A DNA stretch of 64,000 nt from Shigella phage SP21535. The stretch lies in sequence record PQ615101, one strand, 5' to 3'. Both the position numbers and the translations under genes were made by a program. The notes under the pieces are model-generated. The model was not told where the DNA came from and searched no databases. It saw only the letters and a list, made by a program, of their open reading frames with translations. This document shows positions 1-64,000 of the stretch, one piece after another (positions within the stretch are counted from its first letter, which is position 1; every line of letters begins with the position of its first letter).

Positions 1-153
1 AAATGAAAGTAAATATTCTAACACCCATAAAAAGTTTTTAGACTTTTTATATCGTGCTGATATTAATGATCATTATATAGATATTCATGAATTTAAAAAG
101 ATGATGGAGAAAGTATTCCAAGCATACTGTTTACTTAGATAACTGATATCCTC

Positions 154-183
154 TATGCTTTAAGATAGATCTTCAAATATTAT
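154..183 (+). promoter_or_regulatory. candidate MotA-dependent middle promoter upstream of gene 55
   Basis: tatGCTTta MotA-box-like element followed by TATTAT about 18 nt downstream. Confidence 0.35.
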
Positions 184-220
184 GATATAATAGATCTATG
201 AATTGAGCTAAGAGGTGAAA

Positions 221-778
221 ATGTCAGAAACTAAGCCTAAATATAATTACGTAAACAATAAAGAGCTTTTACAAGCTATTATTGATTGGAAAACAGAATT
301 AGCAAATAATAAAGACCCAAATAAAGTAGTTCGTCAGAATGATACTATCGGATTAGCCATTATGCTTATTGCAGAAGGCTTATCTAAACGTTTCAACTTT
401 TCAGGATACACCCAGTCTTGGAAACAAGAAATGATTGCAGATGGTATAGAAGCTTCTATTAAGGGGCTTCATAATTTTGATGAAACGAAATATAAAAACC
501 CACATGCGTATATAACTCAAGCTTGTTTTAATGCATTCGTCCAGCGTATTAAAAAAGAACGTAAGGAAGTTGCAAAGAAATATAGTTACTTCGTTCACAA
601 TGTCTATGACAGCCGTGACGACGATATGGTTGCGTTAGTAGATGAAACTTTTATTCAAGACATCTACGATAAAATGACGCATTACGAAGAATCAACCTAT
701 AGAACACCGGGGGCTGAAAAGAAAAGTGTTGTAGACGATTCTCCTAGTTTGGATTTTTTATATGAGGCTAACGATTAA
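221..778 (+). CDS. 55: late-transcription sigma factor gp55
   Basis: Translation [23 protein letters not shown]... matches T4 gp55 as I recall it; ATG at 221 preceded by AAGAGGTGAAA. Confidence 0.9.
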
Positions 779-980
779 CCTCTCCGGATTCTTGGAAGAA
801 ATACCTGAAGTTGAAGCTATTCCCTATTTACTTAAAATGTATCTCAGGGAAGTTTTAGCTCTTGACATTGATATTGATCCAGAAAATCCGTATGATACCG
901 CTTTTAAATCTAATGGTGTAGAATTAAACTATCGGTATCATTTAACAGATGATGATTTTTATTTTATATTAGAGAAATAA
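762..980 (+). CDS. hypothetical small protein
   Basis: ORF in gene-dense early region, overlaps end of gene 55; start uncertain. Confidence 0.3.
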
Positions 981-981
981 T

Positions 982-1299
982 ATGACTGATAAACCCGAAA
1001 TTAATGATGAAGTGGAAAAGCTTATTTCTTCTATTGAAGAAAAGAACCGTCTTGAAGCAGAAAGAAAAGCAAATAAGTTATTGTCTAAAAACAAACGCGA
1101 ACTGAATCGTCTTTATAAGCATGCTCAGATTGCGGCTGAAAATAATAATTTTGCTCAATACGAATATGCTATCAAGAAAAGTCGGGATATTCTAAAACAG
1201 CCATATAACGATGAACTCATCAGTATTCTTTGGAAGACTACTAGATCGCAAATTGAGGATATGATTGATGCTTACACACGTAAAATTCAAGCGTCTTAA
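982..1299 (+). CDS. hypothetical protein (charged, helical)
   Basis: 105-codon ORF, same strand as flanking early genes. Confidence 0.45.
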   Translation: MTDKPEINDEVEKLISSIEEKNRLEAERKANKLLSKNKRELNRLYKHAQIAAENNNFAQYEYAIKKSRDILKQPYNDELISILWKTTRSQIEDMIDAYTRKIQAS

Positions 1300-1471
1300 A
1301 ATTAATGCAGGATTTACTGAATCTTTGAATGGTCATCTTTGTGTGAAAATTTCTGAAAAAGAATACCATGATAGTTCAATTAAAGAAGTTAATCCTCCTA
1401 TTGTAAGAGCAGACCCTAATATGAAAGTGTGGGTTGATTCTTATCAAGTCAAAAAATGGTGGCAACTGTGA
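1268..1471 (+). CDS. hypothetical small protein
   Basis: ORF with GAGGA 8 nt upstream of ATG 1268; overlaps previous ORF. Confidence 0.3.
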   Translation: MLTHVKFKRLKINAGFTESLNGHLCVKISEKEYHDSSIKEVNPPIVRADPNMKVWVDSYQVKKWWQL

Positions 1472-1474
1472 AAG

Positions 1475-1645
1475 ATGAACACCCAGACTTCTGAAAATTT
1501 CGATAAAATCCGTAAAGGCAAAGCAGAAAGAATGAGACGTTTTAAAGAGTCTTATGATAAAGCTAAAGCCGAAGGAACTATTACGTACAAGCCCATTCGA
1601 TTTAAAAGTTCAAATGAGCCTCTGTATGACGTATTATGTGGATAG
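1475..1645 (+). CDS. hypothetical small protein (56 aa)
   Basis: ATG 1475 to TAG 1645, below ORF-track cut-off; followed by UUCG hairpin. Confidence 0.3.
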   Translation: MNTQTSENFDKIRKGKAERMRRFKESYDKAKAEGTITYKPIRFKSSNEPLYDVLCG

Positions 1646-1711
1646 GAGCTTCGGCTCCTATATTGCTTTATAAATTTTTGGTAAAATAAACCAAAACAAA
1701 GAGGATATTAA

Positions 1712-2914
1712 ATGAAAGTATGTATTTTTATGGCTCGAGGTCTTGAAGGTTGTGGTGTAACAAAATTCTCACTCGAGCAACGTGATTGGTTTATTAAAAA
1801 TGGTCATGAAGTGACTTTGGTTTATGCTAAAGATAAATCATTTACTCGTAATTGCGCGCATGATTATAAATCATTTTCAATTCCAGTTTTATTGGCAAAA
1901 GAATACGATAAAACACTTAAGCTGGTAAATGATTGTGATATTCTAATTATCAATTCAGTTCCTGCTACTTCGGTTGAAGAAGACACTATTAATAACTATA
2001 AAAAAATTATTGATAACATTAAACCTTCTGTTCGTGTTGTAGTTTATCAACATGACCATTCTTCTCTTTCTTTACGCCGAAATTTGGGATTAGAAGAAAC
2101 TGTTCGTCGAGCTGATGTTATTTTTAGTCATTCTGACAATGGTGATTTTAATAAAGTTTTAATGAAAGAATGGTATCCAGAAACAGTTTCTCTGTTTGAT
2201 GATATTGAAGAAGCACCGACAGTATATAACTTTCAGCCTCCTATGGATATTGCGAAGGTTCGATCAACCTACTGGAAAGATGTTTCTGAAATTAACATGA
2301 ATATCAACCGTTGGATTGGTCGTACGACTACATGGAAAGGCTTTTATCAGATGTTTGATTTTCATGAAAAACATCTTAAACCTGCAGGACTAAGTACTAT
2401 TATGGAAGGTCTGGAACGTTCTCCAGCGTTCATTCCTATTAAAGAAAAAGGAATTCCATACGAGTATTATCGTCTTCATCAAGTAGACCAAATTAAAATT
2501 GCTCCTAATTTGCCAACGCAAATTCTCGACCGTTATGTAAATAGCGAAATGCTTGAACGCATGAGTAAATCCGGATTTGGTTATCAGCTGAGTAAATTAG
2601 ATAAAAAATATCTACAACGTTCTTTAGAATATACTCATCTCGAGCTTGGTGCATGCGGAACAATTCCAGTATTTTGGAAATCTACGGGCGAAAATTTGAA
2701 ATTCCGTGTTGATAACACTCCGTTAATTTCTCATGATAGCGGTATCGTTTGGTTTGATGAAAATGACATGGAATCAACATTTGAACGTATTAAAGAACTG
2801 TCATCTGACCGAGCTCTTTATGACCGTGAACGCGAAAAAGCTTATGAATTTTTGTATCAGCATCAAGATTCAAGCTTCTGCTTTAAAGAACAGTTTGACA
2901 TTATTACAAAATAA
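1712..2914 (+). CDS. agt: DNA alpha-glucosyltransferase
   Basis: 400-aa product near-identical over its length to T4 alpha-gt as recalled (MKVCIFMARGLEGCGVTKF...EQFDIITK). Confidence 0.9.
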   Translation: MKVCIFMARGLEGCGVTKFSLEQRDWFIKNGHEVTLVYAKDKSFTRNCAHDYKSFSIPVLLAKEYDKTLKLVNDCDILIINSVPATSVEEDTINNYKKIIDNIKPSVRVVVYQHDHSSLSLRRNLGLEETVRRADVIFSHSDNGDFNKVLMKEWYPETVSLFDDIEEAPTVYNFQPPMDIAKVRSTYWKDVSEINMNINRWIGRTTTWKGFYQMFDFHEKHLKPAGLSTIMEGLERSPAFIPIKEKGIPYEYYRLHQVDQIKIAPNLPTQILDRYVNSEMLERMSKSGFGYQLSKLDKKYLQRSLEYTHLELGACGTIPVFWKSTGENLKFRVDNTPLISHDSGIVWFDENDMESTFERIKELSSDRALYDREREKAYEFLYQHQDSSFCFKEQFDIITK

Positions 2915-2933
2915 AGGGCTTCGGCCCTTTAGC
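2914..2933 (+). terminator. UUCG-tetraloop hairpin terminator after agt
   Basis: AAGGGC-TTCG-GCCCTT followed by TT. Confidence 0.55.
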
Positions 2934-2953
2934 TTTATACGGAGTTTGATATA

Positions 2954-3094
2954 ATGATATTTCTTGGATATGTGATACTTTTTCTTGCATTTTATCTATT
3001 CACTAGAGCATGCTGGATTGGGTTCTTTAGCACTTCAGATGGATTTATTTCAATAATTTTATTTTGCATTTCAATGACGGTTCTTGATATATGA
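2954..3094 (+). CDS. small hydrophobic protein (46 aa)
   Basis: ATG 2954; hydrophobic MIFLGYVILFLAFYLF...; stop overlaps gene 47 start (ATGA). Confidence 0.3.
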   Translation: MIFLGYVILFLAFYLFTRACWIGFFSTSDGFISIILFCISMTVLDI

Positions 3095-4110
3095 AAATTT
3101 TAAATTTAGGTGATTGGCATTTAGGCGTTAAAGCTGATGATGAATGGATTCGCGGTATTCAAATTGATGGAATTAAACAAGCAATAGAATATTCTAAGAA
3201 AAATGGAATTACTACCTGGATTCAATACGGTGATATTTTTGATGTACGAAAAGCGATCACGCATAAAACTATGGAGTTTGCTCGTGAAATAGTTCAAATG
3301 CTTGATGACGTTGGAATCACATTACATACTATTGTAGGAAATCACGATCTCCACTATAAAAATGTAATGCATCCAAATGCCTCTACTGAGCTTTTGGCTA
3401 AATATCCTAATGTTAAAGTATATGATAAGCCTACTACAGTAGATTTTGACGGATGTTTGATTGATTTAATTCCTTGGATGTGCGAAGAAAATACTGGTGA
3501 AATTCTTGAACACATCAAAACTTCATCTGCTTCTTTTTGTGTTGGTCACTGGGAGTTGAATGGATTTTATTTTTATAAAGGAATGAAATCTCACGGTCTT
3601 GAACCTGATTTCCTTAAGACTTATAAAGAGGTGTGGTCTGGTCACTTCCATACTATCTCTGAGGCTGCTAACGTCAGATATATTGGGACACCATGGACAC
3701 TAACTGCAGGTGACGAGAATGACCCTCGCGGGTTCTGGATGTTTGATACAGAAACAGAACGAATGGAATTTATTCCAAACAACACTACCTGGCATCGTCG
3801 AATTCAATATCCATTTAAGGGAAAAATTGACTATAAAGATTTTACAAATCTGTCAGTACGTGTTATAGTAACTGAGGTAGACAAAAATCTGACGAAGTTC
3901 GAATCTGAACTAGAAAAAGTTGTGCATTCATTACGAGTTGTGTCAAAGATTGATAACTCTGTCGAGTCAGATGATAGTGAAGAAGTTGAAGTTCAATCTC
4001 TTCAGACGTTGATGGAAGAATACATTAATGCAATTCCAGACATCACTGATTCTGATCGCGAAGCACTTATTCAATATGCAAATCAGTTATATGTAGAGGC
4101 AACACAATGA
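3091..4110 (+). CDS. 47: recombination endonuclease subunit gp47 (Mre11/SbcD-like)
   Basis: MKILNLGDWHLGVKADDEW... phosphoesterase motifs (GDxHL, GNHD); position between agt and 46. Confidence 0.9.
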   Translation: MKILNLGDWHLGVKADDEWIRGIQIDGIKQAIEYSKKNGITTWIQYGDIFDVRKAITHKTMEFAREIVQMLDDVGITLHTIVGNHDLHYKNVMHPNASTELLAKYPNVKVYDKPTTVDFDGCLIDLIPWMCEENTGEILEHIKTSSASFCVGHWELNGFYFYKGMKSHGLEPDFLKTYKEVWSGHFHTISEAANVRYIGTPWTLTAGDENDPRGFWMFDTETERMEFIPNNTTWHRRIQYPFKGKIDYKDFTNLSVRVIVTEVDKNLTKFESELEKVVHSLRVVSKIDNSVESDDSEEVEVQSLQTLMEEYINAIPDITDSDREALIQYANQLYVEATQ

Positions 4111-4370
4111 CTTTTGATGAATTTAAAAATGTTATGATGAGTCAGCATTTTGAATGTGAAGTAAAAGATGATATTGGGCATAAAGAAATTATTGAATATT
4201 GGTTTGAACCCCTAGAGGTTGAAGATAATTGTATTAAAAAGGTTACGGTATGCACTGACTGGGCTGTATCTTTTAACTTCAACATTTTAGATAATGACAC
4301 GCCTAAATCATTGCGAGATATGGCTGTATCTTGTATTAAGGATGCATACTGTGAAGTTTTCGACATTTGA
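4107..4370 (+). CDS. hypothetical protein
   Basis: ORF translationally coupled to gene 47 stop. Confidence 0.45.
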   Translation: MTFDEFKNVMMSQHFECEVKDDIGHKEIIEYWFEPLEVEDNCIKKVTVCTDWAVSFNFNILDNDTPKSLRDMAVSCIKDAYCEVFDI

Positions 4371-4557
4371 CATTAACGATGAATTCATAGCAAATATTGA
4401 TTACACCGAAGAAGATTCTAGATATGTTGGAATAATTTATATCACATCAAAAGCAGCGCAAGGTGTTGTTTGCATGGCTGAATTTGATGAATACTTTTTA
4501 GATTATGATGATATGATAGAATGGTCTAAAAGATACATTAAAAGGAATCTTTTGTGA
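4342..4557 (+). CDS. hypothetical protein
   Basis: ATG 4342 with TAAGGA upstream; stop overlaps gene 46 start. Confidence 0.4.
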   Translation: MHTVKFSTFDINDEFIANIDYTEEDSRYVGIIYITSKAAQGVVCMAEFDEYFLDYDDMIEWSKRYIKRNLL

Positions 4558-6236
4558 AGAATTTTAAACTTAATAGAGTAAAATATAAAAATATAATGTC
4601 AGTTGGTCAAAATGGGATTGACATTCAATTAGATAAGGTTCAAAAAACTCTTATTACTGGACGAAATGGCGGTGGTAAGTCTACTATGTTAGAAGCCATC
4701 ACATTCGGGCTTTTTGGCAAGCCATTCCGTGATGTAAAGAAAGGTCAATTAATAAACAGCACAAATAAGAAAGAACTTTTAGTTGAACTGTGGATGGAAT
4801 ATGATGAGAAAAAGTACTATATCAAAAGAGGACAAAAACCAAACGTTTTCGAAATCACCGTTAACGGTACACGTCTTAATGAATCTGCCAGCAGTAAAGA
4901 TTTCCAAGCAGAATTTGAACAGCTTATCGGAATGTCATATGCCAGTTTCAAGCAGATTGTTGTCCTTGGTACAGCAGGGTATACCCCTTTCATGGGCCTG
5001 TCGACCCCTGCGCGAAGAAAGCTTGTGGAAGACCTGCTCGAAGTAGGAACATTAGCTGAAATGGATAAGCTTAATAAAGCACTAATACGTGAATTAAATT
5101 CGCAGAACCAAGTGCTTGATGTTAAAAAAGATAGTATTATCCAACAAATTAAAATATATAATGATAACGTTGAACGCCAGAAAAAATTAACTGGTGACAA
5201 CCTTACTCGTCTACAAAATATGTATGATGATTTGGCAAAAGAAGCTAGAACGCTAAAATCGGAAATAGAAGAAGCTAATGAAAGATTAGTTAATATTGTT
5301 TTAGACGAAGACCCGACTGATGCATTTAATAAAATCGGTCAAGAAGCAGTTTTAATTAAATCAAAAATTGACTCGTATAATAAAGTCATTAATATGTATC
5401 ACGAAGGTGGATTATGTCCAACCTGCTTGTCACAATTAAGTTCCGGTGATAAAGTTGTTTCTAAAATTAAAGATAAAGTTTCTGAATGTACGCATTCGTT
5501 TGAACAGCTTTCAACACATCGTGATAATTTAAAAGTTCTTGTTGATGAATACCGAGATAATATTAAAACCCAACAGTCGTTGGCAAATGATATTCGCAAT
5601 AAAAAGCAATCTCTAATCACGACGGTAGATAAAGCCAAAAAAGTTAAAGCAGCTATAGAAAAAGCATCTTCTGAGTTTATTGACCATGCTGATGAAATAG
5701 CACTGCTTCAAGAAGAACTTGATAAAATTGTTAAGACAAAAACTAATTTAGTAATGGAAAAATACCACCGAGGAATTTTGACTGATATGCTCAAAGATTC
5801 TGGTATTAAAGGTGCTATTATTAAAAAGTACATTCCATTATTTAATAAGCAGATTAACCATTATCTTAAAATAATGGAAGCGGATTATGTGTTTACATTA
5901 GATGAAGAATTTAATGAGACAATTAAATCCCGTGGTCGTGAAGATTTTAGTTATGCTTCATTTAGTGAAGGTGAAAAAGCACGAATTGATATTGCTCTTT
6001 TATTTACTTGGCGTGATATTGCTTCTATCGTATCTGGTGTTAGTATTAGTACATTAATTCTTGATGAAGTGTTTGATGGGTCATTTGATGCCGAAGGTAT
6101 TAAAGGCGTAGCTAATATTATAAATTCAATGAAAAATACTAATGTTTTTATAATTTCGCATAAAGACCATGACCCGCAAGAATATGGTCAGCATCTTCAA
6201 ATGAAGAAAGTTGGTCGGTTTACTGTAATGGTTTAA
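4554..6236 (+). CDS. 46: recombination endonuclease subunit gp46 (Rad50/SbcC-like ATPase)
   Basis: 560 aa; Walker A GRNGGGKST at N-terminus, coiled-coil middle, zinc hook CPTC, signature/Walker B at C-terminus. Confidence 0.9.
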   Translation: MKNFKLNRVKYKNIMSVGQNGIDIQLDKVQKTLITGRNGGGKSTMLEAITFGLFGKPFRDVKKGQLINSTNKKELLVELWMEYDEKKYYIKRGQKPNVFEITVNGTRLNESASSKDFQAEFEQLIGMSYASFKQIVVLGTAGYTPFMGLSTPARRKLVEDLLEVGTLAEMDKLNKALIRELNSQNQVLDVKKDSIIQQIKIYNDNVERQKKLTGDNLTRLQNMYDDLAKEARTLKSEIEEANERLVNIVLDEDPTDAFNKIGQEAVLIKSKIDSYNKVINMYHEGGLCPTCLSQLSSGDKVVSKIKDKVSECTHSFEQLSTHRDNLKVLVDEYRDNIKTQQSLANDIRNKKQSLITTVDKAKKVKAAIEKASSEFIDHADEIALLQEELDKIVKTKTNLVMEKYHRGILTDMLKDSGIKGAIIKKYIPLFNKQINHYLKIMEADYVFTLDEEFNETIKSRGREDFSYASFSEGEKARIDIALLFTWRDIASIVSGVSISTLILDEVFDGSFDAEGIKGVANIINSMKNTNVFIISHKDHDPQEYGQHLQMKKVGRFTVMV

Positions 6237-6291
6237 TTTATAAGAGATTATGCTTTAATTTATTAGAGTATAATCTCTATGGAGGAAAAAC

Positions 6292-6480
6292 ATGGAATAT
6301 TCAACTGGACAGCATCTATTAACTATTCCTGAAATAAAACGATATATTCTGAGAAATAATTTTTCTAATGAAGAGCATATAGTTACTGAATCTATGCTTA
6401 AGAATGCATTTAAATCAGAATATACGAAAATAATGTCCAACAGAAATGAAGCTTGGACTGTTACTGATTATTATGACTAA
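6292..6480 (+). CDS. hypothetical small protein
   Basis: 62-codon ORF with strong RBS GGAGGAAAAAC before ATG. Confidence 0.5.
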   Translation: MEYSTGQHLLTIPEIKRYILRNNFSNEEHIVTESMLKNAFKSEYTKIMSNRNEAWTVTDYYD

Positions 6481-6489
6481 AGGTGTATT

Positions 6490-6879
6490 ATGACTAAAAT
6501 TACTGTGAATTATACTGTTGATGTAAAAGATATTCAGCCAAAACACGTGCGTTCTGATTCAAATCCACAAAACCAAAATAAAATTCGTCGAGCATGGGTT
6601 TTGTCTCTTTCTGATAACGCAATGGAAGTTATTCAGAACAAAATTAAATCTGCACCTGCTCGTCATGTGTATTATGAAGCTATCGATCGTGAAGTAAGTA
6701 ATAAATGGATTGAACTAATGCGCAAACATACTACAGAATCCCTAAACGCCGGTGCTAAATTTATTATGACTTCATGTGGTGAACGCCTTGAAGATGAATA
6801 TTGCGGTAATGCAGATGAACGTCTAATTGTTGCTGCTCAACTTGTTGCGGAAACAATTGCGGCTGATTTTAATCGTTAA
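6490..6879 (+). CDS. rpbA: RNA polymerase-binding protein RpbA
   Basis: 129-aa ORF immediately upstream of gene 45, as in T4. Confidence 0.6.
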
Positions 6880-6905
6880 TTGCTTTATTAAATTAGTTAT
6901 AAAAT
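6878..6905 (+). promoter_or_regulatory. candidate MotA-dependent middle promoter for gene 45
   Basis: aatTGCTTtA MotA box with TAAAAT about 18 nt downstream of the box G. Confidence 0.5.
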
Positions 6906-6934
6906 TAAATCTCATTTGAATTGAAGGAAATTAC

Positions 6935-7621
6935 ATGAAACTGTCTAAAGATACGCTGAATATTTTGAAAAATTTCGCTACTATTAACTCCGGTATTATG
7001 CTTAAATCTGGTCAATTTATTATGACTCGCGCGGTTAATGGTACCACTTATGCGGAAGCAAATATTTCTGACGTTATTGATTTTGATGTAGCGATTTACG
7101 ATTTGAACGGTTTTCTCGGTATTCTGTCTCTAGTTAATGATGATGCAGAAATTTCCCAGTCAGAAGATGGTAATATTAAAATTGCTGATGCTCGCTCAAC
7201 AATTTTTTGGCCAGCAGCCGATCCGAGTACAGTAGTTGCTCCTAATAAACCAATTCCATTCCCGGTAGCATCTGTTGTTACTGAAATTAAAGCTGAAGAC
7301 CTTCAACAGCTGTTGCGTGTATCTCGTGGTCTGCAGATTGATACAATTGCTATCACAGTAAAAGAAGGTAAAATCGTAATTAATGGTTTTAATAAAGTGG
7401 AAGATTCTGCTTTGACTCGTGTTAAATATTCTTTGACTCTTGGTGATTATGATGGTGAAAATACATTTAATTTCATTATCAATATGGCAAATATGAAAAT
7501 GCAACCAGGAAATTATAAACTTCTGCTCTGGGCAAAAGGTAAACAAGGTGCTGCTAAATTTGAAGGTGAACACGCGAATTATGTAGTAGCTCTTGAAGCT
7601 GATTCTACCCACGATTTTTAA
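6935..7621 (+). CDS. 45: sliding clamp gp45
   Basis: 228-aa product MKLSKDTLNILKNFATINSGIMLKSGQF... recognised as T4 gp45. Confidence 0.95.
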   Translation: MKLSKDTLNILKNFATINSGIMLKSGQFIMTRAVNGTTYAEANISDVIDFDVAIYDLNGFLGILSLVNDDAEISQSEDGNIKIADARSTIFWPAADPSTVVAPNKPIPFPVASVVTEIKAEDLQQLLRVSRGLQIDTIAITVKEGKIVINGFNKVEDSALTRVKYSLTLGDYDGENTFNFIINMANMKMQPGNYKLLLWAKGKQGAAKFEGEHANYVVALEADSTHDF

Positions 7622-7623
7622 TA

Positions 7624-7643
7624 GAGGGCTTCGGCCCTTTATA
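7624..7643 (+). terminator. UUCG-tetraloop hairpin terminator after gene 45
   Basis: GAGGGC-TTCG-GCCCTTT. Confidence 0.55.
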
Positions 7644-7672
7644 ATTTACACTAAAACTTGAATGAGGAAATT

Positions 7673-8632
7673 ATGATTACTGTAAATGAAAAAGAACACA
7701 TTCTTGAACAGAAATATCGTCCATCTACTATCGATGAATGTATTCTTCCCGCCTTTGATAAAGAAACCTTTAAATCTATTACAAGTAAAGGTAAAATTCC
7801 ACATATTATTCTTCATTCTCCTTCTCCAGGAACAGGTAAAACAACCGTAGCAAAAGCATTATGTCATGATGTAAATGCTGATATGATGTTTGTGAATGGG
7901 TCAGATTGTAAAATTGATTTCGTTCGCGGTCCTTTGACTAATTTTGCTAGTGCAGCTTCATTTGATGGTCGTCAAAAAGTAATTGTTATTGATGAATTTG
8001 ACCGTTCAGGGTTAGCAGAGTCTCAGCGACATCTTCGTTCCTTTATGGAAGCTTATAGTTCAAACTGTAGTATTATTATTACTGCTAACAATATTGATGG
8101 TATTATTAAACCGCTTCAGTCACGCTGCCGAGTTATTACGTTCGGTCAACCGACCGATGAAGATAAAATTGAAATGATGAAGCAGATGATTCGTCGATTG
8201 ACTGAAATCTGTAAGCATGAAGGAATTGCTATAGCTGATATGAAAGTTGTAGCAGCTTTGGTTAAAAAGAATTTTCCTGATTTTCGTAAAACTATTGGCG
8301 AGCTCGATAGTTATTCATCTAAAGGTGTTTTGGATGCTGGTATTTTATCACTGGTTACTAACGATCGTGGTGCTATTGATGATGTTCTTGAGTCTCTCAA
8401 AAATAAAGATGTTAAACAACTCAGAGCTTTAGCACCAAAATATGCGGCTGATTATTCGTGGTTCGTTGGTAAACTTGCCGAAGAAATTTATACACGCGTA
8501 ACTCCACAAAGTATTATTCGTATGTATGAAATTGTTGGTGAAAATAACCAGTATCATGGAATTGCGGCTAATACGGAATTACATTTAGCATATCTTTTCA
8601 TTCAATTGGCATGTGAAATGCAGTGGAAGTGA
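7673..8632 (+). CDS. 44: clamp loader large subunit gp44 (AAA+)
   Basis: [17 protein letters not shown]...; Walker A GTGKTT; RBS GAGGAAA before ATG 7673. Confidence 0.9.
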
Positions 8633-8633
8633 T

Positions 8634-9197
8634 ATGAGCTTATTTGAAGATGATATTCAATTAAACGAGCATCAAGTTGCTTGGTATTCTAAAGATTGGA
8701 CAGCTGTCCAATCCGCTGCTGATTCTTTTAAAGAAAAAGCTGAAAATGAGTTTTTTGAAATAATTGGAGCTATTAATAATAAAACTAAATGCTCTATTGC
8801 TCAAAAAGATTATTCAAAATACATGGTTGAGAATGCATTATCACAATTTCCTGAATGCATGCCAGCTGTATATGCTATGAATTTAATTGGATCAGGTTTA
8901 AGCGATGAAGCCCATTTTAATTATCTGATGGCTGCTGTTCCTCGGGGTAAAAGATATGGTAAATGGGCAAAACTGGTCGAAGATTCTACCGAAGTATTGA
9001 TTATTAAGTTACTTGCTAAGCGGTATCAAGTTAATACAAATGATGCAATTAACTATAAATCAATTCTTACTAAAAATGGAAAACTTCCTTTAGTATTAAA
9101 AGAACTAAAAGGTTTAGTCACGGATGATTTTTTGAAAGAAGTGACTAAGAACGTAAAAGAACAGAAACAACTTAAAAAACTAGCATTGGAATGGTAA
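8634..9197 (+). CDS. 62: clamp loader small subunit gp62
   Basis: [22 protein letters not shown]...; 187 aa; start overlaps gene 44 stop. Confidence 0.9.
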
Positions 9198-9198
9198 A

Positions 9199-9567
9199 AT
9201 GATTGAAATTACTCTTAAAAAACCTGAAGATTTTCTGAAAGTAAAAGAAACTTTGACTCGTATGGGAATTGCTAATAATAAAGATAAAGTTCTGTATCAG
9301 TCCTGCCACATTCTTCAGAAAAAAGGACTATACTATATCGTTCATTTTAAAGAAATGCTTCGTATGGATGGTCGTCAAGTTGAAATGACAGAAGAAGATG
9401 AAGTTCGTCGTGATTCGATTGCATGGCTGTTAGAAGATTGGGGACTGATTGAAATCGTTCCTGGTCAAAGAACTTTTATGAAAGATTTAACTAATAACTT
9501 CCGAGTTATTTCTTTTAAACAAAAACACGAATGGAAACTCGTTCCTAAATATACGATTGGTAATTAA
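9199..9567 (+). CDS. regA: translational repressor RegA
   Basis: 122-aa product MIEITLKKPEDFLKVKETLTRMGIANN... Confidence 0.85.
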   Translation: MIEITLKKPEDFLKVKETLTRMGIANNKDKVLYQSCHILQKKGLYYIVHFKEMLRMDGRQVEMTEEDEVRRDSIAWLLEDWGLIEIVPGQRTFMKDLTNNFRVISFKQKHEWKLVPKYTIGN

Positions 9568-9569
9568 GC

Positions 9570-9593
9570 AAGGGGCTTCGGCCCCTTATTTGG
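9570..9593 (+). terminator. UUCG-tetraloop hairpin terminator after regA
   Basis: AAGGGGC-TTCG-GCCCCTT + TT. Confidence 0.55.
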
Positions 9594-9645
9594 AGTATAA
9601 TATATCAAGAGCCTAATAACTCGGGCTATAAACTAAGGAATATCT

Positions 9646-12342
9646 ATGAAAGAATTTTATATCTCTATCGAAACAGTCGGAAATAATATTGTTGAGCGTT
9701 ATATTGATGAAAACGGAAAGGAACGTACTCGTGAAGTAGAATATCTTCCGACTATGTTTAGGCACTGTAAGGAAGAGTCAAAGTACAAAGACATTTATGG
9801 TAAAAATTGCGCTCCTCAAAAATTTCCATCAATGAAAGATGCACGAGACTGGATGAAGCGAATGGAAGACATCGGTCTCGAAGCTCTTGGTATGAACGAT
9901 TTTAAACTCGCTTATATCAGTGATACATATGGTTCAGAAATTGTTTATGACCGAAAATTTGTTCGTATAGCTAACTGTGACATTGAGGTTACTGGTGATA
10001 AATTTCCTGACCCAATGAAAGCAGAATATGAAATTGATGCTATCACTCATTACGATTCAATTGACGATCGTTTTTATGTTTTCGACCTTTTGAATTCAAT
10101 GTACGGTTCAGTATCAAAATGGGATGCAAAGTTAGCTGCTAAGCTTGACTGTGAAGGTGGTGATGAAGTTCCTCAAGAAATTCTTGACCGAGTAATTTAT
10201 ATGCCATTCGATAATGAGCGTGATATGCTCATGGAATATATTAATCTCTGGGAACAGAAACGACCGGCTATTTTTACCGGTTGGAACATTGAGGGATTTG
10301 ACGTTCCGTATATCATGAATCGTGTTAAAATGGTTCTCGGCGAACGTAGTATGAAACGTTTCTCTCCAATCGGTCGGGTAAAATCTAAACTAATTCAAAA
10401 TGTGTACGGTAGCAAAGAAATTTATTCTATTGATGGCGTATCTATTCTTGATTATTTAGATTTGTACAAGAAATTCGCATTTACTAATTTGCCGTCATTC
10501 TCTTTGGAATCAGTTGCTCAACATGAAACCAAAAAAGGTAAATTACCATACGACGGTCCTATTAATAAACTTCGTGAGACTAATCATCAACGATACATTA
10601 GTTATAACATCATTGACGTAGAATCAGTTCAAGCAATTGATAAAATTCGCGGGTTTATCGATCTAGTTTTAAGTATGTCTTATTACGCTAAAATGCCTTT
10701 TTCTGGTGTAATGAGTCCTATTAAAACTTGGGATGCTATTATTTTTAACTCATTGAAAGGTGAACATAAGGTTATTCCTCAACAGGGTTCGCACGTTAAA
10801 CAGAGTTTTCCGGGTGCATTTGTGTTTGAACCTAAACCAATTGCTCGTCGATATATTATGAGTTTTGACTTGACGTCTCTGTATCCTAGCATTATTCGTC
10901 AGGTTAACATTAGTCCTGAGACTATTCGTGGGCAGTTTAAAGTTCATCCAATTCATGAATATATTGCAGGAACAGCTCCTAAGCCAAGTGATGAATATTC
11001 TTGCTCTCCGAATGGATGGATGTATGATAAGCATCAAGAAGGTATCATTCCAAAGGAAATCGCTAAAGTATTTTTCCAGCGTAAAGATTGGAAAAAGAAA
11101 ATGTTCGCTGAAGAAATGAATGCCGAAGCTATTAAAAAGATTATTATGAAAGGCGCAGGGTCTTGTTCAACTAAACCAGAAGTTGAACGATATGTTAAGT
11201 TCAGTGATGATTTCTTAAATGAACTATCAAATTACACCGAATCTGTTCTTAATAGTCTGATCGAAGAATGTGAAAAAGCAGCTACACTTGCTAACACAAA
11301 TCAGCTGAACCGTAAAATTCTTATCAACAGTCTTTATGGTGCTCTTGGTAATATTCATTTCCGTTACTATGATTTGCGAAATGCTACTGCTATCACAATT
11401 TTCGGTCAAGTTGGTATTCAGTGGATTGCTCGTAAAATTAATGAATACCTGAATAAGGTGTGTGGAACTGATGGTGAAGATTTCATCGCGGCGGGTGATA
11501 CTGATTCGGTATATGTTTGTGTAGATAAAGTAATTGAAAAAGTAGGTCTTGACCGCTTTAAAGAACAAAATGATTTAGTTGAATTCATGAATCAGTTCGG
11601 TAAGAAAAAGATGGAACCTATGATTGATGTTGCATATCGTGAGTTATGTGATTATATGAATAACCGCGAGCATCTGATGCATATGGACCGTGAAGCTATT
11701 TCTTGCCCTCCGCTTGGTTCAAAGGGTGTTGGTGGATTTTGGAAAGCGAAAAAACGTTATGCTCTGAACGTTTATGATATGGAAGATAAGCGATTTGCTG
11801 AACCACATCTAAAAATCATGGGTATGGAAACTCAGCAGAGTTCAACACCAAAAGCAGTACAAGAAGCTCTCGAAGAAAGTATTCGTCGTATTCTTCAGGA
11901 AGGCGAAGAGTCTGTCCAAGAATACTATAAGAACTTTGAGAAAGAATATCGTCAACTTGATTATAAAGTTATTGCTGAAGTAAAAACCGCGAACGATATA
12001 GCGAAATATGATGATAAAGGTTGGCCAGGGTTTAAATGCCCGTTCCATATTCGTGGGGTGCTAACTTATCGTCGAGCTGTTAGTGGTTTAGGTGTAGCTC
12101 CAATTTTGGATGGAAATAAGGTAATGGTTCTTCCATTACGTGAGGGAAATCCATTTGGTGACAAGTGCATTGCTTGGCCATCGGGTACGGAACTTCCAAA
12201 AGAAATTCGTTCTGATGTACTGTCTTGGATTGACTACTCAACTTTGTTCCAAAAATCGTTTGTTAAACCACTTGCGGGCATGTGTGAATCGGCAGGTATG
12301 GACTATGAGGAAAAAGCTTCGTTAGACTTCCTGTTTGGCTGA
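9646..12342 (+). CDS. 43: DNA polymerase gp43 (family B, with 3'-5' exonuclease)
   Basis: 898 aa; exo motif FANCDIE; polymerase motifs DxxSLYPS, KILINSLYG, GDTDS. Confidence 0.95.
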   Translation: MKEFYISIETVGNNIVERYIDENGKERTREVEYLPTMFRHCKEESKYKDIYGKNCAPQKFPSMKDARDWMKRMEDIGLEALGMNDFKLAYISDTYGSEIVYDRKFVRIANCDIEVTGDKFPDPMKAEYEIDAITHYDSIDDRFYVFDLLNSMYGSVSKWDAKLAAKLDCEGGDEVPQEILDRVIYMPFDNERDMLMEYINLWEQKRPAIFTGWNIEGFDVPYIMNRVKMVLGERSMKRFSPIGRVKSKLIQNVYGSKEIYSIDGVSILDYLDLYKKFAFTNLPSFSLESVAQHETKKGKLPYDGPINKLRETNHQRYISYNIIDVESVQAIDKIRGFIDLVLSMSYYAKMPFSGVMSPIKTWDAIIFNSLKGEHKVIPQQGSHVKQSFPGAFVFEPKPIARRYIMSFDLTSLYPSIIRQVNISPETIRGQFKVHPIHEYIAGTAPKPSDEYSCSPNGWMYDKHQEGIIPKEIAKVFFQRKDWKKKMFAEEMNAEAIKKIIMKGAGSCSTKPEVERYVKFSDDFLNELSNYTESVLNSLIEECEKAATLANTNQLNRKILINSLYGALGNIHFRYYDLRNATAITIFGQVGIQWIARKINEYLNKVCGTDGEDFIAAGDTDSVYVCVDKVIEKVGLDRFKEQNDLVEFMNQFGKKKMEPMIDVAYRELCDYMNNREHLMHMDREAISCPPLGSKGVGGFWKAKKRYALNVYDMEDKRFAEPHLKIMGMETQQSSTPKAVQEALEESIRRILQEGEESVQEYYKNFEKEYRQLDYKVIAEVKTANDIAKYDDKGWPGFKCPFHIRGVLTYRRAVSGLGVAPILDGNKVMVLPLREGNPFGDKCIAWPSGTELPKEIRSDVLSWIDYSTLFQKSFVKPLAGMCESAGMDYEEKASLDFLFG

Positions 12343-12354
12343 TAGAATAAATCT

Positions 12355-12377
12355 AGGGACCTCCGGGTCCCTTTTTC
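12355..12377 (+). terminator. intrinsic terminator after gene 43
   Basis: AGGGACC-TCCG-GGTCCCT followed by TTTTT. Confidence 0.7.
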
Positions 12378-12459
12378 ATACAAGTAATATAAATCTATAC
12401 TTAGGAAAAATAGATGATTCTGGACCTCTGGAATTCATTAAAAATTTTTTCACAAAACT

Positions 12460-12489
12460 GTTTACATCCCCGTTCTTCCATGGTACTAT
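12460..12489 (+). promoter_or_regulatory. T4-type early promoter within a PeSL-like cassette
   Basis: GTTTAC -35, 18-bp spacer, TACTAT -10; followed by the conserved leader caactatcaactgatac...ggagaataaaATG. Confidence 0.6.
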
Positions 12490-12523
12490 ACAACTATCAA
12501 CTGATACGGATTTGGAGAATAAA

Positions 12524-12904
12524 ATGAAAATCGCTATTTTGGTTATTGCATTGGGTCTTACTGGTTGTGTAGCTCAAGGACCGGTAGTAAATCAATCTGA
12601 TGTAGGAAAAATTGTAAACTGTTCAAGCAAATTTTATAATCCTAATGTTAAGTGTTATAAAGAAGCTCCAAAACAGACAGTAGAACAAATGCAGGCGAAT
12701 TTTGACGAAGCTATTCGTCCAGATGAATCTGCCCAAGCATATCGTAATTCAGATGTAATTACACGCGAAGAAAAAATTGAAAGCTACTGCGCTGAACTTT
12801 GGGCAAATTGGGCTAATAATTACCAATGGCGTACTGGTAAAAATGCTCCGATGGAGTATGTAGTGAATTCTTATAATTCATGTGTAAAAAATTTGACTAA
12901 GTGA
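12524..12904 (+). CDS. predicted lipoprotein
   Basis: Signal peptide with lipobox MKIAILVIALGLTGC; RBS GGAG before ATG. Confidence 0.55.
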   Translation: MKIAILVIALGLTGCVAQGPVVNQSDVGKIVNCSSKFYNPNVKCYKEAPKQTVEQMQANFDEAIRPDESAQAYRNSDVITREEKIESYCAELWANWANNYQWRTGKNAPMEYVVNSYNSCVKNLTK

Positions 12905-12911
12905 GGAAAAC

Positions 12912-13163
12912 ATGGAAACTTTAGTAGCAGGTTCAATTTTTATGGTTTTAGTTTCAGGCGTGTTGGCTATTATTATATACATGCTTCCATGGTTCATCGC
13001 CTTGATGCGTGGGTCAAAATCGACAGTAGGAATCTTTTTCACATCTTTACTGTTTAACTGGTCAATCATTGGTTGGTTTATTACTTTTATTTGGTCAATT
13101 GCTGGTGAAACTAAAAAGTCAACACAGCCAAATCAGGTAATTATCATCAGAGAGAAGGAATGA
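12912..13163 (+). CDS. imm: superinfection immunity protein Imm
   Basis: 83-aa two-TM membrane protein between 43 and 42, as in T4. Confidence 0.8.
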   Translation: METLVAGSIFMVLVSGVLAIIIYMLPWFIALMRGSKSTVGIFFTSLLFNWSIIGWFITFIWSIAGETKKSTQPNQVIIIREKE

Positions 13164-13309
13164 AAAGCAAAATTTTAGCAGTATTGCTTTTAATCTTGAT
13201 GATTATAATAAGTATATACTATAGTGTAACAGTTCCTTGTATGATTCCAACACTTATTATAGGGTGGAGTTTATTACTGTTACAAGTTAAATATGAATGC
13301 ATCAATTGA
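13160..13309 (+). CDS. small hydrophobic protein (49 aa)
   Basis: ATG overlaps imm stop (ATGA); MKSKILAVLLLILMIIISIYY... Confidence 0.3.
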   Translation: MKSKILAVLLLILMIIISIYYSVTVPCMIPTLIIGWSLLLLQVKYECIN

Positions 13310-13316
13310 GGTTTAA

Positions 13317-14057
13317 ATGATTAATAACTCTATGACAGTTGAAGAAATCCGTCTTTATTTGGGAATTGCATTAAAGGAAAAAGATTTCGTAATTGATAAA
13401 ACCGGTGTTAAAACTATTGAAATTATTGGTGCATCATTTGTAGCAGATGAACCTTTTATTTTTGGCGCTCTTAATGATGAATACATTCAGCGTGAACTTG
13501 AATGGTATAAGTCTCAAAGTTTGTTTGTTAAAGATATTCCAGGTGAAACGCCAAAGATTTGGCAACAGGTAGCATCTTCTAAAGGCGAAATTAACTCGAA
13601 TTATGGTTGGGCCATCTGGTCAGAAGATAACTATGCTCAGTATGACATGTGTTTAGCTGAACTTGGTCAAAATCCTGATTCTCGACGTGGTATCATGATT
13701 TATACTCGTCCATCTATGCAGTTTGACTACAATAAAGATGGTATGTCAGATTTCATGTGTACGAATACAGTACAGTACCTGATTCGTGATAAGAAAGTCA
13801 ATGCAGTGGTTAACATGAGAAGTAATGATTGCTGGGCAGGCTATCGTAATGATTATGCATGGCAAAAATATGTACTAGATAAATTAGTATCTGATTTGAA
13901 TGCAGGTGATTCAACTCGTCAGTATAAAGCAGGTTCCATTATATGGAATGTCGGGAGCCTTCATGTGTATTCCCGTCATTTTTATTTGGTTGACCATTGG
14001 TGGAAAACTGGCGAAACTCATATTGCGAAAAAAGATTATAACGGTGAGTGGAAATGA
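13317..14057 (+). CDS. 42: dCMP hydroxymethylase gp42
   Basis: 246-aa product near-identical to T4 gp42 as recalled (MI..SMTVEEIRL...HWWKTGETHI). Confidence 0.95.
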   Translation: MINNSMTVEEIRLYLGIALKEKDFVIDKTGVKTIEIIGASFVADEPFIFGALNDEYIQRELEWYKSQSLFVKDIPGETPKIWQQVASSKGEINSNYGWAIWSEDNYAQYDMCLAELGQNPDSRRGIMIYTRPSMQFDYNKDGMSDFMCTNTVQYLIRDKKVNAVVNMRSNDCWAGYRNDYAWQKYVLDKLVSDLNAGDSTRQYKAGSIIWNVGSLHVYSRHFYLVDHWWKTGETHIAKKDYNGEWK

Positions 14058-14896
14058 TTCAATTCGTAATTCCAAGCTATCAACGCGTAGGGGCAGTTTC
14101 TGCCCTTGATATGTTTCCGACTGATTATGAACCTCATATTGTAGTACGTGAACATGAAGAAAAAGCTTATTATGACGCTTACGGGTCTAGAGCTAAAATT
14201 ATAACTATTCCTGATGATGTTAATGGAATTGCTGGTACTCGTAAAGCAATTACTGATATGTATGCAGGTCAACGAATTTGGATGATTGATGATGATACTA
14301 CTATTCGTATGAGTTCAATACGAAAGAGAGACGATAAACGGCGTGTAGATAAAGTCAATCAATTGACTCGTGAGCAATTCTATGAATTAATTCAATACGT
14401 TGAGGATGCAATGGATTGCGGGTATTATCATGGTCATGCTCGTTTACCAATTTTTAAAATTACTTCATCTTGGGGTAATTATCGTGAAAATTCATATGGA
14501 TTCACGAATACATGGTATGATTTAGGAAAACTTACAACAGAACAAATTGGGTATGGAAAAATTGATTTATGTGAAGATATGTATGCATTTCTCAATTTAA
14601 TTAATCAAGGTTATCCGCATTTGGCCTTGTTCAAATATCTAGTTGTATCTGGAAAAGCACAAGCTCCTGGCGGATGTAGTTCAATTCGTAGTAATTCAAA
14701 ACATAATAGAGCTCTTGAGCAAATCAATAGAGAGTTTCCAGAGCAAGCTCGTTGGAAAACATCGAATATTGAAAAACGAAAATCGTTGGGTGAAGAAGAT
14801 GAACCGCTAAAGGTTCTTCGCATGTGTGTTTCGCGTAAAGAAAAATCAGAAGCATTTCATAAGTTTAATGCTATTCATCCAATAGCAGTTGATTAA
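14054..14896 (+). CDS. GT-A-fold (GT2-like, DxD) glycosyltransferase at the beta-gt locus
   Basis: N-terminal FVIPSYQR and WMIDDDT motifs typical of GT-A enzymes; start overlaps gene 42 stop (ATGA); does not resemble T4 beta-gt. Confidence 0.6.
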   Translation: MIQFVIPSYQRVGAVSALDMFPTDYEPHIVVREHEEKAYYDAYGSRAKIITIPDDVNGIAGTRKAITDMYAGQRIWMIDDDTTIRMSSIRKRDDKRRVDKVNQLTREQFYELIQYVEDAMDCGYYHGHARLPIFKITSSWGNYRENSYGFTNTWYDLGKLTTEQIGYGKIDLCEDMYAFLNLINQGYPHLALFKYLVVSGKAQAPGGCSSIRSNSKHNRALEQINREFPEQARWKTSNIEKRKSLGEEDEPLKVLRMCVSRKEKSEAFHKFNAIHPIAVD

Positions 14897-14973
14897 TGCC
14901 TAAATTTATTGTGTTATAATTACCCTATCTTTAACCAGTGAGGAAAATATAATGATGCTTATGGAAAAAATGA

Positions 14974-15903
14974 ATGTCTATTGCAGATTTAAAATCCCGT
15001 TTGATTAAAGCTTCCACTTCTAAAATGACTGCTGAACTGACTACATCTAAATTCTTTAATGAAAAGGATGTAATCCGTACAAAAATCCCAATGCTTAATA
15101 TCGCTATTTCTGGCGCGATTGATGGCGGCATGCAGTCTGGTTTAACTATTTTCGCAGGGCCTTCTAAACACTTTAAATCAAATATGTCTTTGACTATGGT
15201 TGCGGCATATTTAAACAAATATCATGACGCAGTTTGTCTATTCTATGATAGCGAATTTGGTATTACTCCAGCTTATTTGCGATCCATGGGAGTTGACCCG
15301 GAACGAGTAATTCATACGCCAATTCAGTCAGTTGAACAGCTGAAAATTGATATGGTGAACCAGCTTGAAGCTATTGAGCGTGGTGAAAAGGTTATTGTAT
15401 TCATCGACTCAATCGGTAATATGGCTTCTAAGAAAGAAACGGAAGATGCCTTGAATGAAAAATCTGTGGCAGATATGACTCGTGCTAAATCACTGAAGTC
15501 ATTATTCCGTATTGTTACTCCTTATTTTAGCATTAAAAATATTCCATGTGTTGCGGTTAACCATACAATTGAAACAATTGAACTGTTTAGTAAAACCGTG
15601 ATGACAGGTGGTTGTGTTATTGCTGGTACTAAAATCCAGATGTCCGATGGTTCTACTAAAGCAGTTGAAGATATTCGTCCAGGTGAGCGTGTTAAAACCA
15701 TGGTCGGTGATAATGAAGTAACTTATGTTTGGGACCCCGAAACTCTGGCTGAAGGTACTCCTGAATGTTTCGAAATTGAATTCGAAGACGGTTATAAAGT
15801 AACTACTTCAGATACTCACAAGTTCCTGGTAATGGTTAAAGACATTCCAACTTGGGTTGAAGCTAAAGATTTAGTAGCTGGAATGGATTGTGTTGTAAGG
15901 TAA
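14974..15903 (+). CDS. uvsX: UvsX recombinase N-terminal fragment (aa 1-213) fused to N-terminal split-intein half (96 aa)
   Basis: N-part matches T4 UvsX through ...FSKTVMTGG, then CVIAGTKIQMSDGS... (intein block A) and TTSDTHKF (block B), then stop. Confidence 0.85.
   Translation: MSIADLKSRLIKASTSKMTAELTTSKFFNEKDVIRTKIPMLNIAISGAIDGGMQSGLTIFAGPSKHFKSNMSLTMVAAYLNKYHDAVCLFYDSEFGITPAYLRSMGVDPERVIHTPIQSVEQLKIDMVNQLEAIERGEKVIVFIDSIGNMASKKETEDALNEKSVADMTRAKSLKSLFRIVTPYFSIKNIPCVAVNHTIETIELFSKTVMTGGCVIAGTKIQMSDGSTKAVEDIRPGERVKTMVGDNEVTYVWDPETLAEGTPECFEIEFEDGYKVTTSDTHKFLVMVKDIPTWVEAKDLVAGMDCVVR
15613..15900 (+). other. N-intein half (Hint domain N-terminal splicing region)
   Basis: Begins with Cys right after the UvsX sequence breaks off; blocks A and B present. 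Confidence 0.8.
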
Positions 15904-15907
15904 TAAA

Positions 15908-15947
15908 TATGGGTACCGGACTAATGTATATTTTTGAGGTACCCATA
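15908..15947 (+). promoter_or_regulatory. hairpin occluding RBS/start codon of the homing endonuclease gene
   Basis: Perfect 10-bp inverted repeat TATGGGTACC / GGTACCCATA with 20-nt loop; right arm covers GAGG and first base of the ATG. Confidence 0.5.
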
Positions 15948-16669
15948 TGAATTTTGTCTATAAAATTGTGTTCAACGATAGAATTAAAAACGGCACTCCG
16001 CCATATTACTACATAGGGAGCAAGACAAATGCTTCTTATGTAGATGGTAAGATTATTGACGCCCACGGTCGTGAGTACTATGGCTCATCGAGATATCCCG
16101 GATATCATGATTTTATCAATAATGTTACTGTTGAAATATTGGAGCAATATGATGATATTAAACACACTAAACTGCTAGAGCGCGAAAATTTCTATCAGAA
16201 ACAAGTAAATGTTAAAACAAATCCAGATTATTTTAATTTAGATTATGCTTGTGGGCATAATTCATATGCTAATGCTGATTTTGCATCATACAAGCATTAT
16301 ATAACAGGTAAATGTATTCGTCTTGAAAGAAACCATCCGCTTGTTAAATCTGGTGTGTATGTTGGCGTCACAAAAGGCGTGAAATCTTCTGATGAACACC
16401 GCAAGCACATATCAGAAGGTATTACCGGAGAAAACAATGGGTTCTATGGTAAGAAACACACTAAAGAAACAATTAATAAAATATCAGAAAAAGCAAAGAA
16501 AAGATTAAAGCATTCCCATCCTAGACAAAAAGGTGTTATCATAAACGGTATTGAATACCGGGGCGTCAGACCTGCTGCAAGAGCGTTGGGAATTAATCCT
16601 AACACAATTATCAACAAAATTAAAGCTAATATAAAAGGATGGGCTTATGCAGTAGATGCACGCGGTTAA
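15947..16669 (+). CDS. GIY-YIG homing endonuclease, I-TevI-like
   Basis: VYKIVF...YYIGSK (GIY-YIG), ERENFYQKQVN (compare I-TevI ERENFWIKELN), GENNGFYGKKHT NUMOD-like, C-terminal HTH-like tail. Confidence 0.85.
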   Translation: MNFVYKIVFNDRIKNGTPPYYYIGSKTNASYVDGKIIDAHGREYYGSSRYPGYHDFINNVTVEILEQYDDIKHTKLLERENFYQKQVNVKTNPDYFNLDYACGHNSYANADFASYKHYITGKCIRLERNHPLVKSGVYVGVTKGVKSSDEHRKHISEGITGENNGFYGKKHTKETINKISEKAKKRLKHSHPRQKGVIINGIEYRGVRPAARALGINPNTIINKIKANIKGWAYAVDARG

Positions 16670-16717
16670 GGCATTCGAAGATATGGTAAAAGAATTTGGA
16701 ATGAACATGACAATCAA

Positions 16718-16745
16718 GATTATGCTTTCATGAAATATGTATATT
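16718..16745 (+). promoter_or_regulatory. candidate MotA-dependent middle promoter for the uvsX C-terminal fragment
   Basis: tatGCTTtcA followed by TATATT at appropriate spacing. Confidence 0.35.
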
Positions 16746-16777
16746 GAAACTAGCTACTACGAAACACAAGGTAAAGT

Positions 16778-16882
16778 ATGAAAATTAAATCTGTTAAATC
16801 TGTTGGTAAAAAAGAAGTCTATGATTTGTCTGTTGCTGACGTCGAGCATTATGTTTTAGAAAATGGTATCGTTACACACAAC
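16778..16882 (+). other. C-intein half
   Basis: Block F/G consensus VYDLxV...H..ENGIVTHN, next residue Thr. Confidence 0.8.
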
Positions 16883-17425
16883 ACAGGCGTAATGTATTCG
16901 GCTGATACTGTATTCATTATCGGTAAGCGCCAGATTAAAGATGGTTCTGATCTTCAGGGGTATCAATTTGTTCTAAATGTAGAAAAATCTCGTACCGTTA
17001 AAGAAAAAAGTAAATTCTTTATTGATGTTAAATTTGACGGTGGCATCGATCCTTATTCTGGATTGTTAGATATGGCTCTTGAATTAGGATTTGTGGTAAA
17101 ACCTAAAAATGGCTGGTATGCTCGTGAATTTCTTGACGAAGAAACAGGCGAGATGATTCGCGAAGAAAAATCTTGGCGTGCAAAAGATACCAACTGCACT
17201 ACATTCTGGGGTCCTTTATTTAAGCATCAGCCATTCCGAGATGCTATTAAACGTGCTTATCAGTTAGGTGCTATTGATAGTAATGAAATTGTTGAAGCTG
17301 AAGTTGATGAATTAATTAACTCAAAGGTTGAAAAATTTAAATCTCCAGAAAGTAAAAGTAAATCAGCAGCTGATTTAGAAACTGACCTAGATCAGTTAAG
17401 TGATATGGAAGAATTTAATGAATAA
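16778..17425 (+). CDS. uvsX: C-terminal split-intein half (35 aa) fused to UvsX C-terminal fragment
   Basis: MKIKSVKSVGKKEVYDLSVADVEHYVLENGIVTHN (blocks F/G ending HN) followed by +1 Thr and TGVMYSADTVFIIGKRQ... matching the UvsX C-terminal region. Confidence 0.85.
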   Translation: MKIKSVKSVGKKEVYDLSVADVEHYVLENGIVTHNTGVMYSADTVFIIGKRQIKDGSDLQGYQFVLNVEKSRTVKEKSKFFIDVKFDGGIDPYSGLLDMALELGFVVKPKNGWYAREFLDEETGEMIREEKSWRAKDTNCTTFWGPLFKHQPFRDAIKRAYQLGAIDSNEIVEAEVDELINSKVEKFKSPESKSKSAADLETDLDQLSDMEEFNE

Positions 17426-17762
17426 AGATGATTTAGATTTAGATCTAGAAATTATCGATGAATCCCCCTCTTCGGAGGGGGAAGAAGAAAGAAAAGAGCG
17501 TCTTTTTAATGAATCTCTTAAGATAATTAAATCTGCTATGGAAAATGTTATCCAGGAGATTGTCATTAAACTAGAAGATGGTTCTACACATATAGTGTAT
17601 GTAACTAAACTGGATTGGGTTGATGGAAAGGTTGTAATGGACTTTGCTGTTCTTGACCAAGAAAGAAAAGCTGAGTTAGCTCCTCATGTAGAAAAATGTA
17701 TTACAATGCAACTACAAGATGCATTTAATAAAAGGTCAAAGAAAAAATTTAAATTCTTTTAA
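17418..17762 (+). CDS. 40: head vertex assembly chaperone gp40
   Basis: Small ORF between uvsX and 41, start overlapping uvsX end; MNKDDLDLDLEIID... Confidence 0.55.
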   Translation: MNKDDLDLDLEIIDESPSSEGEEERKERLFNESLKIIKSAMENVIQEIVIKLEDGSTHIVYVTKLDWVDGKVVMDFAVLDQERKAELAPHVEKCITMQLQDAFNKRSKKKFKFF

Positions 17763-17771
17763 GGAGTAAGT

Positions 17772-19199
17772 GTGGTAGAAATTATTCTTTCTCATCTCAT
17801 ATTTGATCAAGCTTATTTTTCAAAAGTTTGGCCATATATGGATTCAGAATATTTTGAAAGTGGTCCAGCTAAAAATACATTCAAATTAATTAAATCTCAT
17901 GTCAATGAGTATCATAGCGTTCCATCTATTAATGCGTTAAATGTTGCATTAGAAAATAGTTCATTTACTGAAACAGAATATTCTGGTGTAAAAACACTTA
18001 TTTCAAAACTGGCTGATTCTCCGGAAGACCACAGCTGGTTAGTAAAAGAAACAGAAAAATATGTTCAGCAAAGGGCGATGTTTAATGCTACGTCTAAAAT
18101 AATCGAAATTCAAACTAATGCTGAGCTTTCTCCGGAAAAACGAAATAAGAAAATGCCGGATGTTGGTGCTATTCCTGACATCATGCGCCAAGCATTATCA
18201 ATTTCATTTGATAGCTACGTTGGTCATGATTGGATGGATGACTACGAAGCACGTTGGCTATCTTATATGAATAAAGCTCGTAAGGTTCCATTTAAACTCA
18301 AAATTCTAAATAAAATTACTAAAGGCGGAGCTGAGACTGGAACACTGAACGTTTTAATGGCTGGTGTTAACGTTGGTAAGTCATTAGGTCTATGTTCATT
18401 GGCAGCAGATTATTTGCAGCTCGGACATAATGTTCTTTACATTTCCATGGAAATGGCTGAAGAAGTTTGTGCTAAACGTATTGACGCTAATATGCTTGAT
18501 GTTTCTCTTGATGACATTGATGATGGGCATATTTCTTACGCTGAATATAAAGGAAAAATGGAAAAATGGCGTGAGAAATCTACTCTTGGTCGTTTAATCG
18601 TTAAACAGTATCCTACTGGTGGAGCAGATGCTAACACATTCAGGTCTCTCTTGAATGAATTGAAGCTCAAGAAGAATTTTGTTCCAACAATCATTATTGT
18701 CGACTATCTAGGTATTTGTAAATCTTGCCGCATTAGAATTTATTCAGAAAATAGTTACACAACTGTTAAAGCTATTGCAGAAGAATTGCGTGCTCTGGCT
18801 GTTGAAACCGAAACTGTTCTTTGGACTGCAGCACAGGTTGGTAAACAAGCTTGGGATTCTTCTGATGTTAACATGAGTGATATTGCAGAATCCGCCGGTC
18901 TTCCAGCAACAGCCGATTTTATGCTTGCGGTCATTGAAACTGAGGAGTTAGCAGCTGCTGAACAACAACTCATTAAGCAAATCAAATCACGATATGGTGA
19001 TAAGAATAAATGGAATAAGTTTTTGATGGGTGTTCAAAAAGGAAATCAAAAATGGGTAGAAATTGAGCAAGATTCTACTCCAACTGAAGTGAACGAAGTA
19101 ACAGGTTCACAACAGATACAAGCTGAGCAGAATCGCTATCAAAGAAATGAATCTACTCGAGCCCAGTTAGATGCTTTAGCAAATGAATTAAAATTTTAG
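17772..19199 (+). CDS. 41: replicative DNA helicase gp41 (DnaB-like)
   Basis: 475 aa, GTG start after AAGGAG; Walker A GVNVGKS. Confidence 0.9.
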   Translation: MVEIILSHLIFDQAYFSKVWPYMDSEYFESGPAKNTFKLIKSHVNEYHSVPSINALNVALENSSFTETEYSGVKTLISKLADSPEDHSWLVKETEKYVQQRAMFNATSKIIEIQTNAELSPEKRNKKMPDVGAIPDIMRQALSISFDSYVGHDWMDDYEARWLSYMNKARKVPFKLKILNKITKGGAETGTLNVLMAGVNVGKSLGLCSLAADYLQLGHNVLYISMEMAEEVCAKRIDANMLDVSLDDIDDGHISYAEYKGKMEKWREKSTLGRLIVKQYPTGGADANTFRSLLNELKLKKNFVPTIIIVDYLGICKSCRIRIYSENSYTTVKAIAEELRALAVETETVLWTAAQVGKQAWDSSDVNMSDIAESAGLPATADFMLAVIETEELAAAEQQLIKQIKSRYGDKNKWNKFLMGVQKGNQKWVEIEQDSTPTEVNEVTGSQQIQAEQNRYQRNESTRAQLDALANELKF

Positions 19200-19228
19200 T
19201 TTACAAGCTGACAAGACTATGGTATAGT
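19199..19228 (+). promoter_or_regulatory. T4-type early promoter
   Basis: GTTTAC, 18-bp spacer, TATAGT; -10 lies inside inverted repeat CAAGACTA/TAGTCTTG. Confidence 0.6.
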
Positions 19229-19256
19229 AGTCTTGTTGGTTAAATGAGGAGATGTT

Positions 19257-19439
19257 ATGGAATTGGTAAAGGTAGTTTTTATGGGGTGGTTTAAGAATAA
19301 AAGCATGTTTACTAAAGAAATCACAATGATGAAAGATGACGTTCAATGGGCTACTACTCAATATGCTGAAGTTAATAAAGCATTAGTTAAAGCTTTCATT
19401 GATGGCAAGAAAGTATGTGAAGTTGATTGTCGAGGGTAA
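19257..19439 (+). CDS. dmd: Dmd, discriminator of mRNA degradation (antitoxin against RnlA/LsoA)
   Basis: 60-aa product MELVKVVFMGWFKN...; location upstream of 61 cluster. Confidence 0.65.
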   Translation: MELVKVVFMGWFKNKSMFTKEITMMKDDVQWATTQYAEVNKALVKAFIDGKKVCEVDCRG

Positions 19440-19440
19440 T

Positions 19441-19698
19441 ATGCATATTGTTTTATTTAAACCTACTCCGTATAATGTCAGGAAAAATACTCAATTCAAA
19501 GCACTTGTTGCAGATACGTGGGAATTGGTGTTAGATATTCCACCAGAAGAAAGTCCTCCATTTGGTCGAGTGGAATTTATTAAGTTTGCTGTTCGCCCTA
19601 CGAAGCGGCAGATTCGTCAGTGTAAAAGGTATTTTCGTAAGATCGTTAAGCTAGAGAAACAGTTTGTAACATGTGATTACGCAAAAGTTTTAAAATAA
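19441..19698 (+). CDS. hypothetical protein
   Basis: ATG 19441 after GAGGG; overlaps dmd stop. Confidence 0.4.
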   Translation: MHIVLFKPTPYNVRKNTQFKALVADTWELVLDIPPEESPPFGRVEFIKFAVRPTKRQIRQCKRYFRKIVKLEKQFVTCDYAKVLK

Positions 19699-19759
19699 CT
19701 GTTTACTTTTATTGGAAATTGAGATACTATATAAACATAAACTACTGAGGAGATTAATC

Positions 19760-20053
19760 ATGAAAAAATTTATCTTTGCTACAATTTTTGCTTTAGCTTC
19801 TTGTGCTGCTCAGCCTGCTATGGCAGGTTATGATAAAGATTTGTGCGAATGGTCTATGACTGCGGATCAGACTGAGGTTGAAACTCAAATTGAAGCGGAT
19901 ATTATGAATATCGTTGAACGTGATCGTCCTGAAATGAAAGCTGAAGTGCAAAAACAGCTTAAGTCTGGTGGTGTAATGCAGTATAATTATGTTCTATATT
20001 GCGATAAAAACTTTAATAATAAAAATATCATCGCTGAAGTGGTAGGTGAGTAA
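19760..20053 (+). CDS. sp: Spackle-like periplasmic protein
   Basis: 97 aa with signal peptide MKKFIFATIFALASCAAQPAMA; RBS GAGGAG. Confidence 0.6.
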   Translation: MKKFIFATIFALASCAAQPAMAGYDKDLCEWSMTADQTEVETQIEADIMNIVERDRPEMKAEVQKQLKSGGVMQYNYVLYCDKNFNNKNIIAEVVGE

Positions 20054-20065
20054 TTAGAGGTTAAT

Positions 20066-20422
20066 ATGTATAGTTCTGAATTTTCATATTTAAAAATGGA
20101 AAAAATTTCATACGATTTTATAGATGAAAAGGTTTATTACAGTTTCCATGAACCGCGTTTTAATAGTGAGGTTGGGTTTATTGTAGTAAAAGACAATTTC
20201 ATTTTAAAAATATATTCAGCATTAAAGGATTTTCATTACGAAAATATTAACCTAAAATTTAATAAAGAAAACGTTCGTAATTGCGCAGTAACAATTACAG
20301 GAAATAAAGGTACATGTGTTATGCTATCTGATGAAATTAATGATTTGCTAAATGATGCAGAAAATATTACTGCACCATCTATTGATGACCAAATTTTTAA
20401 TGCTTTTATGAATAGAGGTTAA
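20066..20422 (+). CDS. hypothetical protein
   Basis: 118-codon ORF in 61.x cluster. Confidence 0.45.
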   Translation: MYSSEFSYLKMEKISYDFIDEKVYYSFHEPRFNSEVGFIVVKDNFILKIYSALKDFHYENINLKFNKENVRNCAVTITGNKGTCVMLSDEINDLLNDAENITAPSIDDQIFNAFMNRG

Positions 20423-20423
20423 T

Positions 20424-20588
20424 ATGAAAACATATAAAGAATTTATTAAAGAAGATATGGTAGCTGGAGATTCAGGTGGTAATCCTGAAAATATCTCTAC
20501 TGGAACAACGTCAGGCGCTGTAGTAAATAAAGGTCCTGAACAGATTCCTAAAAAGAAAAAAGAGGAATCTAAAGAAAAAGAAGAGTAA
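20424..20588 (+). CDS. hypothetical small basic protein (54 aa)
   Basis: ATG 20424 to TAA 20588; Lys/Glu-rich tail. Confidence 0.35.
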   Translation: MKTYKEFIKEDMVAGDSGGNPENISTGTTSGAVVNKGPEQIPKKKKEESKEKEE

Positions 20589-20591
20589 AAA

Positions 20592-21620
20592 ATGTCATCA
20601 ATACCTTGGATTGATAATGAGTTTGCATATCGTGCGCTAGCTCATTTACCTAAATTCACACAAGTAAATAATAGTTCAACTTTTAAATTACGGTTTAGAT
20701 GCCCTGTTTGTGGAGATTCAAAAACCGATCAAAATAAAGCCCGTGGATGGTATTATGGTGATAACAATGAAGGAAATATTCATTGTTATAACTGTAACTA
20801 TCATGCACCAATCGGAATATATCTAAAGGAGTTTGAACCTGATTTATATCGTGAGTATATCTTTGAAATAAGAAAAGAAAAAGGTAAAAGTCGTCCAGTA
20901 GAAAAACCTAAAGAACTTCCTAAACAACCTGAGAAGAAAATAATTAAATCTCTTCCGTCATGTGTTAGATTAGATAAACTGGCGGAAGACCATCCAATTA
21001 TAAAATATGTAAAAGCTCGTTGTATTCCAAAGGATAAATGGAAATATCTTTGGTTTACAACCGAATGGCCTAAATTGGTTAATAGCATAGTACCGGGAAC
21101 ATATAAAAAGGAAATTTCTGAGCCTCGTCTTGTTATTCCAATTTATAATGCTAATGGAAAGGCTGAGTCTTTTCAAGGACGCGCATTAAAGAAAGATGCT
21201 CCACAAAAGTATATCACCATCAAAGCTTATCCTGAGGCAACAAAAATCTATGGAGTCGAACGAGTTAAAGATGGTGATGTATATGTTCTAGAAGGACCTA
21301 TAGATTCACTTTTTATTGAAAATGGTATAGCCATTACGGGTGGTCAATTAGACCTAGAAGTTGTTCCATTTAAAGATAGACGAGTGTGGGTCTTAGATAA
21401 TGAACCTCGTCACCCTGACACTATTAAACGAATGACTAAATTAGTTGATGCAGGAGAAAGGGTTATGTTTTGGGATAAATCTCCCTGGAAATCAAAAGAT
21501 GTTAATGATATGATTAGAAAGGAAGGTGCAACCCCTGAACAAATTATGGAATATATGAAAAATAATATTGCCCAGGGGTTAATGGCTAAAATGCGGTTAT
21601 CTAAATATGCTAAGATTTAA
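20592..21620 (+). CDS. 61: DNA primase gp61
   Basis: 342 aa; zinc ribbon CPVCGDS...CYNCNYH; Toprim-like C-terminal region. Confidence 0.9.
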   Translation: MSSIPWIDNEFAYRALAHLPKFTQVNNSSTFKLRFRCPVCGDSKTDQNKARGWYYGDNNEGNIHCYNCNYHAPIGIYLKEFEPDLYREYIFEIRKEKGKSRPVEKPKELPKQPEKKIIKSLPSCVRLDKLAEDHPIIKYVKARCIPKDKWKYLWFTTEWPKLVNSIVPGTYKKEISEPRLVIPIYNANGKAESFQGRALKKDAPQKYITIKAYPEATKIYGVERVKDGDVYVLEGPIDSLFIENGIAITGGQLDLEVVPFKDRRVWVLDNEPRHPDTIKRMTKLVDAGERVMFWDKSPWKSKDVNDMIRKEGATPEQIMEYMKNNIAQGLMAKMRLSKYAKI

Positions 21621-21817
21621 ATTAACCCAACTAAAGCAAATGCTAAATCTACGAATGTATCAAGAGTAACTACTGGAATACTAACGCCATGAGCAATAGC
21701 AACTGGCGATAAAACAAAATTCCAAAGTAAAATTCCTATCATAGCAGAAATAGTAAAAGCTATACGTTTCTTATTACCTTTGATGGCATTAACAAGTGCC
21801 ATTAATTTTTGTACCAT
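21617..21817 (-). CDS. small hydrophobic (membrane) protein, antisense to the early transcription direction
   Basis: 66 aa; strong SD AAGGAGGA 5 nt upstream of ATG on the minus strand; convergent with gene 61. Confidence 0.5.
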   Translation of the reverse strand: MVQKLMALVNAIKGNKKRIAFTISAMIGILLWNFVLSPVAIAHGVSIPVVTLDTFVDLAFALVGLI

Positions 21818-21852
21818 ATGTCCTCCTTTAAATTAATATTTATCATAAATTT

Positions 21853-21882
21853 GTTTACTTTCTCAGCTTGTTATGGTATTAT
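21853..21882 (+). promoter_or_regulatory. T4-type early promoter
   Basis: GTTTAC, 18-bp spacer, TATTAT. Confidence 0.6.
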
Positions 21883-21907
21883 AAAATAAATTGCTGAGGA
21901 TGATATA

Positions 21908-23247
<1,340 letters not shown>

Positions 23248-23307
23248 TTGCTTACATACTCAAATGATATAATTATTTAACTTATTAATGAATTGAAAGG
23301 AAAACTA

Positions 23308-23826
23308 ATGGCTCACTTTAATGAATGCGCTCATTTGATCGAAGGTGTTGATAAAGCAAATCGTGCATATGCTGAGTATATTATGCACAGTATTGACCCA
23401 TTGCAGGTTATGCTTGACATGCAGCGGCATTTACAGATTCGTTTGGCTAATGATAAACCAGAAACAAATCGTCATCCCGATTCACTTGAAACTGCAGGAG
23501 AAGTTCTTGCTTGGCTGCGAAACCAAGACGATTATATCGCAGACGAAACTCGCGAGTTATATACTTCTCTTGGTGGTATGAGTAATGGTGAAAAAGAAGC
23601 TTCTGCTGTATGGAAACCTTGGAAGAAACGTTATTCTGAAATGCAATCCAAGAAAATTCAAGATTTATCTCCTGAAGATCAACTTGAAATTAAATTTGAA
23701 CTGATTGATCAATTTCACTTTTTCATGAATAAATTCATTGCTCTTGGAATGTCAGCTGAAGAAATCTTTAAACTTTATTATCTGAAAAATGCTGAAAATT
23801 TCGCTCGTCAAGACCGAGGTTATTAA
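23308..23826 (+). CDS. 56: dCTP pyrophosphatase (dCTPase/dUTPase) gp56
   Basis: MAHFNECAHLIEGVDKA...; MazG-like; RBS AAAGGAAAA. Confidence 0.85.
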   Translation: MAHFNECAHLIEGVDKANRAYAEYIMHSIDPLQVMLDMQRHLQIRLANDKPETNRHPDSLETAGEVLAWLRNQDDYIADETRELYTSLGGMSNGEKEASAVWKPWKKRYSEMQSKKIQDLSPEDQLEIKFELIDQFHFFMNKFIALGMSAEEIFKLYYLKNAENFARQDRGY

Positions 23827-24026
23827 TGGCTCGTTTAAATAAACGTCAACTTAAGAAAGCCCACAAGAAACGTATTGACCAGCTATTTAAAGATTATGAC
23901 AAGGAGCTCACATATGAGCTCTTATCTAATCAGCTTCGTATGGTTGATTGGGTTGCAGAAGAAAGCCCTGACGAAATTTTTGTAAGTGAAGAAGCCTTAA
24001 AATTAATTATAGAGCATTCAAAATGA
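23826..24026 (+). CDS. hypothetical small basic protein
   Basis: 66-codon ORF coupled to gene 56 stop. Confidence 0.4.
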   Translation: MARLNKRQLKKAHKKRIDQLFKDYDKELTYELLSNQLRMVDWVAEESPDEIFVSEEALKLIIEHSK

Positions 24027-24196
24027 AAATATCCAAAGAAGAATTTATTAGACGTCAAAAAGCTTTAATTAATTTACATGAGTGGTATGCTTATCAACTT
24101 AAAGTAGATAGCTCTAACATAAATGCTGTAATGGCTTTATATAAACAAATTCAAGATGAGCATGAATTCCTGGCACAAGTTTTCATTGAAGATTGA
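24023..24196 (+). CDS. hypothetical small protein (57 aa)
   Basis: ATGA overlap with previous ORF. Confidence 0.3.
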   Translation: MKISKEEFIRRQKALINLHEWYAYQLKVDSSNINAVMALYKQIQDEHEFLAQVFIED

Positions 24197-24204
24197 TATA
24201 AATA
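24197..24204 (+). promoter_or_regulatory. late promoter (TATAAATA) for soc
   Basis: Exact TATAAATA about 30 nt upstream of soc ATG, followed by AAAGGAG. Confidence 0.7.
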
Positions 24205-24235
24205 CATCTGTAATTAAACAATAAAGGAGTTTATT

Positions 24236-24472
24236 ATGGGTGGTTTCGTTAACATCAAGACCTTTACTCATCCAGCGGGTGAAGGCAAAGAAGTTAAAGG
24301 TATGGAAGTTTCTGTTCCGTTTGAAATTTATTCTAACGAGCATCGTATTGCAGATTCTCATTATCAGACCTTTCCTTCTGAAAAGGCGGCATATTCTACT
24401 GTAGTTTCTGATGCAGCTGACTGGAAAACTAAGAATGCTGCAATGTTTACGCCTACAACAATAGGTGGTTAA
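24236..24472 (+). CDS. soc: small outer capsid protein Soc
   Basis: 78 aa; VNIKTF...HYQTFPSEKAAYSTV motif as in T4 Soc. Confidence 0.85.
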   Translation: MGGFVNIKTFTHPAGEGKEVKGMEVSVPFEIYSNEHRIADSHYQTFPSEKAAYSTVVSDAADWKTKNAAMFTPTTIGG

Positions 24473-24478
24473 TAATTC

Positions 24479-24505
24479 AAGGACTCCTTCGGGAGTCCTT
24501 TTTTC
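24479..24505 (+). terminator. intrinsic terminator after soc
   Basis: AAGGACTCC-TTCG-GGAGTCCTT followed by TTTTTT. Confidence 0.7.
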
Positions 24506-24513
24506 ATTTTATG

Positions 24514-24543
24514 GTTTACTTTCCAAAATGAGTATGGTATAAT
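24514..24543 (+). promoter_or_regulatory. T4-type early promoter
   Basis: GTTTAC, 18-bp spacer, TATAAT. Confidence 0.65.
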
Positions 24544-24569
24544 AGAATTATCTTATAGAGGAGAGCACT

Positions 24570-24782
24570 ATGTTAAATCGTTGGATTAAACCAAATGAAG
24601 ACCTTCAGAAGGTTCTTGATAAAGCTATCTCTGATAAATGGGGTATGAAAAGCTGGGATTGTGATGTCGTCACGCATTCATTCATGATGCATGCAGATGG
24701 TTCAGTCGAGTTCAATGCTGAAATGCGATATACTGACTGGGGTGGATTTCAAAGAGTCGAATTTCAAAGAGGCTTTTTGTAA
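24570..24782 (+). CDS. hypothetical protein
   Basis: 70-codon ORF downstream of early promoter. Confidence 0.45.
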   Translation: MLNRWIKPNEDLQKVLDKAISDKWGMKSWDCDVVTHSFMMHADGSVEFNAEMRYTDWGGFQRVEFQRGFL

Positions 24783-25114
24783 TGTTTATCTTTAATTGGT
24801 TTAAAAGTTTCTTTACGGATTTTTTCTCTACGACTCCTGGAGAAGGTGTAGTTCCTATTTCAAATGACTACCTTCCTTTAACTGTAGTTGAGTATGTTTA
24901 TATGGGAGATGGAACAGTAGAAGCAGTTACTATGACTTATGAAGAAGCCCAAGAATATTATAAAAATCCTTGGCGCTGGTCAACACCTACTACATCATCT
25001 AACACACAGTCTAGTTCTGATTCATATGATACAAATGTCCCTGTTCATGTATGGGCAGGTGATTCATGCGGAAGTTCTTGTGATTCTAGCTGTTCATCTA
25101 CATCTTGTGATTGA
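24782..25114 (+). CDS. hypothetical protein with Ser/Cys-rich C-terminal tail
   Basis: 110 aa ending ...[18 protein letters not shown]. Confidence 0.45.
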
Positions 25115-25608
25115 GGAAAATTATGGAAGCGATTTTGTTTGAAATGTATATTAGCAGTAATAGCATGGCGTTTGCTAAAGATATTCCAATTACAGTAGCA
25201 GTAATGATTGATAAGGGTTATTGTGACCCAATGTATCTCGTAGAAAATTTCGTTTCAATGCCAGTTCCAGAAGATGCTGAAATAAAACTTAAAAAGATTG
25301 GTATTATTGAAACTGTACCAAATATTCCGTTTAGAGCAATTGAAGCATTTACTAAATCCGAATACATTAATGTTAGCGCAGAACAATATAATGATAAACC
25401 TTTATCTTTCTATTCGTATGATTCATTATATAGTTGGAAAATAGATAAAGGAAATAAATTTATAATTGCAAGTGAAGATGCTTTATCATACTTTATTTAT
25501 TATGTATGGAATAATTTAAATCCAAAATTGCTAAAAATTCATGAATTTGACGATGCTCCTACTATTGTTTTAGGTAAAACAAATGAAAGTTCTGAAGAAA
25601 ATGCTTGA
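25111..25608 (+). CDS. hypothetical protein
   Basis: 165-codon ORF, translationally coupled. Confidence 0.5.
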
Positions 25609-25786
25609 ATGGTTCAATAGACCAAACTCAATGTATATTGACGATGGTTGGGTTGAACAGGCAAATAAAGAAATGCAGAACGAATCGGAAGAATGGATGA
25701 AATCAATGATTAGTGCTGAGAAAGAAAAGAAATTAGAACGCTCAGCGCTTAAATTGATGAGAGACATCTATGGGGATAAATCGTGA
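25583..25786 (+). CDS. hypothetical protein
   Basis: 67-codon ORF. Confidence 0.35.
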
Positions 25787-25939
25787 ACAGAGATATGACG
25801 TTAGAAGAGGCCAAGGCTAAAGCAAATGAAGCACTGGATTTGCTTCTTAAAATCGGTAGTAAAATGATGGAAGAAAATGAGAAATATATCCAGGAAAACA
25901 AAATTCCTGATGGTCCATTAGTAGGCAAAAGGAAATCCC

Positions 25940-26410
25940 ATGATTGAAGTAGCAAAACATTATTCAATAGAATTTATGTCTAAAGAAGGTAAATCGGTAA
26001 ATACACTTGATAAAGAGTGCTCATTAATTATTCCTTTAGCAGAAAATCCGGATATTTTAATTAAAGATATAAAAGAAAGAAAATATCCAGAAAATGTTAT
26101 TCTAATTATAAAGCATACTGAAGATATTTTGCAGAATACTGATTCACCGTTTTCTTCTTCTGAAGCTTTAACTATTAAAGGCTATAAAAGAGCTCATGAA
26201 TATGGTCTTTTTGACCTGTTTGAAGACGATAAAGTTAAATTAGCGAGTCAACCTTCTAAAAGTAAAACATTCATTATTGAAGATATTAAAGATATAAATG
26301 CATTTGTTAAGATGGTCTGGGCTCATTTTGATGTTGGACTACGCTGGAGAATGTCCGAAGAAGAAAGAAAGATTATTGAAGCTAATCGTCAATTTGGTTT
26401 TTATCGCTAG
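25940..26410 (+). CDS. hypothetical protein
   Basis: 156-codon ORF. Confidence 0.5.
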
Positions 26411-26418
26411 GAATTAAT

Positions 26419-26601
26419 ATGGATTTATTTGAGATGTTAGAAGATAATCATTCTACGAATATCCAGAATGATTCTAGTGATTATAAGAAAGAGTACCGTA
26501 TAGTATTACAGAATTATGGAATTGAAGCCCCAGATGCTCTTCTAGAAGAACTAGCTTCATACCATCTTGACCCTCCGCCTTGGGCTCCCTGGGCAAAATA
26601 A
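26419..26601 (+). CDS. hypothetical small acidic protein
   Basis: 60-codon ORF. Confidence 0.35.
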   Translation: MDLFEMLEDNHSTNIQNDSSDYKKEYRIVLQNYGIEAPDALLEELASYHLDPPPWAPWAK

Positions 26602-26612
26602 TTCAAAAAGTT

Positions 26613-26642
26613 GTTTACTTTCCTTCCTAACAATGATATGAT
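26613..26642 (+). promoter_or_regulatory. T4-type early promoter
   Basis: aaaaagttGTTTAC, 18-bp spacer, TATGAT. Confidence 0.6.
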
Positions 26643-26668
26643 AGCTTCTGAAGTATATGGAGGCTATC

Positions 26669-27292
26669 ATGATTATTAATCTTGCAGATGTTGAACAGTT
26701 ATCTATAAAAGCTGAAAGCGTTGATTTTCAATATGATATGTATAAAAAGGTTTGTGAAAAATTTACTGACTTTGAACAGTCAGTTCTTTGGCAATGTATG
26801 GAAGCCAAAAAGAATGAAGCTCTTCATCGGCAGTTGAATAAAATCGTTAAAAAGCATTTAACTAAATCACCTTATCAGCTATATCGTGGTATATCAAAAT
26901 CGACAAAAGAACTCATTAAAGATTTACAAGTTGGAGAAGTGTTTTCAACGAACAGAGTAGATTCATTTACTACTAGTTTGCATACAGCGTGTTCTTTTTC
27001 TTATGCTGAATATTTCACTGAAATAGTACTTCGCTTAAAAACTGACAAAGCTTTTAATTACTCTGACCATATCAGCGATATTATACTTTCTTCTCCTAAT
27101 ACTGAGTTTAAGTATACATATGAAGATACTGATGGATTAGATTCAGAACGTACTGATAACTTAATGATGATTGTGCGTGAACAAGAATGGATGATTCCAA
27201 TTGGAAAGTATAAAATAACTTCTATTTCAAAAGAAAAATTACACGATTCATTTGGAACATTTAAAGTGTATGATATTGAGGTAGTTGAATGA
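26669..27292 (+). CDS. modB: ADP-ribosyltransferase ModB
   Basis: 207 aa; R-S-E triad YRG / TTS / EQEWMIP; RBS GGAGG before ATG 26669. Confidence 0.7.
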   Translation: MIINLADVEQLSIKAESVDFQYDMYKKVCEKFTDFEQSVLWQCMEAKKNEALHRQLNKIVKKHLTKSPYQLYRGISKSTKELIKDLQVGEVFSTNRVDSFTTSLHTACSFSYAEYFTEIVLRLKTDKAFNYSDHISDIILSSPNTEFKYTYEDTDGLDSERTDNLMMIVREQEWMIPIGKYKITSISKEKLHDSFGTFKVYDIEVVE

Positions 27293-27891
27293 AATATTCA
27301 GCAATGCAATTAAAAGATTTTAAAATCAAATCAATGGATGCATCGGTGCGTGCTTCTATTCGTGAAGAATTACTTTCTGAAGGATTTAATTTATCTGAAA
27401 TTGAACTTTTAATTCATTGTATTACTAATAAGCCAGACGATCATTCTTGGTTAAATGAAATAATCAAATCTCGTTTGGTTCCAAACGATAAACCTCTTTG
27501 GAGAGGTGTTCCAGTTGAGACTAAGCAGGCGTTAAATCAAGGAATTGATATTATTACATTCGATAAAGTAGTATCAGCTTCATATGATAAAAATATAGCT
27601 CTGCATTTTGCTTCTGGATTAGAATACAACACGCAAGTTATTTTTGAATTCAAAGCTCCTATGGTATTTAATTTTCAGGAGTATGCTATAAAAGCTCTAC
27701 GTTGTAAAGAATATAGTCCGAGTTTTAAATTTCCAGATAGCCATCGCTATCGTAATATGGAATTAGTTTCAGATGAACAAGAAGTAATGATACCAGCTGG
27801 AAGTGTATTTAGAATTGCAGATAGATATGAGTATAAAAAGTATTCAACATACACTATCTATACTCTTGATTTTGAAGGATTTAATCTATAA
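27289..27891 (+). CDS. modA: ADP-ribosyltransferase ModA
   Basis: 200 aa; LWRG / SAS / EQEVMIP; ATGA overlap with modB. Confidence 0.7.
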   Translation: MKYSAMQLKDFKIKSMDASVRASIREELLSEGFNLSEIELLIHCITNKPDDHSWLNEIIKSRLVPNDKPLWRGVPVETKQALNQGIDIITFDKVVSASYDKNIALHFASGLEYNTQVIFEFKAPMVFNFQEYAIKALRCKEYSPSFKFPDSHRYRNMELVSDEQEVMIPAGSVFRIADRYEYKKYSTYTIYTLDFEGFNL

Positions 27892-27947
27892 TGGAAGGAC
27901 TTAGATTCATTATACCATGAAAGTTTTAAAGCATTTTTCATAAAGTT

Positions 27948-27977
27948 GTTTACAAGCTGAAGTAAAAATGATATAGT
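27948..27977 (+). promoter_or_regulatory. T4-type early promoter
   Basis: GTTTAC, 18-bp spacer, TATAGT. Confidence 0.6.
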
Positions 27978-28006
27978 ATAAGTAGTTAACTGTCCGTGAG
28001 AAAAAT

Positions 28007-28753
28007 ATGAAACTGTCTAATAATCAAATTCGTAAAATTACACGTCGTCTAGAGCATACTCAGGCATCGGCTAAAAGACGTTCTAAAGATTTTAACTTAG
28101 ACTTCAATTACATTAAGAACATTTTAGATCAGAAAGTTTGCGCTTACTCGGGAGAACCTTTTGATAATCGTATTGAAGGAGAGAAATTATCATTAGAACG
28201 TTTTGATAATAACGTTGGATACATTAAAGGGAATGTTATTGCAGTAAAGAAAAAGTATAATACATTTCGTTCTGATTATACTTTAGAAGAGTTGATTGAA
28301 AAGCGTGATTTATTTGCTTTGCGAATTGGTCGTTCATCTGCGAAAAAAGTTCATAAACTAAATTTAGATGAAAAGAAATGGGCTAAAATCAAAAAGACTT
28401 ATAATCAAATTAAAGCTATACAGAAAAAACGTGAAAACCGAATTGAGCACATTTCTCAGCTTTCTAAATCAAAACAAACTTCTGACGTTAAGCTAACGAT
28501 TATAGCACTCAAAGCTCGTATTGATGGTTCTCGTATAGCAGAAGGCGCTGAAGTTGTTAAATTGAACGTTCTTCTTAAAGGCTCGGATTGGAAAACTGTG
28601 AAAAAGTTGTCAGAAGCAGAAATGCAATATGATATGTGTGATAAAATTATTCAAGGTGTAGAGCGGTATCAAAACTTGTCTTTTATTGATAAACTTAAAC
28701 TGAAAAGAGGATACCCGCTAAATTGTTCAATTTTTAAACTTATCCGAGGATAA
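28007..28753 (+). CDS. hypothetical basic protein (Srd-like position)
   Basis: 248 aa, Lys/Arg-rich; sits where srd lies in T4; sequence identity not verified. Confidence 0.4.
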   Translation: MKLSNNQIRKITRRLEHTQASAKRRSKDFNLDFNYIKNILDQKVCAYSGEPFDNRIEGEKLSLERFDNNVGYIKGNVIAVKKKYNTFRSDYTLEELIEKRDLFALRIGRSSAKKVHKLNLDEKKWAKIKKTYNQIKAIQKKRENRIEHISQLSKSKQTSDVKLTIIALKARIDGSRIAEGAEVVKLNVLLKGSDWKTVKKLSEAEMQYDMCDKIIQGVERYQNLSFIDKLKLKRGYPLNCSIFKLIRG

Positions 28754-28754
28754 T

Positions 28755-29066
28755 ATGTTTTATGTATATGCGATAGTGTATAGAGATAAAGATGGATTTG
28801 CGGTGCCTGTTCCTCTTGATGAACATCGTCCTGCTGTATTTTTTGAAAGGGAGATTGCTGATAAAGTATTTACAACTCTTAAAGAGCAGTATCAACTAGC
28901 TTTAGGTATGGGAATTCCTAGATTAGTTGAGACTCCACGCAAGTTTTGGTTTAATAAAATAGAAGTTAAACACGTTAAGCCTGATGTAGACACACAAAGA
29001 TTATATCGGCGAATTTTAGATACTGGGCGTATTGTTAGTATACCAATTGCAGGGAATTTACGATGA
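28755..29066 (+). CDS. hypothetical protein
   Basis: 103-codon ORF directly upstream of dda. Confidence 0.45.
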   Translation: MFYVYAIVYRDKDGFAVPVPLDEHRPAVFFEREIADKVFTTLKEQYQLALGMGIPRLVETPRKFWFNKIEVKHVKPDVDTQRLYRRILDTGRIVSIPIAGNLR

Positions 29067-30382
29067 CATTTGATGATTTGACCGAAGGCCAGAAAAATGC
29101 CTTTAACATCGTTATGAGGGCTATTAAAGAAAAGAAACATCATGTAACTATTAATGGACCTGCTGGTACTGGTAAGACTACTCTTACTAAGTTCATCATT
29201 GAAGCCTTAATATCTACGGGCGAAACTGGCATTATTTTAGCAGCTCCTACTCATGCGGCTAAAAAGATTCTTTCAAAACTGTCAGGGAAAGAAGCGAGTA
29301 CTATTCACAGTATTCTCAAAATTAACCCAGTAACATACGAAGAAAACGTTCTTTTTGAGCAAAAAGAAGTACCGGATTTGGCTAAATGCAGAGTATTAAT
29401 CTGCGACGAAGTATCAATGTATGATAGAAAGCTATTTAAAATTTTGCTTTCAACCATCCCGCCATGGTGTACTATAATTGGAATAGGTGATAATAAGCAA
29501 ATTAGACCTGTTGACCCAGGAGAAAATACTGCTTATATCAGTCCATTCTTTACGCACAAAGATTTTTATCAGTGTGAACTCACCGAAGTTAAACGCAGTA
29601 ATGCTCCTATTATTGATGTAGCTACTGATGTTCGTAACGGTAAGTGGATTTATGATAAAATTGTTGACGGACATGGAGTACGTGGATTTACGGGTGATAC
29701 CGCTTTACGCGATTTTATGGTAAATTATTTTTCAATCGTAAAATCATTAGATGATTTGTTTGAAAATCGCGTAATGGCATTTACGAATAAATCTGTTGAT
29801 AAGTTAAATAGCATTATTCGCAAAAAGATTTTTGAAACTGATAAAGATTTTATCGTTGGTGAAATTATTGTAATGCAGGAACCATTAATTAAAACATATA
29901 AAATTGATGGAAAGCCTGTGTCAGAAATTATTTTTAATAACGGACAATTAGTTCGTATTATAGAAGCAGAGTATACATCGACGTTTGTTAAAGCTCGTGG
30001 TGTTCCTGGAGAATATCTAATTCGTCATTGGGATTTAACAGTAGAAACTTACGGCGATGATGAATATTATCGTGAAAAGATTAAAATAATTTCATCTGAT
30101 GAAGAGCTATATAAGTTTAACTTATTTTTAGGTAAAACGGCAGAAACTTATAAGAACTGGAATAAAGGCGGAAAAGCTCCGTGGAGTGATTTTTGGGATG
30201 CTAAATCACAGTTTAGTAAAGTGAAAGCACTTCCTGCATCAACATTCCATAAAGCTCAGGGTATGTCTGTAGACCGTGCTTTCATTTATACGCCTTGTAT
30301 TCATTATGCAGATGCTGAATTGGCCCAACAACTTCTTTATGTTGGTGTAACACGTGGTCGTTATGATGTATTTTATGTATGA
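29063..30382 (+). CDS. dda: Dda DNA helicase (SF1B)
   Basis: 439 aa; Walker A GPAGTGKTT, Walker B CDEVSM. Confidence 0.9.
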   Translation: MTFDDLTEGQKNAFNIVMRAIKEKKHHVTINGPAGTGKTTLTKFIIEALISTGETGIILAAPTHAAKKILSKLSGKEASTIHSILKINPVTYEENVLFEQKEVPDLAKCRVLICDEVSMYDRKLFKILLSTIPPWCTIIGIGDNKQIRPVDPGENTAYISPFFTHKDFYQCELTEVKRSNAPIIDVATDVRNGKWIYDKIVDGHGVRGFTGDTALRDFMVNYFSIVKSLDDLFENRVMAFTNKSVDKLNSIIRKKIFETDKDFIVGEIIVMQEPLIKTYKIDGKPVSEIIFNNGQLVRIIEAEYTSTFVKARGVPGEYLIRHWDLTVETYGDDEYYREKIKIISSDEELYKFNLFLGKTAETYKNWNKGGKAPWSDFWDAKSQFSKVKALPASTFHKAQGMSVDRAFIYTPCIHYADAELAQQLLYVGVTRGRYDVFYV

Positions 30383-30403
30383 TTAAATTTGAGGAAGCTA
30401 TTC

Positions 30404-30649
30404 GTGGAAATAACTAAAGATCAGTTTTATCTTCTTCAAGATAAAGTAAGCGAAATTTATGAAATTGCTCATGGTAAAAATCGTAAAACTGTAAAAATTG
30501 AATCTAGTAAGTTGATGCTTCAATTAGAAGAAATTGAACGAGATTTAATTGCGTTAGAATTCTTTTGCGGTGAAGTGAAAACTGTTACAATCAATGATTA
30601 CGTTTTAGGCGAAATTAGCTATCTTTATGAGGCGATTATTAATGATTGA
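30404..30649 (+). CDS. hypothetical small protein (paralog 1)
   Basis: GAGGAAG then GTG 30404; alternative TTG start at 30389. Confidence 0.45.
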   Translation: MEITKDQFYLLQDKVSEIYEIAHGKNRKTVKIESSKLMLQLEEIERDLIALEFFCGEVKTVTINDYVLGEISYLYEAIIND

Positions 30650-30884
30650 ATTAAGTTGGTGGCAGTTTAAATCTCTTATGACAAGTGTTAAAGATGTCAT
30701 TGAAGAAAATCCAGGTCCTGAAAATATTACTATTCGCGAAAAAGCTTCAAAGATAGTATACAGTCTTGAAGAGATACAAAAAGACATTGAATCTGTGGCA
30801 AAATTTATTGATGAGCCCATTAATAAAGTTTATATTCAAGACTATACTGTAGGTCAAATTCGCGATTTAGCAAGGAAAATTTAA
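30627..30884 (+). CDS. hypothetical small protein (paralog 2)
   Basis: Shares pattern with the preceding ORF (LEEIERDL / LEEIQKDI; INDYVLGEI / IQDYTVGQI); alternative start 30642. Confidence 0.45.
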   Translation: MRRLLMIELSWWQFKSLMTSVKDVIEENPGPENITIREKASKIVYSLEEIQKDIESVAKFIDEPINKVYIQDYTVGQIRDLARKI

Positions 30885-31567
30885 TGTTTGATTTTATTAT
30901 AGATTTTGAAACAATGGGAAGCGGTGAAAAGGCAGCTGTTATTGATTTGGCTGTTATTGCCTTTGACCCTAATCCAGAAGTAGTTGAAACGTTTGATGAA
31001 TTAGTTTCACGCGGCATTAAAATCAAGTTTGATTTAAAAAGCCAAAAAGGACATCGTCTTTTTACTAAAAGCACTATCGAATGGTGGAAGAATCAATCTC
31101 CTGAAGCTAGAAAAAATATTGCACCATCAGATGAAGATGTAAGCACTATCGATGGTATTGCAAAATTTAATGATTACATCAATGCACATAATATTGATCC
31201 TTGGAAATCTCAAGGCTGGTGCCGTGGAATGTCGTTTGATTTTCCAATTTTAGTCGATCTCATTCGCGATATTCAACGTCTTAATGGCGTTTCTGAGAAT
31301 GAGCTTGATACGTTTAAGTTAGAACCATGTAAATTTTGGAATCAGCGTGATATTCGTACCAGAATTGAAGCACTTCTGCTTGTTCGTGATATGACAACGT
31401 GTCCCCTTCCAAAGGGAACTTTAGATGGATTTGTTGCGCATAATTCTATTCATGACTGTGCGAAAGACATCCTGATGATGAAGTATGCTTTGCGATATGC
31501 TATGGGTCTTGAAGATGCTCCGTCAGAAGAAGAGTGCGATCCTCTATCTCTTCCAACAAAACGATAA
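30884..31567 (+). CDS. dexA: exonuclease A (DEDD 3'-5' exonuclease)
   Basis: 227 aa; N-terminal FIIDFET... acidic motif; recognised as T4 DexA. Confidence 0.85.
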   Translation: MFDFIIDFETMGSGEKAAVIDLAVIAFDPNPEVVETFDELVSRGIKIKFDLKSQKGHRLFTKSTIEWWKNQSPEARKNIAPSDEDVSTIDGIAKFNDYINAHNIDPWKSQGWCRGMSFDFPILVDLIRDIQRLNGVSENELDTFKLEPCKFWNQRDIRTRIEALLLVRDMTTCPLPKGTLDGFVAHNSIHDCAKDILMMKYALRYAMGLEDAPSEEECDPLSLPTKR

Positions 31568-31573
31568 AAAGTT

Positions 31574-31603
31574 GTTTACTTCCTCGGTTAGTTGTGGTAT
31601 TAT
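31574..31603 (+). promoter_or_regulatory. T4-type early promoter
   Basis: aaaaagttGTTTAC, 18-bp spacer, TATTAT. Confidence 0.6.
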
Positions 31604-31630
31604 AACACCATAGCTACTGAGGATAATAAA

Positions 31631-32131
31631 ATGAAAATTTATCGTGTTGAATCATCGTTTAGTATTCTTGATTATGAAGATGCTATAACAATACGTCGAA
31701 ATCTTTGTGTTCAAATAACGCCGTACAGGAGTATAATAGATTCATGGAGCGAAGAGTGGCTATTACACGTAGGTTATGACAGACCTAATTTTATGCATCA
31801 TAGTAATGATAATAAAAGAATTCCTCTTCCACATGAAGACAAATTATTAGTTAAAAATGCTAATATCGTAATTAATACTAAGTTCAAGAAAGATTATGTT
31901 GGAGTAGAATATCATATTCCAGGATGGTTTATAGGTCTTTATCATTTTGCTTTCGCTAGCGAATATGATATGATGAGATGGTTCACACGAGAAGAGCGTG
32001 AAGAATTATCTTCTAAGGGATTTTATCTTGCTGTATACGAAGTGCCAGATGACCAAGTTATCATTGGCGGACGCCAAGTAATGTTCCGCAAATCGCATGC
32101 TGAACTCGTAGATTTTATTGAAATGAGATAA
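31631..32131 (+). CDS. hypothetical protein
   Basis: ATG 31631 after GAGGATAATAAA; 166 aa. Confidence 0.5.
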   Translation: MKIYRVESSFSILDYEDAITIRRNLCVQITPYRSIIDSWSEEWLLHVGYDRPNFMHHSNDNKRIPLPHEDKLLVKNANIVINTKFKKDYVGVEYHIPGWFIGLYHFAFASEYDMMRWFTREEREELSSKGFYLAVYEVPDDQVIIGGRQVMFRKSHAELVDFIEMR

Positions 32132-32133
32132 TT

Positions 32134-32676
32134 ATGAAATTTAATTATAATCCTGAATACACTCCAAATCCGGTAGCTAAACTGATTGATTTTGATGTTG
32201 TAAGCACTTATGTATGCCCTGTTAAACCGCTGGAAATTAAGGAACCTACTATGACTACCGCTATTGAAATCGGCAAAACTTACAAACTGGTTGAACCTAA
32301 AATTAAAACTAATGCCTTGATTTCCGGCCATAAAACTCTGACTGTTGTTTTTGGCGAAGGCGAATTTATTGTTGAAGACTTTGAAAAAAGTAAATGGTTT
32401 ACTAAATCTTATATTGTCCACGGTCGTCGTTTAGACAATAACAAAATAGAGAAAATCCTGGTTTATGAAGAAGAGTTCATCCTGTTCCAAGAAGTTGAAG
32501 AACAAGACCCTACTGACCTTCTAACTCGTGCTGTAGCTATTAAGACCCCATTTGTTTCGGTCTGTGGTTGGGTAACAGACCAGTGGATTGAAGATGGCGT
32601 TGAACTTCTGAATGTTGTTCATGCAGGTGATTTTAGTGTAGTACCTCGTAGTGCAGTGGTAGCTATTTTGAATTAA
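32134..32676 (+). CDS. hypothetical protein (paralog pair member A)
   Basis: 180 aa; C-terminal TDQWIEDGVELLNVVHAGDFSVVP. Confidence 0.5.
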   Translation: MKFNYNPEYTPNPVAKLIDFDVVSTYVCPVKPLEIKEPTMTTAIEIGKTYKLVEPKIKTNALISGHKTLTVVFGEGEFIVEDFEKSKWFTKSYIVHGRRLDNNKIEKILVYEEEFILFQEVEEQDPTDLLTRAVAIKTPFVSVCGWVTDQWIEDGVELLNVVHAGDFSVVPRSAVVAILN

Positions 32677-32678
32677 TA

Positions 32679-32708
32679 GTTTACAAACTCTTGGGACCAG
32701 AGTATAAT
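32679..32708 (+). promoter_or_regulatory. T4-type early promoter
   Basis: GTTTAC, 18-bp spacer, TATAAT; -10 in loop of GGACC/GGTCC inverted repeat. Confidence 0.65.
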
Positions 32709-32752
32709 GGTCCTGTGGAGTATAAAATCTTTTTAACAAGTGAGAGATAACT

Positions 32753-33250
32753 ATGATTATTAATATTGGTGAAATTGCTCGTGTATCTGATAAATCCCGT
32801 TCTAAAGCAGCAGGAAAATTGGTCGAAATTGTAAGCATTCAGCTTAAACATGGTGTTAAAGATGAAGATTCTGAAGTAAAAGTGCGTATCATTCCTAAAG
32901 ATGGAAAGTCTAAACCTCAGTTTGGCTATGTTCGTGCGAAATTTCTTGAATCTGCGTTTTTGAAAGCTGTTCCCGCTAAAGGAATTGAAACGATTGATAC
33001 TTCGCATGTAGGTGTAGACTTTAAGTGGAAACTCGGTCAAGCTATTAAGTTCATTGCTCCTTATGAATTCGAATTTACCGAAGATGAGGAAGGGATTGTT
33101 CAAAAACATCGTACTCGTGCTATGTGTGCATACATTACCGATCAATGGGTAGAAGATGGCGTTAAGTTGTACAACGCGGTATTTTTAGGAACATACAAAG
33201 TCATTCCTGAAAGCTGGATTAAACACTATAGCAAAGCTCGCTGTGCATAA
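32753..33250 (+). CDS. hypothetical protein (paralog pair member B)
   Basis: 165 aa; C-terminal TDQWVEDGVKLYNAVFLGTYKVIP. Confidence 0.5.
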   Translation: MIINIGEIARVSDKSRSKAAGKLVEIVSIQLKHGVKDEDSEVKVRIIPKDGKSKPQFGYVRAKFLESAFLKAVPAKGIETIDTSHVGVDFKWKLGQAIKFIAPYEFEFTEDEEGIVQKHRTRAMCAYITDQWVEDGVKLYNAVFLGTYKVIPESWIKHYSKARCA

Positions 33251-33422
33251 AGTTTAAAATTTTTTCATAAAACTATATACATCAGTAGTTGATTATGGTA
33301 CTATATCAATATCAACTACTGATACAGAAAACAACTTGGAGAATAAAATGGATAATTCGTTAAAGGTGCTGATACTCTTCTGAAACGCATCGCTCCAATG
33401 TTCAATTAATGAGGAAATTGTA

Positions 33423-33638
33423 ATGAAACGTAAAATTGTTCAGAATTGCACTAATGATGAATTTGAAGATGTATTATTTGATCCAAATTTGGTAGTAGTT
33501 CAAAAGGAACATACTAGCAAGTTTACTCACTTGACTTCTGTTTATGTGTATGAGAAAGTCGGTGATAAACAACCAATTTATGGCGTATTTCGTGAAATCA
33601 CTGAAGACGGTACAACTTACTGGAAGGAAATTTATTAA
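33423..33638 (+). CDS. hypothetical protein
   Basis: 71-codon ORF. Confidence 0.45.
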
Positions 33639-34063
33639 TGGCTATTAAATTTGAAGTTAATAAATGGTATCAATTTAAAAATAAACAAGCTCAAGAAAAA
33701 TTTATTAAATATCATACTGAAAACGGAATTTATGCACGACGTTTAGGTATGGAACCTTTTAGAGTTACAGATATTGACTATCTTGGTCGTCCTACTAAAC
33801 TTGTGACATCTAGTGGAAAATTGGCGTTATCTTCTGGTAAAGATATTTTGGATGAAGATTTTATCTGGCTTTCAGCGAGCGAAGCTGAATTCTTTGATGA
33901 AGTTGAAAATCCATACCAGGCAGCTGAAGAGCAAGAGCAGGAAGAGAAAGAGCAAGAACAAATAGAAGATTTCACAGAATTCCCGGTAATGAAAGTTACT
34001 ATTGAAAATAATGAACAAGCATGGTCCTTGTATCAGATGTTGAAAGCTCACTTTAAGGAATAA
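33638..34063 (+). CDS. hypothetical protein with acidic Glu/Gln-rich segment
   Basis: 141 aa; [18 protein letters not shown]. Confidence 0.5.
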
Positions 34064-34065
34064 TT

Positions 34066-34242
34066 ATGCCGCTTTATGATTATAAATGTCAATCCAAAGA
34101 CTGTGCAAAAGAATACGAAAAAATCAAGAAAATTTCTGAAAGGGATACTGATGTATGTCCTGATTGTCATCGGATTGCTATTCGGTTAGTTTCCGCTCCT
34201 AAGCATGTGAATGGTGGATTTTACGACTTGCTTAAAGGGTAA
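34066..34242 (+). CDS. zinc-ribbon small protein (FmdB-like)
   Basis: 58 aa; YDYKC..C and CPDC Cys pairs. Confidence 0.45.
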   Translation: MPLYDYKCQSKDCAKEYEKIKKISERDTDVCPDCHRIAIRLVSAPKHVNGGFYDLLKG

Positions 34243-34244
34243 TT

Positions 34245-34505
34245 ATGAAATATATTAATCGTTCTATTGCAGCATTAGTATTAGCAGTGTCTTTAGTAGG
34301 ATGTACTGATGCTGATAATGCAACTAAAGTTTTGTCTTCAAGTGGTTTTACTAATATTGAAATCACTGGATATAATTGGTTCGGTTGCTCTGAAAATGAT
34401 TTCCAGCATACTGGATTTCGTGCTATTGGACCTACTGGGCAGAAAGTAGAAGGAACAGTATGTTCTGGACTATTCTTCAAGGATTCGACTATTCGTTTTA
34501 AATAA
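34245..34505 (+). CDS. predicted lipoprotein
   Basis: Signal peptide + lipobox LVGC. Confidence 0.55.
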   Translation: MKYINRSIAALVLAVSLVGCTDADNATKVLSSSGFTNIEITGYNWFGCSENDFQHTGFRAIGPTGQKVEGTVCSGLFFKDSTIRFK

Positions 34506-34523
34506 AAGGCCTTCGGGCCTTTA
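34505..34523 (+). terminator. UUCG-tetraloop hairpin terminator
   Basis: AAGGCC-TTCG-GGCCTT + T. Confidence 0.5.
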
Positions 34524-34574
34524 GCTTTATGATTATTGGAGTATAATATTCCCGAAACCAAACGAGGATAAGTG

Positions 34575-36392
34575 ATGATTAAGAATGAAATTAAAATTCT
34601 GAGCGATATTGAACATATCAAAAAGCGTAGCGGCATGTACATTGGCTCTTCAGCTAATGAAATGCATGAGCGCTTTCTGTTTGGTAAATGGGAAAGTGTT
34701 CAGTATGTACCTGGTCTTGTTAAGCTTATTGATGAAATTATCGATAACTCAGTAGATGAAGGTATTCGTACTAAGTTTAAATTCGCAAATAAAATTAATG
34801 TTACTATTAAAAACAATCAAGTAACAGTTGAAGATAACGGTCGCGGTATTCCACAGGCGATGGTTAAAACACCTACCGGTGAAGAAATTCCTGGTCCTGT
34901 TGCTGCATGGACTATTCCAAAAGCAGGTGGTAACTTCGGTGATGATAAAGAACGCGTCACTGGCGGTATGAATGGTGTTGGTTCTAGTTTGACAAACATT
35001 TTTTCTGTGATGTTTGTCGGTGAAACTGGTGATGGTCAAAATAATATTGTAGTTCGTTGTTCAAATGGCATGGAAAATAAATCATGGGAAGATATTCCTG
35101 GAAAATGGAAAGGAACCCGTGTTACTTTCATTCCTGATTTTATGTCATTTGAAACTAATGAGTTGTCCCAAGTTTATCTTGACATTACACTAGATCGTCT
35201 CCAGACACTTGCTGTTGTTTATCCTGATATTCAATTTACCTTTAATGGTAAAAAGGTTCAGGGCAATTTTAAGAAATATGCACGACAGTATGATGAACAT
35301 GCTATCGTTCAAGAACAAGAAAATTGTTCTATTGCGGTTGGTCGTTCACCGGATGGATTTCGTCAATTAACATACGTCAATAACATTCATACTAAGAATG
35401 GTGGTCATCACATTGACTGTGTTATGGATGATATTTGTGAAGACCTTATTCCGCAAATCAAACGTAAATTCAAAATTGATGTAACTAAAGCACGTGTTAA
35501 AGAATGTTTGACTATCGTTATGTTTGTTCGTGATATGAAAAACATGCGGTTTGATTCTCAGACTAAAGAGCGTTTAACTTCTCCTTTTGGTGAAATTCGT
35601 AGTCATATTCAGCTTGATGCTAAAAAGATTTCACGCGCTATTCTAAATAATGAAGCAATTCTAATGCCGATTATCGAAGCTGCTTTGGCTCGTAAATTGG
35701 CGGCAGAAAAAGCAGCAGAAACTAAAGCAGCTAAAAAGGCTTCTAAAGCTAAGGTTCATAAACATATCAAAGCGAATCTTTGTGGTAAAGATGCTGACAC
35801 TACTCTTTTCTTGACTGAGGGCGATTCTGCTATCGGATATCTTATTGATGTTCGTGATAAAGAACTTCATGGTGGTTATCCATTGCGTGGTAAAGTTCTC
35901 AACAGTTGGGGTATGTCATATGCCGATATGCTTAAAAACAAAGAACTGTTTGATATTTGCGCAATCACTGGATTAGTTCTTGGCGAAAAGGCAGAGAATA
36001 CGAACTATCGTAATATTGCAATTATGACTGACGCAGATCACGACGGTCTTGGAAGTATCTATCCGGCTTTGCTTGCTTTCTTTAGTAATTGGCCTGAATT
36101 GTTTGAACAAGGACGTATTCGCTTTGTCAAAACTCCTGTAATCATCGCTCAGGTCGGTAAAAAACAAGAATGGTTTTATACAGTCGCTGAATATGAGAGT
36201 GCCAAAGATACACTGCCTAAGCATAGTATTCGATACATCAAGGGATTGGGCTCACTTCAGCGGGATGAATATAAAGAAATGATTCAAAACCCTGTGTACG
36301 ACGTAGTTAAACTTCCTGAGAACTGGAAAGAGCTTTTTGAAATGCTCATGGGAGATAATGCTGACCTTCGCAAAGAATGGATGAGCCAATAG
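34575..36392 (+). CDS. 39: DNA topoisomerase II large subunit gp39 (GyrB-like ATPase + Toprim), contiguous
   Basis: 605 aa; GHKL ATPase motifs at N-terminus and Toprim IMTDADHDG plus ...ADLRKEWMSQ at C-terminus in a single ORF. Confidence 0.9.
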   Translation: MIKNEIKILSDIEHIKKRSGMYIGSSANEMHERFLFGKWESVQYVPGLVKLIDEIIDNSVDEGIRTKFKFANKINVTIKNNQVTVEDNGRGIPQAMVKTPTGEEIPGPVAAWTIPKAGGNFGDDKERVTGGMNGVGSSLTNIFSVMFVGETGDGQNNIVVRCSNGMENKSWEDIPGKWKGTRVTFIPDFMSFETNELSQVYLDITLDRLQTLAVVYPDIQFTFNGKKVQGNFKKYARQYDEHAIVQEQENCSIAVGRSPDGFRQLTYVNNIHTKNGGHHIDCVMDDICEDLIPQIKRKFKIDVTKARVKECLTIVMFVRDMKNMRFDSQTKERLTSPFGEIRSHIQLDAKKISRAILNNEAILMPIIEAALARKLAAEKAAETKAAKKASKAKVHKHIKANLCGKDADTTLFLTEGDSAIGYLIDVRDKELHGGYPLRGKVLNSWGMSYADMLKNKELFDICAITGLVLGEKAENTNYRNIAIMTDADHDGLGSIYPALLAFFSNWPELFEQGRIRFVKTPVIIAQVGKKQEWFYTVAEYESAKDTLPKHSIRYIKGLGSLQRDEYKEMIQNPVYDVVKLPENWKELFEMLMGDNADLRKEWMSQ

Positions 36393-36421
36393 TTTACTTT
36401 ACCACAAGGATGTGGTATAAT
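36392..36421 (+). promoter_or_regulatory. T4-type early promoter
   Basis: GTTTAC, 18-bp spacer, TATAAT. Confidence 0.65.
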
Positions 36422-36446
36422 TAATTGGGCAAATGAGGATATTGAA

Positions 36447-36650
36447 ATGAAATCATATAAAGTAAATTTAGAACTTTTTGATAAAGCAGTTCATCGAGAA
36501 TATAGAATCATTCAACGCTTTTTCGATATGGGAGAAGCCGAAGAATTTAAAAACCGCTTTAAAGATATTAGAGATAAAATTCAATCCGACACCGCAACTA
36601 AAGACGAACTACTAGAAGTTGCTGAAGTTATTAAGCGTAATATGAATTAA
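36447..36650 (+). CDS. hypothetical small protein
   Basis: 67-codon ORF upstream of rIIA. Confidence 0.45.
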
Positions 36651-36660
36651 TGAGGAAATT

Positions 36661-38838
36661 ATGATTATCACCACTGAAAAAGAAACAATTCTTGGTAATG
36701 GTTCTAAATCAAAAGCATTTAGCATCACAGCATCTCCTAAAGTATTTAAAATTCTGTCATCTGATTTGTATACAAACAAGATTCGCGCAGTAGTCCGTGA
36801 ATTGATTACTAACATGATTGATGCCCATGCTCTTAATGGAAATCCTGAAAAATTTATCATTCAAGTTCCTGGACGTTTAGATCCACGATTTGTTTGCCGA
36901 GATTTTGGTCCGGGTATGAGTGATTTTGATATTCAGGGTGATGATAATTCTCCTGGTTTGTATAATTCATACTTCAGTTCATCTAAGGCTGAATCTAACG
37001 ATTTCATTGGTGGATTTGGTTTAGGTTCTAAATCTCCGTTTAGTTATACTGATACATTTAGTATTACTTCATATCATAAAGGCGAAATTCGTGGTTATGT
37101 AGCTTACATGGATGGTGATGGCCCACAGATTAAACCTACATTCGTAAAAGAAATGGGTCCAGATGATAAAACTGGTATTGAAATCGTAGTTCCAGTTGAA
37201 GAAAAAGACTTTAGAAACTTTGCTTATGAAGTTTCTTATATCATGCGACCATTTAAAGATTTGGCTATCATTAATGGTCTTGACCGCGAAATTGATTATT
37301 TTCCGGATTTTGATGACTATTACGGTGTAAATCCAGAAAGATACTGGCCTGATCGCGGTGGATTATATGCTATCTACGGTGGTATTGTTTATCCTATTGA
37401 TGGTGTTATTAGAGACCGTAACTGGTTAAGCGTCCGTAATGAAGTGAATTACATTAAGTTTCCAATGGGTTCACTTGATATTGCTCCATCGCGTGAGGCT
37501 CTTTCACTGGATGATCGTACTCGTAAAAATATTATTGAGCGCGTTAAAGAGCTTAGTGAGAAGGCATTTAATGAAGATGTAAAACGATTTAAAGAATCTA
37601 CATCTCCTCGTCATACATACCGTGAATTGATGAAGATGGGATATTCTGCTCGAGATTATATGATTAGTAATTCGGTCAAATTCACGACTAAAAATCTGTC
37701 ATATAAGAAGATGCAAAGCATGTTTGAACCTGACAGTAAGTTATGCAATGCAGGGGTTGTGTATGAAGTAAATCTTGACCCTCGACTGAAACGCATTAAG
37801 CAAAGCCATGAAACTTCAGCCATTGCATCAAGTTATCGTCTGTTTGGCATTAATACAACAAAAATTAATATCGTTATTGATAATATTAAAAATCGTGTTA
37901 ATATTGTCCGTGGATTAGCACATGCGTTAGATGATAGTGAATTTAATAACACTTTGAATATTCATCATAATGAGCGTCTTCTGTTTATTAATCCGGAAGT
38001 AGAATCGCAGATTGATTTACTCCCTGATATTATGGCAATGTTTGAAAGTGATGAAGTTAACATTCATTATTTGTCAGAAATTGAAGCTTTAGTTAAAAGT
38101 TATATTCCGAAGGCAGTTAAAAGTAAAGCTTCTCGTCCTAAAGCTGCTACTGCGTTTAAGTTTGAAATTAAAGACGGGCGCTGGGAAAAAGAGGAATTAT
38201 TTACGCTCACATCAGAAGCAGATGAAATTACTGGTTATGTAGCGTATATGCATCGTTCTGATATTTTCTCTATGGATGGTACTACATCTCTCTGTCATCC
38301 ATCTATGAATATTTTGATTCGTATGGCTAATCTTATTGGCATTAATGAATTTTATGTTATTCGTCCGCTTTTACAGAAAAAGGTAAAAGAACTCGGTCAG
38401 TGCCAATGTATTTTTGAAGCTTTGCGTGATTTATATGTAGATGCTTTTGATGATGTAGATTATGATAAGTATGTAGGTTATTCAAGTTCAGCTAAACGAT
38501 ATATTGATAAAATTATCAAGTATCCTGAGTTAGATTTTATGATGAAGTACTTCAGTGTAGATGAAGTTTCTGAAGAATATACACGACTTGCTAATATGGT
38601 TAGTTCATTACAGGGTGTATATTTTAATGGTGGAAGAGATACCATCGGTCATGACATCTGGACAGTAACTAATCTTTTTGATGTATTATCAAATAATGCT
38701 TCAAAAAACAGTGATAAAATGGTTGCTGAGTTTACCAAGAAATTCCGTATTGTTTCCGACTTCATCGGATATCGCAACTCTTTAAGTGATGATGAAGTTT
38801 CTCAAATCGCTAAAACTATGAAGGCCCTTGCGGCCTAA
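36661..38838 (+). CDS. rIIA: rIIA protein
   Basis: 725 aa; N-terminal [20 protein letters not shown]... recognised as rIIA. Confidence 0.9.
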
Positions 38839-38849
38839 TAAGGAAAATT

Positions 38850-39788
38850 ATGTACAATATTAAATGCCTGACCAAAAACGAACAAGCTGAAATTGTTAAA
38901 CTGTATTCAAGTGGTAATTACACTCAGCAGGAATTAGCTTATTGGAAGGATGTATCGGTTGACACAATCCGTCGTGTTTTGAAAAATGCTGAAGAAGCTA
39001 AACGCCCTAAAGTTACTATTAGCGGTGATATTACAGTTAAAGTTAGTAGCGATGCAGTTATTGCTCCGGTTGCTAAATCTGACATTATTTGGAATGCATC
39101 TAAAAAATTCATTTCAATTACTGTTGACGGTGTAACTTATAACGCAACTCCTAATACTCATTCAAACTTCCAGGAAATTCTTAATCTGCTTGTTGCAGAT
39201 AAATTGGAAGAAGCGGCACAAAAAATTAATGTTCGTCGCGCCGTTGAAAAATATATTTCTGGTGATGTTCGAATTGAAGGTGGAAGCCTGTTCTATCAAA
39301 ATATTGAATTGCGGTCTGGTTTAGTTGATCGTATTCTCGATTCGATGGAAAAAGGTGAAAACTTTGAATTTTATTTTCCGTTCCTGGAAAATCTGTTGGA
39401 AAACCCAAGCCAAAAAGCAGTATCTCGACTCTTTGATTTCTTGGTAGCAAACGATATTGAAATCACCGAAGATGGTTACTTCTATGCTTGGAAAGTAGTT
39501 CGTGACAACTACTTTGACTGTCACTCAAACACCTTTGATAACAGTCCGGGTAAAGTAGTTAAAATGCCACGTACTCGTGTGAATGACGATGATACACAAA
39601 CTTGTTCTCATGGTCTGCACGTGTGTTCTAAATCTTATATTCGTCACTTTGGCAGTTCAACCAGCCGAGTTGTAAAAGTTAAAGTACATCCGCGTGATGT
39701 AGTATCAATTCCGATTGATTACAACGATGCTAAAATGCGTACCTGCCAATACGAAGTAGTTGAAGACGTTACTGAACAATTCAAATAA
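38850..39788 (+). CDS. rIIB: rIIB protein
   Basis: 312 aa immediately after rIIA. Confidence 0.9.
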   Translation: MYNIKCLTKNEQAEIVKLYSSGNYTQQELAYWKDVSVDTIRRVLKNAEEAKRPKVTISGDITVKVSSDAVIAPVAKSDIIWNASKKFISITVDGVTYNATPNTHSNFQEILNLLVADKLEEAAQKINVRRAVEKYISGDVRIEGGSLFYQNIELRSGLVDRILDSMEKGENFEFYFPFLENLLENPSQKAVSRLFDFLVANDIEITEDGYFYAWKVVRDNYFDCHSNTFDNSPGKVVKMPRTRVNDDDTQTCSHGLHVCSKSYIRHFGSSTSRVVKVKVHPRDVVSIPIDYNDAKMRTCQYEVVEDVTEQFK

Positions 39789-39803
39789 GGGCTTCGGCCC
39801 TTA
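39787..39803 (+). terminator. UUCG-tetraloop hairpin after rIIB
   Basis: AAGGGC-TTCG-GCCCTT. Confidence 0.5.
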
Positions 39804-39820
39804 TCACATTAAGGAAAATT

Positions 39821-40015
39821 ATGTTAGGTTATCAAGCACGAGTAAAAGAAGAATACGATCAATTAATGCTCAAAATTAATGCACTGAGCAAATTTTTAGA
39901 AAGTGAAAAGTTTTCAACGGTTAATGCAGTTGAGCAAGAACTGTTGCTTTCGCAGTTTATCTCAATGAAATCTTATGCAGATTGTTTAGAGAAAAGAATT
40001 GCACAATTCAAATAA
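39821..40015 (+). CDS. hypothetical small protein
   Basis: 64-codon ORF with AAGGAAAA RBS. Confidence 0.45.
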   Translation: MLGYQARVKEEYDQLMLKINALSKFLESEKFSTVNAVEQELLLSQFISMKSYADCLEKRIAQFK

Positions 40016-40019
40016 AATA

Positions 40020-40042
40020 AAGGGCTTCGGCCCTTTTGTTTT
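40020..40042 (+). terminator. intrinsic terminator
   Basis: AAGGGC-TTCG-GCCCTT followed by TTTGTTTT. Confidence 0.65.
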
Positions 40043-40101
40043 AAGAGAAACTATGATTTATTATATGAATATCAGTGATTCCGACGTGAAAGGAAAGTTT
40101 A

Positions 40102-40659
40102 ATGCAGAAAACGAATCCGGGTTTACAGAGACTATTTCAGATTCCGACATTTACCCTATCGAACAGTGACTTGACTAGTGAAATGAAGGTCAAAATTGCT
40201 GATACAGCAAGATACTCTTTAAAACAAAATCCTAATCAGGATAAAGCAGAAGTCATCGAAAGATGCCGTATCGCTGTGTATGCAGAGTTTTTTGTAGCAG
40301 ATTGGCTGAGCGGGTATGTTAACAAAGGCCAAGAGGATGTTAATGATCCGTATACATACGCATGGGATGTATTGGCGCATCCAAGATATTGCGGGCTTCG
40401 TGTAGAAGTTAAGACACATCAAACTGACTCACGTTGGATTTCGGTAACAACCGGATGCAGCGGAGAGTATCCATATGGTTCTGGAATAAATCTAGGGCCC
40501 ATTCTAAATCATCAAGTCGCTGACTGTATAATTATATTCAACACTAAAGAAATTCATCCAGGTGTCATCCAGTACACTTCGAAGTTCATCGGTGACAGAG
40601 AAGACCTTCGTAAGGTTGTAAGAAAAAGCAACTACAACGGATGGTATCTTTCCATTTAA
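40102..40659 (+). CDS. denB: endonuclease IV-like protein (DenB position)
   Basis: 185 aa ORF after rIIB, matching position and length of T4 denB; not sequence-verified. Confidence 0.5.
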   Translation: MQKTNPGLQRLFQIPTFTLSNSDLTSEMKVKIADTARYSLKQNPNQDKAEVIERCRIAVYAEFFVADWLSGYVNKGQEDVNDPYTYAWDVLAHPRYCGLRVEVKTHQTDSRWISVTTGCSGEYPYGSGINLGPILNHQVADCIIIFNTKEIHPGVIQYTSKFIGDREDLRKVVRKSNYNGWYLSI

Positions 40660-40675
40660 AAAAAATCACAAAACA

Positions 40676-40705
40676 GTTTACATACCACAAGGACTGTGGT
40701 ACTAT
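40676..40705 (+). promoter_or_regulatory. T4-type early promoter in PeSL-like cassette
   Basis: GTTTAC, 18-bp spacer, TACTAT, then caactatcagctacggaggagtaaaaATG. Confidence 0.6.
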
Positions 40706-40732
40706 ACAACTATCAGCTACGGAGGAGTAAAA

Positions 40733-40996
40733 ATGAAATTTAAATTTTATTACGCTAAACATAAAATTACCGGTGAATTTATTGCATTTACGACTTCAAC
40801 TACAGGTGAAGGAGATATTTTTACTGCAGTATTTTTATCAAAATGGGAATCAGATCAACCTTACTTATCATCACGTGAAGATCTCCAACGATTAGTTAAT
40901 GGAGAATATAATGATTCATGGTCATATTTAGTCCATGATTGTGTTAAAAAGGCAATAAAACAAAAACACCTGGAAATCGTTGAGATTGAACTATGA
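40733..40996 (+). CDS. hypothetical protein
   Basis: 87-codon ORF. Confidence 0.45.
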   Translation: MKFKFYYAKHKITGEFIAFTTSTTGEGDIFTAVFLSKWESDQPYLSSREDLQRLVNGEYNDSWSYLVHDCVKKAIKQKHLEIVEIEL

Positions 40997-41181
40997 GTTC
41001 ACTGTGGTGGTGTTTTGTTTGGTTAATTAGTATTCCAGTAATTTGTTTAACATTTACTTTTGTGATGAGGTTATTATGAAAATTTTGAATTCTGTACTTA
41101 TTGCTTGTGCGTGGTGGGTTGTGCAAGTTTCAGCGGTAGTAGTTGGTATTCACATTTATTACGAATATTTTTAAAAAAGTT

Positions 41182-41211
41182 GTTTACAAGACTGTTCTTC
41201 CGTGGTACTAT
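41182..41211 (+). promoter_or_regulatory. T4-type early promoter in PeSL-like cassette
   Basis: aaaaagttGTTTAC, 18-bp spacer, TACTAT, then ccctatcaactacggaggaacagaaaATG. Confidence 0.6.
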
Positions 41212-41239
41212 TACCCTATCAACTACGGAGGAACAGAAA

Positions 41240-41353
41240 ATGAAAAAGATTGTTAAAGCTATATGGAATGTAGTTATAATACTAATAGTTTTGAGTATAT
41301 TCCCAATCGTTTTAATGATTGATGTATTAAACGTTTACTTTGGATTTATGTGA
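41240..41353 (+). CDS. small membrane peptide (37 aa)
   Basis: MKKIVKAIWNVVIILIVLSIFPIVLMIDVL...; driven by PeSL-like cassette. Confidence 0.35.
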   Translation: MKKIVKAIWNVVIILIVLSIFPIVLMIDVLNVYFGFM

Positions 41354-41360
41354 GGAAAAT

Positions 41361-41558
41361 ATGAAGCGTAAACGCAGTGCTTTTACATTTATTGAATGGT
41401 TTTTCGATAATATTTTTCCGGCTTTATTCATTTTCATGCTGATTTTTGCCTTAGGTTCAGTTGTAGTTGGAATCTATTTGATGACAGTAGTCGGAATTGA
41501 TATTCATCAAAATGGTTTAAAATCTGTGGTTGAAACAATTTGGAATGGTGTAAAATAA
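41361..41558 (+). CDS. small membrane protein (65 aa)
   Basis: Hydrophobic core FPALFIFMLIFALGSVVVGIYLMTVVGI. Confidence 0.4.
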   Translation: MKRKRSAFTFIEWFFDNIFPALFIFMLIFALGSVVVGIYLMTVVGIDIHQNGLKSVVETIWNGVK

Positions 41559-41661
41559 GCATTTGGTTTTATATTCTTATGTTTTACATTGGTGCAAATT
41601 TTCCATATTGGATGGGATGGTCAACAACTGCATTTGGATTTTATACTCCTTGAGGTGAATT

Positions 41662-41877
41662 ATGAAAAGTTTTAAAGATGTAAAAGTTGGTGAAATTTTT
41701 TGTTTAGATAACGGTGATCAGTTAATTCGTATTTCACCTCTTAAGAGCACTAGCGAGAAACCGACAGTTAACGCTACTTTAGCAAATAACAGTAATGAAC
41801 GTTTCTGTATTGAAAATGATACTGAAACTTATACCGTAGAAGAGTTCTGGGAATTGAGCGTCGACTGCGACGATTAA
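41662..41877 (+). CDS. hypothetical protein
   Basis: 71-codon ORF upstream of ndd. Confidence 0.45.
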   Translation: MKSFKDVKVGEIFCLDNGDQLIRISPLKSTSEKPTVNATLANNSNERFCIENDTETYTVEEFWELSVDCDD

Positions 41878-41937
41878 TTTAATGGCCGTGTGTATTCATG
41901 CGGTCTTGGAGTAGAAAATAATTTAGAGGAAATTAAT

Positions 41938-42396
41938 ATGAAATATATGACTGTTACTGATCTGAACAATGCAGGCGCTACTGTTATTGGTACAATCAAG
42001 GGTGGTGAATGGTTTTTAGGAACTCCGCATAAAGATATTTTATCTAAACCTGGATTTTACTTTTTAGTAAGTAAATTAGATGGTCGTCCATTTAGTAATC
42101 CATGTGTGTCTGCACGATTTTATGTAGGTAATCAGCGTTCTAAGCAAGGATTCAGTGCAGTTCTAAGTCATATTCGTCAACGTCGGTCTCAGCTTGCACG
42201 TACTATTGCAAATAACAATGTTCCATACACAGTATTTTATCTGCCTGCTTCTAAGATGAAACCTCTGACGACGGGATTTGGAAAAGGACAGTTAGCTTTA
42301 GCGTTTACTCGTAATCATCATTCTGAGTATCAAACACTTGAAGAAATGAACCGTATGTTGGCTGATAACTTTAAATTCGTTTTGCAGGCATATTAA
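41938..42396 (+). CDS. ndd: nucleoid disruption protein Ndd
   Basis: [26 protein letters not shown]... recognised as T4 Ndd; RBS AGAGGAAA. Confidence 0.8.
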
Positions 42397-42476
42397 TGAG
42401 TAATTTCCACAACGAACACGTGATGCAGTTCTATCGTAACAATCTTAAAACCAAAGGCGTCTTCGGACGCCAGTGA
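42396..42476 (+). CDS. stp: Stp peptide (26 aa)
   Basis: [26 protein letters not shown], matching T4 Stp as recalled; start overlaps ndd stop (TAATG). Confidence 0.6.
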
Positions 42477-42623
42477 GGAAACAAAATTATTAGGAGTTAT
42501 TTCATTTATTTGTTGGATAGTAGCATGTGTTTTAATTATCTGTATCGATTCTAGCAGTGTGTTTTCGCAAGCTTTAGCTCAGGGTATGTGTGCATATTTA
42601 ACATTTGTGTTGTTATCTACTAA

Positions 42624-42764
42624 TGATTAAGAAAATCTTGGGCTATTCATTAGCCCTTGCTATTTTATTGATAGCATTATATTACGGAATAATGTTCGGA
42701 TTAATTCAAGTCGTGCTTTTCATTTCTGATGTTATTATGGCACTACATTCACTAGTATGGTAAA
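42624..42764 (+). CDS. small hydrophobic peptide (46 aa), possible ac-like
   Basis: MIKKILGYSLALAILLIALYYGIMFGLIQVVLFI...; located between stp and 52. Confidence 0.3.
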
Positions 42765-42767
42765 TTT

Positions 42768-44096
42768 ATGCAACTGAATAATCGCGATTTAAAAAGTATC
42801 ATTGATAATGAAGCATTGGCTTATGCTATGTACACGGTTGAAAATCGTGCCATTCCAAATATGATTGATGGATTTAAGCCAGTTCAACGATTTGTTATTG
42901 CTCGAGCCCTTGATTTAGCACGAGGAAATAAAGATAAGTTTCACAAACTTGCTTCTATTGCAGGTGGTGTAGCTGATCTTGGATATCATCATGGCGAAAA
43001 CTCTGCACAAGATGCAGGTGCTTTGATGGCTAACACTTGGAATAATAACTTTCCTCTGTTAGATGGTCAAGGAAACTTCGGTTCTCGTACCGTTCAAAAA
43101 GCAGCAGCAAGTCGTTATATTTTTGCTCGTGTAAGTAAAAATTTCTATAACGTATATAAAGATACTGAATATGCTCCGGTACATCAAGATAAAGAACACA
43201 TTCCGCCTGCTTTCTATTTGCCTGTTATTCCTACTGTTCTTCTTAATGGTGTTTCCGGTATTGCAACTGGTTATGCAACTTACATTCTTCCTCATAGTGT
43301 TTCTTCTGTCAAGAAAGCTGTACTGCAAGCTCTTCAAGGAAAGAAAGTAACTAAACCGAAAGTAGAATTCCCAGAATTTCGTGGTGAAGTCGTTGAAATT
43401 GACGGTCAATATGAAATTCGTGGAACATACAAGTTTACTTCACGAACTCAAATGAATATCACTGAGATTCCGTATAAGTATGATCGTGAAACTTACGTGA
43501 GCAAAATTTTAGACCCGCTTGAAGATAAAGGCTTCATTACGTGGGATGATGCTTGCGGTGAGCATGGTTTTGGCTTCAAAGTTAAATTCCGTAAAGAATA
43601 CTCTTTGAGTGATAACGAAGAAGAACGCCATGCAAAAATTATGAAAGACTTCGGGTTGATTGAGCGTCGTTCACAGAATATTACAGTTATTAATGAGAAA
43701 GGAAAACTACAAGTTTACGATAACGTAGTTGATTTAATCAAAGACTTCGTTGAAGTTCGTAAAACTTATGTCCAAAAACGAATTGATAACAAAATCAAAG
43801 AAACTGAATCAGCATTTCGTTTAGCCTTTGCCAAGGCACATTTCATTAAGAAAGTAATTTCAGGTGAAATTGTTGTACAGGGTAAAACTCGTAAAGAACT
43901 GACCGAAGAACTTTCGAAAATCGACATGTATTCTTCTTATGTTGATAAACTAGTTGGAATGAACATTTTTCATATGACTTCCGACGAAGCAAAGAAACTT
44001 GCTGAAGAAGCTAAAGCCAAAAAAGAAGAAAACGAATATTGGAAAACTACTGATGTAGTTACAGAATACACCAAAGATTTAGAGGAAATCAAATGA
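42768..44096 (+). CDS. 52: DNA topoisomerase II medium subunit gp52 (GyrA-like)
   Basis: 442 aa; N-terminal NMIDGFKPVQRFVI... GyrA-type motif with catalytic region. Confidence 0.9.
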   Translation: MQLNNRDLKSIIDNEALAYAMYTVENRAIPNMIDGFKPVQRFVIARALDLARGNKDKFHKLASIAGGVADLGYHHGENSAQDAGALMANTWNNNFPLLDGQGNFGSRTVQKAAASRYIFARVSKNFYNVYKDTEYAPVHQDKEHIPPAFYLPVIPTVLLNGVSGIATGYATYILPHSVSSVKKAVLQALQGKKVTKPKVEFPEFRGEVVEIDGQYEIRGTYKFTSRTQMNITEIPYKYDRETYVSKILDPLEDKGFITWDDACGEHGFGFKVKFRKEYSLSDNEEERHAKIMKDFGLIERRSQNITVINEKGKLQVYDNVVDLIKDFVEVRKTYVQKRIDNKIKETESAFRLAFAKAHFIKKVISGEIVVQGKTRKELTEELSKIDMYSSYVDKLVGMNIFHMTSDEAKKLAEEAKAKKEENEYWKTTDVVTEYTKDLEEIK

Positions 44097-44242
44097 GTCC
44101 ATTCATTGGTATTACAAGCGCTGCATTAGTATCCGGTAGCATTTTACTGGCGGGTTTAGGTGTTGTTCCTGCCGTAGCAGGAGGTCTTCTTGCGTTCGGA
44201 ATTCAACGTGTTATCATGACAGTTATCACAGTCATGCAGTAA
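44093..44242 (+). CDS. small hydrophobic protein (49 aa)
   Basis: ATGA overlap with gene 52; Gly/Ala-rich TM segment. Confidence 0.35.
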   Translation: MSPFIGITSAALVSGSILLAGLGVVPAVAGGLLAFGIQRVIMTVITVMQ

Positions 44243-44248
44243 TTTTAG

Positions 44249-44266
44249 GGAGAGCCTCGGCTCTCC
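44249..44266 (+). other. RNA hairpin without U-tract
   Basis: GGAGAGC-CTCG-GCTCTCC, immediately upstream of PeSL-like leader for motA. Confidence 0.4.
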
Positions 44267-44327
44267 AAAGCATACTGTGGTACTATACAACTATCAACTA
44301 CTGATACAGAATTACGGAGATTAGAAA

Positions 44328-44963
44328 ATGTCTAAAGTAACTTACATCATCAAAGCTTCTAACGATGTTCTGAATGAAAAAACTGCTGCGATTTTAATTA
44401 CCATTGCTAAGAAAGATTTCATTACAGCTGCAGAAGTTCGTGAGGTGCATCCAGATTTAGGTAACGCAGTAGTTAATAGTAATATTGGGGTATTGATTAA
44501 AAAAGGCCTGGTGGAGAAATCTGGTGATGGATTAATCATTACTGGTGAAGCTCAGGATATTATTTCAAATGCAGCAACTTTATATGCGCAGGAAAATGCT
44601 CCTGAACTACTGAAAAAACGAGCAACTCGTAAAGCTCGCGAGATTACTTCTGATATGGAAGAAGATAAAGATTTCATGTTAAAACTTTTAGATGAAAATG
44701 GATTTGTTCTTAAAAAAGTTGAAACTTATCGTAGTAACTATCTCGCTATTTTAGAAAAACGCACTCACGGAATTCGCAATTTTGAAATTAACAACAATGG
44801 AAATATGCGAATTTTTGGATACAAAATGATGGAACATCATATTCAGAAATTTACTGATATTGGAATGTCATGTAAAATCGCTAAAAACGGTAATGTGTAT
44901 CTTGACATTAAACGCTCAGCAGAAAACATTGAAGCAGTAATCACCGTAGCATCTGAACTGTGA
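44328..44963 (+). CDS. motA: middle-transcription activator MotA
   Basis: 211 aa; MSKVTYIIKASNDVLNEKTAAILITIAKKDF... Confidence 0.9.
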   Translation: MSKVTYIIKASNDVLNEKTAAILITIAKKDFITAAEVREVHPDLGNAVVNSNIGVLIKKGLVEKSGDGLIITGEAQDIISNAATLYAQENAPELLKKRATRKAREITSDMEEDKDFMLKLLDENGFVLKKVETYRSNYLAILEKRTHGIRNFEINNNGNMRIFGYKMMEHHIQKFTDIGMSCKIAKNGNVYLDIKRSAENIEAVITVASEL

Positions 44964-44973
44964 GGAATAAATA

Positions 44974-45303
44974 ATGAACAAGTTAGAAATTGTTAATGAA
45001 CTTCGTCGTTGTGCAGAACCCACTCAAGAGGGGTGGGACATCTGGTACCATGGAGCTTATCTTGGAACTATCGTAAAGATTAAGACTGGTAAATATTTAA
45101 TTATCCGTGGTGGTTCTGAAGCCTCTATGGGAATTCGCAAGAACTTCATGGCAGCGATTAGTACCTTTGTTCAATCGGCTTACGAAATTTACCTTGCTGA
45201 TTATAAAGAATTCCAGGAATCTCAACCAGTTATTCGCTCAATTGGTGTTAATAAAGCTCAACAGAAAACTTTGTGGCAACGTATTAAAGGATGGTTTAAA
45301 TGA
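44974..45303 (+). CDS. hypothetical protein
   Basis: 109-codon ORF. Confidence 0.5.
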
Positions 45304-45761
45304 ACCCATTTATTAATCGTTTAAAAATGCTGAATGTTCCTTTATCTCGTGAAACTCCAGAAAGTCTTGTTGAAAAATTTAAAGCACATGGTTATAAATG
45401 CACAGAAGAAGATATTCTTACAGAAGTTCCTGAAATCTGTTGGCAGACCGCGTACTGGGATGAAAACCAAAAGTATCAACGACGAATTGTTTGCGCAGCC
45501 AACCGTTTTAAATTAAAAGATGGACGAACTCTTGTTATTCCAGGTGCTCGTCATTATTCTAAAGATATGGCAGAAGTTTTAGATGTAGTTAAACCTCAAT
45601 TAGTTACTCAGCAAGTTTGTGATGATGACCAAGGGTTTATTGACCAATATAGTAATTATTGGACACGTGAAGAAGCAATGATTATTGCAACTTACGCTGG
45701 ACAAGTACGTATTGAACGTGGTGGTAGTGAAAAAGAACTTTACTCTGAGGACCTTTACTAA
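45300..45761 (+). CDS. hypothetical protein
   Basis: 153-codon ORF, coupled. Confidence 0.5.
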
Positions 45762-46057
45762 TGAATATTAAAAAGTTTCAAATTGATGGAATTAAGAATC
45801 AAATCCAGGCGTTGGAATATGCTAATAAAATGATGTCAACTAATTGGGGAATTTATGCCAATGAACCGGGATTTAAGTTCTGCGATATGGAATTCACTAA
45901 AAAGCTTGTAGGAAAAGATTATGTATGTCCATTTAGTTCTATAATAAATGACATGTTAAAACCCGCTTTACGCGATCTTTATATTGCGATGAACGAAGAA
46001 ATGATAAAAGAACTAAAACGTCAACTGAAGGTGATTCAATTTGGCCAGGGAAATTAA
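45761..46057 (+). CDS. hypothetical protein
   Basis: 98-codon ORF, coupled. Confidence 0.5.
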   Translation: MNIKKFQIDGIKNQIQALEYANKMMSTNWGIYANEPGFKFCDMEFTKKLVGKDYVCPFSSIINDMLKPALRDLYIAMNEEMIKELKRQLKVIQFGQGN

Positions 46058-46259
46058 TTCAAAATCCGATTATTTTAATTCTCTCAATGATAAAGATAAA
46101 AATCTAATACGGCATTTTATCGTTGAGATGGGATATACTGACACACGTGATTTAAGAGAACATATATTTGAATGTGGTGTAGCTAAAAAGTTTTCATTCA
46201 CATGCAAATGTTTAAGAGAGGTAATTCAGCACTATGAACAATTTAGTCGCAAAACATAA
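46041..46259 (+). CDS. hypothetical protein
   Basis: 72-codon ORF. Confidence 0.4.
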   Translation: MAREINSKSDYFNSLNDKDKNLIRHFIVEMGYTDTRDLREHIFECGVAKKFSFTCKCLREVIQHYEQFSRKT

Positions 46260-46342
46260 TTTTAATAAAGCTTCTGTTCATAAAGATAAGAAGAAAGCGT
46301 TTAAAGAATCTAATCGCAAACAGAAACATAAGGGGAAGGTCT

Positions 46343-46621
46343 ATGATTATTGATTCTCAATCTGTGGTTCAATACACAATCAAAATTGATATTCTAGAAA
46401 AGCTATATAAGTTTCTACCAAATTTATACCACTCAATTGTCAATGAATTAGTTGAAGAACTACATCTTGAAAATAATGATTTCTTGATTGGAACTTATAA
46501 AGATAACTCAAAGGCGGGATATTTTTACGTAATTCCAGCTCCAGGAAAAAGTATTGATGATGTATTAAAAACTATAATGATTTATGTCCATGATTACGAA
46601 ATTGAAGATTATTTCGAATGA
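46343..46621 (+). CDS. arn: Arn-like anti-restriction protein (McrBC inhibitor)
   Basis: 92-aa acidic ORF immediately upstream of asiA, matching position and length of T4 arn. Confidence 0.55.
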   Translation: MIIDSQSVVQYTIKIDILEKLYKFLPNLYHSIVNELVEELHLENNDFLIGTYKDNSKAGYFYVIPAPGKSIDDVLKTIMIYVHDYEIEDYFE

Positions 46622-46782
46622 GTCATAATCTTGAAAAGGTAATCGAGCATAATGTAGCTCAGGAACGCGAGTCGTTCAAGGAATTCGTAGAAAAAATTTT
46701 TGAAGAAAATACCACAGACCAGTTTACAAATCAAGCGTCTGATGATATTATAATAAAGTCAACTAATTGAGTGGTATAGTTA

Positions 46783-47055
46783 ATGAATAAAAACATTGAT
46801 ACAGTTCGTGAAATTATTACTGTTGCGTCTATTTTGATTAAATTTTCCAGAGAAGATATTGTTGAGAATCGTGCTAATTTTATTGCATTTCTGAATGAGA
46901 TTGGAGTAACACATGAAGGTAGAAAGTTGAATCAGAATTCATTCCGTAAAATTGTTTCTGAATTAACTCAAGAAGATAAGAAAACCCTCATCGACGAATT
47001 CAACGAGGGTTTTGAGGGTGTATATCGATATCTAGAGATGTATACGAACAAATAA
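46783..47055 (+). CDS. asiA: anti-sigma-70 factor AsiA
   Basis: 90 aa; MNKNIDTVREIITVASILIKFSREDIVENRANF... recognised as T4 AsiA. Confidence 0.9.
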   Translation: MNKNIDTVREIITVASILIKFSREDIVENRANFIAFLNEIGVTHEGRKLNQNSFRKIVSELTQEDKKTLIDEFNEGFEGVYRYLEMYTNK

Positions 47056-47712
47056 TTATTTAGCCCTTCCTAATATTCTGGCCGCCTGAGCACATATTGA
47101 TTCAAGGCGGTCATTACTTATATGATCATTTCTATACCAGTACATTGTTATTGTTCCAGCATAGATATTATCCAAATTGAAATATGGACAACTGTACATG
47201 TAATTTATTTCGGGAGTAGGCTTTTTGGTTGGTAAAAAAGCAAATTTTGAGTTGGAATAATAATGACGTCCATTTAAATGAACTGCATATTCATCCATAG
47301 TTTTATCAACAGGATATCCTCCAAGTGATTTTTCACTTATTGTTGAAGGTAATTTTCCTTCATATGCTATAATATCAACAAAATAGTTTAAGTTTTTAGG
47401 GCGGAAAGAATACACCGCACTAAAGTCTGCCTCAGATGATATATGAACTATCTGGAGTTGTTCCAGGGCGACAGATTCAAAGCGTGCATTTCTTTCCTTT
47501 TCAATAATTTCACTGTATGTTTCATACTTTGATTGCTTATAGTACTCAAAGAAACTATCTCCCCTATACCAAACAATCGCCATTATAAACAAAAGAATTA
47601 CGACAGCTACCCGGGAAGCAAGAACTTTCCCGGTAGCGTTATCTTTGAACAAGCGATCTAGAACACCAAACAGAATATCAGAGGGCGAAAATGATATTCT
47701 AGGTGCTGCCAT
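47056..47712 (-). CDS. t: holin T
   Basis: 218 aa; N-terminal TM segment VAVVILLFIMAIVWY and large periplasmic domain; RBS AAGGAGGG. Confidence 0.9.
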   Translation of the reverse strand: MAAPRISFSPSDILFGVLDRLFKDNATGKVLASRVAVVILLFIMAIVWYRGDSFFEYYKQSKYETYSEIIEKERNARFESVALEQLQIVHISSEADFSAVYSFRPKNLNYFVDIIAYEGKLPSTISEKSLGGYPVDKTMDEYAVHLNGRHYYSNSKFAFLPTKKPTPEINYMYSCPYFNLDNIYAGTITMYWYRNDHISNDRLESICAQAARILGRAK

Positions 47713-47729
47713 AGACCCTCCTTTTAAGG

Positions 47730-47737
47730 ATATTTAT
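47730..47737 (-). promoter_or_regulatory. candidate late promoter for t
   Basis: AATAAATA (7/8 match to TATAAATA) on minus strand upstream of t RBS. Confidence 0.4.
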
Positions 47738-47743
47738 TCAAAA

Positions 47744-48538
47744 TTATACTCTTGAACCATATATTGTACCAACTTTAGTCCAAGTTGGAGCATTACCAGT
47801 AACAGCTTTACCTGCTGCGCCAGGTGAGTTCGAATAGCCGCTCAATCTAACCGCATCCTTACCTCGTTCACCAACGTTACCGCCATCGCCGCCGTAGTAT
47901 CCAACGCCGGAATACATTTTTCCGCCTGCACCTGGAGATGTTAAAGATGCCGATGCGCCCGGGGCTGCTGCGCCATTATTGCCACCAGCTCCGAAAGGAC
48001 GTCCACCGCCACCGCCAGAAACATATTTACCTCCCCATCCATTATCAGTTGATTGGGCGCCACCACCGCCACCACCGCCAGCAATCGCTCCATTGTTAGT
48101 GATTCGTAGACGAGTACCTATACCATTGTTAATTGCAGTACCGCCAGCTTGGCCTGCCTGGTTTCCCGCTTGCGCGCCACGACCACCACGACCATATACT
48201 GTTACGCCACCATTTATAATAAGCGTTACATAAGCATTAGTTAATGAACTAGGAAAATCTAAGCAAGGTTGCCCAGCTGATGAAGAAACAATATTTCCTG
48301 TAATAGTAACAACAACAGGAGTACTACCTTGAGATTTGAGATAATTTATTAGCGTGTCTTTATTATATGAATTACTAGCGCCAATACTGTAATATACTTC
48401 TTTAGATTGCCCAGCCATTGAGCTCATCCAACCAGGAACTGAAACACGAACTGCTTTCATTGCAGCATCCATCCAGCGTTGTCCAGTTTCATTCACGGCA
48501 GATTCGCCAATCCAGCCAGGAACACCTACAATTGCCAT
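47744..48538 (-). CDS. 38: gp38 tail-fibre adhesin (glycine-rich, T2-type)
   Basis: 264 aa; conserved N-terminus then multiple poly-Gly runs (GGGGGGG, GGGGG) separated by variable segments; located after gene 37. Confidence 0.8.
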   Translation of the reverse strand: MAIVGVPGWIGESAVNETGQRWMDAAMKAVRVSVPGWMSSMAGQSKEVYYSIGASNSYNKDTLINYLKSQGSTPVVVTITGNIVSSSAGQPCLDFPSSLTNAYVTLIINGGVTVYGRGGRGAQAGNQAGQAGGTAINNGIGTRLRITNNGAIAGGGGGGGAQSTDNGWGGKYVSGGGGGRPFGAGGNNGAAAPGASASLTSPGAGGKMYSGVGYYGGDGGNVGERGKDAVRLSGYSNSPGAAGKAVTGNAPTWTKVGTIYGSRV

Positions 48539-48548
48539 TAAAAATCCT

Positions 48549-48570
48549 TAGAGGGCCGAAGCCCTCTTTT
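48549..48570 (-). other. UUCG-tetraloop hairpin between genes 37 and 38
   Basis: GAGGGC-TTCG-GCCCTC on the minus strand. Confidence 0.4.
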
Positions 48571-51500
48571 ACATAAGTTTAGATTCAAGTTCTTTTACAC
48601 GAGAAGAAAGTGTTTTCACAGCTTCAACCAGAAGAGCAATCTGGGCTTGAGAAGAAACAGTGAGTATTTTATTACCCTTGCTATCTTCTGTTTCACGGAC
48701 GGCTTCTGGTAAAACGTCTTGCAACGTTTGAGCCACAATACCTGCTTCAGTTTCAATTGCCTCTCCACCGATGTATTCAGCTTTATCGTAAATGACACCG
48801 TTAAGTTTTTCAACTTTATCAAGTGCATTTTCGATAGGTTTAAAGTTGGATTTTAAACGAATATCAGAACGAATATAAACGTTTGGAGCATTTATATTTT
48901 TATATGAGTACAAATCACCGTTTTGGAAACGGAATACTTGTACACTGTTCGCATATATGTCTAATAATCCATCGCCATTTTGCTTAATACCAGTATCGCT
49001 ATCGCCAAATGCTATACTATTTCCACCAAGTGCGTTATTGATATTAATACCAAATGAATTCATTTGGTTAACACCAGCTACAGTAGCATTATTTACTACA
49101 AAACGGTTAGCTCCACCTGGAGCTTTTTCAAAGTAAGCAATATAGTTAGTTTCATCGGCAATTTCAATACGGTTACCACGAGAAGCATCGCCAGCATGAA
49201 ATATTCTCATATTTCTTGGGTTAGCACCAGACTTATCAAAGTTAATAGAACCATTATCTTTGACATTTATGCTATTATAGAATAAAGCAGCACTGCGAAC
49301 AGCTATGCCGTTATTCATTAATACTTCGCCTGTTGTTAAGTTAATTGCGAAAGGACGCTTACTATTCCAATCACCGTTAACAGTTGCTTCGCCATCGGTG
49401 GCATTTTTATCTGTAAACAGAATATAAAAACTACTGCCATCATTTCGTAGCATTGTAGCAACAGAACCAGTTTTATCGCTGTTGCTTCTAATACGAATAC
49501 CAGTTTGGTTATTAATAGCTATTTCAGAATCGGCTTCATAACGCTTAACTTTGCCGCGATCAACCAAGTTATTAAGAACATTAGCAACTTGCCCATCAAC
49601 TGCTGTATCTGGAAGAGCATCCACAGGTGATTGGGTAGATGAGTTAATACCAATAACGCTAACAGTAGCATTTTCGGTACATGACCATTCACAAGTTAAT
49701 TGATTGCAATATGTTCCGGCATAAACATAAATGTCATATGTATCTCCAGAGACGTTATTAACTGCAATATTTTTAAATGCAGCTGCAATTGTTCTTGTGT
49801 ATAATACAGCATTTAAGTCAGCAGGTCTTTCATTACTAGTACGTAAAACAATTTCAGCAATATTGCATTGTGTGAATAATCCACTATTAAATCCAGAACC
49901 ACCGGCTATTTTAAAGAAGACCGTAGAAGTGGATTGTGGCATTGTTACTGTTGCAAACTTATACCATCCAGCAGTTGCTCCATAAGTAATAAATCCAGAA
50001 TTAACTTTACGATTTAGCGTGGTGTTTAAGTTAGCAAAGTTTCCTGAACCGCTAGTAATATTACCGTCAGTTCCTAGTTGGGCATTTCCGACTTTAAAGG
50101 GTTTAGTGATTGACACGAAATTATCACTTATAACAAGACCATGTCCATAAGATTGGCTATAAAGTGATAAATCATTTCCAGCACCACCAAGACCAACATA
50201 CCACGATCTAGTTCCAGCTTTAGAACCCTGCAAATAATTAGCAGAAGAAGATGAAGGAGAATCTAGAGTAAGCGCTGCATTACGTTCATTAATAGTTACT
50301 GGACATATCATTTTAATAGTTTTAAGACTATTACTTACTTGTAATAATCCTGTACCAGATCCAGAATCTCCTAAATGAACATCATGCGACATTTTAACTG
50401 TGCCGGTGTTCAGTTCTATTATCAATGGTCTAAGATTACTTATACCGCCAGATTCTCCAGCATCTTTAAGAGTCGGGATAATATAAAGATTACTTTCTGA
50501 GCGACGGAAAATAGCACCATATTCGGCATTCCAAATTCTTAATGCATCAGCAGTTCCGCCGATTTTAACTTGTCCAGTAATAGAAGAACCACCTTGGACA
50601 AACAAACCATTAGACATGGTAACATTACCGACTAAAGTGCTTAATCCATTAACTTTAAAACTTCCGTCAGTAATAATACTTCCTCTAGCATTAACAGCTC
50701 CAGCAAACTGGGTTACAACAGGACCAGTAGTTTCTGAGCCGCTTGGGGCTACACGCTGGGAATAAAAATAATAACCTTGTCCGTCAGCTACTTCAAAAAC
50801 TGTTTCACGATTACGATCGCCAGATGCGTTAAATGAATTACCCCACGCTTTAACGGTTACATAGCTTTTATTTTGACCAGCACGCTTACCGCCTTCCCAC
50901 ATGATTTGCTTAGTACCATCAATTGTAGTAGTTGGAGCGAATGTCAGCCCAGCAGTAGAATTATTAGCTGCTAAATATATGCCGTTATATATTGAAAGCT
51001 GCTTAACAGATGTAATACCGCCATCAGCATAAAACATTACATTATTTGCACCGGTTACTAGTTTAAGAATACCCGGGTTAACTTCCATGCCTTCTTGAGT
51101 ATTAATATTAGTTTTTCCTTTACCACGGAAATAGTGGTTCATTTTACCGCCAGAGTTATATCCAATGTGGGTTTGACCATCTCCAGCAGAGTTTTCATCA
51201 GCCTGTGTTTGAACTGATAAAAATGCAGCATTCGTACCTGGCATAATCCAAGTTGCACCTTGGTCTTCTGAACGTCCAAATAATGCTTTACGAGTACTAC
51301 GGAAACTGTCAGGAGTAATAGACGCGATAGAAAGACCATTAGCAACTAAATCATATACACCAGATCTTTTATATGATATACCAGTTGCGGCATCTCCAAT
51401 GACTATATAGCATTCACCCATTGCTCCAGTGGAGCCGTAATTATTAATGTTTTCATCTGTTGTAATTGTACCAATTGCGAGTGAGCGTCGCAATACTAAA

Positions 51501-52351
51501 GACCCATCATTGCGAAGGCCCATTTGTTTATTAACGGCTGTATTACCGGTCCACCAAGACAGTTCATCACTTTTTCCGGTTTGTGCAGAAGCTAATTCAT
51601 GATAAATCGTACCACCAGATTTTGCACGGAATTTACGAAGGTAATTAATTCCGTTTGTTTCACCAGTTCCAGGATAAACATATTGAACTAATGACTGCGA
51701 ATCGTATTGTCCAAACGCTTTCGTATCAAATGAAATATTTTTAGTTACAACAGATGGACCAATCAAAGAACCTGTTCTTGTTTCAATATTACTCTGAGCG
51801 ACTAAATATCCACCAGATACTAATAAATTACCAGAATCAACTTGAAAATTACCTGAGCGCGCAAATGTCCAATATTTAGATTGACCAGTTTCATCAATAT
51901 AATGAATCTTTAACGAACCTTCAGAAACTAAAGTACCTAATGAAAAAGTTCCATCTTTAAAGCGCTGTTTAATTATAGGATTATATTCAGATGTGGAAGT
52001 AGCTGAGCTTAAATCTACAAAAATTGGAGCTTTTGCAGTGTGTTGACCGGACCAAGCCCCACTTCCAGTAGTACGATAATTAAACTCAATATATCCACCA
52101 CTTGCTATAATCTGCGGGCCAATTAAATTAAATTTTCCAGTCTGTGTATAATCACCAGTTTGAGTGATATTTCCATTGATATTACCGCCAGCGGAAATGC
52201 TTAAGTCAATGATATTTCCTGAATCATCTTTAGTAAAAATTGTTCTATCTTTTAAGTTTATAGCCAATTCACCTTCGGCTAATACTGAAGCAGCAGGACG
52301 TGCACCTGCGGTTTTGCTTCTTTTAAATTGTATTTGTTTTAAAGTAGCCAT
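48569..52351 (-). CDS. 37: long tail fibre distal subunit gp37
   Basis: 1260 aa; N-terminal MATLKQIQFKRSKTAGARPA...; C-terminal chaperone-type motif ...VKELESKLM. Confidence 0.85.
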   Translation of the reverse strand: MATLKQIQFKRSKTAGARPAASVLAEGELAINLKDRTIFTKDDSGNIIDLSISAGGNINGNITQTGDYTQTGKFNLIGPQIIASGGYIEFNYRTTGSGAWSGQHTAKAPIFVDLSSATSTSEYNPIIKQRFKDGTFSLGTLVSEGSLKIHYIDETGQSKYWTFARSGNFQVDSGNLLVSGGYLVAQSNIETRTGSLIGPSVVTKNISFDTKAFGQYDSQSLVQYVYPGTGETNGINYLRKFRAKSGGTIYHELASAQTGKSDELSWWTGNTAVNKQMGLRNDGSLVLRRSLAIGTITTDENINNYGSTGAMGECYIVIGDAATGISYKRSGVYDLVANGLSIASITPDSFRSTRKALFGRSEDQGATWIMPGTNAAFLSVQTQADENSAGDGQTHIGYNSGGKMNHYFRGKGKTNINTQEGMEVNPGILKLVTGANNVMFYADGGITSVKQLSIYNGIYLAANNSTAGLTFAPTTTIDGTKQIMWEGGKRAGQNKSYVTVKAWGNSFNASGDRNRETVFEVADGQGYYFYSQRVAPSGSETTGPVVTQFAGAVNARGSIITDGSFKVNGLSTLVGNVTMSNGLFVQGGSSITGQVKIGGTADALRIWNAEYGAIFRRSESNLYIIPTLKDAGESGGISNLRPLIIELNTGTVKMSHDVHLGDSGSGTGLLQVSNSLKTIKMICPVTINERNAALTLDSPSSSSANYLQGSKAGTRSWYVGLGGAGNDLSLYSQSYGHGLVISDNFVSITKPFKVGNAQLGTDGNITSGSGNFANLNTTLNRKVNSGFITYGATAGWYKFATVTMPQSTSTVFFKIAGGSGFNSGLFTQCNIAEIVLRTSNERPADLNAVLYTRTIAAAFKNIAVNNVSGDTYDIYVYAGTYCNQLTCEWSCTENATVSVIGINSSTQSPVDALPDTAVDGQVANVLNNLVDRGKVKRYEADSEIAINNQTGIRIRSNSDKTGSVATMLRNDGSSFYILFTDKNATDGEATVNGDWNSKRPFAINLTTGEVLMNNGIAVRSAALFYNSINVKDNGSINFDKSGANPRNMRIFHAGDASRGNRIEIADETNYIAYFEKAPGGANRFVVNNATVAGVNQMNSFGININNALGGNSIAFGDSDTGIKQNGDGLLDIYANSVQVFRFQNGDLYSYKNINAPNVYIRSDIRLKSNFKPIENALDKVEKLNGVIYDKAEYIGGEAIETEAGIVAQTLQDVLPEAVRETEDSKGNKILTVSSQAQIALLVEAVKTLSSRVKELESKLM

Positions 52352-52359
52352 AAGTCCTC

Positions 52360-53025
52360 TTAATAATAGCCGAAATCTTGAACAGAATCCTTAATTACGA
52401 TTTGGTCAAATCGTGGAACATGTGAAGGTTGAGATGCAGGATTCTGTGAGAAAAAGTTTGGTGCGGTTAAGTTTCCAATCATAGTATCACCAGATCGTAA
52501 CACTCTAGAGTTCGCATTTGCCGTAACAGTATTTATTGCTCCGTCAACATAGTCCTTTCTAGTAAGGTCATTCGCTGCTATAGGAGCAGCTGCATCACTT
52601 CTTACTTGACCCGCAGCTGATACAACACCTTTTGTGCTAATATCACCATTACGTGCATTAATTACAACAGTTCGGGCTGCTGAACCCTGTGATGATTTAA
52701 AACCAATACCATTCCACGAAACAATATCGATATTTGCTACAGCAAAAGTAGCATTATCACCGTTACCTGGATAAATACCGCACGGGTTTGTATTGTTTAC
52801 AGCATATGGTACTTGAACACCAGCATTAAATGTTACCTTTGATGCATAAGTACCACCATTAGCTTTAGAAACGAAATCGTTATCAGCAGCTTGTGGTTTA
52901 TTATATTCTGAATATATTTTAAATGATTTATAGAGTACATCGTCACCGGCTGGATTCAATGGAAAATTTCCTTGATGCCAAATGACAGAGCCTCCAGTTG
53001 TTGAACCTACTTTTAAATCAGCCAT
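52360..53025 (-). CDS. 36: tail fibre hinge connector gp36
   Basis: 221 aa; MADLKVGSTTGG... Confidence 0.8.
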   Translation of the reverse strand: MADLKVGSTTGGSVIWHQGNFPLNPAGDDVLYKSFKIYSEYNKPQAADNDFVSKANGGTYASKVTFNAGVQVPYAVNNTNPCGIYPGNGDNATFAVANIDIVSWNGIGFKSSQGSAARTVVINARNGDISTKGVVSAAGQVRSDAAAPIAANDLTRKDYVDGAINTVTANANSRVLRSGDTMIGNLTAPNFFSQNPASQPSHVPRFDQIVIKDSVQDFGYY

Positions 53026-53048
53026 TGTATGCCCCTTTATTTTAATAG

Positions 53049-53056
53049 TATTTATA
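53049..53056 (-). promoter_or_regulatory. late promoter (TATAAATA) for genes 36-37
   Basis: Exact TATAAATA on minus strand between gene 35 terminator and gene 36 start. Confidence 0.7.
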
Positions 53057-53058
53057 AA

Positions 53059-53082
53059 GAAAAAGGGAACCCGAAGGCTCCC
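53059..53082 (-). terminator. intrinsic terminator after gene 35
   Basis: minus-strand GGGAGCC-TTCG-GGTTCCC followed by TTTTT. Confidence 0.65.
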
Positions 53083-53087
53083 TCAAT

Positions 53088-54203
53088 TTATACTTCTCTA
53101 AATTCTTGCCCAAACACTTTACCAGTTTTAGACGATGCTTGCGTAGGAAGTACCATTATATCCGGAGGTGAAGCAGATTCACAGATATAATTAACACGAA
53201 TACCATTGACGCCAAATTCAGCAGGTTTCGAAATACCTCCATTTCTTGACACCTCAGAAAAGCTTAAATTTCTCATGCCACCTTGACCGGCTTGTGCAGT
53301 TCTTTGTGCGTATATCGTAAATCCCACAGCGTTTTCTGGAACAACTACATAATCTTCCTTTAATTCCCAAGACCCAGCTTGTCCGGTAAACTCAGCTTGT
53401 GTTGAAGAAATATATCCATTTGATGCATTATAAAAACGGATAGATATATTTGTAGTTCCAAGCGCAAGTAAATCTGCATCGGCATATAACTGAGCTTTAA
53501 GATAAAGAACATCGCCAGGAATTAAATTATAGTCAGATAATTTACTTATAGCAGCTGAAGTTGGCAATCGCGCAATTTCGTTATTAGTTCCACCAACCGC
53601 TGACATAAATTGCTCAACGCTTTCATATGTTCTTCTTGGAAAGCCGGTAGCTCCAACGTCTTCTAAACTGTCAAATACAACATCTAAAATAGTTTGATAA
53701 TCATCTGTGCTTTTTCTATTACTTAATTTAACATGCTCTAATGCAATAGCTCTTTTAGAAGAAGTGTAAAAAGCAGCATATGATACGTCGAATCTTGACA
53801 ATATAGAATCAGATGGAAAAGCAGACGTTCCTGCGGTTCTTAACCAAGACACCACTTCAGGAGGAAAATTAACCTTTCCACTAGTTAATATAGCAACAAT
53901 TCGATTATTCGTCAAAGAATTCATGAAACTAACAAAAGCAGCTGATGTAGTATCATTTGAAGTCGAAAAAGCATATGACTTACTATCAACTAATGCTCCT
54001 GTAGAAGGGTCAAAAACTCTTAAATGAAGACCTGCATTAAATGTTTGATTTCCGACAGGATTATCCTGAAATTTAACGTATGGTCCTGATGTAGAAAGCG
54101 GGCAAGAACCCGCTATACTTATTTTGTATCTTACTGAATTACTTTCCGATAAAAATGGCGTTTGGACGTATCCTTGTCCAAACTCTGCCATAAATTTTTC
54201 CAT
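53088..54203 (-). CDS. 35: tail fibre hinge protein gp35
   Basis: 371 aa between 34 and 36. Confidence 0.8.
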   Translation of the reverse strand: MEKFMAEFGQGYVQTPFLSESNSVRYKISIAGSCPLSTSGPYVKFQDNPVGNQTFNAGLHLRVFDPSTGALVDSKSYAFSTSNDTTSAAFVSFMNSLTNNRIVAILTSGKVNFPPEVVSWLRTAGTSAFPSDSILSRFDVSYAAFYTSSKRAIALEHVKLSNRKSTDDYQTILDVVFDSLEDVGATGFPRRTYESVEQFMSAVGGTNNEIARLPTSAAISKLSDYNLIPGDVLYLKAQLYADADLLALGTTNISIRFYNASNGYISSTQAEFTGQAGSWELKEDYVVVPENAVGFTIYAQRTAQAGQGGMRNLSFSEVSRNGGISKPAEFGVNGIRVNYICESASPPDIMVLPTQASSKTGKVFGQEFREV

Positions 54204-54211
54204 AATACCTC

Positions 54212-57200
54212 TTATTCAACCCATTCAAATTTAACCGTTTTATTCACTGGGTCAGGAATAATGCGAACATTACCAATTCGTAAGAAATCACGAATAGTAA
54301 GATTCCCCATTGTAGCATTATCAGATGGTAAAGCACCAATATCAGATGGTTGAGGAGGGTTACCTCCGTCAAATACCTGAACAAAACTTGACCAGGAGTT
54401 TTTGGTTTTCTGCCATGTACGCGTCCAGCGAGTGGTACGCGCTTCTGGAGTCGTTGGATAAGTAATCCAATCTTGGTAAAGCGAATCAAGTGTGTTACCA
54501 AACTGAGTCAATGTACCAGGAGATTTAACCTCTTCTCCGCGTTCTAAGTATGGAAGTCCAGTCACTTCATTAGTTTTTTCAACCATTTTAAAATAACCTG
54601 GGAACTGGTTATAAGTAGCTGAATCATTAATGTCAATTGACCAGAATCCTACAGTATCAGATGTTGGCGCACGGGTGTATAGGTCAGATGTTTTAGTACC
54701 TTGAGAACGAATTCTCGAGTTAACTGTTAAACCACCTGAATTTATAGTAGCACCTTTGGCAATGATTAATCTTTCACCAATCGTTACTTGACCAGATGCA
54801 TTATTAATAGCTAAAGGACGTAATCCATTAAATCCGCCAGTCTGATCACCCGATGCAGTGAGCATAAAATATGTGCTTCCGCCATCATTCCTGATAAAGA
54901 ATCCATAATTACCATTTATTGCTCTAAAGGCATTTGCTGATTTACTGGTGAATTCGCCATTAGCAGTAACTGAACGACCGAATGTTGCAGTGCCATTCAC
55001 ATTCATCAAACCGGAAGCATTAACATTTATTGGCATTACAGTACCGTTAATGCTAAACGTTATATTCCCAGCTTTATTGCGTTGAGAATAAAAGTGATTA
55101 GACGTTTCATCACCAACTTCAAATACAGTAGAACGTGTTGTATCTGAACCGCCACCAAACTGATTTCCCCAAACTCTGATATTCATCGTCTGTGCTGGGT
55201 TAGTTCCAGTCTGAGGTCCTTTTTCAAAAATCAGACGAGTTGCTGTTCCAGCGTTAGAAATAGTTAATGTACTATTTGCCGAAACTGATCCACCAAACGT
55301 AGCAGTACTAGATGATACAAGAGGGGCACTCAGATTCGTTTGTTGGGTTAAGGTTAGTGAACCATTAACCGTCTGTGCAATATCCCTACGAATGAACTGA
55401 GATGAATCTAGACCATCCAATAAATTTGTATCAGCAGCTTTTGCTTTTAACGGCAAATAATTTGCTAATACACGGTTTAATTCATATGGTGATACCGCAT
55501 AGCTATTTTTCTCATATGATTCTAACGGTTGTGTTGAACCTACCGTATCATTACCAACGAATGTAATTGAACCAGATGAAGTTTTAACAAAACCTCTTAT
55601 CGCAGTAGTAGCCGCCCAGGTAGGTTCACTCTGCACAATCCATTTTAAATTTTTTGGAGATACAGCAGTATTTGCTGACGTTCCAGCCACAGTTTCAGAC
55701 CGAGTCGCAACTTTAATAACACCTTCCTGTGCTTCAGTAGATTTAGTACCTAAAAGCTTTTTAGGAGTTATTAAAACATTATCTAATTTTCCTGCAGCAG
55801 CTTCAACCTGTGTAGCTACACGAAGTGTACCACGCTGTGTCTCATTTGCTTCAAGAATATTAAGGGTATAATGGTCCCAGAGAGTTCCTGATTCAACTAA
55901 TCCAGATAGAGCAACAACAGAAGTACGATCAGTACTATTAAATCTAGTTTTAATTTTTAATGGTGTAGAGATACGAGTATCGTCGACGCCTGCGTCGAAT
56001 TCAACTTGTGTAGCAATTTCAGCTATACCACTTAAACTTTCAGTTGCTTTACGATCATTTAAAGTTTTAGGAGTGACTGCACGAGTATAATCAGTTCCTG
56101 TATTAACTTCACTTTGCGTAGCAATTTCAATTAAACCAATTCTTCCATCAGTTGATGTCTTTTTATGTAACGTTTCTGGCGTTACAACCGCATTTGCCCA
56201 TCCTTCTTGACTTTTTCCAGCAATTACTTCACTTTCAACTGCTAAAATTACTGCACCTTGTTGTGTTGGAGTAGCTTTATACTGATCCAAAGCTTTAGGC
56301 GAAACAACTAAATTATTAGTGTTTTTATTGTAAACATTTGTACCGTTTAATTCACGACTAGAAGCTGGAGTAGCTCCTGTAGTAGATACAAAAGTTACAA
56401 TACCAGATAATGACTCAGAACCTTGTCGAGCTTGAAGCTTTTTAGGAGTGATGATTGTAGTATCATCAGTACCTGCATTAGTTTCCTGTTGCGTAGCAAT
56501 TTCAGCAACACCTCTGCGAGTTTCTGTAGCAGTTCTTTCATTCAGCTTTTTAGGAGTAATGATAATATCATCAGCAAAAGAGAATGTAGTGTTCTGGTTC
56601 ACTTGAGCAGTAGTTGCTATTCTTGCGATACCTCTGCGAGTTTCTGTAGCAGTACGGTTAGCTAATGTTTCTGGTGTAATTGCTAATTCTTTTTGCGGAG
56701 AATTTTCTAAATCGACGTTAGCTTGAGCTTGTGTAGCTAAAGCAATTACGCCTAATCTTGCTCTAGTAGAATCATTTAAAGAATCTACTCTTTCTACAGT
56801 TGGAACGTTTTGCTGTACAACCCAGTATTTTCCATCAGAATCTTCTATATAAGCAAGTTGTAAAACTGGAACATAATTAGTTTCACCGTTAAAAACTAAT
56901 TCTTGAACAGTTACCCATTTAGTTTCAGGTGGATATTCTGAACGTTTTGGGAATTGCAGCAATTGAACTGAAGAAGCAATTTTATCTTCACCGGCAGCTT
57001 TGATTTTAACTGTTTGTCCTTTTCTCATGTAATTCATGGAAATTTTAACAGTATCACCAACAGAGATATCAGTAGGAAGCTGAAGCTCAATTGTTTGGGT
57101 TGTTCCATTATTCGCACCAAATACCATAACTTCTTCATTTGGACGAATGTTTGAATTAGTTGTTATGATACGTAAACGTGCTTTACTATCCCCGTCAAAT

Positions 57201-58081
57201 AATCTCCATAATTTCTCATTATCATCAAACATCAAGAAACCGTCAATCGTTGTACGGCCTTCAATGGAATGAGTTCCGACTTCTTGTATTGAAGTCGTTT
57301 CATCGTATGTAGTAACAATTGTATGATAAAGCGGATTTAGTTTATCTAAATCGACGAAATTAATAATATCGCCATGATTAGCAAATCTTGGAAGTTTAAC
57401 ATTAATTGGTGCAGCAGAAGTAAATCTACGCACGATAAAATCGTTGGATTGCGCTTGATAAGTATTCGCTGGTGTTACAACTACAGCTTCTCTACTATAA
57501 TCAGCAACATACATTTGCCACAGACGATTACTAAAAATTAAAACTATCTGCGATTTTGGATGAGTCATTAGTACTGAACGTACCTGTTCACCTCTAAAGT
57601 TTACAATACTTTGCACTGGAGCTACAATTAAAACTTGGTTAACTCCAGGTTTTCCTCCAATATCTTGGAGAACGATAGTATCACCATCAATTGGAGAAGA
57701 CGGTAAAGTAAACGTAATGTCATTTCCAGCTGCAGTGTTAACCGAAATTGCTTCACCCGATTTTAATTGATATGAACCAGATGAAACCGTAATCCAGTTA
57801 GCATCAGTACGTAATGCTCTCCAGCGTCCGCTATTAAAAGCTCCTGCTGGTTTTGGAATATCATTTATAGCAGCCCAAAAGCGGTTATCATAAATGATTA
57901 CAAAATCTTTTAAATATCCACGAGTTGGATCATATTGTTGAACTGTGTTTTCTTGAATTAAGTAATCAACGTTAACACCGTCAGTTCCTACGGTACGATC
58001 AGCTAAAGCTACGTTGATTATTTTATCGCCACCTGCGTCCAGACCATCTTCTGCTCTGAACTTTCTTTTAATCTCGGCCAT
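54212..58081 (-). CDS. 34: long tail fibre proximal subunit gp34
   Basis: 1289 aa; MAEIKRKFRAEDGLDAGGDKIINVALADRT...; internal repeated TPKxL / ATExxxG modules. Confidence 0.9.
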   Translation of the reverse strand: MAEIKRKFRAEDGLDAGGDKIINVALADRTVGTDGVNVDYLIQENTVQQYDPTRGYLKDFVIIYDNRFWAAINDIPKPAGAFNSGRWRALRTDANWITVSSGSYQLKSGEAISVNTAAGNDITFTLPSSPIDGDTIVLQDIGGKPGVNQVLIVAPVQSIVNFRGEQVRSVLMTHPKSQIVLIFSNRLWQMYVADYSREAVVVTPANTYQAQSNDFIVRRFTSAAPINVKLPRFANHGDIINFVDLDKLNPLYHTIVTTYDETTSIQEVGTHSIEGRTTIDGFLMFDDNEKLWRLFDGDSKARLRIITTNSNIRPNEEVMVFGANNGTTQTIELQLPTDISVGDTVKISMNYMRKGQTVKIKAAGEDKIASSVQLLQFPKRSEYPPETKWVTVQELVFNGETNYVPVLQLAYIEDSDGKYWVVQQNVPTVERVDSLNDSTRARLGVIALATQAQANVDLENSPQKELAITPETLANRTATETRRGIARIATTAQVNQNTTFSFADDIIITPKKLNERTATETRRGVAEIATQQETNAGTDDTTIITPKKLQARQGSESLSGIVTFVSTTGATPASSRELNGTNVYNKNTNNLVVSPKALDQYKATPTQQGAVILAVESEVIAGKSQEGWANAVVTPETLHKKTSTDGRIGLIEIATQSEVNTGTDYTRAVTPKTLNDRKATESLSGIAEIATQVEFDAGVDDTRISTPLKIKTRFNSTDRTSVVALSGLVESGTLWDHYTLNILEANETQRGTLRVATQVEAAAGKLDNVLITPKKLLGTKSTEAQEGVIKVATRSETVAGTSANTAVSPKNLKWIVQSEPTWAATTAIRGFVKTSSGSITFVGNDTVGSTQPLESYEKNSYAVSPYELNRVLANYLPLKAKAADTNLLDGLDSSQFIRRDIAQTVNGSLTLTQQTNLSAPLVSSSTATFGGSVSANSTLTISNAGTATRLIFEKGPQTGTNPAQTMNIRVWGNQFGGGSDTTRSTVFEVGDETSNHFYSQRNKAGNITFSINGTVMPINVNASGLMNVNGTATFGRSVTANGEFTSKSANAFRAINGNYGFFIRNDGGSTYFMLTASGDQTGGFNGLRPLAINNASGQVTIGERLIIAKGATINSGGLTVNSRIRSQGTKTSDLYTRAPTSDTVGFWSIDINDSATYNQFPGYFKMVEKTNEVTGLPYLERGEEVKSPGTLTQFGNTLDSLYQDWITYPTTPEARTTRWTRTWQKTKNSWSSFVQVFDGGNPPQPSDIGALPSDNATMGNLTIRDFLRIGNVRIIPDPVNKTVKFEWVE

Positions 58082-58115
58082 TCTCCCGGGCTCCTATTGT
58101 GTTTTCAATAATAAG

Positions 58116-58123
58116 TATTTATA
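58116..58123 (-). promoter_or_regulatory. late promoter (TATAAATA) for gene 34
   Basis: Exact TATAAATA on minus strand about 35 nt upstream of gene 34 ATG. Confidence 0.7.
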
Positions 58124-58126
58124 CTT

Positions 58127-58156
58127 GTTTACTTTAAGATTTGGATAGTATATAAT
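58127..58156 (+). promoter_or_regulatory. T4-type early promoter for rnh, divergent from the gene 34 late promoter
   Basis: GTTTAC, 18-bp spacer, TATAAT. Confidence 0.65.
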
Positions 58157-58185
58157 AGAAATCTCACTAATTGAACGAGGTTCAT

Positions 58186-59103
58186 ATGGATTTAGAAATG
58201 ATGTTGGATGAAGATTACAAAGAAGGAATCTGCTTAATTGACTTTAGTCAAATTGCGCTTTCAACTGCTCTGGTAAACTTCCCAGATAAAGAAAAAATTA
58301 ATTTATCAATGGTTCGTCATTTGATATTGAACTCAATTAAGTTTAATGTCAAAAAAGCAAAAACTCTTGGATACACTAAAATTGTATTGTGTATTGATAA
58401 CGCGAAATCTGGATATTGGCGTCGTGATTTTGCTTACTATTACAAGAAAAACCGTGGAAAAGCACGAGAAGAATCTACTTGGGACTGGGAAGGTTATTTT
58501 GAATCCAGTCATAAAGTTATAGATGAATTGAAAACTTATATGCCATACATCGTTATGGATATTGATAAGTATGAAGCAGATGACCATATTGCTGTTCTTG
58601 TTAAAAAGTTCTCTTTAGAAGGACATAAGATTTTAATCATTTCGTCGGATGGTGACTTTACTCAACTTCACAAATACCCAAATGTTAAGCAATGGTCACC
58701 GATGCATAAGAAATGGGTTAAAATTAAAAGCGGTTCTGCTGAAATTGACTGTATGACTAAAATCCTTAAAGGTGACAAAAAGGATAACGTTGCTTCAGTT
58801 AAAGTACGATCTGACTTTTGGTTTACCAGAGTTGAAGGTGAACGAACTCCTTCAATGAAAACCTCTATTGTTGAAGCTATTGCTAATGACCGTGAGCAAG
58901 CTAAGGTGCTTCTTACCGAATCTGAATATAATCGATACAAAGAAAATTTAGTTCTAATTGATTTTGATTATATTCCTGATAATATTGCTTCAAACATTGT
59001 GAATTACTATAATTCATATAAATTACCACCGCGTGGCAAAATTTATTCATATTTTGTAAAAGCGGGTCTTTCTAAATTAACTAATAGCATTAATGAATTT
59101 TGA
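58186..59103 (+). CDS. rnh: RNase H / 5'-3' exonuclease (FEN family)
   Basis: MDLEMMLDEDYKEGICLIDFSQIAL... recognised as T4 RNase H; RBS GAGG. Confidence 0.85.
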   Translation: MDLEMMLDEDYKEGICLIDFSQIALSTALVNFPDKEKINLSMVRHLILNSIKFNVKKAKTLGYTKIVLCIDNAKSGYWRRDFAYYYKKNRGKAREESTWDWEGYFESSHKVIDELKTYMPYIVMDIDKYEADDHIAVLVKKFSLEGHKILIISSDGDFTQLHKYPNVKQWSPMHKKWVKIKSGSAEIDCMTKILKGDKKDNVASVKVRSDFWFTRVEGERTPSMKTSIVEAIANDREQAKVLLTESEYNRYKENLVLIDFDYIPDNIASNIVNYYNSYKLPPRGKIYSYFVKAGLSKLTNSINEF

Positions 59104-59111
59104 GGTGAATA

Positions 59112-59381
59112 ATGGCTAAAAAAGAAATGGTTGAATTTGATGAAGCTATCCATGGCGAAGACTTGGCTAAATTTATTAAAGAAGCATCTGATCATAAACT
59201 GAAAATTTCCGGTTATAATGAACTGATTAAAGATATTCGAATTCGTGCTAAAGATGAACTTGGCGTTGATGGTAAGATGTTTAATCGTCTATTAGCTTTG
59301 TATCATAAAGATAACCGTGATGTGTTTGAAGCTGAAACTGAAGAGGTAGTTGAACTTTATGACACAGTTTTCTCTAAATGA
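59112..59381 (+). CDS. dsbA: dsDNA-binding protein DsbA (late transcription enhancer)
   Basis: 89-aa ORF between rnh and 33. Confidence 0.65.
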   Translation: MAKKEMVEFDEAIHGEDLAKFIKEASDHKLKISGYNELIKDIRIRAKDELGVDGKMFNRLLALYHKDNRDVFEAETEEVVELYDTVFSK

Positions 59382-59697
59382 TATTCGTCCGGTCGATGAG
59401 ACCGGTCTTTCAGAAAAAGAACTTTCAATTAAGAAAGAAAAGGATGAAATTGCAAAGCTTCTTGACCGCCAAGAAAATGGATTTATTATTGAAAAAATGG
59501 TAGAAGAGTTTGGAATGAGTTATCTTGAAGCTACAACAGCATTCTTAGAAGAAAATTCTATTCCTGAAACTCAATTTGCTAAATTTATTCCTTCGGGTAT
59601 AATTGAAAAAATTCAGTCAGAAGCTATCGACGAAAATCTTTTACGTCCTTCTGTTGTTCGTTGTGAAAAAACTAATACATTAGATTTTCTACTATGA
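59359..59697 (+). CDS. 33: late transcription co-activator gp33
   Basis: MTQFSLNDIRPVDETGLSEKELS... 112 aa. Confidence 0.85.
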   Translation: MTQFSLNDIRPVDETGLSEKELSIKKEKDEIAKLLDRQENGFIIEKMVEEFGMSYLEATTAFLEENSIPETQFAKFIPSGIIEKIQSEAIDENLLRPSVVRCEKTNTLDFLL

Positions 59698-60347
59698 TTA
59701 AACTCCGCATGCCTGCTGGTGGTGAAAGATACATTGATGGTAAATCAGTTTATAAATTATACTTAATGATAAAACAACATATGAATGGAAAGTATGATGT
59801 AATTAAGTATAATTGGTGCATGCGGGTGTCTGATGCCGCTTATCAAAAGCGAAGGGATAAGTATTTTTTCCAGAAGTTATCAGAAAAATATAAATTAAAG
59901 GAACTTGCTTTAATCTTTATAAGTAATTTGGTTGCTAACCAAGATGCTTGGATTGGTGACATCTCTGACGCTGATGCACTTGTGTTTTATCGTGAATATA
60001 TCGGACGCTTAAAGCAAATTAAATTTAAGTTTGAAGAAGATATTCGCAACATTTATTATTTTAGTAAAAAAGTTGAAGTTTCTGCTTTTAAAGAAATCTT
60101 TGAATATAATCCAAAGGTTCAGTCAAGTTATATTTTTAAACTACTTCAATCGAATATAATTTCGTTTGAGACGTTTATCTTGCTTGATTCGTTTTTAAAT
60201 ATAATTGATAAACATGATGAACAGACTGATAATTTAGTCTGGAATAATTATTCTATAAAGTTAAAGGCTTATAGAAAAATTTTAAATATTGATTCACAGA
60301 AAGCTAAAAATGTTTTCATTGAAACTGTGAAATCTTGTAAGTATTAA
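59694..60347 (+). CDS. 59: helicase loader gp59
   Basis: 217 aa immediately upstream of gene 32. Confidence 0.85.
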   Translation: MIKLRMPAGGERYIDGKSVYKLYLMIKQHMNGKYDVIKYNWCMRVSDAAYQKRRDKYFFQKLSEKYKLKELALIFISNLVANQDAWIGDISDADALVFYREYIGRLKQIKFKFEEDIRNIYYFSKKVEVSAFKEIFEYNPKVQSSYIFKLLQSNIISFETFILLDSFLNIIDKHDEQTDNLVWNNYSIKLKAYRKILNIDSQKAKNVFIETVKSCKY

Positions 60348-60355
60348 TTGCTTAT

Positions 60356-60363
60356 TATAAATA
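60356..60363 (+). promoter_or_regulatory. candidate late promoter upstream of gene 32
   Basis: Exact TATAAATA about 85 nt upstream of gene 32 ATG. Confidence 0.45.
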
Positions 60364-60380
60364 GATTATAATTATCTCAC

Positions 60381-60446
60381 TGACCAGCTATGAGGTCATA
60401 CATCGTCATAGCACCAACTGTTAATTAAATTAAAAAGGAAATAAAA
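60381..60446 (+). promoter_or_regulatory. gene 32 translational operator (pseudoknot plus A/U-rich tract)
   Basis: Interleaved pairings TGACC/GGTCA and GCTATGA/TCATAGC, followed by UUAAUUAAAUUAAAAAGGAAAUAAAA up to the ATG. Confidence 0.6.
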
Positions 60447-61382
60447 ATGTTTAAACGTAAATCTACTGCTGAACTCGCTGCACAAATGGCTAAACTGGCT
60501 GGAAATAAAGGTGGTTTTTCTTCTGAAGATAAAGGCGAGTGGAAACTGAAACTCGATAATGCGGGTAACGGTCAAGCAGTAATTCGTTTTCTTCCGTCTA
60601 AAAATGATGAACAAGCACCATTTGCACTTCTTGTAAATCACGGTTTCAAGAAAAATGGTAAATGGTATATCGAAACATGCTCATCTACCTACGGTGATTA
60701 CGATTCTTGTCCAGTATGTCAGTACATCAGTAAAAATGATTTGTATAATACTGACAATAAAGAGTACGGTCTTGTTAAACGTAAAACTTCTTACTGGGCT
60801 AACATTCTTGTTGTAAAAGACCCAGCTGCTCCAGAAAATGAAGGTAAAGTATTTAAATACCGCTTCGGTAAGAAAATCTGGGATAAAATCAATGCAATGA
60901 TTGCAGTTGATGTTGAAATGGGTGAAACTCCGGTTGATGTAACTTGTCCGTGGGAAGGTGCTAACTTTGTACTGAAAGTTAAACAAGTTTCTGGTTTTAG
61001 TAACTACGACGAATCTAAATTCCTGAATCAATCTGCGATTCCAAACATTGATGATGAATCTTTCCAGAAAGAACTGTTCGAACAAATGGTTGACCTTTCT
61101 GAAATGACTTCTAAAGATAAATTCAAATCGTTTGAAGAATTGAGCACTAAGTTCAGTCAAGTTATGGGAACTGCTGCTATGGGCGGTGCCGCAGCAACTG
61201 CCGCTAAGAAAGCTGATAAAGTTGCTGATGATTTGGATGCATTCAATGTTGATGACTTCAAAACAAAAACTGAAGATGATTTTATGAGCTCAAGCTCTGG
61301 CAGTTCATCTAGTGCTGATGACACGGACCTCTCTGTTCTTCTATGGTACTATACAACTATCGGCAATACTGCTGATGATTAA
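60447..61382 (+). CDS. 32: single-stranded DNA-binding protein gp32 (variant C-terminus)
   Basis: [24 protein letters not shown]...; zinc-binding Cys/His cluster; Ser-rich SSSSGSSSS tract; last 16 aa encoded by PeSL-like sequence. Confidence 0.9.
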
Positions 61383-61395
61383 AGAGGAAAATAAT

Positions 61396-61623
61396 ATGGC
61401 TAAAGTTGATATTGACATCGTTGATTTTGAATATATTGAAGAAATTATTCGTAATCGTTATCCTGAACTTAGTATCGCAAGCGTACAAGATTCTAAGTTT
61501 TGGAGTATTCAAATCGTTATTGAAGGTCCTCTTGAAGACCTCACCCGCTTTATGGCTAATGAATATTGCGATGGCATGGATGCTGAAGACGCAGAATTTT
61601 ATATGGGACTGATTGAACAATAA
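61396..61623 (+). CDS. hypothetical acidic protein
   Basis: 75 aa; RBS AAGAGGAAA. Confidence 0.5.
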
Positions 61624-61668
61624 TTATCAAGGGGCTATTACAGTCCCGTTAAAATGAGGAAAATCAAA

Positions 61669-62055
61669 ATGGAAATCGGCAAAAAATATGAGTTAAATCC
61701 ACACCGTATTAAATCTTTCATTGATATTAGTTCATCAAATGCTAATATGGTCAGCATCATTCAAGAAAATGGCGGTTGGTTTGAAGTTAAATCAATATCA
61801 AGTTTAGATGGCTTTGATTATGTAACCGAAATCATTTGTGCTAATGGCGAAATCTATAATGATGATGGCATAGGTGATGATTATTTTGAACTTAGTGAAG
61901 AAGAGTTTTATTGTTTCCGCGAGTATAAAGAACCGACTTCTGAAGAAGATGAAGTCGAAGACAAGGTTTCTGGCGTAACAAAAATTCACTGCATTGTAGA
62001 CGAAAACAATGTAGATGAAATCATTGAACTTTTGCGAAAAACTTTTAAGGCCTAA
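61669..62055 (+). CDS. hypothetical acidic protein
   Basis: 128 aa; RBS GAGGAAAA; alternative upstream ATG 61654. Confidence 0.5.
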   Translation: MEIGKKYELNPHRIKSFIDISSSNANMVSIIQENGGWFEVKSISSLDGFDYVTEIICANGEIYNDDGIGDDYFELSEEEFYCFREYKEPTSEEDEVEDKVSGVTKIHCIVDENNVDEIIELLRKTFKA

Positions 62056-62056
62056 T

Positions 62057-62317
62057 ATGACTAAAGATGATTTCCTGGATGCGGTAGAAAAAGCTAGTGA
62101 GAAATTTGAAGTGATGGGTGTACGGGTCCATAAAGACAGAAATTACGGACTCGATATTCAAACGTATTCGTTATGGCTTGTGGGTGAACACAGTCTTGTG
62201 ACCAATTTAGTTATGGGTGTCGATACCTATCCTCTATTGGTTAAGTTCAGAAGTATGGAAAAGGCTACTAAAGAAATGATTAAGCTTGGTAAGTGGCTCG
62301 ATAAAATTCAAAAATAA
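62057..62317 (+). CDS. hypothetical protein
   Basis: 86-codon ORF, near-contiguous with the previous ORF. Confidence 0.45.
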   Translation: MTKDDFLDAVEKASEKFEVMGVRVHKDRNYGLDIQTYSLWLVGEHSLVTNLVMGVDTYPLLVKFRSMEKATKEMIKLGKWLDKIQK

Positions 62318-62319
62318 TT

Positions 62320-62349
62320 GTTTACAACGGGCTATGGTAGTGATACTAT
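62320..62349 (+). promoter_or_regulatory. T4-type early promoter in PeSL-like cassette
   Basis: GTTTAC, 18-bp spacer, TACTAT, then tagccttatcaactaaggagaataaaATG. Confidence 0.6.
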
Positions 62350-62374
62350 AGCCTTATCAACTAAGGAGAATAAA

Positions 62375-62617
62375 ATGAGATTACAACGCCAGAGCATTAA
62401 AGATTCAGAAGTTAGAGGTAAATGGTATTTTAATATCATCGGTAAAGATTTTGATCTCGTTGAAAAAGCCGAACATCTTTTACGTGATATGGGATGGGAA
62501 GATGAATGCGATGGATGCCCTCTTTATGAGGATGGAGAAAGCGCAGGATTCTGGATTTATCATTCTGACGTTGAACAGTTTAAAGCTGACTGGAAAATTG
62601 TGAAAAAGTCTGTTTGA
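62375..62617 (+). CDS. hypothetical protein
   Basis: 80 aa; ATG after ggagaataaa leader. Confidence 0.45.
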   Translation: MRLQRQSIKDSEVRGKWYFNIIGKDFDLVEKAEHLLRDMGWEDECDGCPLYEDGESAGFWIYHSDVEQFKADWKIVKKSV

Positions 62618-63410
<793 letters not shown>

Positions 63411-63411
<1 letters not shown>

Positions 63412-63959
63412 TGAAACAATACCAAGATTTAATTAAAGACATTTTTGAAAATGGCTATGAAACCGATGACCGAACAGGCACAGGAACAATTGCTTTGTTC
63501 GGTACTAAATTACGCTGGGATTTAACTAAAGGTTTTCCTGCAGTAACGACTAAGAAGCTCGCTTGGAAAGCTTGCATTGCTGAGCTTCTATGGTTTATTT
63601 CCGGTTCTACCAATGTTAATGATTTACGTCTTCGCACTCATGGTAGTCTTATTCAAGGTAAAACTATTTGGGACGATAACTATGAAAACCAGGCTAAAGA
63701 CCTAGGATATCATAGTGGTGAACTTGGTCCTATATACGGTAAACAATGGCGTGATTTCGGTGGTGTGGATCAATTAGTTGAAACTATTGATCGTATTAAA
63801 AAATTACCAACTGATCGACGTCAAATCGTTTCAGCATGGAATCCAGCTGAAATCAATCAAATGGCATTACCGCCCTGTCATATGTTCTATCAGTTTAATG
63901 TGCGTAATGGTTATCTTGATTTACAATGGTACCAAAGAAGTGTAGATGTTTTCTTGGGT
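63411..63959 (+). CDS. td: thymidylate synthase, exon 1
   Basis: MKQYQDLIKDIFENGYETDDRTGTGT... ending ...YQRSVDVFLG immediately before intron; in-frame TAA is first intron triplet. Confidence 0.85.
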
Positions 63960-64000
63960 TAATTGAGGCCTGAGTATAAGGTGACTTATACTTGTAATCT
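63960..64000 (+). ncRNA. 5' end of td group I self-splicing intron (truncated by window edge)
   Basis: TAATTGAGGCCTGAGTATAAGGTGACTTATACTTGTAATCT matches the start of the T4 td intron as recalled. Confidence 0.6.

Follow-up and report, generated by a model that had tools for sequence, protein, structure and literature searches.

A recurrent deletion allele at the gene 32/frd.3 junction replaces the C-terminal tip of gp32 in Tequatrovirus phages

Introduction

The gene 32 protein (gp32) is the archetypal single-stranded DNA-binding protein. Through its acidic C-terminal domain, it coordinates the replisome of T4 as well as the recombination machinery. How does a phage come to carry a gene 32 whose last codons are made of promoter DNA, and what has become of the end of the protein? 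These questions are raised by Shigella phage SP21535 (sequence record PQ615101), of which we analyzed a stretch of 64,000 nucleotides, referred to as the window. The record belongs to Tequatrovirus, and among 50,697 phage records its nearest relatives are about 95.7% identical over 24 kb. A sequence-only reading of this DNA had noticed that the 3′ end of gene 32 resembles a promoter-leader element, and had proposed that recombination with such a PeSL-like cassette rewrote the C-terminal tail of gp32.

Gene 32 is preserved up to its C-terminal tip

The genes of the + strand follow each other in the order gene 59, gene 32, frd.3, frd.2, frd.1, frd, td, which is the T4 order minus segG. The genes and codons of interest are:

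59694-60347, + strand: gene 59 (Pfam T4_Gp59_N, T4_Gp59_C)
60447..61382, + strand: gene 32 variant ORF, 311 aa; N-terminal domain, OB/Zn core and Dda-docking helix intact, C-terminal tip replaced
61332..61379, + strand: 16 new codons (residues 296-311) in formerly non-coding DNA, spanning TGG, the –10 element and the frd.3 leader
61396..61623, + strand: frd.3, 75 aa (PF05798), directly after gene 32 with no terminator between

The identity of the ORF product is clear: residues 40-240 match Pfam PF08804 with E = 5e-66 (5.3e-66), and a protein search gave 98% identity to Tequatrovirus gp32. Its OB-fold ssDNA-binding core domain is present and modeled by AlphaFold2 with a pLDDT of 80-95, and a peptide comparison found the docking helix (residues 248-270) unchanged. 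The window protein therefore shares with T4 gp32 the family, the N-terminal cooperativity domain, the OB/Zn core and the 248-270 helix. The set of zinc ligands, which we take to be Cys77-X3-His81-X5-Cys87-X2-Cys90 (T4 numbering), is incomplete: the three Cys residues are kept, and His81 is replaced by Tyr (TAC at 60690-92), at a position occupied by His in 73 of 74 gp32 cluster representatives. Because an identical 73-mer with this TAC codon occurs in 24 phage records, we regard His81Tyr as a natural polymorphism.

The 248-270 helix is the site at which Dda binds gp32, while residues 273-301 form an acidic region that is not seen in the same structure and may regulate ssDNA binding (He et al., PMC11551737). 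We aligned the gp32 C-termini of the 74 cluster representatives (59-95% identity). Their last nine columns read D-L-D-D-L-L-[NA]-[GD]-L, with one Leu present in all 74 and similar aliphatic or aromatic residues at the other hydrophobic positions; the ∼30 preceding columns are variable and gapped. By this alignment, no part of the C-terminal domain is better conserved than its extreme tip. T4 gp32 ends in DDTDLDDLLNDL, as the sequence-only reading had correctly stated and as the T4 and T6 sequences confirm. The window protein does not end in LD[DE][LI]Lxx[LMF]-COOH; 16 new residues stand in place of the conserved motif.

AlphaFold2 models the wild-type tip as a short helix (residues 294-301, pLDDT ∼60) after a linker with values below 50, and gives the 16-residue replacement tail a pLDDT of 32-47. 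As modeled, the variant would carry an unrelated, aromatic-rich tail of low confidence. A known form of the T4 protein, the proteolytic product gp32-A, lacks residues 255-301, and the window gp32 is likewise without its native C-terminal end. However, it loses only the last 7 residues versus 47 in gp32-A and keeps the acidic Ser/Asp linker. It also gains 16 unrelated residues encoded by promoter DNA, and it is a natural genomic allele, whereas gp32-A is a protease product.

The new codons overlie a remnant of the frd.3 early promoter

To describe the DNA underneath the new codons, we used the promoter classes of PMC2988021. The elements at the junction, and the related copies elsewhere in the window, are:

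61324..61329, + strand: CGGACC at the position of the lost –35 TTTACA, 17 nt 5′ of the –10; 3/6 match to TTGACA
61330..61352, + strand: frd.3 early-promoter remnant with 17-nt spacer, TGn (61344-46) and –10 TACTAT (61347-52), now inside the gene 32 ORF
61380..61398, + strand: new gene 32 stop (TAA, 61380-82), Shine-Dalgarno sequence AAGAGG (61382-87) and frd.3 start (ATG, 61396-98); 13 nt from stop to ATG
12478..12498, + strand: paralogous early-promoter copy downstream of gene 43; A/T tract and –35 kept
40694..40714, + strand: paralogous early-promoter copy preceding the ORF at 40733; –35 kept
44275..44295, + strand: motA promoter copy; stem-loop abuts the spacer, no –35

The remnant lies on gene 32 codons 295-302; its TGn is kept and its –10 matches the consensus at 4/6 positions, with a predicted start site near 61359. 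The earlier claim that the last 16 codons of gene 32 are promoter/leader sequence thus stands: in the ORF at 60447-61382 they run over the spacer, the TGn/–10 and the leader. When up to one mismatch is allowed, the 21-mer CTATGGTACTATACAACTATC has four occurrences in the window (at 12478, 40694, 44275 and 61341), with none expected from 100 shuffles, and each of the other three copies lies 20-35 nt 5′ of a Shine-Dalgarno sequence and an ATG. The motif does recur before ORFs, as had been stated, but "many early ORFs" was too generous for a motif that, in this exact form, has just three further copies.

A deletion of about 104 bp removed the tip codons, the terminator and the –35 element

In T4, T6 and ∼480 other Tequatrovirus genomes, the frd.3 promoter is located ∼145 bp 3′ of gene 32. 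Alignments of the window to OES_C-2, T6, T4, EC121 and EP01 contain a single clean gap at this place, which together with exact mapping defines the following feature:

61325..61335, + strand: deletion junction GGACC/(T)CTCTG

Relative to EC121, 108 nt are missing, both flanks are 100% identical and 1 nt (T61330) of microhomology is left at the junction. Since this T could derive from either flank, we placed the breakpoint between 61329 and 61331. The gap relative to OES_C-2 is 104 nt instead of 108, because A/T runs differ in length. When a 601-bp query (61100-61700) was compared with the phage records it gave 514 matches, and in the matches listed it aligned as two pieces over ∼705 bp.

The deleted DNA consists of TGGATGACCTTTTGAATGACCTTTAA, that is, the last seven codons (DDLLNDL) and the stop codon, followed by the 3′ UTR, a terminator, an A/T tract and the –35 GTTTACA. 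The lost intrinsic terminator is the hairpin GGGGACCCTAGAGGTCCCC followed by a run of six T. In OES_C-2, a consensus scan detected both this terminator and a promoter of the form TTTACA-17-TACTAT that has an upstream TG; on the + strand of the window between 59500 and 64000, the same scan detected no terminator-like site, nor did it call a promoter at the junction. A deletion of ∼104 bp thus joined gene 32 (...GAT GAC ACG GAC C) to the first spacer base of the resident frd.3 early promoter. The reading frame now continues across the spacer, the TGn/–10 and the leader, and is closed by a TAA in overlap with the ribosome-binding site of frd.3.

In the relatives, the interval between gene 32 and frd.3 is a textbook PeSL (promoter-early stem-loop) in the sense of Arbiol et al. 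and Comeau et al., composed of stem-loop terminator, A/T tract, TTTACW-N17-TAYWAT, Shine-Dalgarno sequence and ATG. At the window junction, the stem-loop terminator that the relatives possess is absent and the A/T-rich tract and the –35 (TTTACW) are both deleted, while the –10 (TAYWAT) after TGn, the Shine-Dalgarno sequence and the start codon are present. PeSLs are documented recombination sites in T4-like phages (PMC2839356, PMC4122927), and the DNA underlying the new tail is of PeSL type, with further copies elsewhere in the genome. Both facts would fit the insertion of a PeSL cassette into the 3′ end of gene 32, or recombination with it, so that the gene was overwritten. Yet the promoter and leader are resident, colinear and 100% identical to those of the relatives, and all that distinguishes the window is the loss of 104-108 nt. 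In addition, the leader within the new tail is the frd.3-specific one (…CGGCAATACTGC…), unlike the leaders of the other three copies. Insertion of a cassette is excluded by the colinear alignments, and overwriting by a PeSL in any form strikes us as extremely improbable. What holds of the original proposal is that the C-terminus is non-canonical, that the DNA is of PeSL type and that a rearrangement occurred; the rearrangement, though, was a deletion in which nothing was inserted.

Related deletions in nine other isolates

Nine other Tequatrovirus isolates carry deletions that share the left end ACGGACC^ (the caret marks the breakpoint) with the window. We designate the alleles as follows:

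D15 (window, TB004, Sfk20, 11B_SA_NWU, EO1): ACGGACC joined to the first base after GTTTACA, with 15 nt before GGTACTAT
D14 (GEP001, vB_Eco-B1.1, CrRp10, phiC600P9): 1 nt shorter than D15; 392-aa gp32-Frd.3 fusion, annotated "SSB"
ZN18: 70-nt deletion with the same left end; right end just past the terminator T-run, –35 kept; tail FQKIFS followed by the stop

All D15 tails are read in the same frame and follow the pattern xxxx[LP]WYYTTIGN[TI]AD[DN] before the stop codon, giving an SSB of 310 or 311 aa in the other four phages. D14 is one base shorter, which places gene 32 in the frame of frd.3. The first fusion was found by protein search as the 392-aa "SSB" of phiC600P9, which contains both gp32 and Phage_FRD3 domains. 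For a directed search we used a chimeric 50-nt blastn query made of 25 nt of gene 32 up to GGACC and 25 nt starting from TGGTACTAT, with an E-value cut-off strict enough that a record passes only when its matches to the two halves are no more than ∼20 nt apart. It returned 10 records. At most 14 records match the left flank and not the deleted segment (496 versus 482), and 12 of these are accounted for by the query together with ZN18. The frequency of tip-less alleles is accordingly low, about 2% of the ∼480 genomes.

The phages of this group originate from China, France, India, Malaysia, Poland and South Africa, three having no country on record, and their hosts are E. coli, Shigella, Citrobacter and Yersinia. 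GenBank lists the 310-392-aa products as "SSB" without remark, and a search of open-access text for these alleles or phage names found no relevant paper. A gp32 with the new C-terminus and no promoter motif in its DNA would have made the resemblance look coincidental; instead, TB004, Sfk20, 11B_SA_NWU and EO1 all carry the promoter DNA together with the deletion.

The spacer haplotype of the window, TCTCTGTTCTTCTAT, and hence its junction sequence, is unmatched in Sfk20, TB004, EO1, 11B_SA_NWU, the D14 phages and ZN18. The exact junction is also absent from the phage collection and, searched as an exact protein, from the assembly index. Neither an exact nor a gapped junction was found in IMG/VR, JGI metagenomes and GTDB genomes, a result of little weight given that IMG/VR holds only three canonical copies. 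A protein search with just the last 57 residues likewise gave no candidates, a negative that reflects the word index used. A junction that is unique to one record and spans lost DNA with a strong hairpin and homopolymer runs could in principle be an assembly or sequencing artefact at a GC-rich hairpin flanked by A/T runs. Against this speak the intact long ORFs in the remaining window and breakpoints that share no repeat by which an assembler might be misled. Moreover, the nine isolates from several countries have the same left end, and four of them have both ends. Because these parallel alleles come from independent laboratories, an artefact in the window genome is very unlikely.

The deletion arose more than once

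Do the D15 alleles descend from a single event? Their spacers argue against it, as the five phages carry five different ones: TCTCTGTTCTTCTAT in the window, ACCAAAGCATACTGT in TB004, TACAACAAGGACTGT in Sfk20, TCCCTGTTCTTCCAT in 11B_SA_NWU and TCCTTGTCCTTCCAT in EO1. Four of these five are identical to the spacers of full-length alleles (EC121/OES_C-2, EP01, pSs-1 and an IMG/VR contig), and that of 11B_SA_NWU is 1 nt away from the closest full-length allele seen, in a second IMG/VR contig. Flanking SNPs also differ among the alleles, with no common "deletion haplotype". Recombination cannot have brought a new spacer to an existing junction, since deleted and full-length alleles share no homology just left of it. 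Three of the five spacers are, however, so alike that heteroduplex patch repair could interconvert them, so that the independent events may number three and not five. A conservative count from these comparisons would be at least three independent D15 events with identical endpoints, plus ZN18, plus D14, where D14 is either a separate event or a 1-nt derivative of the TB004 type.

Identical endpoints that recur to the nucleotide mark the site as a hot spot. Taken together, the locus is very probably a natural and viable deletion allele of the gene 32/frd.3 junction, formed recurrently at a hot-spot site. It is a deletion allele of a well-known gene and not a new kind of element; what is notable is that a homology-free deletion recurs at the same nucleotides across Tequatrovirus isolates, with a sister form that fuses gp32 to Frd.3.

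Both endpoints are precise and lack homology

The left end ACGGACC^ is common to all 10 phages, the window included. The right end GTTTACA^ is shared by the window and the four other D15 phages on unrelated spacer haplotypes (at least three). It coincides with the border at which the variable spacer takes over from the conserved A/T tract and –35. What fixes it is the sequence rather than the spacing to the hairpin, as the A/T-run lengths vary between haplotypes. The tip codons contain a second and a third in-phase GACC^T repeat, and among the alleles no deletion starts from either. The overlap at the junctions is 0-2 nt, namely 1 nt (T) in the window and none in TB004, while many equal or better microhomologies, among them longer repeats close by such as CTG and CAC, were left unused. 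Direct or inverted similarity between the two breakpoint regions did not exceed that of shuffled sequence (local score 13, shuffled mean 12.3). On the left, the break falls within unique gene 32 sequence, outside the homology that PeSLs share, and the window contains no paralogue of the tip and terminator part; paralogy starts in the A/T tract.

Several familiar routes to a deletion can be set aside on these grounds. Slipped-strand or microhomology-mediated loss, or exchange between homeologous repeats, is rejected by an alignment score at the shuffled mean and by the unused repeats, and a homology boundary with a paralogous copy by the missing paralogue of the tip and terminator part. A cut at a fixed distance from the terminator does not agree with a right end that stays at GTTTACA^ despite differing A/T runs. 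Excision of a palindrome or cruciform was considered because the TG...CA termini match by eye at 9/14 positions; folding of both strands, however, pairs only the 7-bp terminator stem. The homing endonuclease SegG is likewise an unlikely cause: the window has no segG, which in T4 lies between genes 59 and 32 and thus 5′ of gene 32, and its cleavage site is presumably in the 5′ third of gene 32.

The left breakpoint falls on CC^TGG, a CCWGG site, and also where a small hairpin, TCATCTAG...CTGGATGA, begins its 3′ arm. Both overlaps are probably coincidental, and neither accounts for the right end.

As a site of rearrangement, the junction resembles published PeSL events (Arbiol 2010; Comeau 2014) in that a PeSL element is involved. 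Those events involve a pair of PeSLs, between which exchange or excision adds or removes non-essential ORFs. Here a single PeSL was half-deleted, one endpoint falls within an essential core gene, and homology between PeSLs plays no part. The event bears on how the genome plasticity seen around PeSLs comes about. Spacer haplotypes of frd.3 mirror those of the promoters at 12478, 40694 and 44275, so that ectopic exchange among them is evidently frequent, and it is conceivable that intermediates stalled at the homology border are a source of breaks.

Could a site-specific process make the deletion, be it a nuclease, a topoisomerase/recombinase or the resolution of an intermediate at the –35/spacer border, possibly helped by positive selection? 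We treat this as a tentative and rather doubtful possibility. It would account for nucleotide-identical ends in at least three spacer haplotypes, for a left end that is constant in 10 phages, for a sequence-fixed right end and for the neglect of the GACC^T repeats and better microhomologies at breakpoints without homology. A targeted recombinase was also suggested as a possibility by the authors of the PeSL work. On the side of selection, phage SSBs, T4 gp32 among them, trigger the defence systems AbpAB and DARNA, and a missense mutation in gene 32 allows escape from AbpAB; for this reason, defence evasion is a possible selective cause for the loss of the tip. Bringing the frd operon under the control of gene 32 might be another. 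Against such a process stands that neither an enzyme nor a recognition motif nor an excised product came to light, and against selection the low allele frequency. Selection alone is insufficient for nucleotide precision, because other in-frame options keep the native –35 and an equivalent tail, and a mechanism alone would be pure inference.

A more far-reaching version, which we consider unlikely, holds that a ∼104-bp module is excised by a nucleotide-precise, sequence-directed process (ACGGACC^ ... GTTTACA^) as a recurrent genetic switch whose variants are selected. If true, a single step would strip a defence-sensed or interaction motif from the SSB and fuse gene 32 to the frd operon transcriptionally and, in D14, also translationally. 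The counterpart junction in T4, ACGGACC followed by its own spacer, would read ACGGACCAGCATAAAGC, and the joint of a hypothetical ∼104-nt circle would read GTTTACA joined to TGGATGACC. In any case, a homology-free deletion with identical endpoints hints that site-specific rearrangements at T4 early promoters have a source that has gone unrecognised.

Predicted consequences for the protein, transcription and translation

Judged from its sequence, the variant gp32 should keep ssDNA binding, cooperativity and docking via residues 248-270, and should lose whatever interaction is made by the tip. The lost end, D-L-D-[DE]-[LI]-L-x-x-L-COOH, looks like a short linear interaction motif. Two other SSBs offer an analogy: the tail of E. 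coli SSB ends in DDDIPF, a partner-docking tip, and T7 gp2.5 (terminal Phe232) has an acidic disordered tail that ends in a short conserved hydrophobic partner-docking motif. We take this analogy as a lead; a search for solved structures in which the gp32 tip is bound to a partner found none. Ten natural phages without the tip, the window included, four of them with an extra protein fused in its place, provide material to probe its function and could also show whether SSB-sensing defences press on the tails of phage SSBs.

Because the terminator is lost, gene 32 transcripts are expected to run into frd.3, frd.2, frd.1, frd and td. For its own transcription, frd.3 would be left with a weak extended –10 promoter at best. 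Folding of the new 3′ region of the RNA suggests a doubtful pairing between the spacer and the Shine-Dalgarno sequence, with a z-score of –0.6. The Shine-Dalgarno sequence of frd.3 is overlapped by the new TAA, which lies 13 nt from the ATG, an arrangement that would favor translational coupling of frd.3 to gene 32.

Probable exchange among early promoter spacers

The spacer of the frd.3 promoter, between its –35 and –10 elements, varies between phages (L009, L016 and L017, loci from other phage records). These haplotypes differ by 0–1 mismatch from three paralogous early-promoter spacers elsewhere in the genome:

12463-12477, spacer of the promoter downstream of gene 43
40679-40693, spacer of the promoter at 40694
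44260-44274, spacer of the motA promoter

This near-identity suggests that early promoters often undergo ectopic gene conversion with one another, within limits that would be set by the conserved –35 on one side and the –10 plus leader on the other. The motA copy (44256-44295) lacks a –35; instead, its spacer is immediately adjoined by a 7-bp GC-rich stem-loop (GGAGAGC-CTCG-GCTCTCC), a layout similar to the product of the gene 32 deletion at frd.3.

Potential hairpin at the left breakpoint and related deletions

Where the allele is full-length, the DNA or RNA at the end of gene 32 could fold into a small hairpin, TCATCTAG-N16-CTGGATGA, of which the window carries the left arm:

L001 1706-1737 and L009 320-351, hairpin in full-length relatives
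window 61305-61312, left arm

The 3′ arm starts one base ahead of the left breakpoint that recurs among the gene 32 deletions; a CC^TGG (CCWGG) site falls at that breakpoint too. A separate 70-nt deletion (L002 1700-1800) with a left breakpoint identical to that of the window is confined to Yersinia phage ZN18 (two records, one phage). It removed the gp32 tip and the terminator and kept the –35; the resulting gp32 ends in ...DDTDLFQKIFS*.

In four Tequatrovirus isolates, gp32 and Frd.3 are fused in frame into a 392-aa protein, annotated as plain SSB:

L005 2501-3679, fusion gene of phiC600P9; also in L010, L012 and L015 (isolates GEP001, vB_Eco-B1.1 and CrRp10)

The underlying deletion is one base shorter than that of the window, and the frd.3 Shine-Dalgarno sequence and ATG are still present inside the fused gene.

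Other features of the gene 32 region

60690-60692, TAC (Tyr) codon at the position of His81 of gp32 (T4 numbering)
60348-60446, gene 59–gene 32 intergenic region, 99 bp

His81 is presumably a zinc ligand. This position is His in 73 of the 74 gp32 cluster representatives and Phe in the remaining one, from a Providencia phage. Because 24 phage records share an identical 73-nt stretch containing the TAC, Tyr81 is a circulating natural polymorphism affecting a presumed metal ligand.

In T4, the homing-endonuclease gene segG lies between genes 59 and 32, whereas it is missing from the window, where this interval spans just 99 bp.

Follow-up and report, generated by a model that had tools for sequence, protein, structure and literature searches.

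Identity of the four ORFs between gene 32 and frd

In the 64,000-nt stretch of Shigella phage SP21535 DNA analyzed here (PQ615101; hereafter the window), the four ORFs lying between gene 32 and frd are frd.3, frd.2, an additional ORF (ORF3) and frd.1, and the block is most probably the known set of small non-essential prereplicative genes that occupies this position in T-even phages. These genes have long been catalogued: the T4 map, Pfam and PHROGs have all listed them for years. The block is no new kind of element.

The segment of the window that contains them is that of a Tequatrovirus (T4-like), with the order rnh - dsbA - 33 - 59 - 32 - [four ORFs] - frd - [68-aa ORF] - td. The left boundary is gene 32, which encodes the ssDNA-binding protein (60447-61382, plus strand, 311 aa), and the right boundary is frd, encoding dihydrofolate reductase (62627-63208, plus strand). 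The sequence-only reading had described four unrecognized ORFs of 75, 128, 86 and 80 aa at this place, two of them strongly acidic. The sizes and the acidity were confirmed. All four ORFs are on the plus strand: ORF1 (61396-61623, 75 aa) has a pI of 4.05 and a net charge of -13, ORF2 (61669-62055, 128 aa) a pI of 4.25 and a net charge of -18, ORF3 (62057-62317, 86 aa) is neutral with a pI of 7.95, and ORF4 (62375-62617, 80 aa) is mildly acidic with a pI of 4.9.

What did not hold was the description of these ORFs as unrecognized. ORF1 matched the Pfam family PF05798 (Phage_FRD3) over its full length, residues 1-75 on profile positions 1-75 of 75, with 135.2 bits and an E value of 1.1e-39 (gathering score, 28.1 bits). 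ORF2 matched PF03197 (FRD2) with residues 26-127 on profile positions 1-95 of 96 (132.3 bits, E 1e-38; gathering score, 29 bits), and ORF4 matched PF17438 (DUF5417) with 112.1 bits and an E value of 1.5e-32 (gathering score, 23.9 bits). The three are the T4 genes frd.3 (T4p242), frd.2 (T4p241) and frd.1 (T4p240), respectively, as the T4 record also shows: position, order and strand between 32 and frd are shared, and the identities to the T4 proteins are 97.3% for Frd.3, 96.9% for Frd.2 and 97.5% for Frd.1.

For ORF3, neither a Pfam family nor an equivalent in T4 exists, and it belongs to the catalogued family phrog_4423, which it matched over its full length (1-86 of 86, E 2e-49). It is 98.8% identical to gp233 of RB27, and its homologues are annotated as hypothetical proteins in RB27, ZN18 and many other phages. 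When we searched 50,697 phage records by tblastn, matches were found in 731 records for Frd.3, 886 for Frd.2, 348 for ORF3 and 1,416 for Frd.1/DUF5417. The sequence-only reading had named, as the outcome that would speak against it, that all four ORFs match T4 frd.x proteins of established housekeeping function; three of them do match frd.x proteins, yet none of these three is established as a housekeeping protein.

The window differs from T4 in several points. Between frd.2 and frd.1 it carries the additional 86-aa gene. A 22-codon hydrophobic mini-ORF that T4 has upstream of frd.1 is absent, the spacer between frd.1 and frd is 9 nt instead of 71 nt, and the window has lost both the gene 32 terminator and the -35 box from the promoter of frd.3.

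Coding capacity and expression

All four ORFs are genuine genes. The T4 orthologues of ORF1, ORF2 and ORF4 have been detected as proteins. PHROG matches were obtained for every one of them, with E values of 1e-34 to 1e-49, and three of the four exceeded the Pfam gathering scores by about 100 bits. Good Shine-Dalgarno sequences precede ORF1 (AAAGAGGAAA), ORF2 (ATGAGGAAAA) and ORF4 (TAAGGAGAA, which includes GGAG). That of ORF3 is weak, and the ORF3 start lies one base past the frd.2 stop (TAA-T-ATG), which suggests that the translation of ORF3 is coupled to that of frd.2. The small size of the ORFs and the weak Shine-Dalgarno sequence of ORF3 are the only points that would favor chance or non-coding ORFs within an AT-rich intergenic stretch. 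The family matches, the conservation of the proteins down to 30-40% identity with indels kept in frame, the detection of the T4 products by proteomics and the confidently predicted fold of Frd.3 refute this explanation, to which we leave practically no chance.

In time-resolved omics data of T4, frd.2 and frd.3 were classified as early RNA and early protein, and frd.1 as early RNA and middle protein (PMC9697503 supplement). The detection of all three proteins means that all three genes are translated. The frd.3 mRNA also ranks with the most abundant of the T4 RNAs that carry an NAD cap (bioRxiv 10.1101/2024.04.04.588121). In the genome-wide knock-down by CRISPRi-ART, frd.1 (-0.46) and frd.3 (-0.49) were scored 'Not fit', and frd.2, with a marginal score of 0.83 (p 0.027), was the sole T4 gene of unknown function scored 'Fit' (PMC11879866). 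Amber mutants of frd.2 showed normal EOP (Kim et al. 2025, PMC12152347). Frd.1, Frd.2 and Frd.3 are dispensable or nearly so in T4, and early expression together with dispensability fits an accessory role.

Gene order and plasticity of the region

The alignment with T4, RB27 and ZN18 revealed five indel sites within 1.3 kb. These are the terminator/promoter region of gene 32; a hairpin behind frd.3, which is duplicated in RB27; ORF3, as about 265 nt that T4 does not have; an 84-nt segment with the 22-codon mini-ORF, which is present in T4 and RB27 and not in the window; and the frd.1-frd spacer, in which RB27 has two additional ORFs. In close relatives, a 1,399-nt query from the window extended over 1,433-2,384 nt, which shows that the region is plastic. 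ORF3 itself is present in some T4-like phages and absent from others.

On the other hand, the three named genes hold their order in distant Klebsiella T4-like phages. The order in HMGUkp2 is 32 - FRD3 - DUF5417 - frd, and that in KPV15 is 32 - … - FRD3 fragment - FRD2 - DUF5417 - … - frd. The order 32-FRD3-(FRD2)-DUF5417-frd-td is common to Tequatrovirus, Jiaodavirus and another Klebsiella Straboviridae phage. The description of the region as plastic was thus correct in part, but frd.3, frd.2 and frd.1 are not hyperplastic ORFans; they behave like quasi-core genes, and what varies is the inserts between them.

Frd.2 and the GoF family

ORF2 and the GoF protein of the window (33638-34063) both matched phrog_622, with E values of 5.9e-46 and 9.9e-40, respectively. 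ORF2 also matched a goF-annotated PHROG weakly (E 6e-4), and the pairwise BLAST between Frd.2 and GoF was insignificant (E = 8). Frd.2, GoF and MotB.1 have been described as one family with an LSm/SH3-like β-barrel, an N-terminal bent five-stranded antiparallel β-sheet that was modelled for T4 Frd.2 (PMC12152347), and ORF2, being 97% identical, is the orthologue of this T4 protein. The layout of GoF and ORF2 is alike, consisting of the barrel, an acidic linker and a C-terminal helix ending in …FK, a likeness for which the alignment alone is not significant.

The closest neighbors of the predicted Frd.2 barrel are FeoA/SH3-like (PMC12152347), so that protein binding by Frd.2 is as plausible as RNA binding. 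In a reporter assay of GoF and MotB.1, the wild-type proteins had no effect on RNA, and mRNA was stabilized only by the mutant GoF(D25Y) (PMC12152347). Within the family, RNA stabilization is thus known only for this mutant. Taken together, Frd.2 would be a paralogue of GoF with a modelled LSm-like fold, and this one published functional lead points to RNA metabolism, not to anti-defence.

Frd.3, ORF3 and Frd.1

The predicted structure of Frd.3 (pLDDT 94.4) is a small acidic α+β domain of the ferredoxin-like type. The neighbors of the model are generic ferredoxin-like folds, with structural homologues in T4-like phages of Erwinia, Serratia and Klebsiella. A fusion of gp32 with Frd.3 was suspected, since phrog_1764 has 391 positions and Frd.3 falls on the last 75. 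This idea was rejected: none of the Frd.3 homologues found exceeded 99 aa, and in the window frd.3 is read in another frame than gene 32.

The family of ORF3 comprises 21 clusters at 90% identity. An exhaustive profile search of 1.84 billion proteins yielded only 12 representative clusters, all of them phage-like and of similar size. The family occurs in Tequatrovirus, Phapecoctavirus, Christensenvirus, Webervirus and a Pantoea phage, and in the three inspected loci that are not T4-like its neighborhood consists mostly of unannotated small ORFs. From this distribution, ORF3 appears to be a mobile accessory early gene. It had no informative structural relative; phrog_4423 as a family has no Pfam model, solved structure or informative fold neighbor. 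A dsRBD was also considered for ORF3 and dropped, as ORF3 did not show an α-β-β-β-α fold with structural similarity to solved dsRBDs.

Frd.1/DUF5417 has, in the alignment, the invariant motif C-D-x-C-P-x-Y-E-D-G…G-F-W-I, which the family members from Drexlerviridae share. In two Weberviruses, an ORF3-like gene and a DUF5417 gene share, in different genomes, the first-gene slot after a divergent early promoter, an anecdotal observation from two genomes. A linkage of ORF3 and DUF5417 outside the T4-like phages was also considered and rejected, as Webervirus KOX1 does not have the two genes side by side. The four families are not paralogous to one another either (hhalign probabilities ≤ 2%), and neither the single sequences nor the profiles of the four families matched solved structures at E ≤ 0.1.

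Possible functions

We infer the mechanistic part of our reading from fold and family, and the following mechanisms, tentative as they are, seem the most likely. Frd.2, with the three-part layout described above, might act after transcription, its target being either RNA or a host protein that handles RNA. It is conceivable that Frd.3, a compact and very acidic ferredoxin-like domain with no catalytic signature, binds and modulates a basic or nucleic-acid-binding partner. As for Frd.1, with its invariant CxxC-P-x-YEDG, and ORF3, they could possibly be small accessory proteins of the binder type that are traded between phage lineages.

Two other explanations were weighed against accessory genes of this kind. 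One or more of the proteins might be effectors of anti-defence or host take-over, inhibitors of an immune system or of a housekeeping machine of the host, that seem dispensable on K-12 or B only because their target is absent there. Their early expression in T4, their dispensability on laboratory hosts and the strong acidity of Frd.3 and Frd.2 agree with this idea, which nevertheless seems unlikely to us. It is favored mainly by the mobility of ORF3 and DUF5417 across families: the two are found in the unrelated Phapecoctavirus and Drexlerviridae, within small early-gene arrays, and they take the same first-gene slot in the two Weberviruses. Spread across families in such arrays is typical of horizontally traded accessory genes. 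However, none of the four has a sequence or structural match to a characterized anti-defence or take-over protein among solved structures, PADLOC and NCBIfam, none of which is a dedicated anti-defence library; for PADLOC and NCBIfam there was no match of any kind. The order of Frd.3, Frd.2 and Frd.1 next to gene 32 is held across genera, as expected of quasi-core genes rather than of arms-race cargo, and the Frd.3 fold as modelled would be ferredoxin-like and not elongated in the manner of acidic, B-DNA-mimicking anti-restriction proteins of the Ocr, ArdA or Arn type. In the literature we found no toxicity or anti-defence screen reporting frd.x and no mention of DUF5417, PF17438 or PF05798; the sole match for PF03197 was an unrelated Entamoeba genome paper.

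The position between 32 and frd-td-nrd would also be consistent with auxiliary factors of replication or nucleotide synthesis, for example small acidic adaptors that link gp32 and the dNTP enzymes. Such a role, for which the conserved order of the genes from 32 to td, the early co-expression with frd and the marginal fitness effect of the frd.2 knock-down can be cited, is in our opinion very improbable. Gene order in the core modules of T4-like phages is conserved generally, so that linkage to 32 and frd is weak evidence, and frd.2 amber mutants plate normally while the knock-downs of frd.1 and frd.3 are neutral. Moreover, in Drexlerviridae, with genomes of about 50 kb, the inspected neighbors of DUF5417 and ORF3 are small hypothetical ORFs and not 32 or frd, and no domain that points to nucleotide or DNA binding was found. 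The best-supported reading of the block is that of the known, individually dispensable frd genes of T-even phages.

As a speculation to which we give little credit, ORF3 and/or Frd.1 may be horizontally traded early effectors, of counter-defence or take-over, that move among T4-like Straboviridae, Phapecoctavirus and T1-like Drexlerviridae and occupy equivalent first-expressed slots. If this were true, phages that differ widely would rely on one small protein family to disable a single target in enterobacteria. A function found for Frd.2, Frd.3, ORF3 or DUF5417 would apply to hundreds of T4-like, rV5-like and T1-like phages that are therapeutic candidates. The block is of little weight as a discovery. 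Its residual value is that of a pointer, to frd.2 as a 'Fit' gene, to the NAD-capped mRNA of frd.3, and to the presence of ORF3 and DUF5417 across families.

Promoters and hairpins within the block

The sequence-only reading had further proposed that the four ORFs are bracketed by PeSL-like cassettes. The promoter consensus of PeSL in T4/PST-type phages is TTTACW-N17-TAYWAT (PMC4122927, Comeau et al. 2014), and the window has 13 sites that conform to it, all on the plus strand, against 0.39 expected. One of them is an intact T4-type, σ70-like early promoter, TTTACA-N17-TACTAT preceded by TG, at 62321-62349 (plus strand) between ORF3 and ORF4. From its match to the consensus and its position, this promoter is expected to drive frd.1 and the genes downstream.

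An 11-bp hairpin at 62329-62354 (plus strand; -15.6 kcal/mol, z -3.25) extends over the spacer and the -10 box of this promoter. Its T4 equivalent has -18.4 kcal/mol, and the stem is preserved in T4 by paired changes (GGCTAT/ATAGCC vs GGGTAG/TTACCC). A second hairpin, of 6 bp, is located past the frd.3 stop at 61631-61647 (plus strand; -9.3 kcal/mol, z -2.06), with no U-tract and no promoter; it is the one duplicated in RB27, it is conserved with changes, and its equivalent in T4 has -13.5 kcal/mol.

Compared with the PeSL of T4-type phages (Arbiol et al. 2010; Comeau et al. 2014, PMC4122927), the element at 62321-62349 fits the promoter consensus, has a stem-loop and adjoins the ORF3 indel. 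It is also located at indel boundaries: the ORF3 indel ends at the -35 box, which matches the prediction of the PeSL model, and the 84-nt mini-ORF indel starts right after the hairpin. In PeSL, however, a terminator-like stem-loop stands directly 5' of the promoter, whereas the hairpin in the window overlaps the spacer and the -10 box. A terminator scan of 60300-63500 found no site, neither hairpin has a U-tract, and the gene 32 terminator is deleted. Upstream of ORF1 the usual cassette would comprise this terminator hairpin and an early promoter, and the promoter is reduced to TGG-TACTAT. Downstream of ORF4 there are merely 9 nt and then frd, with no cassette. The proposal thus holds only in part: the one intact promoter with a hairpin lies inside the block, the upstream cassette is a broken, degraded half and no cassette follows ORF4, so that the block is not bracketed.

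A deletion at the junction of gene 32 and frd.3

Between two ACCT tetranucleotides the window lacks 105 nt that DCP2, T4 and RB27 have, and the alignments with these phages place the junction, with its ACCT microhomology, at 61327-61330 (plus strand). The nearest relative, DCP2, is 99.6% identical. The segment removed comprised the last 7 codons and the stop of gene 32, the hairpin of its terminator, and the -35 box (TTTACA) of the early promoter that precedes frd.3. As a result of the deletion, the C-terminal tail of gp32 is altered, its last seven residues being replaced. The junction as one contiguous match was found in no phage record.

Comparison with the intact promoters of T4 and RB27 showed that what is left of the frd.3 early promoter is TGG + TACTAT at 61344-61352 (plus strand), that is, an extended -10 with no -35, or half a PeSL. 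The cassette of spacer and -10 in this remnant recurs at 12461 and 41183. Since the deletion took both the gene 32 terminator and the -35 box, frd.3, frd.2 and ORF3 have no intact early promoter of their own. Their transcription would probably come from read-through of gene 32, from the residual extended -10, or from both.

This deletion is the most unusual thing near the block. It represents a natural experiment by which the dispensability of the C-terminal tip of gp32 and of the regulatory cassette between 32 and frd.3 could be gauged.

Deletion at the end of gene 32

A comparison of the end of gene 32 with DCP2, T4 and RB27 showed a deletion of 105 nt in the window phage, with its junction at 61327-61330 (within 61320-61395) and the microhomology ACCT at the flanks. 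The deletion removes residues 295-301 of gp32 (DDLLNDL) and the stop codon, and it also takes away the terminator hairpin of gene 32 together with the -35 box from which the early promoter of frd.3 starts. The resulting gp32 is 311 aa long and has an altered C-terminal end, while its Dda-binding helix, which consists of residues 248-270 (PMC11551737), is unaffected.

The deletion may be genuine, or it may have arisen in the assembly. In the best 15 of 499 matching phage records, we saw no contiguous deletion junction, because the match across this region fell into two pieces in all 15. The gene-32 end of ZN18 carries a shorter, independent deletion at the same spot, and its gp32 ends with …DTDLFQKIFS.

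T4 has the homing-endonuclease gene segG between genes 59 and 32, whereas segG is absent from this interval of the window (60348-60446). The spacer of about 100 nt holds a late-promoter-like box, TATAAATA, and the AU-rich leader of gene 32.

Early promoters, hairpin and mini-ORF

The truncated frd.3 promoter remains at 61330-61352, where the spacer and the -10 box are kept. The early promoters at 12461-12489 and 41183-41211 have this spacer and -10 in common with it (…CGTTCTTCCATGGTACTAT and …CTGTTCTTCCGTGGTACTAT). The two promoters and the frd.3 remnant are dispersed, near-identical cassettes of the type proposed to mediate PeSL recombination. All sites in the window that fit TTTACW-N17-TAYWAT (13 of 13) lie on the + strand.

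At frd.1, a hairpin (62329-62354) overlaps the spacer and the -10 box of the early promoter. The hairpin is kept in T4 (L001, the T4 locus, 3090-3150, - strand) through compensatory changes (GGCTAT…ATAGCC versus GGGTAG…TTACCC). These compensatory changes between the window phage and T4 suggest that selection acts on the hairpin structure itself, whether in the DNA or in RNA made by read-through. In the interval that separates this promoter from frd.1, T4 (L001, around 3010-3090, - strand) and RB27 (L003) possess an unannotated, hydrophobic mini-ORF of 22 codons, MFAPYIMAAVMLVCLYLLIKAC, with its own Shine-Dalgarno sequence; this mini-ORF is precisely missing from the window and from ZN18.

Relatives of the block elsewhere

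The ORF3 family and DUF5417, the family of Frd.1, were also found in Weberviruses. Two of these phages differ in the genes that come first behind the divergent early promoter: Klebsiella phage KOX1 (L005, 2591-3939) has an ORF3-family gene there, inside a four-gene insert, and GML-KpCol1 (L008, 4689-5282) has a DUF5417 gene. The ORFs next downstream form a similar size series in both phages (64, 58, 125 and 75 aa). From these two genomes, it may be that a single early slot is filled by one family or the other.

In the window phage itself, GoF (33638-34063, 141 aa) belongs to phrog_622, which is also the PHROG of Frd.2. A protein of 180 aa (32134-32676) matches phrog_2333; since it also shows a weak match to phrog_622 at residues 44-125 and a MotB-like match at its C-terminus, it may combine a barrel of the GoF/Frd.2 type with a domain of the MotB type.

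The frd-td junction

Whereas frd and td of T4 directly overlap, the window has a very basic ORF of 68 aa between them (63205-63411, pI 10.3, phrog_9550), which overlaps frd at its stop codon (ATGA) and td at its start. This ORF is present in 237 phage records, including those of Phapecoctavirus. By position, ORFs of about 117 aa in ZN18 and about 115 aa in RB27 occupy the same slot. Further downstream, at about 63960-64000, the reading frame of td is broken by TAATTGAGGCCTGAGTATAAGGTGACTTATACTTGTAATCT, which we take to match the 5'-terminal sequence of the group I intron in T4 td, and the window ends inside the intron.
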